A stretch of DNA of 64,000 nucleotides, taken from Trichosphaerium sp. ATCC 40318 (Eukaryota > Protista > Tubulinea). The notes beneath the pieces were generated by a model. It saw nothing but the letters and a program-made list of their open reading frames with translations. It was not told the DNA's origin and made no database searches. The stretch is from the NCBI GenBank assembly GCA_038496445.1, contig JALMLS010000627.1, positions 186,001 through 250,000 of the forward strand, read 5' to 3'. Shown here in pieces: positions 1 to 64,000 of the stretch; position 1 is the first letter of the stretch, and each line of letters starts with the position of its first letter. Position numbers and translations under genes: made by a program.

Positions 1-97
1 TGTTTGCTATAGGCTGTTTGGTGAGTGATTATGCCTGAATTAGCCCACCTCCTTTCCTCTAAAACGTCCATAAAACGCAAGCTGTCCAACCATTCTA

Positions 98-871
98 TCA
101 ACACATTCTGCCAGACACATAATTAAATTTTCCTTGTAAGGTTCCATCTCCATTCCATGTTGTAAACTCTCCTTCCTTCTTACCATCAACATAATGACAA
201 TGTGTCCAAAGCTGACCATCGTAATACCAATTCATATATTCTCCTTCAATTTTACCATTAACGTATGTACACTGTTTTTCTAACTGACCATCAATATGCC
301 AGTGCCTGTAAACTCCTTCTCTTTTACCATTATCATAACAACATTTCTCTTCATAATTGCCATTAGTATGCCATCTGGTATACTCTCCATGTATTTTACC
401 ATCAACATAATTACTATTCAATTGTATTTGATTGGTAGGATACCAACGCTTGTAACTTCCTTGTAGTTTACCATTGACATAATTACATTGTTCCCACACT
501 CTTCCATTTGCATACCAACGGTTACTCTCTCCTTCTTGTTTACCATCTACATAATGGCATTGTGTCAATACTTGTCCATTCTCATACCAAGTAATTGACT
601 CTCCATCACGTTGACCGTGTTTCCAATACTCTTTGGATACAAGGTGTAGGTTTGAGATGTTAAAGAACTCAACTTCTTTTTTTTTAAGCCATTTACTGTG
701 TTTCTTCAAATCGTAATCAAACCTTGTTGTAATGGCAGCTTGTTTTGATAATAGAGGCCATTTTTTATATATCTCAAAGTCCAAGTCAATGATATCGAGA
801 TGTATTTCCAGTGGAAGAAGCAGGAGACCATTGATATTTCCCAAATTACAAAATTCGGTATTAGAGGTCAT
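98..871 (-). CDS. F-box-like + MORN-variant (MORN_2/YwqK-type) repeat protein
   Basis: N-terminal LLLPLEIHLDIIDLDFEIYKKWPLLSKQ (F-box-like), then ~7 24-aa units of type GExxxWYxNGQxxxxCxYVxGKx. ATG at 871 follows a probable 5'UTR intron (GTACGT...AAG). Paralog at 59890-60865. Confidence 0.8.
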   Translation of the reverse strand: MTSNTEFCNLGNINGLLLLPLEIHLDIIDLDFEIYKKWPLLSKQAAITTRFDYDLKKHSKWLKKKEVEFFNISNLHLVSKEYWKHGQRDGESITWYENGQVLTQCHYVDGKQEGESNRWYANGRVWEQCNYVNGKLQGSYKRWYPTNQIQLNSNYVDGKIHGEYTRWHTNGNYEEKCCYDNGKREGVYRHWHIDGQLEKQCTYVNGKIEGEYMNWYYDGQLWTHCHYVDGKKEGEFTTWNGDGTLQGKFNYVSGRMC

Positions 872-1150
872 GACCTCTTTATACAAAGGTATTTTAGAGC
901 AAAAACGCTACAATACGCCAATACGGTACGTACTAGATAGCTGTGTGCCGTATTCAGCGCTACACAGTCCACTAATCACCTTTACGTTAGGTTTACGATA
1001 ATACCACGTACAATGGAACAGTGTACAAAGCTCTGGTCAATGCTAGTACCAACGAGTCGGTCCTCTGAGACTAAGATTGACTGAAGTCAAAATACACTGT
1101 TTCAATCATTTCGAGACTTATTACAACAGCTTACTCTCCGCACTACAATC

Positions 1151-2599
1151 ATGAATTTCTTACGTATTTCAGTTGAACACGTGCTAGCATACTATCGTGA
1201 AAGCCACCGAGAAGTATTTGATAAAATTACTGAAGAACGTAAAGAAACATTTGTAAAACAACTTGAAAATACTCTAGATGACATAAATACAAGTCTCCTA
1301 AATCAGCTTGATCATTTTATTTACAACCACACTGATACCGTCATAAACGTAAAGAGTGATACGTACACAAGACATTCAGAAGGTTTAAAGCAACCAAAAT
1401 CGAAATTAAGAAGATCCAGGTATTTTTTGTTATTTTTTTGGTTTTTCGTCTTTGATCTTTCTTCTTTTTCTTCTCTTTTGTTCTCTGTTTGCTTTTTTGT
1501 ACTAACATCTTTTAGAAGAACCACGAGAACAGCTTTCATGTTTGAACCTGAACCACATATTCTTGATTTTCCAGTTGAAGTTATTTCAAACATTGTACAA
1601 AAAACTCGTGGAAAAGATAGATTTCCTGTTGCTCAATCGTGTCATCTTATGGCTGATATTATTCATGATATTGTCGGATACAAAAAGATTAAAGTTAGAA
1701 ACCTAGATGACATGTTGAGTATAAGAAAGTACAAGGGTATAATGAACAATAGTATTATTAGGCTCAGGTTCAAGAGCAGCTTGTTCTCTCTGTTATCGGG
1801 ATGTCGTAAGATTGATTCACATTTATTTACTACTTTGAAGGATGATGATCTGAAGGCTTTTGAAGGGGTTCGTTACTTCGACATGGAAGCCCACACCAAA
1901 GTGACAGCTATAGGTCTCAAAGCACTCAAAGGAGTCCACACTATTAACCTCAGTCGCTGTGCAAACTTAACAGATGAGGGCGTACAGGCACTGGCTGGAG
2001 TTCATGAAATCGATCTTAGTCAGTGCATAAATATTACTGATGAAGGAATAAAAGCATTAAAAGGTGTTCACACAATCAGTCTGTACCGTACCCATGTAAC
2101 AGACAAAGGACTTAGAGAATTAAAAGGCGTATATGATATTGGCCTCGGAAAATGTGCTTCTATAACAAATGAAGGTCTAAAAGCACTAAAAGGTGTTCAT
2201 ACCATCAGCCTTTACGAAAATTATCAAATATCAGATGAAGGCATGAAGGCACTGAAAGGTGTTCATAAAATAAACTTGTGTGGTACTTCAGTTACAGATA
2301 AAGGACTTAAACACCTAGCAGGTGTTTATGATATTAACCTTGAAAGATGTGAATATATAACAGATGAAGGTCTCAAAGCACTAAAAGGAGTTCATACTAT
2401 CAGTCTTTGTGATAATGAGCAAATTACAGATGAAGGCCTTAAGCCACTTGTAGGTGTTCATAGAATTGACCTGAATAGCACTTCAGTTACAGATGAAGGC
2501 ATAAAAATATTATACGGTGTTGACTATATTGATGTTTCCTACACTGCAGTAACTTATGAAGGTGCTCACTTTCTAGAAGGCTCATATATATGTCGTTGA
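1151..2599 (+). CDS. N-terminal helical domain + F-box + ~11 short (21/22 aa) leucine-rich repeats
   Basis: F-box ILDFPVEVISNIV...AQSCHLMADII; repeats GVHxIxLxxCxxITDEGxKALx. In-frame 96-nt intron 1420-1515 (GTATTT...TACTAAC...TTTAG). Confidence 0.85.
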   Translation: MNFLRISVEHVLAYYRESHREVFDKITEERKETFVKQLENTLDDINTSLLNQLDHFIYNHTDTVINVKSDTYTRHSEGLKQPKSKLRRSRYFLLFFWFFVFDLSSFSSLLFSVCFFVLTSFRRTTRTAFMFEPEPHILDFPVEVISNIVQKTRGKDRFPVAQSCHLMADIIHDIVGYKKIKVRNLDDMLSIRKYKGIMNNSIIRLRFKSSLFSLLSGCRKIDSHLFTTLKDDDLKAFEGVRYFDMEAHTKVTAIGLKALKGVHTINLSRCANLTDEGVQALAGVHEIDLSQCINITDEGIKALKGVHTISLYRTHVTDKGLRELKGVYDIGLGKCASITNEGLKALKGVHTISLYENYQISDEGMKALKGVHKINLCGTSVTDKGLKHLAGVYDINLERCEYITDEGLKALKGVHTISLCDNEQITDEGLKPLVGVHRIDLNSTSVTDEGIKILYGVDYIDVSYTAVTYEGAHFLEGSYICR

Positions 2600-2937
2600 G
2601 TGATCACAATAAAAAATACTGTAAGATTTGATAGCTGTTTTTTTAATCACCTTTCATTCTCGCCACATGAACTGTTTGGACGTTTACGGAATGCTATTTG
2701 TGCCACTAGCTAATGTCTAAAGTTCCCCTGTGCTGTTAGAGCCTTTATATAGGCTATTCTTCGTAATAGCACAACAAGATTCTATCCGCTGTGCCAACAA
2801 CCAGACCCATGTTTAACGGTAACATATCCATTTTTGGAAGTTGCATATGGGCGAGATAATCATTTACACTCAAACCTGGCCAGGATTAATGAGTCCGTTC
2901 GTATGTTCTCGTTTTTCGCACGTGCTTAACTTCGAAA

Positions 2938-4586
2938 TCAGTCGGATTGGTATACGTGGGTTGTTAAGCTAAGGGACAGAAAGAAATTAACAGAGGGGAC
3001 TGCTTCACATGTAGACACTAACGATCATTATACGTGAAATAGCGTAGTGAGGATGCGAATACAACATTCTCTCAAACGACTTTTCCATCATAATGGAAAA
3101 AATGATTACAGTGAATATTCTAGCAAATTACTTTTTTTTTATCATTTGACATTAGAGATCGTTATGCATGAAAGTACAGATATTTTGTAAAAATCCAACA
3201 ACAAATATTGAGTAAGATCTCTTTGATTCTATTTCACCATCCACCTAGATAAAGTTTATAAAAGAGACTAAAAAAAAAACGAAAAAAAAAACCCAATTGT
3301 TCAATTCATTTTAACTGTACCGTTGCAAGTATTGATGTTGTATCTCTCTTTGTAAGAACTAATGATAGATGACGTACATCTAAATCTATGTAACCAGCTG
3401 CACTCCTAAACGTACAAGTAAGAATCGACGTTTTCAAAAACAAAAATAAAATAGAAGTCAGCGCAGAAACAAGGCATAGCTGTTGCTTTCAACGCACATG
3501 TAAGCTACATTTCTGAATAACGTTATTCCTGTTGCTATTGAATCGTGCACATCAAACGGTCCTGCATCCGGAGATAGATTAAATATTCTTATCGAAGCTT
3601 CACCCTACATTAAAATCAGTACCATCATGACAAAACCAAAAACAACAAGACTCTCAACAAACGTTAGAACCGTTACCAACTAAGAAAAGGTTAAAACAAT
3701 ATTCTTTGATACAACACACTGTATAGACTATATGAGTATATCTAGAATTAGGTTAACCTTACTTAACCTTTGTTGGAAACGCTCCAAACGAGGTTGATGA
3801 ACAATTCTCTTTAGCTGAAAAAAAAAGTTGCTAATCTTTTTCCATACAGGTACTGGTTCATGTGTTTCATCTACGAAAGCCTTGACTATAATAGATTGCT
3901 TGAAATTCCCTTTTTTTCGGTTAAAACAACTCTAAACAATTCTTCTTTGAAAGAAACATACCCATCAGTGCCAATGTGTATGGCCTGTATCTATCAATTT
4001 CTATACTGTAAAAGTAGTGAGATACAAAATTTCAAGTGTATATCATTAATAAACATACCTTCCATTCGCCAGTATAGAAGAGTTTTGTCCTGATGCATAT
4101 ACCTAACGACAATACAGTTGAGACTATGACTTATACTTTATATTCATTGCTCTTAGCATACCTTGATGGTGTACTGTCCTTTTTCTAACGGTCTGTAGTA
4201 GGTGACTTGTTTGAAATCAAGGCCAGAATATAGCTATAAAAAAACGATGGTTAAACCCGAAAATGCCGATATTGGCGTTTTTAGAAGTGAACATAGTGCT
4301 GAATCTTCATATGACTTTTTTGACATTTGAACATTCGTGTACACGGTCATTATTTTGTTTGTTTGATTTAAAAGTAATGCAAACAATACTTTTACCATGT
4401 AGGGCATACCTTCTCTCCATTTGCGTAGACATCAAGAGGGTCACTGCCCGCAACGGCCTGAGCGACACGTATTACGCCTCCAGACGCGTGCTATACTACT
4501 TTTACTTGATATTACTAAGTTTATCATCCACGCACGCTTAAAACAGCTAATAATACTCCTAGTATAATGAACTGGTATGTTTGCAT
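2938..4586 (-). CDS. Secreted tandem DUF4397-domain protein (multi-exon, absent from ORF track)
   Basis: Spliced product MQTYQFIILGVLLAVLSHASGGVIRVAQAVAGSDPLDVYANGEKLYSGLDFKQVTYY...GEASIRIFNLSPDAGPFDV...LFRNVAY...SYSIFVVG; signal peptide; GT-AG introns keep frame. 3' end approximate. Confidence 0.75.
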
Positions 4587-5120
4587 ACTTCGAACTGTTA
4601 TAGGCTGAAAGGGATCACGTTTTGACTTTTTATTGAAAAGGTTTTTTTCAAAAAACTGCACGTGCGCAAACCTCGCGTGGAATAAGTTGTCCAAAGTCCA
4701 AACTTTAACTCAATTGCAATAACGTAAATAAACTATGCGGCTACGTGTTTTGTTTTGCTGCTATTCAAGCTCCATGAGCTGAAGTTCTACACCTTGAACT
4801 ACGACACTCAATCTTTATCTCATGGTGAGTAAATCTATGGTACAAAAGATTGAGTCTTAGCTTTTGTCTAAAGTAAACGATATTTCCGTTTATGACCAAG
4901 CGCTTGTTAATATCACGTGTTTTGGCAATGACACGTTCTATTGACAATAATTTTACTGTGAACAGCTGTAAACCTGAACACTGAATACAATCGCGTTGAA
5001 TTAAACGTCAGTCTTATTGATATTTTTTCCGATTTGTTCTAAACCAAATACGACTATTTTCTTTGACGAAGACTAAATTGGACAGGTAAAAGTGGATTTT
5101 ACGTACAAAACGTAACAGAA

Positions 5121-7001
5121 ATGAGCGAGCCTAAACTTATAAACCCTTTTGAGAGCCTTGTAATTCAAGAACCCGTTAAAGGTAACGTTTTACGTTAACG
5201 CTTTTAAAATATGGTCTAAACTGGCTTAGAAAATGGTATGGCAAAGGAACCGTGCCCTATTTGCGGCCTGACGTTCAGTGATGATCAAATTACACAACAT
5301 GTAAATTTGTGTATTGATGAATACACTGCCAAGGAGCTTCAGATGGCTATATACCAAGAAGTGGGTCTATTAATCGAATTTACCCGGGTTAATATCTGAA
5401 ATAGGCTGATAGGCAGTTCCGAGAGGATATACAGATAGAATCTATTAATCCAAGCAATGTAGACGCGTTTGACTGCCCAATCTGTTTAGACTCAACAAAA
5501 ACAGGAAATGGATACGAGTATGCGATGGTCATGTGTATTGCGCCTAACTGTAAACTAGATTCGAATGTAAACATAAATATTGTGGCGAGGTAAACTAGGA
5601 AAATGCATTTTCGAGAAATCACGAAAACAGTTCGCTAAACTTTTCTTGTTAATGTATTTTTAGTGTCTCGAGGATTATTATACTTCTATGATAATGAATG
5701 GTAAAGCTGAACAACTTGTTTGTCCAGACCCATCATGCAATCGCATGTGCACGTACCAAGATGTACGTTTTTCTTTGTGGTTTTTTTTCGTTTTGAAAAT
5801 ATAGGTTGCATGTTGTGCGGTTTTGGTTGGTTACTTTATCATTAATACGACAATTTTAGGTAAGGTTTATACTACCTGATGCTATGTTTGATAAGTATAA
5901 AGAATTCATGAGGAACGCAGTGATAGACAAAGACCCAAACCAACGCTGGTAAAACTTTATTTACTTTCTAACAAATTGTTTTTACTCGCTGCAAATAGCA
6001 ATGAATACCAAACAAAACGTAACATACAAATACATGTATGCCAAACTACCAAATTTTAATATCAAAAATCACGTGACAGAAAGTCTTAATGTCAAACCGT
6101 TCAGATTCAGTTTTTTAGTAAATTTTAGAATGAAACTTCTTAACACTCATTTACAGGTGTCCTAATCCTACTGGTTGTGGTACTGTTTGTAAAGGAAATG
6201 CTGACACAACTAAAATAACATGTCCAACATGTAATTACTCTTTTTGCTTTAAATGCCAAGACACAGTACGTACTTTTTTTTTATTCTCAAGAGTGAATGG
6301 AAATCTTTAATTGCTACTGGTATTCTTTGCAAAAATAACACGTGTCTGCAGTGGCACGAAAAACGAACATGCGAGCAATATGCTAAATGGAAAATGTTGC
6401 GCACAACGCATGCAGAATGGCGCGTTGCTATATGGAAGAAGATGAACTCTAAAAGCTGTCCAAAATGTAGTGCAAATATTCAAAAACATGGAGGTGCGTA
6501 AACAAAAAGACATAATCACGTTTTTCCCCTATCTAAGATTACGCCAAAAAGGTTGTAATCACATGACATGCTCAAAGTGTAGCTTTGAATTTTGCTGGCA
6601 ATGTATGGCACAATACGAGGTACAAAGCACAAATTTCGAAGATATGAGTGTTGTTATTATTATTCTGACAAGAGGTACTGTAGGACGACCATTTTGATGA
6701 AGGTTGGTGTTGTATGTATGGTAGGGTAGCTGGAATTAATTATTTTGGACATGGCGCGAAGAGAATATGGCATAAAATGTCTGAAAGTAAGCGCTAGTTG
6801 ACAACAAAATGTGGTTTCTTTTACTCACATTGTTTTTCTTTTGTAGATTTAACACGTGTCGGAGAGATAAAAGAAAGTATAGGTGATAGATGGGAGGACA
6901 CAAAAGAATCCATGGGAGAGAAGTGGCAAGGATCAAAAGAGAAAATGTCTGAAGGAATATCACGATTTAAAAGTCTTTTTTCAAGGCAACAAAACACATA
7001 A
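5121..7001 (+). CDS. RBR (RING1-IBR-RING2) E3 ubiquitin ligase with N-terminal UBZ-type zinc finger
   Basis: Spliced exons give CPICGLTFSDDQITQHVNLC (UBZ), CPIC...CKHKYCGECL...CPDPSC (RING1), WCPNPTGC...CPTCNYSFCFKC..WH (IBR), [30 protein letters not shown] (RING2 with catalytic Cys). Confidence 0.92.
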
Positions 7002-8059
7002 ACCGGATAAATCAAGTGTCGTCCTAATGTAACATATCAATAAAAAATCTCCTCCACAAAAAACCCGACAAACAAGAATGCTCATTTACACATAAAGCGT
7101 ATTGAGCGTAAAATAAAAAGGCAAAAATCGAACATTTTTGAAAAATCAATAAATCACGTGTTTGATGGCTTTTGCATACTTCGTAGTGTTTCTAACTGTT
7201 GTGTGTAAAATAGGTGTGTAGTTATTGCAATTGATTTGTGAATAAAACCCAAATCTCCGATCGAAGAGAGTGTGTGCACATTGTGAAACCACCGCGAGCA
7301 CTGTGTGAGCTTTTTTGTTTTGTACGTTTACTGTGTGGACTGTTTTTTGAGCGGTTGCTTCCACGTGCTTGTTGTACGTTACCTTGCTTAAGGAACTGTT
7401 TACCTTCTGCACGTAAAGCCATTTTTATTTTGAAACTCTTTTTTGTTCTCCGATAGTAAAACCTTCTGCTTTACTTAGCAGCACACTATTTGTCTGTAGT
7501 GTAATGAGCGAAATTTACATAAACCGTTGTAGTACAGAGGCTTGTGTGCGTTTTTTTTTTGAGGTTTTTTTTTGATGAAGTCAAGAAACAATCAGCGCCC
7601 AAGTAATTTCGCCTGTTTGTTTTGAATTTTGTAGAGTTACTACAACTGAGCAAACAACTAGCGTTACCAATACCAGCGGTAGTATCTCCATTAATACTAC
7701 AGTGTTATGGCGTGAGCTCCAACATCTCGGTTAATAGCGCTATATACTACGAAACTCCAACGACGTACTACTTTACACAATGGCAATCAAATAAAAGCCC
7801 ATTTCAGGGTGAGTCGCAAATTTCTTCAAAACCTCTTTTCTCCCGTGCTCTTAGATGGCAAGTAAGAGGTAAGAGGTACGTTGAGATAGTACTGCGTACG
7901 ACAGGGTGCAGAAAAGGACATGTGAACCTATAATCGTGTTCATTTCATAAAGTTTTTTTTTTACTTTTTGTCCTACAAATACAACCTTGTTTTTCTTTTT
8001 TTTTATGTACATATTCCAAACGTTTATACTTTGGATGCCGCGTCAGAACGGTTTTTAGT

Positions 8060-8861
8060 TTAGTTTTTTCCAACAACGCCTTTTTCTTTATCCTTCCGTT
8101 CTACCATACGATTACGCATATATCGCGTGAATGTAGCGTTTCGTTGGCGTAAAAGAGTATTCTGTCTACGCAGCGCCATGTTCTGTTTATACATACTGTC
8201 TGCGTACGCGTATATGGTCCTCTAGGCGTAAAAAAGTTAACTTACGCTAATGAATAGGCTGTGTGATAACGTGCAAATTTTTTTTTAAGTGATTCTCTTT
8301 TAAAAGGTTGTATGACGTGACAGGTACACCACGAATACGTATAGCAACATTTTGAATGAGGAAAAAACGAATGTGTCCACTACGAAGCAGAAATGTGGAA
8401 ATTTTTACTGCAAGCTCAAATACTAGACCCCAAATACAACTTCTCATTAATGCACTTGTTCGCATGTGAAAGAGGAAGTATGGGGTTATGATTTTTTCAT
8501 CAAAAAAATGAGAATGCAGTCAACAAAAAATGTGAGACCAAAAAAAACAGCGTACCATGCGTTCTCGAAACTTCGCTGCTCTGATGTTATATTCTCTCTT
8601 GCGGTCGTATGACCATTTTTCATACCTCTGACATGCCCAATCCCATCCGTTCTCCTCTACCGCAAGCTTAAAGACGTGCATTTTATCTATCGTCGGTTCT
8701 GGTTGAATACTGAACGTATGTCTATGGGTAAAGGACTCCTCACGGTTGCGAACCGCATCCGGCTTCTGTCTAGCAGCGTTTATGGTCGTTGTGGAATTTT
8801 GGAAATCTGCCGTCGATATTGGCGTTGGTAACGTTGTATTGGGGACTGTATCGGATTTCAT
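8060..8861 (-). CDS. Divergent bZIP-like protein (2 exons)
   Basis: Exon 1 ends RKREYNIRAAKFRERM|GTACGC; exon 2 after CCTAG reads RTIYAYADSMYKQNMALRRQNTLLRQRNATF (coiled coil). Confidence 0.55.
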
Positions 8862-9296
8862 TGCGTATGGTAGGTGTGGTTACTTGCGTGATGATAACAC
8901 AAATCTATTTTTTTTTTTTCACTTTTTCAAAATTTTTACAAATATCACTTACACAAAGGCTCCGACACACGAGAACAAATTGTATGACTATGTATTCATA
9001 CGCATTAAGCACATTATAAAAAAAACCGACACACATATTTGTGTTCCTTTAGGCGCCTTGTGATCACAAATAATTTGAACGTTTGCACATTTTTTTTCAG
9101 CGAATCACATTGGTAAACGTGAACGGTCGGGTTAATACCTTTCTTTTGTTAACAACGCAAATATTTTATTGATGTACACAATGCATAGCGTATTGTTAAC
9201 AAATGTATGGTGTCATATTCGTTTTAGCATTTTATACGATGTCTTATAAGTACGTCGTAGAGCTAAATGCTTTTAAAGAAAAAAAAACCGTTCACA

Positions 9297-10762
9297 TTAA
9301 ATGACAAATGGGATTAAAATTTTCCGATGTTTTGGATAATCCGGAAACATAGCTATGAGCTTGTTATGCTTCTGTTTAGCCCATATATACATCTGACCAG
9401 CGCTTAGGACCAGGAAGAATAAGACTAAATGCTAATTAGACCGAATAATAAACGGAGAAAGGAGAATTAATGAAAAAAACAAAAATGTTCGAAAGAGAAA
9501 AATTAACTAACCTGACGGATGTATTGTTACAATAAGGAAACCAAACCAAGTCATAATTTCTCCAAAATAGTTCGCACAAGTGACATACTCGAACATGAAA
9601 CCACGTGGAATAGAACGCGTAGTTGTACCAGGTTTACGTAGATTTTTTAATGTAATATGAGCGTGGCCATTAATGTATTCTCCAATCTGAAAAATAGTGT
9701 AAGTTAAAAGAAGAAAAATCAAGTGAATTATTTTAGTAATGAGATTGTTCTTTTTTGTAGAAACAACAAATTTTTATAACATCACTTACACAGAAAATAA
9801 CTATCCCCGTCCAAAGCTGAAGCTCATTTACTACAGTTATAGATGGCATGGTAATAACGAAAAACCCAACGTACATTCCTGTATTCACATGTGAGTTAAT
9901 ACAGTTTCGCAAGTCACCACACATAACATTTCAGCTCCACAAAAAAAAAATTGTAAAATAAATTCTAAACGTACCAGCACCCCAGTAGTGCGTACAATTC
10001 TTGAACAAATTAGGCCAAACGGGCATTGTAGCGTGTGAGAATCTGTGCACGAAAAGAGTCTCAAGCACGCGCTTCACAAAGTGCAATACCCATAGTACTG
10101 TTGCAATACTAAGCACAAAAAAAAATGAGCGTCATCACAAAGAATAGTTACAAATCACGTGATTCTTTCAAAATGGTCGTTTTATGGAAGTATCAACCCG
10201 TTACTAGTTTGCTAAAACGTACTATTGTATTTGATTCAAGGACGTTGACAGTGCTAAGGCAAGCCACAATAGAATAGGGCCAGTGTACTCAACAACAAAA
10301 ACCTTTTCAACGCGAGCGTTAGCCGTTGCATAACATTACTGTATGGAGACGCACGAGTTTGTATGATATTTGCATGCCCAAATCTTTAAAGTAGACAACC
10401 CAGTAGCTGTAAGAAAATCATTTTTAATTTATGGTGTACCGGATTCTTTAAATCGAACGAAACGCTACTAAGTTGCTGTTTGTCATCCTTTAGCGCAGCA
10501 GCGCCTTTTTCTACACGCAGTTAATGTATATCGTTGCTTTACGCGAAAATACCATTGCTCAACGTGTATCTATGCCTGTTGGGTACTAGGTGACCCATTT
10601 TGTTCGGTTTAACTACAGTTCTCAAGTTACACAAACAAAAGTGCGCCAATACTTACATAGTTGCTCATACACGGCTCTTTTAAGATCAGAAACCGTATTT
10701 CCAGAGGACACTTGAACGCTACCGTAATCCCTACCGGTTCTCGACAATACTGTGATATTCAT
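9297..10762 (-). CDS. TECR: Very-long-chain trans-2-enoyl-CoA reductase (TECR/Tsc13)
   Basis: Ubiquitin-like N-terminus, [62 protein letters not shown]-terminal IPFVI. Confidence 0.93.
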
Positions 10763-11033
10763 TGCTTTTGGTCTCAGTTAAGAATTCTGGCGGGTTAATG
10801 GGCCTCTAATATGTAATTTGACGACAAAATCATGGTCAATGGCGTTTTTTAAAATGTTGGCTGTTAAAAAAAAATTGTTAATAAGATCTAGAAAGTAGCT
10901 AAACACTGTATAAAATTCAGTGAGAATACTTGCGGATAAACCAGCGCAGAACGGAAACGTTGAATTCGTGTTTGACCTTACATGACTTTTCCTTTTGTAA
11001 TTTTCATCTTTTAACCACACATCAAGGAAAAAC

Positions 11034-12301
11034 ATGGGAAGAAGTACGTTCTTGTTTTGCCTTGTATTATAAACTCAACGCGTAATTGCGTAATCAAAAC
11101 GCTTTGATCTAAACACTCGCCTTTCTTTCGAAACTTATACCTTTTCTTTAGGACCAGCAAGGTGGTACGTACCTACACGTTACATAATAGAGCGCAAAAC
11201 AAACTTTTGGGACATTTATCGCCATCAGTTTCGCAAGAAGTTTCAATTGGCCTTTTTTTCCTTTACAATCCATTATTCTTTTAGCAATTAATCTTGTATC
11301 AGTTATCGCTACTGCAAAGGACCAGCCTTTATCAAATCACGATTTTGTCGTGGTGTACCAGACCCAAAGATCAGAATCTTCGATTTGGGTAACAAAAAAG
11401 CTACCGTAGATGACTTCCCAACATGTGTCCATCTCCTCTCCCTTGAGAAAGAACAAATCTCTGGAGAAGCTCTAGAAGCTGCGCGTATCGCAACCAACAA
11501 GTACATGGTCAAAACAACTGGTGGTAAAAACAACTTCCACGGTCGTGTCCGATTGCACCCATGGCAAGTACTCCGCATTAATAAGATGCTTTCATGCGCC
11601 GGAGCGGATAGGTACGACATCAATTTCAATGACAAAACAAGCGCTAACACGCAGCAAATTGTTGTCTGCGTTGTTTTTTTTTTTTTTCGTTGTTTGTTCA
11701 TGCGACTCAATGTCTTTCTAGGCTCCAAACTGGTATGCGTCACGCTTATGGTAAACCACTAGGCACTTGCGCTCGTGTCCGTACGTACTATTTCCGCTTA
11801 CACATCATTTGTTCGACTTGAAGACGTTATTTCTTGTCATTTCTCAATTCATAAAATTCACCAAAACAAAAAGAAGTAACGCTTCATTTTACGTAAATTC
11901 TCCTTCTGATGTACTCACGTAACCTAGGCATTGGACAAATTCTCATCTCCATCCGTACTCAGGATCAATACGAAGCTAACGCCGTAGAAGCCCTCCGTCG
12001 TGCTAAGATGAAGGTTCGTATTTTTTTGCTTTTTTACTTTGTTTAAATCGAAAAAATATTGATTCTGTTTTAGTTCCCTGGTCGCCAAAAGGTAGCTGTA
12101 TCCCGTAACTGGGGTTTCACAAAATTGTCCCGCAAGGAATATGTTGAGCTTAAAGAAAAGCACCTTATCATTCCATCCGGTTGGTCTTGCAAGGTTATTA
12201 ACAACAAAGGATCCCTTTCTCGCGATGAACTCTTTGGACCTTCAGCCAAAAACTTTGATAACAGCTTGTTGCCTTTCCCTCCTGGTAAGCAACTTGCTTA
12301 A
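11034..12301 (+). CDS. RPL10: 60S ribosomal protein L10 (uL16)
   Basis: Spliced MGRRPARCYRYCK...[18 protein letters not shown]...[20 protein letters not shown]...KFPGRQK. Confidence 0.97.
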
Positions 12302-12596
12302 ATAAACTTTGCTTGTACCTGATAAAATACTCGTCTTTTTTTTGTGAGTATTGTTTGAAACAATTATTGTACACAGCGGAAGAAGTCCTCAATTGACATG
12401 GTGACATAAATCGGTGTCATGTAGAGTGTCATACAACGCTATGGTACCGTCACTCGTAGTTGTGTAGTGGTAAATTTTGATTCGTTTCCGGAAGATAATT
12501 ATTGTGGGTACTGGAATTGACTGCTCTCACGTGGTTTTTTTTTTGTTACAGTTTCTTGATTGTTCAACTGATCATCGTGAATATTCGTGTTTTACA

Positions 12597-14369
12597 ATGT
12601 CTACACCAGTGCTGCCGTTTAGAGTTAAAGTAATCCAACAACGCGAGTTCGTTGCTTCAGTAGTCTGCTTGATTGTGAATAGGCACGTTTTGCATGTAGT
12701 TTGAGCACTAGTTTCCTTACGGACCGTTACAGCCGTGGAGTTGCTTTTTCAATCAAAGCACAGGAAGTTATAAGTACACTACGGCCTACTTTAGCACAGA
12801 ATGGTAGTATAAGTATTGTAAACAATATTGATAGGTAAGCAAACAATTATGGACCGTGTTCTTGTTTTTATAAGTAATGTCACGTGGCAGGTACACTGAC
12901 TTTGTTCTCCTTTCTGCTGGAACAGCTGTGGATTTGATAAACGCCATGCGACATGCTTTTGAATATACTAGTAGAGCTTGTGCTCAAAGTATGATCATTG
13001 ACGTTCCAGATGGTAAGCAACAATCAGGCCATCATTTTCATAGAAATAGAAAAAGAATCGGTCCTTTGTTTTGGCTTTCGTCGTTCTTACACAATAGTAA
13101 GGTAGGCGCCCTTTTGGTACAGATATTACTATTGAAGCATTCAATAAGGCTATCATGAGTTTCTGGGTATCTGAACCAGTGGGTAGCAAAAACATTACTA
13201 TTATTTTTAACACTACATCCGAATCACAAGCAGCACTGTACAAAAACAGGTTTCGCAGGTTTATAAATGTCAATAACAACAAACATGCATTGCGACCGCC
13301 TCTGAGTAATAGCTACAACAATGTACCAGCGCCCAAACATGATGTCTCTGGTTACTCTAAAGATTACGCCCGCAATTATGGTTCGAAGTCAGTATCAGCA
13401 ATGCAACACTATCCTTTGAAAGAAGACCCAAACGTATTCGAGAAAAGAAGGTATAACAATGGGCCATCACTTTATCCCTCACTAGACAACCCTGGTTCTC
13501 ACTCGGCAATCAGACATCCAAAACAAAGTAAAATGGACAATCACCGACAAGGCTACAGACCTAGTAAACGCCAAGATAACGTAAATCAGCGTCAACGAAA
13601 GGAACACCAACAATTTCAACGACATGAACATCGAGATCATATTAATGCTTCACGTGAACGCAAACACAGACCTGTACCACGACAACAGTACTAAACACCT
13701 TTCATTCTTACTAATTTTGTGCACATTAATTAACTAGTGTTAGGGCTCCTAACCCAAGACGGCGTAAAATAGACTCCGCAGTAAACTACCTTTTACAAAA
13801 TCTGGAAGAAGAAGCGCAGCTCACAGCTGACTTGTTGACTCCTCGTCCATCAAAAAAAAAGAAAAAAAGAGTTCTTGTAAGGGTTGCGCGAGATGAGGAC
13901 AGCAGAGCAAATCAAAGGCATGAAAGAGGGTCTAGATTCAACGCTAGGAATAGGAGGTCAATGGACGCGATGAAGAAGTTTCGCAGCCTCGAAAAGTCAT
14001 TTGGAAAGGTCCGACTCTTTTTTCTTCTTTTTTTCTTTTTTTCTTTTGCTTGTTGATTACAAACCTTAGCCTGGCGCACCGGTATCAAGGCATTTTGTTG
14101 AGGAAAGAATGCGTAATTATGGATATGAAGGATCTAACTTTGAAATATTATATAATATGCGTCTTGAGGAGTGTGAGAAGGATTTCTTTCGTAGGTTTCA
14201 GAAAGGCCATAATTATCCCATGGTAGAACATTTTGTTTATCAAGTGCTCGTTAAAGACGTTCAGTATTGCAGAGAGATTCTATTTTTTATCATCCAAAAG
14301 CTATTAAAGCGTTTAGGTTACAAGTATGACGTTGTACAATCAATGATTCGAAAGCATTGTACTCCTTGA
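12597..14369 (+). CDS. Hypothetical multi-exon protein with low-complexity basic middle region
   Basis: ORF segments 12877, 13155, 13832 and 14109 joined by GT-AG introns; no recognised domain. Confidence 0.55.
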
Positions 14370-14761
14370 GGTAAGGACTGTCATTTTTTTAAATAAAACA
14401 CCTCTGGGTTTTCTACATGTAGCATCAGTGGAATAATAATTTAGAGCTGAACTTTCTCGATCTGAAAAGAATGTGTCTTTGCACTGCCTAAAGAAAGCAG
14501 ACAAAAGGTAACCTCCTAGTGTACATAAAAATGCTGCAATGACTCGTTGGGATCAATAGGCGCTAATCATATTGTGATTACATTTTTTTCTGGCTTGCCA
14601 CTTGGATTTGACAGCTTCTGGCAGCCAACTTTGTACAGATGAAAGTTTTAACAACACGACAAGTGAATAATAACCGTCATAACACAACAAGTACAGATAA
14701 GGTAAATCTACATTTGTGACATTTTAGTTACAAGACAAAGTGTGGAATGACCATACAATGA

Positions 14762-17700
14762 CACAAGTTGGTACGCCAATTAGCCTTTTATGGAAGTTAC
14801 TTTTGTACCGCGAGTTTTCTTCATTGCACGGTACAAGGTTGTAGCAGCGGTTTAAGTAAAAGAACGAGCTAGTATTCAACCATAAACAGCTTATAATCTT
14901 CATAAACGTTAGCAATCTATCGACTGAGGCTATCGTTACCTCAGTACAGGCTAGAAGGTGAGATAAACCCAAAAAAAACTACGTCACCAACAAAAAGTCT
15001 GATTTGACCGTTTTGTACTTACCCGAAGATTGCAGTAAGGACAAAAAAAAACAACATGAACTTCTTCAGAGTGGGCATTGTACGTCTACAATTCATTATC
15101 TGCAATCTAACGTTACTTTTAAAGACGCTCGCGTTTGTTGCATTCCTTGCACTTACTGTTCGTGCTCAATTAGATATACAAGAGGATGATACTATTAACC
15201 ATGTTATCTCTGGTTCATTTACACGCCTCGGGTCTTTCGAAACTGGTGAGTTGAGTTTCACATTTTTTTTTGCGGTTTTTGGAATTAGGTGACTTGGGAA
15301 AAGTGAAGGAAGGTGCTACCGCGGTTTGAAGTACCCGTAGTTCTCCTACATTCCCCCCAACTAATTAATTGCCATTATTTACTAAACGTACTGCAAAGGA
15401 TTTGGGTTCGCTGCGCTTAAAGGAGGTAGTTTCATCACTGAAGACATCTCGCCTCCTCCATATTCGGGTTCTAACAACGAGAATGTAAACGACATTATCG
15501 TTACTCCTTCTGGTATCATTTTCGTTGCTATTGAGGAATATGTGTTCCAATTCACACCAGAAAACAATGAATGGTTACAAGTTGGTGAGAAATTCAAGTA
15601 CGCTCTCCCCTTTCACACCAAATTACGCCATATTTACTCAAAAAAAACCCTTGCCTCAACGCACAATAGCAGATTCATCAAAAAAAAAACCAACCAAAAA
15701 CAACTTTTTATTTGTTTCTTTGTTTGTTGCGTTAAATACTTCAAATGAAACTAACTGTTGACTCTTTAGCTCAGACGTGCGCGCACTTGCGTGGGACGCA
15801 GCTTCAAACCAAATCTATGCTTGTGGTGGCTTCTCTAGACTTGAGAGTTACACTAACATTGCTGTGCACAATACTGCTGACGTACGCTACAATTACACCA
15901 TTCTAGAAAATACGTTTTAACATGTTGGTGTAGAGCACTTTTATGAATCTTTGGGCCGAAATAGCAGTTAATGTTACTGGCACTCCTCTGTGTGATGTTG
16001 GTGGTCTATTTTTTATTCCAGGTGCAACCAACGGCATTGAGCTCCTTATTCAATCCGGCTCCCGATTATGGTGGCAAAACGATCTGACATGGACAAACGA
16101 CAGAAACAGTGTCAATGTCTCCAGCAACTTGCTTACCGACACAGTTAATTTGAGAATGTGGCGCGAAACCGAGAACACTGGAGTAATCTATGTCACAAAT
16201 CCCAATGGATTTACACTTAATGTTACTGGTCAAAACGCCAGCGACATTTGGGATGTCATCTCAACAACTGGTACGAGTTTTAAAACGACGTTATCTACTT
16301 TCTGATTCAATTTTTGTCTGACATTCTATTTAGATGGTGTTGAGTTTACAGGTGTATTCCGTTCTGAAAAGTTTGCCGATATCGATGTAGAGATCAGGAA
16401 CAATCCTGAAAACACAATCACTTATTTTACAAGAAACGCTAATACACGTGTGTATGCTGTTGATGAAGCATCCAGCACAATCTACTTTGCTGCCACAAGA
16501 ACCACAACTCAACTTGATCCTGATCGGGAAAACCAAGTAAACGGTACAGAGCAAGTAACTTACACAAGAGTTGGTCTATTCTCTGCTTCCACAACAATCC
16601 AAACACCTCAAACTTCCGAACAAGTTACAGCCCTCGGTGAAGTATTTTCTGCCGACACCTGTATCTACAGTATGTTCTACGTTGGCAAACTTGTCTTGGC
16701 AGTTGATGATGATTGTACATACCAAAAACGAGTTGCTTTGACTGCGGCCAACATTGGTCTCATTGGATCCAAATGTGGTCAAACTGGTGCTGCCGTCAAT
16801 AGAAATGGTGCTTGTTACACCAACCCTGCCTATGCTATTAACACAAGGTATGTTTTTTTGACCGTTTATTTCTGATATTTCACACTTATCGTTACAAATA
16901 GGTTGAGCAACTCATTCTTGGAGTTGACAGATGCCAACACACTTGTACCAACACTCGGTGGTGGTGTTACTGGAACTGTTTCTGCAGTTACTTTGAGAGA
17001 AGGTTCTAATGATATGCTCTACATTATTGGTGGAGGTGTTACAGAAACTTGGAACACCACAGCATATGGATTAGCCGCTTTGGTCACAAGAGATGGAGAA
17101 TGTACGCCATTTTTTATGCATTTTCTTTTTCAGAGAGAAAACAATCGCTGTGTCAAACCCAAACCACTTTCAGTAAAAAAAGCGACCCTCCTTACTTCTA
17201 CAATCTTTGTTTTTTTGTTTATTATTGTCTAGCATTCTATGCATCCATGTTTAACCCAAGAATTGTGGTTTCCAATGAATTTTATGTATCCAATTACAAT
17301 GGTATACGGGAGGTTCTAGAATTCGACAATGAGATCTTTGTTGCTGGACAATTTGCCTACCTTGGTCTCAACGGTAATGCTTCTTACACATATTAATACC
17401 TTTTTACTTACAACTCTTGTGTTTGTTTAGGAAACACAACATTCAATTCAATTGCAAAACTAAATGTATCTGATGGAACATTTATGCCTTTGGGTTCTGG
17501 AAGTACGTACTCGTTTTTTAATAATTGTTGTTCATGGTTTGAACTACTTTTGTTTCTTTTGTGTTGTTGCTTTATATATTAACTCTTTGTTTGTAGTTGT
17601 TGACAGAACAGTGGTTGGACGTGATTTCCATGATGACTACATCGTTGCCCCTGGTATTGGTACGTCAATATGATACTATTTGTTATTTTTTTTCCTAAAT

Positions 17701-18825
17701 GTTTGCTTTCTGTAGTATCTGATATGGTTGGTTTTGGCGGTAAATTGTATGTTGTTGGTACCTTCACCACAGTTGATGGCCTTTCTTGCGGAAACTTTGC
17801 CATTTATGATGTAAACACAAACCAATGGACAGTTCCTTCTGCTGGTGAGTAAACAACCTTGTTTTTGAACAGTTTCTATTTTAATAGTGTTCCATTCTCT
17901 AATACATTCATTAAAGGTGGTTTTGATAGCGGACTTACCTCTATTGAATTCTATAGAGGACGTTTTATTATTGGAGGTTCTTTTTCGTTTGCTGGTAGCC
18001 TCAGAACACCAAATGTTGTTGCATACAATATACAAACAGAAAGATATGAAAGAATGAATTCTGGTCTCCTTGGAAGTGTACGTGACTTGCAAGTTTTACC
18101 AGGTAACTCCCTGGTTGCGCTCGGTCGATTCTCTTTATTAGCAGGTTTCAGTACTGTATCTATTGGTACGTTGTTTTACGGTCTCAACCTTAACTTCATT
18201 TGTTTTTTTGTACACGTGTACTTACATGTTTTGTTAAGCTGAGTTCAAAGACGACATTTGGCGCTCTTTGGATTGCCAATGCACAGATGTTGGTTGTCGT
18301 TTTGATAATGTGGGTTACGAATGTATTCCAGTCAGTGGCACAGGATACACTTTAAATATTGTTGAGAAAAATGCGTTTATCGTCCACTCTACTGGTTTTT
18401 ACAGAATGTCTACACGAGACCCTAGCTTCCCACCACAAGAAATCGACAATTTTCTTGATGGCGCACTTACTGACAGGCGGGTTGCTTCCACAAGAGGTAT
18501 CAATGGCCTTCCAAGTGGCGCAGTGGTAAGCATAAAAAAAGAAAAGAACCAAAGAGTAACCTAATGACATCTATTTTTAGGTCATGGTATATGGCACACT
18601 TCAATCATCCGGAGAACCAAATGGTGCAGGTGGTGTAAATGTATTGCTTGATGAACGCAATGTTGCACGTAACCCATTTGGTGGTATTAGAGAGAATGTT
18701 GATATTGTTATATCTGATTTCTCAACACCAAGAATATTCAATTCTGTTGGAAAACTTGCTGTATCTGCTGTTCTCGGTTTGGTTTGCATCTTTGCTCTTT
18801 TGTTGTAAACAGCTTAGCAATAAAT
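14762..18825 (+). repeat. Copy A of ~4.06-kb direct duplication (promoter to poly(A) signal)
   Basis: Begins CACAAGTTGGTACGCCAATTAGCC, ends TAAACAGCTTAGCAATAAAT; same termini at 23373 and 27431. Confidence 0.95.
15056..18808 (+). CDS. ~900-aa GPI-type beta-propeller surface glycoprotein (Rax2-like blades), copy A
   Basis: Signal peptide TLAFVAFLALTVRA; blades KLYVVGTFTTVDGLSCGNFAIYD..W and IIGGSFSFAGS; many NxS/T sequons; hydrophobic C-terminus SVGKLAVSAVLGLVCIFALLL* with no cytoplasmic tail; ~14 GT-AG introns. Confidence 0.8.
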
Positions 18826-19089
18826 GACTTAACACGTTTTCTTATTATGCTTTTCCTTCCTTCCCTTGCTTTCCTCAGCAGTACCTGGTTGACGTTTATT
18901 CTCCTACTAAGTTGCAGGTATGATAGTAAACCACACTGCCTTTGTAAGTTACTATGACATTGGCTTTTGCTTGTTAAATATTCTCAATCTTTCACGCAAT
19001 TGATTGATCGTCTAGTAGTTTGGTTTTTATTTAAAGTTAATAATTCTTAGAGGTGTTAGCCTACAGTTGATAATCCCCATATCTCATTT

Positions 19090-20692
19090 CTAAATTTTCC
19101 AGACAACATCTACTTTGGCATCTTTTAACACATTAACAGCTTCTTCTGTAACGTTGGTGCAATTCTCAAGATAAATTGATTGTACACATTTTAACTCTTT
19201 TACTCCCTCATCTGTTATTTGTTCACAACCCATGAGAGTAATGTTATGGCACCCTCTCAGCACTTTGATACCTTCGTCATTTACTAGGGTATAAGATAGA
19301 TCTATCGTGTGAACCCCTTCAAGTGCTTTTAAGCCTTCTTGTGTTATTCTTCTACAACCCCGAATATTAATGTTGTGAACCCCTTTTAGAGCTTTGATGC
19401 CTTCATCACTTACTGAAGTATAACACAAATTAATGTTATGAACTCCTCCTAGCGCCTTGATGCCTTTATCACTTACTAAAGTATTAGATAGGTCAATAGT
19501 ATGGACGCCAGCAAGGTGTTGTAGCCCTTCATCTGTCACTTGACAATTGTAAGGTAAATCGAATAAACTCCTTTTAGCGCCTTGACGCCTTCTCCAGTTA
19601 CTGAAGTATTTGAAAGATTAATAGTATGAACACCACCTAGTTCGCTTATGCTTTCATCTGTTATTTGCTTACATCTTTCAAGATTAATAGTATGAACACC
19701 TTTTAGTGCTTTAACACCTTCATTTGAAACAAATGTTCCACGAAGATCAATTGTGTGAACGCCAGCTAACAACTCGATTCCATTGTCTGAGACGTACATA
19801 CACCCACTGAGATCAACAGAGTGAATGTTTTGAGCAATTGCTGCAAGATCATAATCTGTACATTGTGAAGTCATTCTAAAGTTTTTACATCCAGGCAATA
19901 ATGAGTAAATACTGAAACGCTTAAGATTAAGTAGTGAAATCTGACTATTGTTCATCACACCCTTGTACTCTTGTATCTTTAGAAAATCTTGTAAATTTGA
20001 AGGGAACACGTGTTTGTATCCAACAATATCATGAATAATATCAGCAAAAACACTACAAGATTGAGCAGCAGAATATCTTGAACGTGAATCTGTATAATCT
20101 AGAATATTTGAAAGAACCTCAGGTGGAAGACCTAGAATACTTTTTTCCTTTTGTTGTGTTGATTTTGTAGGATCACTAGTTCAAGTCAGAAGAGAACCTA
20201 TGTAAGCAAAGGTGAATTGTTTTTTGAAACCAAACTTTCCAGGAAAATAAAAACAGAAGTTACAAAAAACCTACTTGCTACCTTGGAGAATCTGCGATAA
20301 GGCTCATATGTGAGGTTGTACACGGCTCTCCTAAAAACCTCACACATGACCTCACTCACAAAGGGTAATTGTTAAAGTTGATTTTCTTTCAAAAGGCAAG
20401 GAGGCTTGAAAGAGCAAATCTCGTACAGTATCTTTTGTTTGATTCTTGGAAGCGTGAGATCATCAATCCTGTCAGAAGATACAGTCTTACGACTATGTGT
20501 GCCAGTGTTGTGTTTGTAGAGAACGTTATCAAGTTGTTCTTCTAAATTTGCGTTTACAGCGTTCAAAACACTCCCAACTTGTTTTACTAGCGTTTGGTGG
20601 TGTAATGGATCTATGATTTTATTGTACGCTTTCGCGTGGTTATCGCGATAGTATTTTAATGCTTGTTTTACTGTAACACCTAAAAAACTCAT
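19090..20692 (-). CDS. N-terminal helical domain + F-box + ~11 LRR protein; one frameshift near 19550
   Basis: MSFLGVTVKQALKYYRDNH... exon; F-box ILGLPPEVLSNIL...AQSCSVFADIIHDIVGYK at ~20020-20140; ORFs 19536-20009 and 19090-19539 join if one T is restored (CTTAC to CTTTAC). 5' splicing uncertain. Confidence 0.75.
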
Positions 20693-21392
20693 GAGGTTCA
20701 CTTGATGTAGATTGTGATAAATAACTGATTTTAAGCCACGTGATTCGGAAAAAAATTGCACGTGACAAGTTGTATAGTAGTTGTTCAAGTCAACAAAGCT
20801 AGATCGTATAACAGAGCTGTAGTACGCACAAGAGGCACAGATACAAGCTTTGCTTGTTTATCAAATAACAGCTTTGCATTTGATTGTGAACCTCAAAATG
20901 CCATTACAGTCCAGAGTGTTGTTCCTGTTATTGTTAGAGCAAGTTGAGTTTGCTTTAATTACAATGTTATTGTACCTGATGAAAGCAAGTGTCGCCTAAC
21001 TCACATGCAGCCATTGATGGTGAACACTTAATGGCTACCAAAGTTGTTGCAAAATTGAATGATAGACAATGTTCAAGCGCCTCACAAATGACCATTTCGA
21101 TCAACAGTGAGTGCTATACTATTCGCATCATATATTCAATATCATAGTTGTTTTCAGGCATCTCAACAACCCTCTTGCCTTCACCTGCACAATACTGTTA
21201 ACATTTAAAACACGCAATATTATACTTCTTGTGCATATAAACTTCTTTTATACTTTCCAGCCCCTACAACACTCCATTTACACTACCTATGCTATTTGGT
21301 AGATCATTCGCAAAATGTACCCAAATAATGCTGCCTTTAGAAGTCACTTTATTTGGTTATTAAGTTCAGTTGTCTTTTAATTTTACTTCTGT

Positions 21393-22499
21393 CTAACGGT
21401 AAATATTACAAGCGTTGGACAGAACTTTAATCCCTTCATCTGTAATCTTGTCACAAGCTCTCATAAAAATAGTATCAACACCAACAAGTGATTTAAGGCC
21501 TTCATCAGTAATATTCCCACACCAATCAAGGTGAATAGTGTGAACCCCTGCCAAAGCTTCTAATCCTTTATTTGTGACAAGAGTTTTTTTGAGGTCAATT
21601 TCATGAACTCCTGCCAAACACTTTATTCCGTCATCTGAAATGCCAAAACAGTGCTCAAGATCAATGGTGTGAACACCTTTGAGTGCTTTCAAACCTTCAT
21701 CTGTTATGCCAGTGCACATAAGCCCAATAGTATGAACGCCTGTCAATGCTTTTATTCCTTTGTCTGTGATACCAGTACGTCCAACATTAATACTATAAAC
21801 ACCAGCTAATGCTATTACACTTTCATCTGTAACGTCAGTGAACGCAAGGCTAATTGTGTGAACACCTGCCAGCGATGTAACACCTTCATCACTAATACTC
21901 TTACACCCTTCAAGACAAATTGTATGAACACCACTAAGAGCTTTTAACCCTTCATCTGTAACACAAGTAGCTGCAAGGTTAATATCATGAACCCCTGATA
22001 AACACTTTATTCCTTCATCTGTAATACTCTTACACAGACGAAGATTTATCACGTGAACACCTGAAAGTGCTTTCAAACCTTCATCTGTAATTCTACAGAA
22101 AGAAAGGTTAATTGTATGAACGCCAGCAAGTGCTTTTACACCTTCATCTGTTATCTTCTTACAAAATCTAAGATTAATATTGTGAACGCCTGCAAGTGCC
22201 TTGACTATTGAGTCTGTAACATTTGCACTCAGCCGAAAATCAATATTTTGAATGCCTGCGAGAACTTTAAGTTTCCCATCACACACTGCGTTTGTCACTC
22301 TAACTTGAGTATGCTGTAGAGCTCCTTTATACTTTATAAAAGTCAGTACACTATCTATAGTCTTTAATGTCGCTCTTTCGTATCCAATGATATCATGAAC
22401 AATGGCAGAAAGAGTGCGACAGCTCTGAGCAGCTGGATATCGTGATACAGTTGTAAAACAGAGAATATGTCCCAAAATCTCATTTGGTAATCGTAGCAT
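21393..22499 (-). CDS. F-box + ~13 LRR protein, intact
   Basis: MLRLPNEILGHIL...AQSCRTLSAIVHDIIGY, then GVHxIxL...TDEGxKAL units; TATA-like TATAAAAAG upstream (~22603-22611, minus strand). Confidence 0.88.
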   Translation of the reverse strand: MLRLPNEILGHILCFTTVSRYPAAQSCRTLSAIVHDIIGYERATLKTIDSVLTFIKYKGALQHTQVRVTNAVCDGKLKVLAGIQNIDFRLSANVTDSIVKALAGVHNINLRFCKKITDEGVKALAGVHTINLSFCRITDEGLKALSGVHVINLRLCKSITDEGIKCLSGVHDINLAATCVTDEGLKALSGVHTICLEGCKSISDEGVTSLAGVHTISLAFTDVTDESVIALAGVYSINVGRTGITDKGIKALTGVHTIGLMCTGITDEGLKALKGVHTIDLEHCFGISDDGIKCLAGVHEIDLKKTLVTNKGLEALAGVHTIHLDWCGNITDEGLKSLVGVDTIFMRACDKITDEGIKVLSNACNIYR

Positions 22500-23372
22500 A
22501 AAGCACTCTGAACTGTGTAATGGCTCTCTGTTGATAGTTAATGTCGAATGTACATTAAATTGTGAAATTGTGCCTCAAAGATGCCATACTAGGCTTGTGT
22601 CCTTTTTATACTCTTTGTGTAATTCACCACAAGTCACTACGCAAATAGTAGACCATTGTCATAGGGTTAGTAAACAACAGACGCCGAACTACAGTCAAAC
22701 AAAATCTATTTATTTCGCACGTGGCCACAACTCTACCAAACGCGATGGAAACACCTTAAATATTACAACAACATTGATTGATGTTTTAATCAACCAGACA
22801 ACGCGTGAAGAAACAAATAAAAAGATTTATTTCGTTACAAGTCTTTGTTAAATGCGTGTCGTGATGTGCTCTGAAAAGTGAGCACTTTGGACGATTTCTG
22901 TACGTCTCCTTTATTTTTCGTGTCTTGTAGTTATTTAAACTCAAGAACGTATACAGTGGCTTCTACAGTATCTCCGTTTTTAACGACATGTTCCATCGAC
23001 AACATTGGTTGTTATTTTCTCTAACGAGACAGATTGTAGCAGAAGAGGAAACCTCTTTGCTCAGAATTACAGAAATGTATTGCTTTTGTTGCGACTAACT
23101 ATGATTCGGTTGTCTTATCACGTGTTGGATGTAAACACCTAGAGTCATACCAGGTATAATGCCAATCTCGCTCGCAAGGTTGGGTGGTTTTTCCAAGCAT
23201 CAACCAACAGGCAACACTGATGGAGTGTACGTCTACTTAGCGAAAAACAAACAATAACTTCGAAAAAGAGGCAATTTGTTGGTTCACTAAGTAACCTATC
23301 AGATAAATCTACTAAAAAGAAACGAGGTTGGGTTGGGTAGTGGTGACAGACATAACGTGAAAAATAGCCACG

Positions 23373-26300
23373 CACAAGTTGGTACGCCAATTAGCCTTTT
23401 ATGGAAATTTTTTGTACCGCGCGTTTTTTCTTCATTGCACATAGCAGCTGGTATAACCACAATTGTGCAATCGCCTTTACAACTTAAAGGCGAAATATCT
23501 AACGCTAACGTTAGTAAACTACCAACTGAGCCTATCGTTACCTCAGTACAGGCTAGAATAGGCGAAATAAACCAAAAAAAAGTACGTCACCAACAAAAAG
23601 TCTGATTTGACCGTTTTGTACTTACCCGAAGATTGCAGTCAGGACAAAAAAAAACAACATGAACTTCTTCAGAGTGGGCATTGTACGTCTACAATTCATT
23701 ACCCGCAATCTAACGTTACTTTTAAAGACGCTCGCGTTTGTTGCATTCCTTGCACTTACTGTTCGTGCTCAATTAGATATACAAGAGGATGATACGGTTC
23801 ACCACACTTTTGCTGGTCAATTTACACGCCTCGGGTCTTTCGAAACTGGTGAGTTGAGTTTCACATTTTTTTGCGGTTTTTGGAATTAGGTGACTTGGGA
23901 AAAGTGATGGAAGGTGCTACCGCGCTTTCCTTTCAACGTTACTTGCATACCCGTAGTTCTCCTGCGTTCCCCTCATTTCTAAATTGTAACCTTGCCTTGT
24001 TCCGTTTACTAAACGTACTGCCAAAGGATTTGGGTTCGCTGCGCTTAAAGGAGGTAGTTTCATCACTGAAGACATCTCTCCTCCTCCTGGTGTTGGTGTT
24101 TCAGGTGACAATGTAAACGACATTATCGTTACTCCTTCTGGTATCATTTTCGTTGCTATTGAGGAATATGTGTTCCAATTCACACCAGAAAACAATGAAT
24201 GGTTACAAGTTGGTGAGAAATTCAAGTACGCTCTCCCCTTTCACACCAAATTACGCCACATTTACTCAAAAAAGAGTAAACCGAAACATAGCCGCACAAC
24301 GAATTATTACAAAAACAGCTTTTTATTGTTTACCTTTGTTTCTTGTTGCGTTAAATACTTCAAATGAAACTAACTGTTGACTCTTTAGCTCAGACGTACG
24401 TGGGCTTGCTTGGGACTCAGCTTCAAACCAAATCTATGCTTGTGGTGGCTTCTCTAGACTTGAGAGTTACACTAACATTGCTGTGCACAATACTGCTGAC
24501 GTACGCTACACTTACCATTCTAGAAAATACGTTTTAACATGTTGGTGTAGAGCACTTTTATGAATCTTTGGGCCGAAATAGCAGTTAATGTTACTGGCAC
24601 TCCTCTGTGTGATGTTGGTGGTCTATTTTTTATTCCAGGTGCAACCAACGGCATTGAGCTCCTTATTCAATCCGGCTCCCGATTATGGTGGCAAAACGAT
24701 CTGACGTGGACAAACGACAGAAACAGTGTCAATGTCTCCAGCAACTTGCTTACCGACACAGTTAATTTGAGAATGTGGCGCGAAACCGAGAACACTGGAG
24801 TAATCTATGTCACAAATCCCAATGGATTTACACTTAATGTTACTGGTCAAAACGCCAGCGACATTTGGGATGTCATCTCAACAACTGGTACGAGTTTTAA
24901 AACGACGTTATCTACTTTCTGATTCAATTTTGTCTGACATTCTATTTAGATGGTGTTGAGTTTACAGGTGTATTCCGTTCCGAAAAGTTTGCCGATATCG
25001 ATGTAGAGATCAGGAACAATCCTGAAAACACAATCACTTATTTTACAAGAAACGCTAATACACGTGTGTATGCTGTTGATGAAGCATCCAGCACAATCTA
25101 CTTTGCTGCCACAAGAACCACCACTCAACTTGATCCTGATCGGGAAAACCAAGTAAACGGTACAGAGCAAGTAAGTTACACAAGAGTTGGTCTGTTCTCT
25201 GCTTCCACAACAATCCAAACACCTCAAACTTCCGAACAAGTGACAGCCCTCGGTGAAGTATTTTCTGCCGACACCTGTATCTACAGTATGTTCTACGTTG
25301 GCAAACTTGTCTTGGCAGTTGATGGTGATTGTACATACCAAAAGCGAGTTGCTTTGACTGCAGCCAACATTGGTCTCATTGGATCCAAATGTGGTCAAAC
25401 TGGTGCTGCCATCAATAGAAATGGTGCTTGTTACACCAACCCTGCCTACGCTATTAACACAAGGTATGCCTTGTTTGGTTAAAAACCATTGATTTCTGAT
25501 ATTTCACACTTATCGTTACAAATAGGTTGAGCAACTCATTCTTGGAGTTGACAGACGCCAACACACTTGTACCAACACTCGGTGGTGGTGTTACTGGAAC
25601 TGTTTCTGCAGTTACTTTGAGAGAAGGTTCTAATGATATGCTCTACATTATTGGTGGAGGTGTTACAGAAACTTGGAACACCACAGCATATGGATTGGCC
25701 GCTTTGGTCACAAGAGGTGGAGAATGTACGCCATTTTTATGTTTTTCGCTTTCTTTTGAAAGAAAAGATTCGCTGTACAAGCCCAAACCACTTTCAGTCA
25801 AAAAAGCGACCTCCCGCCCTACTTTTAGTTCCTATTGGTCGTTGCTTATGCGCTTCTAGCATTCTACGTATCTATGTTTAATCCAAATATTGTGATTTCA
25901 AGTGTTTTCTACGACCAGCAATATGATGGCATCTTTAACGTTCTAGAATACAACAATGAGATCTTTGTTGCTGGACAATTTGCCTACCTTGGCCTCAACG
26001 GTAAGTGCTTCTTACACATATTAATACCTTTTTACTTACAACTCTTGTGTTTGTTTAGGAAACACAACATTCAATTCAATTGCAAAACTAAATGTATCTG
26101 ATGGAACATTTATGCCTTTGGGTTCTGGAAGTACGTACTCTTTTTTTAATAATTGTTGTTCATGGTTTGAACTACTTTTGTTTCTTTTGTGTTGTTGCTT
26201 CTTTATATATTAACTCTTGTTTGTAGTTGTTGACAGAACAGTGGTTGGACGTGATTTCCATGATGACTACATCTCTGCTCCTGGTTCTGGTATGTAACAT

Positions 26301-27431
26301 TGTTTTTTTGTTATTATTTAAAGTGAAGTGAATAACAGTTACTTGTAGTATCTGATATGGTTGGTAAGAGTAATAAACTATATGTCGTTGGTACTTTCAA
26401 CACAGCTGGTGACCTTGCTTGCGCAAACTTTGCCATCTATGATTTAGACGAGGGTGTCTGGACAGTTCCTAATGGTGAGTACTTCACTTTTACGATTTCT
26501 TTCTATTCTAACACATTGTAAGGTGGTGTTGATGGTATTATTTCCTCTATCGAATCTTACAAAAATTGGATGGTCATTGGCGGTGTGTTTTCATTTGCTG
26601 GATCTGTTCAAACACCAAATATTGCTGGATACAATACTAAATCCGAGCAGTTTGAGAGACTTAACAGTGGTTTAAATGGAAAAATAAATGATATTCAAGT
26701 TGCAGGTAATAAGCTTATTGCTCTTGGAGAGTTTACTACAACAAACGCTGGTATCAGTACAATGGGTGTTGGTACGATAATTCTTTTCTGTTCTATAATT
26801 TTTGTAAACATACTTACAGAGTTTGTTAAGCTGAATTCTTTGACGACAAAGTATGGCGTGGTTTGGCTTGCAACTGCGCAACACTTGGTTGTGATGATGA
26901 AAACGTTGGTTTTGCTTGTCTCAGACTTACGTCTAGCGGTGTAGGTTACAGTTTAAATATTGTTGGTTTTACCGCATTCATGTTCCACTCAACTGGAGTC
27001 TACGGATTGCGCACTAATGACATTTCATTCCCACCACAAAACCTTGGATCTCTTCTCAATGGAGATTCTGCTCAATCTACCACTAGAATTCTTGCTTCCA
27101 CAAGAGGTATCAATGGCCTTCCAAGTGGTGCACAGGTAATTTAAACAGCAACTTTTGTTTGTGTGAAAAGTGTTGACAGTTTATTTTAGGCTTTGGTATT
27201 TGGTACAACTACTACTGGTTCTGGTAACAGTGTTAGCAATGCAAATGTATTGCTCGGTGGCCGTAATGTTGCTAGATACCCATTTGGTGGTATGCCAGCA
27301 GCGCTCAATGTAACTGATTTCGCAACACCAGCAATAACTGCAATCAGTTCTGTTGGAAAACTTGCTGTATCTGCTGTTCTCGGTTTGGTTTGCATCTTTG
27401 CTCTTTTGTTGTAAACAGCTTAGCAATAAAT
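23373..27431 (+). repeat. Copy B of ~4.06-kb direct duplication
   Basis: Matches 14762-18825 in blocks. Confidence 0.95.
23659..27414 (+). CDS. GPI-type beta-propeller surface glycoprotein, copy B
   Basis: Same exon-intron structure and identical C-terminal hydrophobic peptide as copy A; divergent patches and C-terminal third. Confidence 0.8.
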
Positions 27432-27950
27432 ACTTTAACCTGTTCATGTTGTTCAGAGCTTTTTTTTTGGCTATCGTGGTCTGTACTAAGGAATTTCGGC
27501 TAGTTTAAAGTTGAGTGTATGCCACTTTGGTTTAATGTTGCGTTTGAGACATTTTACCTTTTTAAAGTGCTCAGTAGGCTCCTAGTTGTTAGAAGTGAAT
27601 CGGTTGTTATCTTTTTACAATCACCATAACAGCGTTGTACAATAATAATATTTTTTTCTTCTTTACACATATAAAAAGTAGTTACAAATACAATTGCGAG
27701 TATTGATTGGAGCTCATTAGGTGTATCAATCATGCTTAAACGCTCTGTTGTGACAGACTAGTATGTGAAGGCTAATAAAGGCTTTCCGTGTAAGAATACT
27801 AGTGATTGATTTTTGATCGATTTCCAAATGAAGTTTAATTAGTATATTACTAACTTATGTGCCGCATCACAATGAGAAAAGAGCTGCACAAGTACAACAC
27901 GGTATTGTAGCTTTCATATCAATCAATACAGAAATAAACAATCTTGAAGC

Positions 27951-29546
27951 TTTACTTTACTTTACTTTACTTTTATTCCGGTCAAGATTCAGTTTGACGG
28001 TCTTACAAATTTGTTTTTACAACTGTTTTGTCCTCCCATCTTCATCCACTTGTCGCCAGGGCCCCTGATAGGGGTCTCACATAAAGTTAGCCCATGATAT
28101 TCATCATCGACCAAGGTAGACCAGACTGTGTAGAATACCTGCCCAGCTCGGACCGCGCACTAGCTCCGTATGGAGGCGTAGCTAGTCAGTGTTAGTAATG
28201 TTGAGTTTTTTATATAGCTCATGAAACATGATGTTTCTTTTATCGTAGACGCGTTTGTGGCCATTCAGTATTCGGAGTTGCAGCTGTTTGAGTTTGTCTT
28301 TGATGTATTTCGGGTCATATCCTGCATATTTACATGCTTCAACTGTGTTGGTTAAGATGTATGCTCCTGTGTACGCTTCTCTAGCGTATTTAGTTTTTTT
28401 TGCTTTTTTGTTTTTTCGTTTCTTGGTGTTGCGGAGGTTTTTATTGACGTAGTTTTTGATTTCCTCTGTATTTTCTGTACGTACATCTTCAGTTGCTTTA
28501 CAATGGTTGATTATGTGATCTGTATCTTCTTTGTGGTGCCCGCATAGTATGCAGCTGGGTTCCTTGTATTTTTTGTTGAAGTAGTCAGTGTTGTGTGGTC
28601 CAGTGGCTTTATTTAGTGTGTATCTGCCACTTAGGTTGTTGTTTCGCAGTTTAAATTGGAAGGTGGTGATGTTGTCCATTAGTGGCATTTTGTCGTTGAT
28701 GACTTGATTGGATATCTTATGCTCAACTTGTGTCAGGATTGGGAGTTTGGCATTCATGTCTTTTTCATGTATTTGGTTACTGATGTTTCTGATCCGTTTA
28801 CGGATGTTTCCTTCAATGATTTCATTATCATTGTATAAGGTGTAGTTGAAGGCTACTCGTCTATTCGGCGTTGGAGGCTTCTTTAAGTATGTTCCTTCCT
28901 TTGCTAGGGTGTCCGCTTCTTCGTTTCCGTGAAGAATCCATTCTATGTTTTTACCAAATTGTTTCTCAAGTGCTTTAAGTTCTTTGTTTAGGAGTTCCAG
29001 CTTCTTAGGTTGGTTTGCGTATTTCTTTCTTTTTTCTTCTACATGACTGGGTACTTTCCAGAATTTTGTGTATGATTTATGTTTGTCTCTTTGTTTGATT
29101 GTTTGTAGGATTTCTATGATGAGTGATGCATTGTACGCATTCATTCTTTGAGAGTGTTTCCATTTGTGCCAGTTTTCGACCGCCGTGATGACGTATTTGG
29201 AGTCTGTGAAGAGGTTGATGTTTGAGGTCTGGTGTGTGTTTTTGAGTGCCCAGAGTGCAGCTTCTAGCTCGGCTGCGTCAACTGTGTTTCCGGTAATGCA
29301 TGGTAGCGCTACATTGTTAGGGGAGCTTCTATTGAAGTACACTCCGAAGCCTGCTGTGTCGCTGTGTTCCATCTTGGAGCCGTCTGTCCATATGTCCACT
29401 GTTTTGCTGGGTTCAGTGGGTGGTTCCCATTTCTTATATATTTCGTAGTGTTGTGGTTGTTTGATTTTGAGGTGATTTCGTATTTTTCCATTTCTTTTTG
29501 AGATCAGTGCTTTCAGTTGGTTTATGTAAGTTGGTGTGACGTATTG
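27951..29546 (-). mobile_element. 5'-truncated non-LTR retrotransposon (RNase H + zinc finger end of ORF2)
   Basis: 3' tail (GTAAA)4 at 27951-27970 preceded by AATAAA; direct repeat TTGAAGC at 27944-27950 and 29547-29553; intronless, strongly A-rich sense strand. Confidence 0.85.
28182..29546 (-). pseudogene. Truncated LINE ORF2: RNase H and C-terminal CCHC-type finger, RT missing
   Basis: WTDGS, AELEAA, FTDS, KVPSH, GNEEADTLAKEG; CILCGHHKEDTDHIINHC. Confidence 0.88.
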
Positions 29547-29642
29547 TTGAAGCGTACTTTCAATCAAAAGTATAAGCCAGTTGCAACTTAATGTTTCTTA
29601 TTTTTTGAGTGACCAACGAAAGAAACAACAAGAGCTTTGACA

Positions 29643-30280
29643 ATGACAAAACAATTTTACGCCGTAAAACAGCTATCTACCTTATTCATAGCGTATTCGT
29701 GCGTAAGACAAGCCTTCTTTACGCTATATTTCATAATATACTCGATTTCAACCGAAACGGTATGTCATTTATTGTTTGCGCTATTTCTTAATGATATTTC
29801 GCTATTTAGGCACCTTGGTGGCGTGGAAGACAAAGAAAAGAAAACTTTGAATATATGTTTCAATCAGGCTGTTATTTGGCCCTTTATTACATCGCTTATT
29901 GTATTATTTTAAATATTGATGATATCATGTCTTATGTACTAAACCCCGCGTTTTTTAAGAGGCACGTGTCTTGGAAACTGAAGTTTTTTATCAATCTTGA
30001 CAATCCAAAAAAAGGACTTTCGTTTTCAGCGATTAATTATTGTTGTAGGCATTTTGAAGACTTCAAAATCCTATGGAAGCGTTTAGGGTTTCCTACTGCA
30101 CAGAAAAAGGAAGCAACTGTTCTTGTATACTATCGTACAATCAAGAAAATAATCAACTCTGCGATTGGATACTTAAAGGCTGCAGACCAGTACTTTGTGA
30201 TGTTTGTCAAAAACAGGACCAAAGAAAATTCTGGAGATACTAAAACTAGAACTTGTTTAAAGGCCTCTATTGTAGACTAG
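29643..30280 (+). CDS. Hypothetical protein (at least 2 exons)
   Basis: ORF 29637 joins ORF 29855 in frame via GTATGT...TTTAG (29760-29809); no recognised domain. Confidence 0.4.
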
Positions 30281-30549
30281 CAAACTGGTAAAAGGTAGAT
30301 TAAAAGGACATCGTTAACAAGACATGTCAAAGCGTTCTGTATTACTGCAACAATAGCTTGTAGTTAACTAAACAACGTAAATAATGTATAAAACAAATTA
30401 AAAAGCTATTCGGTTGCCACTCTCGGTTTTTTATTGCTTATCTCGGCCGTTTCGCGTTAGTCGAAGGATAGACGCTATTCATGCTACTTTGAAAGGTTTC
30501 GTGTTGGGTCTTGAGCGTTCAAATGAAATTGCAGAATCAGTACAACAAA

Positions 30550-32469
30550 ATGACCACTAAAGCTGTGAGAATACCGTATAGTAAACTAGTAGATGTAAGC
30601 GGTAGTGTAGACCTTGGAAAGGAGATAGAAGCGGCTTACGGGTATGTTATTAACGTATTGACCTTGTAATTACTGTAGTAGATACACAGGGCTTGGATTA
30701 TTGATTATTGACGACATTCCTGGTTAGTAATTTGAGGTTATCGCTCAAAATAACGGAAAAGCAGGTGTTAGCGACCTCCGTGATAAATTACTGCGTCTAA
30801 GCAGTGAATTTGCTCATTTGCCAGAAGAAGCGAAAGAACCACTCGTACACAAGAAGGTAGACCCTATTCCATGTATATGCCGTTATTTTAAGCTATTTGT
30901 AGAGCCACTACTGTGTTGGTTGGAGTCACGGTCGTGAAAACTTAAACGGCACACCAGGTAATAATGATACCGCGTCGTACAACGCGCTTTTAACATTAGT
31001 GCGTACACTAAGAAAATTGCGAGTGGCCAGCAGAAAATTTTTCGAAAAATCATTCACAACAAAGGCCCTGTTTTAATTTTTTGCGTTTGTGGAAACACCG
31101 TTGCTGTATATACTGCATTGATCGTATTAGTAGACTTATTGGCTGCGTTCTAAACCCAGAAATCTTTTTTTTTTTGTTTTTTTTCAAATCTTCATTTATG
31201 CTCCTTAACGTTTACACACACGTGTCCTGATGTTTTTATTGCCGTAAAAGTTTATTTATGCGACTAGGGCTTTTTTTGTTCAGACCTAAACGTCACGTGC
31301 TCATTTTTCTTCTTTAGATGTATCAAAGGGATCTTTTTATAATAATCCAATAATGGATGTACCTACAACAGATGAATCACTTATTGAACAGTACCCTGAG
31401 CTTTGTAGCGCTAATATATGGCCTGATAATGTCCTTCCTGATTATAAACCAACATTTAAAGCAATGGGACAATTAGTAGTAAACGTTGGAAAGCTTATCG
31501 CCAAGTACGCCCAGGAATTTTAATTCTTGTTTCTTTAGGGTTGCTATGTCAAGCCGGAAACTTTTTTTTGTTATTTTTGAGTTTTTGATTTTTTGTTCTT
31601 AGGCACTGTGATAAGTATGTTGAAAGCAAATTAAAGGATAAATATATAAATTCAATACATGATGTTATAGATCAAAGTAATTCCATAAAGGCAAGGTTAC
31701 TTCATTATTTTGCTGTCGAGGCAGAAGAAAAACGAACAAGGTAACTCAATTAGCCCTTGTTTTTTCATCTGGCTTACTGTTTTTTGTAGAGACTCTTGGT
31801 GCGGCTGGCATAATGACAGTGATGTTCTAACAGGACTGGTACCTGCTATATACAGAAATAAGGAAGGAAAGATTGTTTCTAATCCAGATACTCAAGCTGG
31901 TCTTTGGATACGTACCAGACAAGACCAAGAGGTACACGCTTAAATAAAAACTAGTCACTTAAAATTTTTATCAAAAGGTTAAAGTAAGTGTTGGCTCGTC
32001 AAATGCCTTGGCATTTCAGATTGGTGAGATTGCACAAGTCTTGACAGGAGGATTACTTGTACGTGTGTATTTATCAAATGAAACAAAGCATGTTTGCTTA
32101 TGGATATAGCGGGCTACTCCACACGCTGTACAAGCTATTAAATACCCTGAAAGGTACAGGTTTTTTTTGGGTTTTCTACTTTTCTATTATTCATTGCACG
32201 TGTCAGTCTCTAATAACGTGTTTCTTCTCTATAGTAAGGATATAGAGCGTGATACATTTGCAGTTTTTATGCAACCAAAGGTGACTTACATGATAAAGTC
32301 TCCAAAAGACTCTGATTTAAAGGTATGGACAAAAAACTGTTGTTTACAGATCTTAATCTTTTTTTTTCAGAAAATTGAAGTGGGCCAATATACACGTGAA
32401 ATGACAGCAGGAGAGTTCCAAGGTGCTACTTTAAGATACTATTATGAACGTAGTGTTGAGAAACAATAA
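30550..32469 (+). CDS. 2-oxoglutarate/Fe(II) dioxygenase (IPNS/clavaminate synthase-like)
   Basis: AYGYTGLGLLII, VGWSHGRENLNG.PD.SKGSFYNNP, KARLLHYF, WCGWHND..LTGL, FQIGE...LRATPHAV, R.TFAVFMQP. Confidence 0.9.
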
Positions 32470-33215
32470 AATAATGGATTACCAGAACTACAAGTGTAAA
32501 AATGAACACCAATTTAACCGTTATTTCAGAAACCAACGACATTTACAACATCTCCAATACCAGGCTGCACTACGATTTAGTGGCATATGTTCACGAGTAG
32601 TATATCTTGGATTGGAAACAAAAACAAAAAGCGAGTGGTTCAGTTACTAATAGTACATGACATTTAATTAGTTTTTGTATTCATTTTCCTAGTATAGTTT
32701 CATTTACCCGTATCCTCTAGCCAATAACGATCTATCTCCACTTGGTAATCTATTAAATCAAAAGTAGTTTCACTATATGCCATTAACACCGCATACGTGT
32801 ACAATTCTCTAAACTGTGGTTACCCTACTTGAAATTTCAAGTGCAAACCGGGTAGTATTATATCAACAGTTCTACTGCCTCATGGAACGATGGTACGTGT
32901 GGTATTCAAGGCTTTTTAGCTGAGCCAATGTCATAGCTGACGTGTAGGTTGTGTACTAGCCATGCAGTCTGTACTGATCCACAATACCTTTTTCCGCAGA
33001 TGGCATTAAAAAAAACATGAGAAGCAGTGTCTCCCACGTTTGCTTTGCTTTTTACACTTGCAAAAATTACATTTATTGATTGTTTTTGTCAGCAAACGCA
33101 AGTAAACACCAACCACAAATGAGTACCGTGAAGTCACCAAATTGAAAAAAAGCGAGTTTTCGTTTCACTATTGTTTTACAGTTACAGCAACCGTTAAATC
33201 AAACTAACAAAAAAA

Positions 33216-34358
33216 ATGGCTTTACAAGGGTTAAAGCGTATGGTTCAAAGTGGATCAGTTGACTTTGGTCGTCAGAGGTTCGTTTAATACTACGAAACGC
33301 GTACAATAACTAAAACTAAGCGAAACATACGAAAAATACCGCCCAGGGTTTCCGAAATCATTCTACAATAAAATAAAGCAACGTATTGTAATCAAGGACG
33401 CCAGAGTCCTTGATATAGGCACAGGAACGTCATATTTAACCGAAAAATCTTCTAAAAACATTGTATTTAGGTACTGGGCATGTTGCCTTTGGTATGGTCG
33501 AAGCAGGCGCTTCAAAAGTGCGATACAAGTGAGCCAGTGGCTACTTACTATTGTTACAAAATAGGCGGTTGGTGTTGACATTTCAGAGAATCAAGTTATG
33601 GCAGCTAGGAAGTCCAACAAGAACAAAAACCTGGCTTGCACGTGCGTTCCTTTTACACTGGCAATAATTGCCGTTATTGACCTACCTTAGATTTGCTCAA
33701 GGCACTGCTGAAGAGACTAAGCAGGACTCTGATTCATTTGATATTGTTACTGCTGGACAGTGCTGGCATTGGTTCGATGGTGATAAAGGTGAGAATACAA
33801 GAACTCTTTTGTAACCGTTGGTAATGTATATAGCCCTTCAAGAGATAAATAGGGTATTAAAGCCTGACGGTTATTTGGTGATTGCTCACAATGACTACCT
33901 TACTCAAAGAAGCAAGGTTGCTAAGAAATCAGAAGAACTTGTACTAAAGTATAACTCAAAGTGGAAACTTAGCCAACATGATGGTACGTCATTTAGATAT
34001 TTAAGGTATGAGCTTTAAACCTGATACACGTCTTTTCGGTTAGGTACTTATCCAAGTGAGATTCGAGACATACTAAGGGGAGGGTTTGAGTTCACAGAAC
34101 AGTTTTGCTATGACGAGACTGTAAACTTTACTAGGGAGTCATGGTAGTTTCTTTCATCGTACTCTTCAAAACAGTTCTTGTTGACTTTGTTTTAGGCAAG
34201 GTAGAATGCTTACTTGCAATGGTATTGGCTCATCTGATTTAAAAGAAGATGATATAAAGCTGTGGTCAGTTGACATGGACAAGATGCTATTTAGTTTTGA
34301 AGAGCCAATTCAAGTTTGGCATCGCATTTGGGTTACAATCGGAAAGAAACCATCTTAA
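33216..34358 (+). CDS. Class I SAM-dependent methyltransferase (Methyltransf_11-like)
   Basis: VDFGRQSETYEKYRPGFP, VLDIGTGTG (needs GA-AG intron), FDIVTAGQCWHWFD, RVLKPDG. Confidence 0.9.
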
Positions 34359-34538
34359 AGAACCCTTTTGTTCATACAGTCTGTGCTCAGTATTAAAATA
34401 AACCTAGTGCTTACCACGCAGCTGATTTAACCTTATCCTCACTAACTTTATTTGTCGTTAATCAACACATGTAACAACCTTAAATTCCGACATATACAAC
34501 GCTAGAAAATGTGGTTTATTTTTAGAATGCCTTGTTTA

Positions 34539-35412
34539 CTAGTCTAAATGGGCTGTTACTGGATACAAGTGATCCAAATCAGGTTTTTCTGTGCAATAAT
34601 AATGTATCCAAACGCAACAATAGTGGTATGCAGCAACTAGCACTGCTGGTAGAGACCCATGAACCAATCCTGGTACGAACACAATGCCTACCATAAACAG
34701 ATACATTGGATTATTAACAAGGCCAAAAATACCACCTTTAACAAGTCCCTTCTGTTTGTAGTACTCCGGGTAAAAATGATCAGCTCCTACACTCGATTGT
34801 AAGTACTCCATGGTCACGTTTTAAAGCAAAAAATCACGTGTCTTATCACTTCTTTCGTTTGTTTGCGTACCAGTAAGTCCTGCGATTCCAAAGTACATTA
34901 CTACTGAGTATACTGTATATACTGCAGGTATCAAGATGGCTATTGCTAAAAATACTCTATACTCGAATGCAAGATTAAGCGTATGGCCACTGTTCATTGC
35001 AATTAACCCCATTGATATTGGTCTGCCCAGGAACAGTATATAAAACACTGTGGAATACACTATGAACCCAATATCTTTACCCATACTAGGTACCTTTTAG
35101 CAAACGTTCAAGTAATGCAAAAAATATTGGAAGTTCCTCCCAAATCGAACTGTTTTAGAGCTTGAATGATCTGCTACATCCATGGCAAACTACGTACATT
35201 GTTGATACTAGCTTAGTATGAAGTTCAATGCGCCAAACAAGCCATACCCAACCAACGTGAAGAATATGGACTGAAACACTTATCATCATAAAGGTAACAA
35301 TGCCGTTGTCTTTGTAAGGCCAGTATATTGCGTATGCTAACAATCCAAGAAGTGTAAAGTGTATTACTTGGCGTTCTAGTATTTTGCCTAATGTTGAGTG
35401 CATTGGTTCCAT
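34539..35412 (-). CDS. Phospholipid methyltransferase (PEMT/ICMT superfamily) membrane protein
   Basis: Multiple TM segments; GADHF...LVKGGIFGLVNNPMY...HYYCTEKPDLDHLY. Confidence 0.8.
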
Positions 35413-35819
35413 TAGTTTGTGTTGTTGTTGTATTGTAACAGTATGGATTATGTTGTGTAGTTCCAAACAATTTTTAAAGCGTGAACAGGCGGGGATTAAC
35501 AAAACATCCGGTTATTCTCGTCTTATTCAATGAACAGTGGCAACCGGTTAATTTATTGACTGTTCCCGGCCTTCCTCTTTATTTACCCGGATGAATTTTT
35601 ATTTTCTTATGTAGGTACCAAGTAGGAATGATAGTGAAAACATTTGATAACAACTTGCCAGAGGAAATTTTGACTCAGTAAAAATACAATTTTATTTTAG
35701 TTTTGTTTTTCTCTTATCTACATTCTCTTGTCCACAACATATCGGCAATTACATATAGCCTTGTACATGCGTTAGTTACACCCCATAACGACTTTTTTAT
35801 AGTCTCTACAGATTAATAT

Positions 35820-36734
35820 GTCAAGAGCCATTATCGTCTGATTCATCACCTTCTTCACTGCTGGTTTTATGGCTTTAACAAAATCAGTAAAAAAACACTA
35901 TCAAATCGTCTTAAATACGCTAATAACAATTTACGTACGGTACAATCGGTGACGGGCCATATGCGGATGCTTTTGGATCGCGTAAAACTGGTACAGCAGT
36001 AGGTGCTACATAATCAGCTGAAGGCACTCTTTTCTCTTTTTTCCCTTTTTTCCCTGTGTCAATATATGCACGCGTATCGCGCGTATCACGCCCTTCTATA
36101 GTATTCCTTGGTGACTTTGTCGGGGATCGCGATCTTTGTATTGTTTTTTAGTATATATCACGTGTATCGAAGCGTCAAAGCGCGGTTTTGACTACAAACA
36201 AAAAAAAGCGTACAAATCTCCAAGATAATCCTCATCTTTGATCTCTTTGTCTTTTACTGTTGATGAGCGTTTTGCCTTTACGCAGCAAACAGCAAGACTT
36301 ACAAATATACCTCCAAAGACCGCTAGAATACCAAATATAATTCCGATAATTACACCTACAGAGAGCCGTAATTCACCTACGAGTATGTGTTTGTTCGATT
36401 TTCATGCTTTTTTTTTGTGTTTGCTTTTCTTCAACACCAAAAACGCGTACTAGGCGCTAGAGTTGATGCCTCTTGCATAATTAGTTAAATACTTCCTATT
36501 ATTGCCACTTCCAATATTCCGAATGGTTTCAACAGCGCACGTGATAGTAAATAGCAAAACTTAAAGGCAAACTTAATTACTTGTACTCGAGTATGATAAT
36601 GACACTTGTTGAGATGACAACAGAGTAAATAAACACAACAAGAGAACGAACTCTTTTGTTGCTGAGGAGAAGAAGAACAGTGAGCAATTGACTCAAAGAT
36701 TGATAGTGATAATAGCCAATTGAAACTTGTTCAT
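35820..36734 (-). CDS. Small single-pass membrane protein, hypothetical
   Basis: TM exon GVIIGIIFGILAVFGGIFVSLAVCCVKAKR followed by a low-complexity tail; boundaries approximate. Confidence 0.45.
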
Positions 36735-36787
36735 GTTGAACAACTTGATGATAACGTTCTGTTTTACTACTTACTCTTGTACAATTG

Positions 36788-38733
36788 TCATAGATTTGAG
36801 TGTATCGCTGATGCTACTTCTCTTAGATTGTATTTGCCAAAAAGATTTTCTATAGAATCAGCAATGATCTAAATAGTTACAGTGAACACAAACCAAAATC
36901 GAAACCACTTTTTGCAAACAATATTGTTTCGGAGAAAAAGAAAGAAAAAATCTGTATTTACTGCCCATCGTAAAGTCATCCCAAAATAAAAAACTTCTAA
37001 CATACCTGCGCGTTATTTTGTTGATACCTAAAGCCACATAAACAAAAAATATATTGGACTGTAGTAACAATAACAAAACAAGTTGCAAACTTCGAAAAAA
37101 AAGAAATCAAAAAAAAAAAGTGAATATTTGCTTACCCTCCAGATAATACCATAAGAATAGGTATAGATCTTTCCAGCGCCATACCAAATACGATATCATC
37201 GCGCTCAATAATAGTTTCAGCTGATAAGCTAAAACCACCTGCACTGACATTTAAAACAATGACAAGAATACACCCAGAAATATTCAAAAAAAAAAAAAGT
37301 ACCTAAAGGATCTCCGTCTAGAATATCTGTACCAGCGTTATAAAGTAACAATTCAGGTTCAAATTCGTCTAGTGATTCTTTTAATTCAGTTTTTATCATT
37401 GCAATATACTCATCATCTGTTATCTGTGACGTAATGCCTAATTCGAAAAAAAGTAAACAAAGAAAATCATGTGTATTACAACAGGTTACCTAAATCTTTT
37501 GATATTGCTTTTTTTGCACCTGAATCGTTTGGATATATACGCCTTTTATACTATGTTAGAAAAATTATATTTGCATTTATTACGGTCTACAGAAAGACAC
37601 AATCGTACCTGTTGTAAACATCGAAAATATAAGTATTTTCTTTATCTCCGAGAAAATCTCTCTCGTGACCGTTTCCTAAAATGTATTCATACAAGAGAAC
37701 TCCTCCAACAACTAGAAATGTACCTTGATGTGCATCTATATAGTCGTTAGGAGAAAGAAAAGAGATATAAACAACCACAAACTAAAATGATATTTTTACC
37801 TAAGTCAACAATCATAACTTTGTTAGCCAACTTCTTCGCTCTCAACTCTTTAATTGCAAGTGTGATATCCGCTATAATCAACTTAGTTTTTTCCATATAT
37901 AAAATGTAATAACGCACCATAAACACAGAATCCTTCACCTCGATAACCACAAGCATGGTGAAACCCCTAAACAATTTAAGATTGAAAAAAAAGGAAAAAA
38001 AACTCGCGTACGCCACCTAAGTTAATAGCCCATCCTTTTGACATAGCCAACTCTAGTAAGTTAATGACTGTATCAATACAGTATTTTCATCGCACCTGCT
38101 CCTAGAATCGTTCCTCCAGTAGCACGTAGCATAGGTGTAAGCACTCTACTTTTTACCTAAGATAGCATAAATAAGCAACACGTGATTGTTAATATTGCAA
38201 TATGTAATGAACTCATTATATAAAGAAGGAGTACACGTACCAAGAAATTAGGAAGGAAGGCTACAAAGGGAAGTTCGAGGATGTGTGCTAAGTTGTAAGA
38301 CCTTGAAAAGGTTAGCTTTGGCAACAACAAAAAGTGCCAATGAAAAAATTGATAACTTACGATTGCAATGATTTTAGGTAGGTGTCTGTATGAACGGTAC
38401 CTAGTAGTTTAGCACTAGGGATGGAGGGCTCTATTTTTATGTTGAGTTTAAACGGTAATTTAGTGGTTACCTATGTATTCCTTCTTTCCTATGAGTTTAC
38501 ATGCGCGCAGAGCCTCATAAACTTGTAGTAGAGTTAGATGGTAAATCATTTCTGTTAAAAAAGACGAGGAGTAACGTACCACGCCCGTATTTCTGTGAGT
38601 CGAACGGATGAAGGTTTTCTAAGCCCCATGCAGTAATATTGTACCCCTTTACAACAATAAGTTATAAAACTGTAAACCATCGTACTGGTGCATAAATGAG
38701 TGGTAATGTGTTTGCGTGCGATGCTTCAGCCAT
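36788..38733 (-). CDS. HDAC11: Class IV histone deacetylase
   Basis: YNITAWGLENLHPFDSQKYG, GWAINLGGGFHHA, GFCVYADI, DLDAHQGNGHERDF, YNAGTDILDGDPLG, SGGY. Confidence 0.93.
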
Positions 38734-38802
38734 CTTGAGTGTCAACGATAGTATTTTTGGCAAAGCTGAGTTTGTCAGACTTAACCGCTTTAAAACAACA
38801 TC

Positions 38803-39990
38803 ATGGACGCACCTACGCTTGCATCTATTAGCTGTGAAGAGCTCACAGTTAGTATAAACAACAAAAGCATGGTTTATATCCAACGTACTCAAAAAGAAAA
38901 CAAAACATGCTTAGTGTTCGTACATGGCTTTCCAGGTATGCTCAGTGTGCCAGCTCTCCTATTTATCAGCCCTTCAAGACTCATACTGGTCATGGGTTCC
39001 AGTTGTACCATTTCTGAAGCAGACTGATGTATATGCGGTTGATCTAATAGGCGTACGCACTATTCTTATTCTTTTTTGTAACGGTACTCCTCTAACAACA
39101 CTTGTAGTACGGCAAGTCATCTAAAGACGTAAAGGTACATTACTTGCACTATTCTGAACATCCATCTAAGAGCTTCCGTGAAAGGATTTCGATCCAGTGC
39201 GAGATGTAGTTGAATTTATCACAAAATTAAAACTAGACACAAAATATGAAAGTCTATGCTTAGTAGGTCACTCAATGGGCACAGCCATAGTAAAAAAAGT
39301 TGCACAGCAGCGTCCAGATCTCATTCAAAAACTTGCATTAATTGGCGGTACTACAACCTGTACGACTTGCGTATTCACTCTGTTAGGTACTGTAAATATT
39401 GGACCTGTTGCAACAGAAGGTTTGGGCGAATTCAAACTTCCAGGAGCAATAACCAAAGAGAGTACAACTGAATTTCAAGCTGGTTGCGTCAATTGTGAAA
39501 CTGCACCTTGGTACGTACCTGCTAAGTGCTTGCAATAAATAGCTTATTATGAATAGGCTCATGCCTAAAGTAATAGATATGAGCCTGAACACTCCAAGGG
39601 AGTCTTGGGTAGCAGGTATTGAATGGATGGAGAAAGATCTTAACAACGATCTTAGCAACATCAAGTACAACCAAATATCGTCAGTTATCATTCTTATGTT
39701 ACTATCTTAGAGCTCCTACAGCTGTCATCTATGGAGAAGGAGAAACTTTTTTCCCTGCTGATGTTCAGGTAACGTTTTAAACGCTGTATTCCAATAACTA
39801 ACTTTATATCCTAGAAAGAACTTGTAGGTTCGATTCCAAATGCAACACTTTTCCCTATTCCTAAGGGCGGACATTCGGTGCAATTTGAGGTACAAAACGG
39901 CTAACCTCAGGGATGAAATAACTTATTGGTTTTTTTAAGTTTCCAGAGCAAGTCGCCAAAATTTTGCAAGAATTGTGTCAAAAAAAATAA
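38803..39990 (+). CDS. Alpha/beta-fold hydrolase
   Basis: FVHGFPDS, DLIGYGKS, LVGHSMG nucleophile elbow, GGHSVQFE. Confidence 0.92.
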
Positions 39991-40156
39991 AATGATTCTC
40001 TGTTGTCTTCACCCTTGTCACTGTACCTCACAAAAAGAAATAATGTAATAAAACAAAAAAAGATTCGTTTGATTCTAATATTAGCTACTGTCAAGCGCGT
40101 GGGTGGAATTCCATTTATTAGTGTAACAAAAAATTACCCAAACCAAAAGGTGTTAT

Positions 40157-41932
40157 TTACATAATAATTGAAGGAGATGGAACAGAAGCCTTCAGTGTCT
40201 TGTGATCCAAAACTTTACCGCCGTTCAACAACAACATATCATTAATTTTGACAGCACGTCCAAGCACAGATACGTTCTCAATACGAACCCATCGACCAAC
40301 CTGAGACGAAAAAATGAGCCAAAAATAATAATAAATGATGAAAAAAATAAAATGAAATAATGTCAATTTACAAACGTACTATTGAATCCCATCCGATGAT
40401 AGAATTATCGACCATAGAATTTGACTTAATAGTAGCTCCACCAAGTACTGTAGTACGCTTTATTCTGACACCTAAAATGTCTTTTTTTAGTACTTGAAAA
40501 AAAAAACAAAACAAAACTAGACACTTCGTTCACTTCAAAAAAACGTACCATCTTCAATAACCACATCAGGACCAATACATACATAAGGTCCGATTAAACA
40601 TCCCTTTCCAATCTTTGCAGAAGGGTGCTAAAAAAGGTTGTAAGTAAAAACAGTTTACTAATCAAAACACATCACATTTGCATGGTGCAAATAGAAAAAA
40701 AACCCAAAAAACGCGAACAAATCTTTTCAGATACCCGAAAGAAATTCCTTTCGCAATTAAACGTACAATTAAACAAGGACCAACTGTGCCCTCTCCAGTA
40801 GTCAAAGCAGTAGGTTCTTTTACTCTCAAACTGTTTAAAAACAAGCACATGCCCGATAAGAAGTCTTTAGGTTGACCAACGTCCATCCAAAAGCCCAATA
40901 ACTCTTTACAATAAAGCTGACCTTCATTAGCCAATTCAGGGAACACTTTGCGCTCAATCGATGTAGGAACAGGCTAAACAATTTCTTAGACATTATTCTG
41001 GAAGAGAAAGCAATTTTAAAACGCGCTACGTGGCGAAAAAGATCGAAACAAATTAAAAGTTTTTTTTTTTCCATGTTTATTAAAAAGGCCAGCGTACCTG
41101 TATCCGTTTCAAAATAGACTTGCTGAAGATGTATATGCCAGCGTTGATTTTATTACCAACGAATACTTGAGGTTTCTCTACAAATTTTTCTATCTTTCCT
41201 GTTTGCTTGTCGTACATCACTACACCATATTTTGAAGGTTCTGCGACTTTCGTAACCTATTGTGGACACTGTAAGAAGCATGCTCAAGAAAAATAAAACG
41301 CAATAAATTGTTTTCTTATGTGTTGAGCGCGTGGTGAACGCAAAGTAACACGGAAAAACGCAAAGTCAGCGTAGTAACGCACCATAATTGTTCCTTCACC
41401 TCCATGGGCCTTGTGGAAGTCGTATAACTCCTTGAAAGGATAATCGGCGGTGATGTCGCTATTCAAAACAAAGAATGGCTCATCATCGTCACCACCTGCT
41501 AGTATTTTATCCTTGGCTAGGCCAATAGGTCCCGCTAGAGCAAAACTTAGCAAAACGGAGGATTTTGTTGCCTAGTTTGGTATGTACCTGTGTCAAGGGG
41601 TTCGTGCTCCTGGGAGTATTGTATCTCTACGCCGAGCTACCACGCACGTTAATTGTTGATTTCAAAAAGTCTTAAAGGCTACCTTCGCTTCCCACGGCTT
41701 TAATATCTTCCGCATCTCATCTGGCTTGTAGTTAACGGCCAAAATGACGGTTTTTACACCAGCCTTAGTGAGTCAGCACGAAATTACCAACGAAAGTGCC
41801 TACCTTTGATAGAGCCTCCATTTGGTGTACGATAAGCGGTTTGTTGCAAAAAGGTACGCATGGCTTGGGGCAGGAGAGCGTTAATGGTCTTAGTCTTGTA
41901 CCGAAACCGCCGACGAGAATTAAAGCTTTCAT
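40157..41932 (-). CDS. GMPPB: Mannose-1-phosphate guanylyltransferase beta (GDP-mannose pyrophosphorylase)
   Basis: [70 protein letters not shown]. Confidence 0.96.
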
Positions 41933-42199
41933 TGTTGTAGTTTGTAAAGTAGAATGATCCCCAAGTTACCCCAAAAGTATAGAAAACTAAAATAAATTCG
42001 CAAAAACACGGACAAACGCGTAACAGGTGTTTTTGCGTAGTGAAACGCGCTAAGAGCGACAATCACAATCAGCCAGAAAGATCACGAGATTTGTTTGTTA
42101 GAATTCTCGTGAAAACAAGTGCAAAGGAGCGTGGCTCATCTACTTCATCGATACAACGCGTTATATCTATGTTACAGTATTTATTTACGTTTACAACGA

Positions 42200-42870
42200 T
42201 TATTTGCATCCTTTACTAGGTATAGTAACAAAGAAAGGTAAAGCAAGTTTGAAATCGAGCTTTAAAGACTGTTCTTCTTCTTCAGTTTTAGCCTTTGACA
42301 TTTCAACTTGCCGTATCTTATTCAAATATTTCAGCCTCGCTATTGCGCGTGACTCACTTGATGTGACACGTCTTGTAGCTTTTGTTTGTTTTACCCAATC
42401 CTTTGTATCGTATACTTTAGTTTCTGTGTATCGCTTCTGTATTTCGTCTTTTTTTGGTAGCAGTTCAGTTAGGAAAAGTGTAAAAAGCGTTATTTTATGA
42501 CTGTACCTTTAATAATCAAACGTAAACTTCGTCGGCGTACTACACTCTCTGTTGTTCCATCTGTGGACCGTTTTAAGTTGACTCTTGCTAACATTGTTGG
42601 TGCAACGTTCTCAGGTTTGTCTACTCCAGCTACTTTCGCATTCCCTGTTAACGTAAGGTAAGTTTATGAAAGCACTAATTCCACCTTACATCCTTCCGCT
42701 TGGCTAACAGCATTTCGTATAAAGCGACCACAAGCAGCGACATCCACTCGTAACCGTCGCTTTGGCCTTGTCTTTTTTTTGGTTGGCTTTTTATGTTTGC
42801 TTACATCATTCCATATGCTTTGCGCGAATGTAGATGCATTACACGCACCATCGTCCAAAAAAACAGACAT
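42200..42870 (-). CDS. Hypothetical basic protein (3 exons)
   Basis: Frame-consistent GT-AG joins; no recognised domain. Confidence 0.5.
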
Positions 42871-43033
42871 AGTTACTAATTTGATTTAAAGTTGTATTTC
42901 TTCGACTGCAGCGAGCTGGTAGATTGTTGATTGCTTCGCCACGTTTATTGTCAACCTGAGACAAGCAGTGTACTAGGGTCAAAATAATTCATAAAAAAGT
43001 GTAAACCACGAAATTTGGCGGCTGTAGTTCACC

Positions 43034-44014
43034 ATGGCGGAAATAGAAGAATCCACAACAAATTCCAAGCAACCCGAGTCCCCTCAGCATGACTCGGAGC
43101 GAGAAAGGAGCCCAAAGAGCCCGAAGAGCAGGTCCCAATCGCCTGCACGTAGCCCACGTTCTCGTTCTAAGTCTCCGCGATCTCGTTCAGGTTCACGGTC
43201 ACGTTACAGACGAAGCGAACGTGGGGAAAAGAGTGAACGTAGGAGATCACCAGCAGGAAGGCGTGGAAGTAGAGATAAGGTATAGTGGAACTTTTTGTTA
43301 ATGAAATAAATAACTTATTTATTGACTTTTTAGCCCGAAGCAGCGCCTTGTAGAGTACTGGGAATATTTGGTCTGCACCAAAAAACAACAAAAGATGATC
43401 TAAAGACAGAATTCAGCAAATACGGCGAGATTGAGTCTTGTACTGTCATTATAGACAAAAAAACTGGTCAATCAAAACGTTATGGCTTTATATACTTTGA
43501 GACAACAGAGGGAGCTGTCAAAGCCCGAGATAAAATGAAGGGTGTGGTATGTGAAATATAAGAAAACACTGCAACAACGCTAAATGTAGACTACAGGAGT
43601 TCCAAGGGCGTGAGATACGTGTTGATTTTTCAACTACTACAAAGCCGCATGAATCTACTCCAGGACGCTACATGGGCAAGGTTACCAGGTCCACTAGATA
43701 CCCTCCTAGGTATTCTTCAAGGTATCATCCATACCGCGACTATGACTACTACTATCGCCGTTCTCCACCTCGTTCACCTCCTAGATACCATTACGACTAC
43801 CGTAGGTATGAGGATGAACGTTATAGACGAAGTTATGACAGGTAAATAGTGAAGATGTCTCTAAGTTTTTAACAAATACTTTCTTTTCTAAACCAACTTT
43901 TGTAGGTATGAACGTGACCGTTACGAAAGAGAAAGAGATAGATATGAACGTGATCGTTATGCGAGAGATCGCTACGGAGATCGTTATGAAGATGAACGAT
44001 ACTATAGAAGATGA
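43034..44014 (+). CDS. TRA2: Transformer-2-like SR splicing factor (RS-RRM-RS/RD)
   Basis: RS-rich N-terminus; PCRVLGIFGL...SKRYGFIYF...GREIRVDFSTTTKPHESTPGRYMG; RYD/RDRY tail. Confidence 0.88.
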
Positions 44015-45283
44015 ATAGCCACAAGAGCTGAAGAGAAAAAAATACAATTAGAAATGTGGGTGTACTCAAATGTTTGGGTTAGATACAAATGCGCCAAGGA
44101 CTCAAGAACCAAGCCGTTTGTGAATAAAAGGAAAGAATGAAAAAAAAAAAGAACAAGAAAAGTAGCAATTGTAGAAAAAACCCTCCCAGGGCTTTCAGAA
44201 GCGAACACGTGAACTAAACCAGAAAAAAATCTGAACAGCCATAAGAAAAGTCAGTATTTTGAAACCTACCTCAAAAATTGAAAAAAAATCTCAAGTTTTG
44301 TAGACATGTGTTCTTATTCAAACTCCGTAGCTCACCTGGTAAGAACGCATGTCAGGTGAGCTCCCACACAATAGTGACCAAGGTATAACGAGAGTTACCT
44401 CTCAATCTCATTATTTAGTCGTACTAGTGCTATGTCTTTCGTGGCGAAATTGTAAATCTATTTTCGCTGTTCAAGGCTTTGCACTGTTTATATGGCGACG
44501 TACGGTCTTTTCAAAGCTTCAGATATAGATGGCATTTATTTAGTATTCGAGGACTTATAATTATGAATGCCATACCTTTTATCAGCGCTTCTATTGGCCA
44601 CGGGGACAACGCCAAATTTTGTCTTATTTTTAGTATTTACCTTATACACGACTCACGTGGTGCGTTAACAAATAATGTAACTCCCTCCAATGGTGGATGG
44701 TGTATTTTTTTTGCTTTAGGGAGCTTTGGAGTACACAATGGTTAAGTAAGTAATTATCAACATTTTAACCCTTTTTGCTATTGCGGGCACTTAACAAAGT
44801 CGAATATTCGGTTGGTGACAGTGAACTCACGTTAGGTATTGAGCAAGCAAGTGCGTACGTGTACCAAGGCACATTTCAAAAGCAAAGAAAAAACAGTGTG
44901 CACCAACACCTTACAGACTGCGGCTTTTTTTTTACCAACGTCGAAACTTACGACATGATTACCGTTTATTGTAAAATACAATGATTTTTTGATGTTAGAC
45001 ACGTGATGCGCAACGAAGACATGTAGTTGAGCTTTGAACAGCGTCATTGGTTGAGGTAATGTTCAATTAAGAAAAAGTGCTTTGAGCTCTATTCTGATCG
45101 TTAGTAGGACGTTGAATACACCTTTGACGAACTTCTTAACAATCTCAGTTCCGTTTAAAAGTGATCTTTTATGAAAGTTTTTCTTTCTTAGCCGATTTTG
45201 GTACGCAAAAAGTTTTTTGCCATGCAAATTCTTTCTTCGTAACGCGCAACACTCGTAACAACAATAACTGTACGCACAAGTGA

Positions 45284-46910
<1,627 letters not shown>

Positions 46911-47261
46911 ACGTGTCACAATAGAAATAAAAGAAAAAACATAAAAAAGTTGACTCTAAACACTTGTTGCATGTTACTATTTTTTTACATTGGAATGGCA
47001 CCCCGTTTCGCGTTTCTCGTCAATATAGCATGGTGATGTCAGTCTAATAATCACGTGTTTTGAACCAAACGTAAAATGTATCAGATATTAGACATCAAAC
47101 TATTTTACATTTTTCCGCTAAGTAATGCCACGATCCAGATCAATTAGGCTGTTGTGAAATTCTTGTACGGTTGTATTTCTTGACTCTGTGGTGACCAAAA
47201 AAAAGCTTGAGTTTCCGAAACGGCAGGAACTGGAGCAAAGTTTATAGTAACTGTAAGCGAG

Positions 47262-50178
47262 ATGCACAAAGGTAAGGTTTTGAGCTACGTCAGTGTGTTA
47301 ACGGATTAATAAAAGCCAACAACAAAAAACGTGTAAAAAAGAATATTGAGAGCGAGTGTGGCATTAAGCGTTTGCTACCACCAGAGTACAAGACAGTAGA
47401 GTCTGTACAATTCGATAAACGGTACGACATTTTGCGTAATACAAAGATTCGTGTCAATAACTGTTTATACGCACAAAGATGGCCTTCAGCATTCTTTTCT
47501 CTTGTTTGTATGGGCTTGGGTGATGCCCTAGGTTGGCCTTTAGAAACAAAGGATCCAGACGCCATAGTAGCATTGTGGCCAACATATAAAGGCTATCCTG
47601 AATTTTTAATCCCTAGTGGTGCCGTTTGGTACATGTTTATTTACTCACTTGACCTGACTTCAGTGTTTTCGAGTTTTTCTCCATTGAGCTTTATTTATGC
47701 ATAGTTCTTATCCCATAGCATTAAATTAGGTTACGTTAACGTCCCAGTTTAGGTCAGATGACACCCAAATCGCTCTTAGCTTGATGGGCAAGATACAAAC
47801 TTTGAAATTGTTGTTTTCTCTAATGTTCTTTCTAGACTCTCTTGTACACCACGATGACATTGAACCAGAGTAAGCTATCATCTTGTTTATGAATTGTTTA
47901 ATTGACATGAGAGTTAGTTATATTAAAGGACTATGGCGTCAGCTTGGAACTTTGGAGGTTTTTGAAGAAGCTGGGCAAAGGTTGCGTATGTTTTTTTACA
48001 CAGTATTTTTGTTGACACGGTCCTGTCTGTCTTCTTACTTTATTTATAGCAAAGTTCCAAAAAGGAGGGTACGTATTTTTGAAATTGATACGTAGGTGAC
48101 TGATGATGACACGTGATTTTATAGATTCAGAGGTACTGGATCTAATTTTAGAAAAATCGTTGATCAACTTGATACAAAACGCTCTGGAGATTGTTATCCA
48201 GATGTTGCAAATCCTACGTACGTGAATTAATACCATGTTTCAAAAACGGATGTACATTAATGTGAAGAATGACTAGTCAACCAATTTTTTATTCGGTTTG
48301 TTTTGTTGTTGCTGTTTAGTACTCACTTTGAGACATGTGAACATTTTATGACTCACTTTTTAATTTTAAAGAACTGCTGGAAATGGCGCCGCAATGAGAG
48401 TTGCACCACTTTCGATATGGGCATGGAAAGGAAAAGACAAAACAATGGTACTGGCTTGTTTTTTTTTGCCATGATTTTTAATACCTTTTTTACCAGCAAG
48501 AACGTGCAGACATCCTTGGAGACTTGGTGTATCAAGTGAGTATTATTTGAATAAATAAACCAGTAATAGCTTCCATAGGCGTCAATACTGACACATACGA
48601 ACCCACTTGGGATAACACCTGCGTTTGCATTGGCATACGCAATATTTCGTATGCTAGGAAGCCCACACGGAGAAGAGGTTCAAGATCCGATGCCATTCCA
48701 TAAAGATGGTTTTGTGGAACAACTTAATCAGATTTACATGGAGACGTGGTAAGTGACTGCTCTAACAAATCCTCCCGTTAGTCGTTTTTTTTAAACGTTC
48801 TTTTTAAGTCACTTCGAAAAACGGTTGAAGCAGCATGGGTTTGGTTCAGGTGGAGATATAAACGTATTCTCCGGAATGTTGGATCAAATAATAAATCATG
48901 TAAAGTACGTATATGTTTGTAATGTCCTGTACGTAAGTGATGGAGTTAAAAAAATAGGAAATTTCGAAAAAAAAATTCTCGGGCAGAAGTATTATTACAG
49001 AGTATTGTTGACTCTTGCATACTTCCAATTGGTACAAATAATACATATTTTACTGAGTGAATATACTAATAAGGTTTCTTCAAAGCTAAACAAAATACAA
49101 CCACAAATATTTAGTGCGTTTTCATAACTTCCTTTTGTTATTGCTTATTTTTTTTTAGCACACCAAATCATTGCTTCTCATTGGCTTCAGTCACCCACTC
49201 GCTTGTTGCAGGGCTTTTGCTTAAAGATACGCGATTCTTAGGGTAAGTGTACTTAGAGTTTCTGTCATACTCAAACGTTTACCAAAGGAGCCTACAGTAC
49301 ATGTACATGTCCGGAGGAGATACAGGTTATTAGCTATTATTTTACAAAGACCTGACATGGTGAACTTAGATACTGTTGGAGCAATGTTTGGCGGACTTGT
49401 AGGCGCATATATTGGGCATACAGTACCTTGGACAAAAAGGATAAAACCTTACTATGTCAATCAATTCATAGAACCAGATGCTATCAAAGCTACCTTTAAT
49501 GCTTTCATAAAAGTAGTTCTTGATGATGCTGAACCGCCAAAAGCAGGCTCACCAAGGTACATTAAAGTATTACATACGCATGATCAATGACTTTACATAT
49601 AGGTATGTACCATTAGTCCACTTTGTGGCACTAGAAGAGCGTGTCAACAAGGCACTAAGTCGGGAGGATGACAACAAACGTATCAATGCTATGATTGTAA
49701 GTATCTTGTTTTTTTAAAGTTTAAATATTTCTCCTCACTGCGAACGTATAGCCAACAGACAGAAATGACGTCGCTTGGTTTCACTTAAAAAAATTCTCTT
49801 CTCTTAGGGCATCATTGAGCTCGTTCTTAGCTGAGAAGTCGCTTGAGGAGCTTTTTGATAGGTTTGTCTTTATAAAACTGCTGTTTTGTACATTTACTTC
49901 TTACTTTTTCTTTAGACAGTCGATCGTAGAGGCTTATTGCAGTTTTCATACAGACGTTGTTACCAAAGATGATAAAAAGATAAAACATTTATTGCTAAGC
50001 TTGGAAGGCACGTGATTTTTTGAAACGACCAGTCGCTCGAAAAAAAAACATCCGACTTCCGTTGTAACGTATTTCTTGTAATGTAACATTGTTTCTTAAA
50101 GGGAGCCAAAGGCAACAACTTTTTGAACGTATCTACACAAAAACTATTTGGGATAAAATCACGGAAACTCTCAAATAA
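47262..50178 (+). CDS. ADP-ribosylglycohydrolase (ARH/DraG family) with C-terminal extension
   Basis: GDALG, WSDDTQ, AGNGAAMRVAP, LTH, GGDTDTVGAMFGGLVGA across spliced exons; termini approximate. Confidence 0.88.
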
Positions 50179-50665
50179 TATAGGTTGCTGTTATCACAGG
50201 CAAGAGAAATAAAGCCTTTCATGTTTCTAGCGTCGCATCTATGCCTAAGGCATACAACCGCTAGTGCTATTGGAACTTTTATACGACGTGTTTATTCATT
50301 TGTAAAAGTTCTTTTGATAGCTAAACTTGTTTAAAAATATGACTGTCACAGCGATGTGTGGGGTAACTTTCTTCACTCAATAACGAAAAAATCAAGGAGA
50401 ACGATATTTGTATTAGCCAACACCAGGAGAAAACACGTGGGCTTATGAGTAGTATTGGAATGGGAAAAAAGTCTTCCAATTTTATTTCAGTTTATTTACA
50501 AAGTTCGAACAAGGAACAGTGAGCAAAAAAATATTAGCGACAATACAGCTCTAAATGATCTTGTCTATTGGTGTCATTTTGTTTTGGTTATACTTACAGA
50601 GTGGGATTTTTTAAAAAGAGTTCACAAAAGTTTTTACATTTTCGCAGTGTTTGAGTTATCCTTAT

Positions 50666-51892
50666 TCAAGCATTACCTCGTTGATGTAACTTTACTAGAA
50701 TGTCTGAGAGGTGCTTTTTTAATCCAGGTGAGTCAAGGGCCAGAGACTTAGAGAAATTGTATTTAATGCCTCCTTGAATATATCCATAAGCTTTCAAGTC
50801 TTCTTTTTGTTGTTGTAGCGCTTCTTTTACGTTTTTCCATACGCGTTCTCGCTCTTTCTGAACAGCGAATTTCCAAACTCTACCATTTTTATGGTGTCCT
50901 TTCATAACAACCCATCTAGAACAGCGTGAATCATTTTACAAATAAAGTATGTTGTTCGCCAGAAAAAGTGGAAATTTGTGAGTTTTTTTTGCGTTGGTTT
51001 TTTGTTCATGAGGTTTTAGCATTCGTGACTATGACGTACCTCTTCATGCTCTTGAGCCTATTGAGTGCGCTATTTGTTGTCTTTTTTGATTTATTCTTGT
51101 TTGCAAATAGTTGTACAGCGAGCATAAACAACTCATGGTGCCTTAAAAAGATGATTGTCAATATCCGACAAAAAAAGTGAACACGTGAGAACCTGAACCA
51201 GGTTCGGATAAAAAAAAATGCGACGAAAGTGAACTATTAAAAAGTGCACGATTTCCTACGCCAAAGATTGGAAATAGCGCAGTGTTCCATTAAGGGCAAC
51301 TGCGACGAGAATACAACCACGTGTTATACAAAAGGTTAAAACGAAAATTTTCGTACTTTACGCAGTATGCTAGATCTTTCTCAACATCTTTCTCGCACCC
51401 AAATCCGCATGCGGATGCTATGACCAGTCCACGTAGTATAGGTCTGGCTGTGTTAACGAATAAATCAGCTCCGTTGCTATTAACGAGCAATAACTCAATA
51501 TCGCTACTTTGTGACGCTTGTCCTTTTGCTGTAGAAAGTACTACAGACTGCGCTGATATTCTGTTATCAAGGGAAGGCTTAGGTGTATCACAGGCGCTTT
51601 GTGTTGGTTGTAAAGAAGGATCAAAACGAACACGAACAGGTGCTTGTCTTGATACCGGTCTGAAAGCGCTGCATCTTCTTGTGTTAACCCTGAAATGTAT
51701 CTAAAGATTCTTAACACTTGAGGATTTGATCACCAAAAAGCTTGTTATGTTTGGAACTACAGTAGAACTGCAGTACTGCAATTCTTGTGGTTATTTTTTT
51801 GAGTTTTTAATTTTATTTTAAAAGCTTACTGTCGCACACGATCTTTGTAGAGGTTTATGTAGGTTCATCTTTGTTGGTTGAAGCTTAGGCAT
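50666..51892 (-). CDS. Hypothetical multi-exon protein
   Basis: Open segments ~51350-51700, ~51040-51140 and ~50670-50915 bounded by GTACG donors and AG acceptors; no recognised domain. Confidence 0.45.
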
Positions 51893-54371
51893 GTAATCTG
51901 GAAGGTGATCATAAGTTAAAAAACTTTTTAATATTGCTTTAATTTTTTGTTATGAACGTCGTTTCGCTGTTATCACGTGCCTGGTTGTATAGGTTGGTTT
52001 TTAAGAGTACCGTAGAGAGACATTTAAAAACCTTTTATTTTGTATCAAGGGTCACGTGGGGTAGTCTAATCGTCGTCGAAAGAATGTTCTTTGAAACTAG
52101 TTGAACATACATGATCTTGGTAACTTTTTTTTTAGTTTTAACAAATGTGCCTTATTGCCTTACCACTTTTAGTTAAAAGTGATCAGACCTTTTATTTGCG
52201 CGAAGAATACCTTAATGTAATCTTAATGAGGATCATTATGACGTCGGAGCGAAATTGGCTTCAACTTGCGCAGAAACCGCTAGTGTTTGCGTCATTGGTA
52301 TTATATGATGCAATACTATCGGAAGTGTCTTGCGTTCTATTTTACTGCTGTAACTTTTACACATCCTAAAAGGATTGATCATTCACATGCATTTTATAAG
52401 TACGCTAGCTTGCCTAGCGAAGGTCTTATCGGTATTCAGAGCGGGACTTCCGTTGTGCAAAATAATCTCGTGTGATGATACGGTTTGCTTTTTCTGCGTA
52501 CCATTTTGTCCCTCTCTTGTAGTATGTCATTGTGTTCAAGAACTCGGTGCGAGAGTAGTGAGATTGTTAAACTGGAGCATTATCGGTCAATTATGCCGTT
52601 AGTTTTAATTACCAAGGCGAGCACGAATGACGCTAACAAAGCGTAGAAAGCGGAAACAGTTTGGAGAGGAAAATTCTTCCAAAGTCGAAAATTGCTCCAG
52701 TAATTGACGCTATCGGCCCTGAAGGCTTTCTGAACCATCAAAAGAAGTTCCTGTAGCGTTACGTGAACTAAATTGGATGATTATATCACGGAACTTCGCT
52801 TTTACAGCCCGCAGTAAAACCACAAGCGCACCAAAAACTCAATTTACGTGTATGCAGGGAAATATCTGAAAATCGCTTTGCCGACGAAAATTCCGCCTGA
52901 AATTACGCCTATACAGTACCTGGTGTACAAGGTGTATAAAACACTAATTAGATATGGAAATGTACTCGCTTAATAGGTAAACCGAGAAATTCAGCCAGTT
53001 ATGTGCCGAACACAAGTATTTTGAGTACTTTTTTTTGTAGCTACGCTTTTGTTTATCCACTGCGTTTTTCTATTTGTGTTTTATTACTAGCCGTACGGAG
53101 TACAGGCAACTCAATTATTTCAGAGCTAAATCGATTTTTTTCTGGCGCATTGACGATTTGTTCCTATTTTATTCTTACCCTAATCACGTGCGATCTATAT
53201 GTGGAGTTTTGTAGCGCGCATTCTTTTTTTTGTGTTCGCAGGTTTGAGGTAAGGCATTAATCGGTATTAAAAGAGCCGTAGATGTGTACCCTGATGCAGG
53301 TTAAACCATTAATGCTGTTTCATCACCTCTACTGTTTCTTGACAATATTGATTAAATCAATTCGATCTTGACCATCTATCTTTTTAGATAAAATGGCTTC
53401 CGCTAATAAACGCTTGCTGGATAAGCTAAATCAAAGCGCACTTGATCACAAGTCTTATGCTTCACAATGTTGGTTTTGTGTTGTTGGTTGTACTAACAAA
53501 AAGTCTTGTTAGGAAACGGCAGTCCCCAGCCTGTGGTCTTACGATTGTGCTCTGGAGTACTAATATATCATGTTCATTTGATACCTACACTCAACTGGTT
53601 AATGAATGTTCAGTGCAGAATGCCACCCGTCAACATTTATGTAAGTCGTGAAACATTGCAGTGTAGTTGACGCACACGCATCCAACTTCAGTTACTCCCT
53701 GTTTGCAATTTCATGTAGTGGGTGCAATCGGGCATAGCACTTGAGAGTGAACAAAAACTATTCTTCCTCAAATGTAGCAAATAGTAGTCTGGTAGTAACA
53801 CAATACTAAATTAACGTTAAGATATAATAGCATCAAGGTCTGAAGGTGTAGTAGCAGCTCAACAACGAATAGTATTTCAGTGTAGGCAGGTCGAATAAAC
53901 AACGAAACTGCATTCATTACTAAAAGTTGATAGGACTTGGTGGGTGACTGGACTTGTGTAGATTCGCACGGAGCCTGGAATATGTCAGGACCGGCTAAAG
54001 TATGCACGTGGCGCCCTGTATAATGCATTGAGTAGTAGAAAACGACGAACTTGTGAAATTAGTTGTCGGGTAACATTATGACTGAGGAGTCGATTTTTGC
54101 ACTGAACTAAAGTGGCTTTTTTTTTGATATTCTTGAGGTAAAGAAGGCCTTCACTTCTACAAACACCTGATACGACAATGAGGGGATGCATTCCTACTGC
54201 TAAATGAGTAGTAAACGCACAGCGAACTTGTCAATACTAAATTATGTGTCAACCAACCGTTTTTTCTGTCGGTTAAGAGAGACTCATCCTTAAAATCAAG
54301 CTCTAAACGTTATACAACGTCGACTATTAATACAAGGCAATAATATACACCTACATATTGCTATAAGCATA

Positions 54372-56143
54372 ATGGCCGCATGTACAAAATGTTTTAAAGT
54401 CGTTTTAAACAAAAAAACCAGTCTTAGCCTTATTTTAACGCCAATTAAGCTTACGTTACTCCTAGTGAAGCTTTCTATGCGATCAAGTGTAAAACTAGGC
54501 CCAAGAGGTATATCTATGCCAATGTATGGTTGTACGTACTATAGACACTATATTATGACGTTTAGACGCTGAATAACTAAAATTCCGGCTTTCCCAACTC
54601 AAAAAATTACCCCAAAAGCTTAAAATCGTTCAAACAAGTTCTCTAAGCGAGTGTATGTCTCATTTAATTCGTAGTCGGTACATACAAACTAAAAGGATCT
54701 AAATGCAAAAAAATGGTTACAGCAGCTCTGAAACGTGGGGTTAGACATATAGGCACGTGGGCTATTTTTTTCGTTTTATTTTAAAGTACTTTGGACGGCC
54801 AGATTCTTTGTTTGTTTTGTCTCTTACGCTCTTAACTCTCTTGCTAGATACTGCTAGTTTCTACGATAATGAAAAATACGTTGGTGAAGCCATTCGTGAG
54901 AGTGGTATACCACGTGAAGATATTTTCGTAGTGACAAAACTGTGGCCAGACGATCACGGGTATGTATTCGTGTTTTGATTTTTTTGGTTATTTTTGTGAC
55001 ATTGACGGCCTTTGTTGTTTAACGAATTTCTCTGATATTTTCTTTTGTTGTCCATGTAGTGTTGAATACGTTTATTTTATTGGCAGTTTTATTGACAAAT
55101 TTGATTAGGTTTGCAAAGGCAACGAATGCGTTCTATACGTCCTTGAATAATCTTGGTTTTGATTACATAGATTTGTACCTCATTCATTGGCCAGGTGGTG
55201 CTCCGTAAGTACTGTGTGATAATTCTCTATACTCTTCTTATTGTATTAGTGCAGATCTACGTAAGGAATCTTGGCAAGCGCTTGAAAAGCTTCTTACTGA
55301 AGGTACTTTGGGTCTTTTATTTAAACGTGTTGTAATACTAGTTAGGAAAATGTAAGGCTATTGGCGTTTCAAATTATACCATCAAACACCTTAAAGAGTT
55401 ATTGAATTATTGCAAAATACCACCAGCAGTCAACCAAGTTAGTGTTTTATACACATTGAGTGTTACGCGCTCAGTAAAATTGATAAAAAACCAAGCAGCC
55501 GCGTTGACTTTTTTTAAAACTTATTTATGATTAGGTTGAGTTTCATCCAAAGTTGTATCAGAAGGAGCTATTGCATTTTTGCAGTGAGAAGGGTATTGCA
55601 TTGGGCGCTTATTCAAGTCTGGCTAAGGGAGCTGTACGTTTTAAAAGTGAAGAGGTGAAATAGAAGTTGACGCTTGTTTAGTTAATTGGTGATAAAACAA
55701 TCAATAGCATGGCTAAAAAATATTCGAGAACTCCAGCACAGATATTACTTCGTTGGGCTCTTGAACATGAGGTAACATAAAGAGCGAGATCTCTCAATTG
55801 TATCTTTCAACTATAACAGCTGTCACGTGATACGCTAGTGCAGTACCACTTATTTTGTTGGTTAAATTCCTCGCAAAAATCCTATTCATATGACTTACTT
55901 ATTTTTGAAAACAGGTTATCATTATACCAAAGTGTTCCACGGAAGAGCGTTTGGAGGTAAGTAAAAATATATTACAAAACAAGAGAAAGAAATTTGATAC
56001 GAGTAAGTGTAATGCTAATGTCCATAATAATGTAGGAGAATATGAACCTATTTGACTGGGAGTTAACAGCAGAAGATATGAAAGTCCTTGATGCCATGCA
56101 CGAGGATTGGCATTGTACTTGGGACCCTTCTCAGATCAAATAA
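54372..56143 (+). CDS. Aldo/keto reductase
   Basis: [51 protein letters not shown]. Confidence 0.95.
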
Positions 56144-56807
56144 TAATCCCTCCCATCAAGTAGCCTTACAGCGGCCATTTTACCTATGGGTTGATTTTTA
56201 AAGTAACGTCTCTTAAACTCTAGCAAAGTGACTTCTTCTTTGTTATTTGTTGATAGAATGGAAGGAATATTACCAACATATATTAATAAACGTGTTACAA
56301 AGAATCGATTATAGGGCATGGTTTTTAAACCTTACTAAAATTGTTTGTTTGTATCAGGTCATTGTGAGAAGTTTTACCTCTTGTATTTATAGTTCCCTAA
56401 CATAGCCTGGCCTTCTGTCCCAGGAACAATCTGTATGTCAACAATCTTGGGTATGGGTTTCAGTATAAAACAATCCAACGTGCCATAAACACTCCTAAGA
56501 TTCTGCAAGATAACCTTTAGTTTTCAATACCTTGCATGCAGCGTTCCTACGTGACCCTGTGACTTATTCTACGAGCGAAACTATTTAAGACACATAGTGA
56601 TCTACTATCACGTGTTGAAGGCAGGCTAAATTAAACTGTTGTAAATGGTCTACACGTGCACGCTATGTTTGTTTATTAAAGCACATAAATCAGAAAACGG
56701 GCTATATAGGCTCCATTGATTACTTTGTTAACTTGATCAGTCACTTTAATTGGTACCTGTAAGACTAATTGCGTGAACACCAACAAAGTACTCCTCTCCT
56801 CTATCAC

Positions 56808-57504
56808 TTACATTGTGAAGTTAAGATTAATCGTTTTCCCAGTCAATACAGTCAGCCCTTCATATGTAACTTGATGACACTTGTATAAATGAATGGTATG
56901 AACACTTACTAAAGCCTTAATACCGTCATCTGTAACCTGTGTTTCATTAAGATTAATAGTGTGTACACCTGCTAAAGCCTTGATCCCAACATCTGTAACC
57001 TTTGTTCGCTGTAAGTTTATCGTATGAACACCAGCTAAAGCCCGAATACCATCATCTGTGATACCTTCACATCTTCCTAAACCTATTGTATGAATTCCAG
57101 CTAATGCCTTAATGCCTTCATCTGTAATGCCATTACAGCAAGATAGATCAATGTGTTTAAAAGCTTTAAAATCAGATGGTTTCAGTGGTGATGTGCCATT
57201 TTCATATTCAAATAGGACACCATACGCTCCTTTGAGGTACTTTAAATGTTGACGTTCGATAAAGAATTTAATGGATAGAGTGTTTGTCTTGATGAGATGT
57301 GGCATTTTTTTGAATAGTTTTTTGAGCTGTTGTTTGGATTTGATCACTCTTCTATTTTTATCCCACGTGCTGTATTGCGATTTTTAATAATTTTGATGTA
57401 CGTACTACGTAAGGCATAGATAGAGGCGAAACGAATTGTAAAATAATAACAATAACTTCAACAGGGATATCATCAAAGACTGCGCTCTTTGAGTTCGTCG
57501 CCAT
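56808..57504 (-). pseudogene. F-box + ~5 LRR gene, frame broken just after the F-box
   Basis: MATNSKSAVFDDIPVEVIVIILQF...QHVG then TAA at ~57358-57360; LRR frame resumes if 2 nt are restored (GYKN, cf. GYK/GYE in paralogs). Confidence 0.75.
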
Positions 57505-58197
57505 TTGTTTTCGATACAATAGAATTGGTATTATGAGTAAATATATAAACCAGAGATGAGCATTAACGTGACATTACCTGCGCTGACTCTTTACCGACGT
57601 TTTTTGTCTATTTCAACATGATTTATTTCTAAGTTTCTGACCTAGCCAGCAGCAATTAACTGGTAGAAACGCGATTACATGCAAGGTTAAAGGACACGAA
57701 AGATGAGAATACACGCAAGAGACGTGGAGTTGTACAATTACAGCGTATCTAGTTAACAGGTTCAGAGAAAACATTTTAACGTTAATTATAGAGAATTCAT
57801 TAACTGGTGATTAAATATAATCACAGAATAGTAATGTGTGTTGTTGTACGTTGACACTACATTAATTTGAAATAGTTGTCACTGTTTTGTATCTCTAATT
57901 AATCCTTGGTCTTCAACACCGCCGAAAAATAAAATGTACAATCCAAATTGTTAAACCAAAATTTCAAGGTAGATAACTATATATCCCTTCGTTTGCAACA
58001 CACCATTGTACTCGTTGCCTTCTTTTTTTGCCATTGACATAGTGGTATTGCATACACAAAAGATTATTCTTGTACAATCTTGGTTTCTCCGTGAAGTAAT
58101 ACTGACATTTTATTCACTGATTGGTTTATGTTAAGTTGGTGTTCCTTCGAAACAGCGTAGTTTTATTTTAACTTCAGTGCTCTAGTGTTAAAGAAAA

Positions 58198-59711
58198 ATG
58201 AGTAAAGAAGAGTATGGGAGTATGTTGTAGCGTTATTTAAATGTTTTTAGATTGTTGAGTAAATGCAGGGCATTCTATGAAGTAGAAGAGGCCCCTAAAG
58301 ACTTTGACGCGAACTGCGAGCGAATTAGGTCGTTTATAGCTCAACACACCAAAAATAACACTCCCGTTGCTCTTGTAACAGTGCGTAAATACTACCGTAC
58401 TGTTGTATATAGATTTAACCCGAATTAGTCTGGTGGAACAGCAATACCACTCGTACACTGCTACAATTGGTTATCTTCAACTCACAACGTATAGGAGCGT
58501 AACACAGTGCGATTTTTGGATAATTTCAGGTTAGATGGCGCGTTTCAAGTTACCTGTACTAACTCTCGCTAGTGGTGGTAGTAGAGGGTCCTCATCGGCT
58601 GAGTGCGCGATACATGCTATTTTAAATAAGTATGACACAAGTCGTGATGCTGACTCCCATTTTAGGTACTTTTTAGCTCATGGATACGCCGTTTTATTCA
58701 TTAGCCGCCGTTTTTCTATTCAACCTTTTGGACGTCATTTTATGCTTCACCTTGAAGACAATTTCGCTAACGTCATGCACTTGGAAGATGGAAAAGCAAA
58801 AGGTAAGTGTCAACATGTCGAGTGTTTTGTTTTTTATAAGCATTAAAACCTATTGAATACTTTTGCCGCTAATCACGTGATAGTGACAACAGAGGCATCT
58901 GAAAATTTAGCCAAAGTGTTGATACACTACGAGAAGGTATGTGTACATCCACCAGGCTTGCTCTTTATCGTGCTTCAGTTTCCCCTTCTGTTATTTTTTT
59001 AACAGTATGGAAGTTAGTAATTCTGTGTCACTAGGTGAAAGCGGAGAACAGACTTTTAACTATAAACTACTTCAGCCTTCAAGATTATTTGTTTTATCTA
59101 CGCGGTGGATGTCAAGCACTAAATGACCTTGGTAAAAGGTACTTAGAACAACCAGCCAAAAAACCACAAAAAACCTAACTGAACTTCAAAGAGCACTGAT
59201 CTATTCTGCAGCTGCAGTTTCAGACTTTTACTTACCACCAAACAAAGTCGTACGTCATATCATATTTCAATAATATTTGAACGAAACAAACCGGAAAAAA
59301 CCCAGAAAATTGTGCCTACACTATCCAAGATTTTAAATTACATGTTGACTCGACGTAACTTTACCCAAGGCTGAACATAAGATTCAATCTAGCGCAGGAC
59401 CTCTGTCTTTGGCTTTTACTAATACGCCTAAAATGTTATACCTTGTCACAAATGAATGGTGTCCTAACGCCTTTATTGTATCGTTTAAACTTGAAACTGA
59501 TGTTTCAATGTTACCTGGAAAGTCTATGACTGCATTGAAGAGCTATGGACATCAACTGGTTATTGGTAATATCTTGGGTACTCATAAGGATGAAGTTACT
59601 TTGTTTGAACCTAAAGGAGAGCCTGTTCATATCAAACGTGGTAGTATAGAGATTGAAAAACCTCTTATTGATGCTGTCGTAAAGAAGCATTCTGCTTTCT
59701 ACAAAGTGTAG
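58198..59711 (+). CDS. PPCS: Phosphopantothenate--cysteine ligase
   Basis: [57 protein letters not shown]. Confidence 0.95.
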
Positions 59712-59889
59712 AAAAGATATCAATTTCACGTGATTGATAAAAATAAACTTGTTGTTCAAAGCACATGATCGCTCAGTTTATTACTTTATATCTTTTAAAA
59801 TCGATCTGGTGTAATATGTAATCTCCAAATTTAACAATGTAGAATCTCCTTTTTGAACACCACATTTTGAACCAAAAAATGACATTGAT

Positions 59890-60865
59890 TTATTTGGAAT
59901 TGACCCGAGCAATGTCATTTTTAACACTTTGACCATTCTCATACATCCGTTTTATCATCTCTCCTGAGCGTAACCAATATAAACACTCTCCATTTTTAAA
60001 GCCGTTTACACAGGTGTAAGACTCTTTCAGTTGTCCATTATAATACCACTTTTTAACCTCACCGTGCATTTTGCCATTTACACAATCACATTCTGACCCA
60101 AGTTGTCCATTGTCATACCACCACTTACATTTTCCTTCCATTTTACCTTTAACATAAAACATATGTTCGCTAAGTTGACAATTGTCATACCACTCATAGT
60201 AATCTCCTTCTATTTCATCATCAACAGTAACATACACTTGAGATAGGTTACCATTCCTATACCATCGTCTAACCTCACCAGTCAAAACATCATCAACGTG
60301 ATAACACTTTTCATACAATTGTCCATTATTATACCATCTCTTGTGCTCTCCTTCTCTTTACCATTAACAAAACTACCACATATCTCCAATTGGCCATTAC
60401 AATGCCAATGCCTAACCTCTCCATCTATCTTACCTTTTACATAAAACAAACGTTTGTGTAGCTTGCCATTTCTGTACCAACGCTTATACTCTCCATCAAG
60501 TATACCTTCTGAGAAATAGCAATGTTCATATAACTTGCCATTGGCGTACCAATTCTTTGAATCTCCGTCCTTCAAGCCGTTGACGAAGGTACATTGACGC
60601 ATCAACTTTTTACGAATGTACTTTTTCCATTTACCATGTTTCGCGTTGTTGTTATCAAATCTAATCATTGACGCTTGTTTTGACAATAAAGGCCATTTGT
60701 AGTATATTTCTATGTCAAGATCTGTAATATCAAGCTGTAACTCCGTTGGAAGATGCACTATGACGTCGTATGGGAGCTCTTGAGACAAAACCTTTAAATT
60801 CTAACGTTGGTACTGAATATGTTGTTAAATCATCAACGTACATTTAAACTGCGCTTGCGAGACAT
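59890..60865 (-). CDS. F-box-like + MORN-variant repeat protein; one frameshift near 60357
   Basis: ATG at 60865, short GTACGT intron, HLPTELQLDITDLDIEIYYKWPLLSKQ; ORFs 60282-60788 and 59890-60318 join if one A is restored (GGTAAA[A]GAGAA = GKREGE). Confidence 0.78.
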
Positions 60866-61119
60866 CTTCGCGCTATGAAACGTCAGAAATTAGCCTTGTT
60901 AGTTTCAACAGTGTTTCACGCGTTTTCCCTTGCTTAGGGCAGTGTTTACGTAATGCAACTTATTTACACACACTCACAGTGTGCTAGACGTAAAAAATTG
61001 GAATAATTGTCGCTACCTTATCACGTGTTCTTAAGACAGTTCAAGAATTGTAAAAAAGCGTTTATGTCTAGCTATAGCTATTGTGTTGTGTATGAAGGCT
61101 ATTGTATTTGTTGACTGTT

Positions 61120-62270
61120 TAAGCCATTACAAGATCATAGTAATGATAAGCATTAGAATTTCTAGGTACACCGAACAGCCCTTACAGCATTCAATCTTTA
61201 TCTGACAATAACATTGGCCAGCGCTTGTACCACCGTAACTTATGGTACGATCAAACGTTGTAATCTTATCTGTGCAATCAGGATCCAAGCTAGCAGCCGC
61301 AGCGCACTCTGAAGGGAAGAATGCATCTTTCTTTTCTCTTCTACCATCAAATCGAAGCTATTTGTGACATAGCTTGGAGACATCGGCATTTGATCCATTG
61401 CAACTATGGTGTTTGTTTCCAGTCACGTTCGTCCAAACGTTTCTAGCTCCATTGCAAGCATTCCTGTTTCTTTATTTATCAATGTTGGTATCTTTGGCTT
61501 ATTCACAACAATTGGTTCAAGGTCGCAGTTTATACAATCATCAGACAGAGGCCATCTTGGTATGTTCGTTAATGATAGGTACTTATTGAGCTCTCTGGTA
61601 TTGCAGTCAATGCATTTATCTCCGTGCCTCCATGGTATGTTGGTACATATCCTGGGAATGTTTGGCCAGTACTTCTCATGTAACATGCTATAAGAAGGTA
61701 GCCTTGCTCTTACGGAGAAGCAAACGTTAACGTCTTCTGGGTTCTCAATTGCTGTGATGTTATCAAAGTACTAAACAATCGTCATCTACAAGCTTGGCTT
61801 CTTTTGTGTATCGCGAAGCAACAGAAAAAGGCATTACATCGATACCTGAGCATGACGACGAACATGTCCGAGCACAATAAGACAAATCAGTGTAGATTTT
61901 TGTACATCCTAGAAAACAAATTAGCAAAAAAAGTTGATTGAAAATGACTCCACGTTCGTACTTCCTGAACTTCTGTATCTTGGAAAGAAACAGTGATCGA
62001 CACGACTAAATATTTGTGAGAATACTCAATACTTGTTGGCTCAAAAAGCCGTACGTGTAGGAAGTTACGTTTTCTTTGATTCCGTAAATATTCTCAACTT
62101 GATAGTCAACATAATCTACATCTGTACACTCACGATATCCTTTCCAATACCAATGAACAATATACCGAAAACAAATTTCAAAGGGAACAGATACTTCTAA
62201 ACGTTCAATCGACATACGAAGAAGTGCTTCAGTAACACCAGTAACACCAAGGAAATCATCAAATGCCAAA
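61120..62270 (-). pseudogene. Degenerate Cys-rich extracellular protein gene
   Basis: Segments CIDC...IPRW...CINCD and ECAAAASLDPDC...GQCYC interrupted by stops and frameshifts. Confidence 0.4.
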
Positions 62271-63349
62271 AAATCATAGTTTATTCACCTTTTGACAACA
62301 ATTAAATAAACAAGGTTGAAAATCACATATGATTGTTTTTTTGGGGTGGCCTATACCTTACTTAGTGCACCTCATTGTGCTCTAAAAGTTACAACATAAT
62401 TTTAAGAGTCAATTTTTTTACACAACTTTATTACAACAAAGACTCCAAATCCAGTAACAACGAGTCAATTCGTTCGCTGTACCGAAGCAAATTAAAAAAC
62501 CCAACGCAACGCTCAAGGTTACGCCTTTCATCGTACACCGCTTCAAATCGCCGCCGGCTAACAGCTTGTCTCATAGCCAAGGCTATTTTTTTGTTTGGTA
62601 GAATAATTGAAAGGTCCCTAGTCGCGTAGGGGGGCTTTCCCAGTAGCTGTCTCCAGTCCTTGAGACTAAATACCGGTTCATACGGTATACGCAACTTTCT
62701 AGCTAACGCGGTTGCAATTCTATCCAACTCATTGCTGAGGTGGTTACTTTTCCTCAAGCCCAAAAAAATTTTACTTTTTCGTTCCTATACACACATTAGC
62801 TAAAAAACTAAATTGTTCTTTTGAATACCTCTAGAACGTTGCTTTTGCCCTCTATCATGGCAATCATTCCTTTCCTGGACAACGTTTTAGGGACAATGAC
62901 AATGTGCTAACACGTACGATTTAAAAAGCAGCGGTTTTTTCGCTGCTGGGAGCTTTATCCCGTTCATAAACAGATGAACCCCCCCTTTTTAGATTCATCC
63001 GCTACCTTGCGGCGTTTATTTGTTCTACGGCAGTGGTTAGTTGTTTTTTGACAATTTAATAGATCCAATCTGCTATAAATACACAATGGACAGATAAAAC
63101 GCCAAAAGTGGTGCGTCTGTCTTGTTGACAATAAACGTGTGACGTAATAGCGTTTGCAGCAAAAATCGTTGAGTTGAAATAACAAGTAAAACAAACAAGC
63201 GAACTACGTACTTTTTGACCGTGTCGTTTCCTCTTTGACGTTTCATTTGCTTTTAATCTCTTACTGTTTTTAGCTGTTAAGGTTAAGTCATTAAGTTATG
63301 CAAGGGCTTGTGTGTTTGAATGAGGTGTGGTTCTCCAACAACAAATGAA

Positions 63350-64000
63350 CGTAATCATGTCAATGACCTGCGTGAAGTATAACACAATACATTGGCACGA
63401 GGTTTTTCAGCTAACGGCACAAAAAATACTGTTAGGTAGCGCCCTATACCCAGCAAACATACGCAAAGCAACAGTACAGAAACAATTGGCCTTGATGATG
63501 AAGATGAGCTGTTTGGATCATCCATCGGAGCCTTAGTACCCCCACTAGAAGGTACAGTTGTATTGTCATTTATGACAAGGGGCTTGGGTTGCTGTCAAGC
63601 ATCGACAGAAGCGCAAGAAAGTTAGACTTTCCAAAAAAAAGCAAAAAGGTTTCTGTACCCGTCTTCATCGCTAGTGCCCTTTGCATCACATGTTACTCTG
63701 TCATTTGAACGTTCTTGCAATTCACACCTCGTATCGTCATTGTAGCAAAATCCTGCTGTACTCTGTGTTGTGCCAAGAGCACTACATCCGCTGAGGAATG
63801 GCTTCTTGCATAGGAATCCGGATAATTTCAATTCTGAGTTTATCTTATCAATACCATTTGTACGTTCCAACGATACCAAATCACATCGGAGATTCTCAAT
63901 CTCACATCGCTCAGTACAAGACTGTCCGACCTTAAAGAAAAAAAGTAAGCAAAAAGCCGTAATGTTTCTACATATCGTACGTCTGTTTGGAACCACCCAG
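63350..64000 (-). pseudogene. 3' part of a Cys-rich surface protein gene, apparently disrupted, runs off window
   Basis: GQSCTERC...LRC...CYN...TCDAK...RFCRC, then an S/T-rich stalk and hydrophobic PIVSVLLLCVCLLGIG in shifted frames. Confidence 0.4.

Follow-up and report, generated by a model that had tools for sequence, protein, structure and literature searches.

Evidence for repeated gene conversion between two paired surface-protein genes of Trichosphaerium

Alignment of two genes of Trichosphaerium sp. ATCC 40318, here called A and B, revealed that their divergence alternates between about 1.5% and 34%. Because this mosaic is visible at fourfold-degenerate sites and its homogenised tracts cross exon–intron borders, the data support an old duplication followed by repeated gene conversion at the DNA level. 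The reading that we prefer, with a probability of roughly 60%, is that purifying selection accompanied conversion and that coding islands were kept where a converted patch would misfit its diverged partner, leaving two fixed versions of one protein and not a switching system. The genes lie in a stretch of 64,000 nt (assembly GCA_038496445.1, contig JALMLS010000627.1, positions 186,001–250,000 of the forward strand), hereafter the window, within which all positions are counted:

15056–18808, + strand: gene A, intact, 14 exons, 891 aa, GT–AG at every intron, frame open.
Exons 1–7 of A, + strand: 15056–15079, 15125–15245, 15399–15597, 15770–15881, 15934–16270, 16334–16847, 16902–17101.
Exons 8–14 of A, + strand: 17233–17373, 17431–17502, 17597–17659, 17716–17844, 17917–18165, 18239–18525, 18581–18808.
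23659–27414, + strand: gene B, intact, 14 exons, 895 aa, frame open.
Exons 1–7 of B, + strand: 23659–23682, 23728–23848, 24027–24225, 24389–24500, 24551–24887, 24950–25463, 25526–25725.
Exons 8–14 of B, + strand: 25860–26000, 26059–26130, 26227–26289, 26349–26474, 26523–26771, 26831–27135, 27190–27414.

The copies lie on the same strand, share their intron phases in the gene models and can be aligned end to end (14762–18830 against 23373–27435) at 83% identity. The 2-kb flanks on either side of A and B are unrelated to each other, so the copies are not haplotigs; a recent block duplication is likewise ruled out, since the flanks are unrelated and the upstream regions, although homologous, are 39% diverged. 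Neither a third copy nor a relic was found within the 64-kb window. Homogenised tracts and islands follow one another along the pair (positions of A, with those of B in brackets):

14762–15055, + strand: upstream region of A, patchy, homologous to 23373–23658.
23373–23658, + strand: upstream region of B, homologous to 14762–15055.
15192–15217 (23795–23820), + strand: exonic island 1, aa 32–39, predicted to form strand B of blade 1, which is closed circularly.
15323–15378 (23924–24005), + strand: intron 2 island.
15453–15482 (24081–24110), + strand: exonic island 2, aa 66–77, predicted DA loop between blades 1 and 2.
15645–15723 (24273–24340), + strand: intron 3 island.
15778–15798 (24397–24417), + strand: exonic island 3, aa 118–125, predicted strand A of blade 3, mostly synonymous.
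15799–16851 (24418–25467), + strand: longest homogenised region, 98.6% identical, covering introns 4 and 5.
16852–16868 (25468–25492), + strand: intron 6 island.
17112–17326 (25735–25953), + strand: island over intron 7 and exon 8, aa 503–534, predicted DA loop between blades 6 and 7 plus strand A of blade 7.
17327–17642 (25954–26272), + strand: homogenised tract covering introns 8 and 9.
17643–18742 (26273–27348), + strand: diverged C-terminal block, aa 590–869, Kelch/Rax2-like blades.
18743–18824 (27349–27430), + strand: identical tract of 82 nt with GPI-type signal, stop codon and AATAAA (18819–18824).

An earlier note on this DNA had described much of this pattern. The tracts that it named as nearly identical (15810–16855 with 24425–25470, and 17328–17643 with 25955–26273) measured 97.9% and 97.8%, its diverged C-terminal block (17644–18741 with 26274–27347) measured 62.6%, and the patches TINHVISGS/TVHHTFAGQ (15193–15217 with 23796–23820) and PYSGSNNE/PGVGVSGD (15460–15481 with 24088–24109), translated as it had claimed, were 56% and 46% identical. 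Exonic island 3, with four synonymous and two replacement changes, was absent from its list. Its contrast of near-identical introns with divergent coding patches holds for introns 1, 4, 5, 8 and 9 (94–98% identical) but fails for introns 2, 3, 6 and 7, which contain divergent islands (72–81%), and for introns 10–13, whose 53–59% identity is the level of chance (unrelated introns, 52 ± 4%). The promoter, too, had been called near-identical, but the upstream region of A is patchy: 14762–14807 is near-identical to B and 14930–15055 reaches 94.5%, but 14808–14929 only 61%.

The segmental conversion between paralogs that the note had proposed is supported by run lengths and by fourfold sites. The longest identical run spans 221 columns, far beyond chance (at most 91 in 2000 permutations), and fourfold sites differ at 6 of 189 positions (3%) in aa 131–499 against 29 of 79 (37%) in aa 590–869 (Fisher p 3e-12; permutation p 1e-4). 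Identity switches about 15 times along the pair, which rules out a single unequal crossover, and the homogenisation of whole introns rules out conversion through cDNA. The longest homogenised region falls into two parts of different apparent age, with 2 substitutions in 541 columns followed by 10 in 511, and short identical patches (17713–17730 and 18483–18517) lie inside the C-terminal block.

An assembly artefact, in which collapsed or mis-polished chimeras of diverged paralogs, or two haplotypes placed in tandem, would mimic this pattern, appears very improbable. A frameshift near 19550 in a nearby LRR gene suggests that the assembly may contain mistakes; however, both frames stay open across the switches, the unrelated flanks speak against haplotigs, and the tracts are not identical. 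Their differences bear the signature of real substitutions: in aa 131–499, 10 of 13 changes are synonymous and 3 are replacements (binomial p 1e-4), with kappa about 6 and an omega of 0.17, and this mostly synonymous make-up argues against an artefact.

Both proteins consist of a signal peptide, Kelch/Rax2-like blades and a GPI-type tail. Pfam Rax2 (PF12768) matched exon 12 at 36.9–39.0 bits (cut-off 28.8) and Kelch_2 matched exon 11 at 26.9 bits (cut-off 21.3). Inspection and hydropathy gave, besides the signal peptide, a small-residue omega site and a hydrophobic terminal stretch that runs to the C-terminus without cytosolic residues, with no other peak at transmembrane level. These features support a GPI-type beta-propeller surface protein, in agreement with the earlier note. 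Three blades were assigned by Pfam, three weakly by an internal profile (aa 33–55, 114–159 and 526–571) and six by eye; as blades 2, 4, 5, 6, 11 and 12 belong to the last group, the placement of islands on blades is hand-made. The predicted arrangement is most likely two six-bladed propellers, the first with a beta-rich insert of 140 aa; AlphaFold models of single exons were poor (pLDDT 36 and 43). Exon-by-exon homolog searches, sensitive only to proteins of similar length or to exact short words, came back blank for exons 5 and 6 and for alignments of exons 11 and 12, and exon 13 of B had no homolog among 1.84 billion representatives. With exons 5 and 6, no ESM Atlas match reached 0.9.

The dN/dS comparison of A and B that the earlier note had suggested gave an omega of 0.41 for the C-terminal block (55% amino-acid identity) and 0.25–0.32 for the islands, each, like the homogenised part, significantly below 1 (p 0.002 or less for 0.25–0.41). 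With dS near 1 in both, the islands and the C-terminal block are old divergence under purifying selection. Positive selection was rejected on these values; the estimate for the three patches named in the note alone was saturated and unusable.

On our preferred reading, the two genes would stem from a tandem duplication of considerable age (dS about 1), and both would encode a secreted protein of Kelch/Rax2 type that is N-glycosylated and carries a GPI anchor. Repeated conversion, probably starting in conserved exons and spreading from there into introns, would keep the copies alike in the proximal promoter, in the signal peptide, in the greater part of propeller 1 and its insert, and in the GPI signal. 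The islands would be remnants of the original divergence that no conversion event has removed. Those in introns may last because indel-rich heterology blocks conversion tracts; the short coding ones probably do so because a patch, once converted, would be mismatched to its diverged partner. By hand-assigned blades, the coding islands occupy the closing blade (blade 1, to which a diverged segment contributes the closing strand), its adjacent loop and the start of the second, diverged propeller, and may thus be kept by co-adaptation. A and B would then represent two fixed versions, probably co-regulated, of a single surface protein that serves in binding or adhesion (to prey, to a substrate or to other cells); their scaffold would be common to both, and propeller 2 with its interface would set them apart. 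Three observations count against this reading: blade 7 (aa 536–589), which would be part of propeller 2, is homogenised, most changes in exonic island 3 are synonymous, and the exon share in islands (0.10) fits that of a toy neutral simulation (median 0.08).

The same history with all islands as neutral leftovers is possible, though we consider it rather unlikely. Tracts would stall at dense mismatches and indels, the fastest-evolving stretches would become permanent barriers, and the two proteins would be interchangeable or only incidentally different. In the converted 5′ part, islands indeed take up 32% of the columns in introns but 10% of those in exons, divergence per column is similar (0.24–0.42) whether an island lies in promoter, intron or exon, the simulated exon share agrees, omega is below 1, and differences in the C-terminal block show no bias by blade face (50% vs 59%). 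Yet at least three short exon-only islands arose in only 2 of 113 accepted runs (about 2%; 4% for exon-only islands of any length), parts that usually evolve fast (signal peptide, GPI signal, long loops, insert) are fully homogenised, and indel-free coding islands of 21–31 nt survive between tracts longer than 100 nt.

The earlier note had instead taken the patches as retained or imported variable loops of a variant surface antigen, kin-recognition or pathogen-receptor system; on this reading, other paralogs or alleles would be the donors. The surface location fits, as do two patches in predicted DA loops, which lie on the pocket face of Kelch propellers (PMC6650413), but one patch sits in a predicted core strand, and the window holds no donor copies. 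Islands are three times commoner in introns than in exons, those in introns and promoter would each require a separate import, the shared proximal promoter points to co-expression, and Ig-like domains and a cytoplasmic tail are both absent. With omega below 1, no face bias, intron-biased islands and no donors, variable loops are unsupported, and we regard this origin as improbable. It is similarly doubtful that A and B belong to a larger recognition system of a free-living amoeba of which only they are visible here, one where conversion would shuffle propeller 2 and the blade 1 loops between further copies or alleles, so that specificity for prey, pathogens or kin would differ from strain to strain; if so, the GPI-anchored double propeller would be one not previously described.

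If the preferred reading holds, the islands point to residues that have to stay matched to propeller 2, which has diverged. They would then guide the design of chimeras and binding assays for this orphan surface protein of an amoeba, and the pair would be a clear example, with just two genes, of conversion held in check by fit within the molecule. The pair also shows that homologous exchange is frequent in this protist. Its importance would rise only if the patches proved polymorphic among strains.

Rax2 has about 1200 aa, a transmembrane helix with a cytosolic tail and a role as a polarity landmark. Like A and B, fungal Rax2 (PF12768) and Kelch propellers are extracellular and multi-bladed, and exons 11–12 match PF12768 and Kelch_2 above cut-off; A and B, however, end in a GPI-type signal without a cytosolic tail, which speaks against a Rax2 orthologue. 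No other Rax2 domain matched their N-terminal half in the exon-by-exon Pfam scan. As for variant surface antigen systems of the VSG, VSP or var type, omega of 0.25–0.41 and the lack of face bias give no sign of diversifying selection, and the 64 kb hold only two copies and no relic; we have no evidence here of antigen switching.

Entamoeba Igl proteins are cysteine-rich and unrelated in sequence to A and B. Conversion between GPI-anchored surface-gene pairs has nevertheless been described in that amoebozoan, and its Gal/GalNAc lectin intermediate subunits igl1/igl2 are the closest precedent (PMC3125142), with conversion proved by orthologs, whereas A and B are intron-rich propellers with no relatives found. 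Physarum tectonins, amoebozoan surface beta-propellers proposed to bind bacteria (PMC2707011), are functional analogues with a different blade type; no tectonin repeat matched in the scanned exons. As in A and B, local recombination has reshaped the amoebozoan surface genes TgrB1/TgrC1 of Dictyostelium (10.1101/2025.08.01.668227), but these encode a heterotypic pair of transmembrane TIG/IPT proteins polymorphic between strains; A and B are same-strand homologous copies with a GPI-type tail and no TIG/IPT match in the exon-wise Pfam scan, which speaks against allorecognition of this type. Human red/green opsins and Drosophila CG18281/CG17637 are also converted tandem duplicates that retain short coding peaks, where selection was shown using orthologs (PMC3924837, PMC2588116); together with igl they supply theory and precedents for the preferred reading. 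Their flanking introns are homogenised, whereas A and B hold islands in four of nine 5′ introns, and, unlike in those pairs, a third of the gene escaped conversion entirely. The conversion process is already known; the protein scaffold appears to be undescribed.

Self-comparison of the window, which is intron-rich eukaryotic DNA of approximately 38% GC, revealed one long repeat (14762-18830 versus 23373-27435, 83%) that holds the neighbouring paralogs A and B, with no third copy within the window. Gene models based on splice consensus and frame conservation have GT-AG introns whose phases are identical between the copies. The 2-kb flanks are unrelated, and the 3′ identical tract stops exactly at an AATAAA common to A (18819-18824) and B (27425-27430).

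Features of the window
15056-18808, plus strand: gene A, intact, 14 exons, 891 aa
23659-27414, plus strand: gene B, intact, 14 exons, 895 aa
19040-20693, minus strand: F-box/LRR-type gene, LRR frame shift near 19550
21393-22499, minus strand: F-box-like/LRR_6 gene, intronless or nearly so
1151-2599, plus strand: F-box-like/LRR_6 gene, intronless or nearly so
56808-57383, minus strand: F-box-like/LRR_6 gene, intronless or nearly so
98-886, minus strand: MORN_2 repeat gene, F-box-like start
59893-60800, minus strand: MORN_2 repeat gene, F-box-like start, apparently split across two frames
28182-29597, minus strand: RNase H domain ORF (PF00075, E 6e-15), strong strand skew, ~770 bp downstream of B
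46142-46907, plus strand: GAPDH, S-loop region unusual, without the common DWRGGR motif
from 11292: RPL10

Two F-box/LRR-type genes lie between A and B on the minus strand. The frame shift in the first may mark either a pseudogene or an assembly indel; the LRR gene at 1151-2599 has a similar N-terminal helical segment. The F-box-like/LRR_6 genes form one family, 65-75% alike and scattered over the window. Giant viruses of amoebae commonly carry MORN_2 repeat genes that, like the two here, begin with an F-box-like segment. The RNase H ORF, in which no RT domain was seen, resembles the 3′ portion of a non-LTR retroelement truncated at its 5′ end. Among solved structures, the RPL10 exon best matches Dictyostelium, and the gene can serve as a marker for placing the organism.

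The patchwork identity of A and B described in the earlier note proved real and correctly placed. A two-state HMM on their alignment separated 1.5% from 34% difference per column, with ~15 divergent segments, and the longest identical run spans 221 columns against a maximum of 91 in 2000 permutations. Fourfold sites differ at 6/189 positions in the homogenised stretch (aa 131-499) versus 29/79 in the diverged C-terminal block (aa 590-869; p 3e-12), and because they show the same contrast, variable protein constraint alone is not the cause. Collapse of two copies into one consensus is very improbable for the near-identical tracts, since 10 of the 13 changes in aa 131-499 are synonymous (p 1e-4), as in two real sequences under constraint. 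Gene conversion is the probable cause of the mosaic (roughly 0.9), and the unequal divergence of adjacent tracts (2 substitutions/541 columns versus 10/511) points to several events.

The introns had been proposed to be near-identical, which holds for five of the nine in the converted 5′ part (94-98%); introns 2, 3, 6 and 7 contain divergent, indel-rich islands, and introns 10-13 are at chance identity. Nor is divergence limited to coding patches, as had been suggested: islands cover 262/825 intron columns versus 172/1765 exon columns, and the upstream region also alternates between similar and diverged. This excess in introns is expected if conversion tracts, as we propose, initiate within conserved exons and extend partway into introns. 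Upstream, the proximal 126 bp common to both genes suggest co-regulation. A ~45-bp near-identical block (14762-14807 / 23373-23416) lies in diverged DNA ~250-290 bp before both start codons and is a candidate shared promoter element.

Under the GY94 codon model, dS and omega were 0.96-0.99 and 0.41 for the C-terminal block (simple counts give 0.58), 1.3-1.7 and 0.25-0.32 for the pooled exonic islands, and 0.026 and 0.17 for homogenised codons, with omega significantly below 1 in each class. Judged by dS in the islands and the C-terminal block, the islands are about as old as the duplication. A and B are two intact, old paralogs with mosaic identity at neutral sites and purifying selection throughout; omega indicates no diversifying selection, a result from two sequences only that is compatible with positive selection at individual sites.

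Each protein has an N-terminal hydrophobic signal and 8 or 9 N-glycosylation sequons, and eleven ectodomain cysteines are common to both. The terminal hydrophobic tail, with small residues before it and nothing after, fits the usual rules for a GPI signal and is taken as one. Exons 11 and 12 scored above cut-off for Rax2 C-terminal propeller and Kelch models, and the rear third contains blades of this type. A profile built from three exon 11-12 blades matched weakly at aa 33-55, 114-159 and 526-571. By motif we assigned twelve putative blades, six of them by eye only; in this assignment a beta-rich insert of 140 aa (aa 160-300) follows blade 3, strand A is missing from blade 1, and a single segment resembling strand A directly precedes the GPI signal. 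By analogy with Kelch architecture, the simplest reading would be two circularly closed six-bladed propellers. Structure prediction of single exons gave no usable fold, and A and B gave no catalytic-domain match. Location, fold and this absence make a role in binding or adhesion fairly probable.

On the hand-assigned blades, exonic island 1 (aa 32-39) is strand B of blade 1, a core strand whose strand A partner would have to be supplied by the diverged C terminus (aa 853-862) or by island aa 526-533. The loop exiting blade 1 is island 2 (aa 66-77), the exon 8 island (aa 503-534) is a loop and strand into blade 7, and aa 590-594 leads into blade 8. In Kelch propellers the pocket face is made by the DA and BC loops (PMC6650413), so two of the islands might serve in binding. 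However, the strand formed by island 1 belongs to the core, and the pocket face is not more divergent (C-terminal block: DA/BC face 50%, other face 59%, strands 39%), which favours fit with a diverged partner over freely variable loops. Coding islands would then be kept because they must fit a diverged partner segment. In a toy forward simulation without selection against conversion, with runs accepted on intron island share and background divergence, the exon island share had a median of 0.08 (observed, 0.10), and at least three short exon-only islands arose in 2/113 accepted runs. This lends modest, model-dependent support to selection on coding islands, and we lean slightly towards their retention by selection.

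The mosaic is real and well defined; its process is known and its scaffold is an orphan, exon-by-exon queries having found no relatives in any database searched. By the features tested, A and B belong to none of the Tgr, tectonin and Rax2 families, and omega shows no diversifying selection, the single testable feature of variant-antigen systems, which counts against the variable-loop recognition system proposed earlier. Their behaviour resembles that of known duplicates that undergo conversion yet show peaks of divergence (PMC3924837, PMC2588116). Biologically, the nearest precedent is Entamoeba igl1/igl2, a GPI-anchored pair homogenised in the centre and at the 3′ end (PMC3125142).
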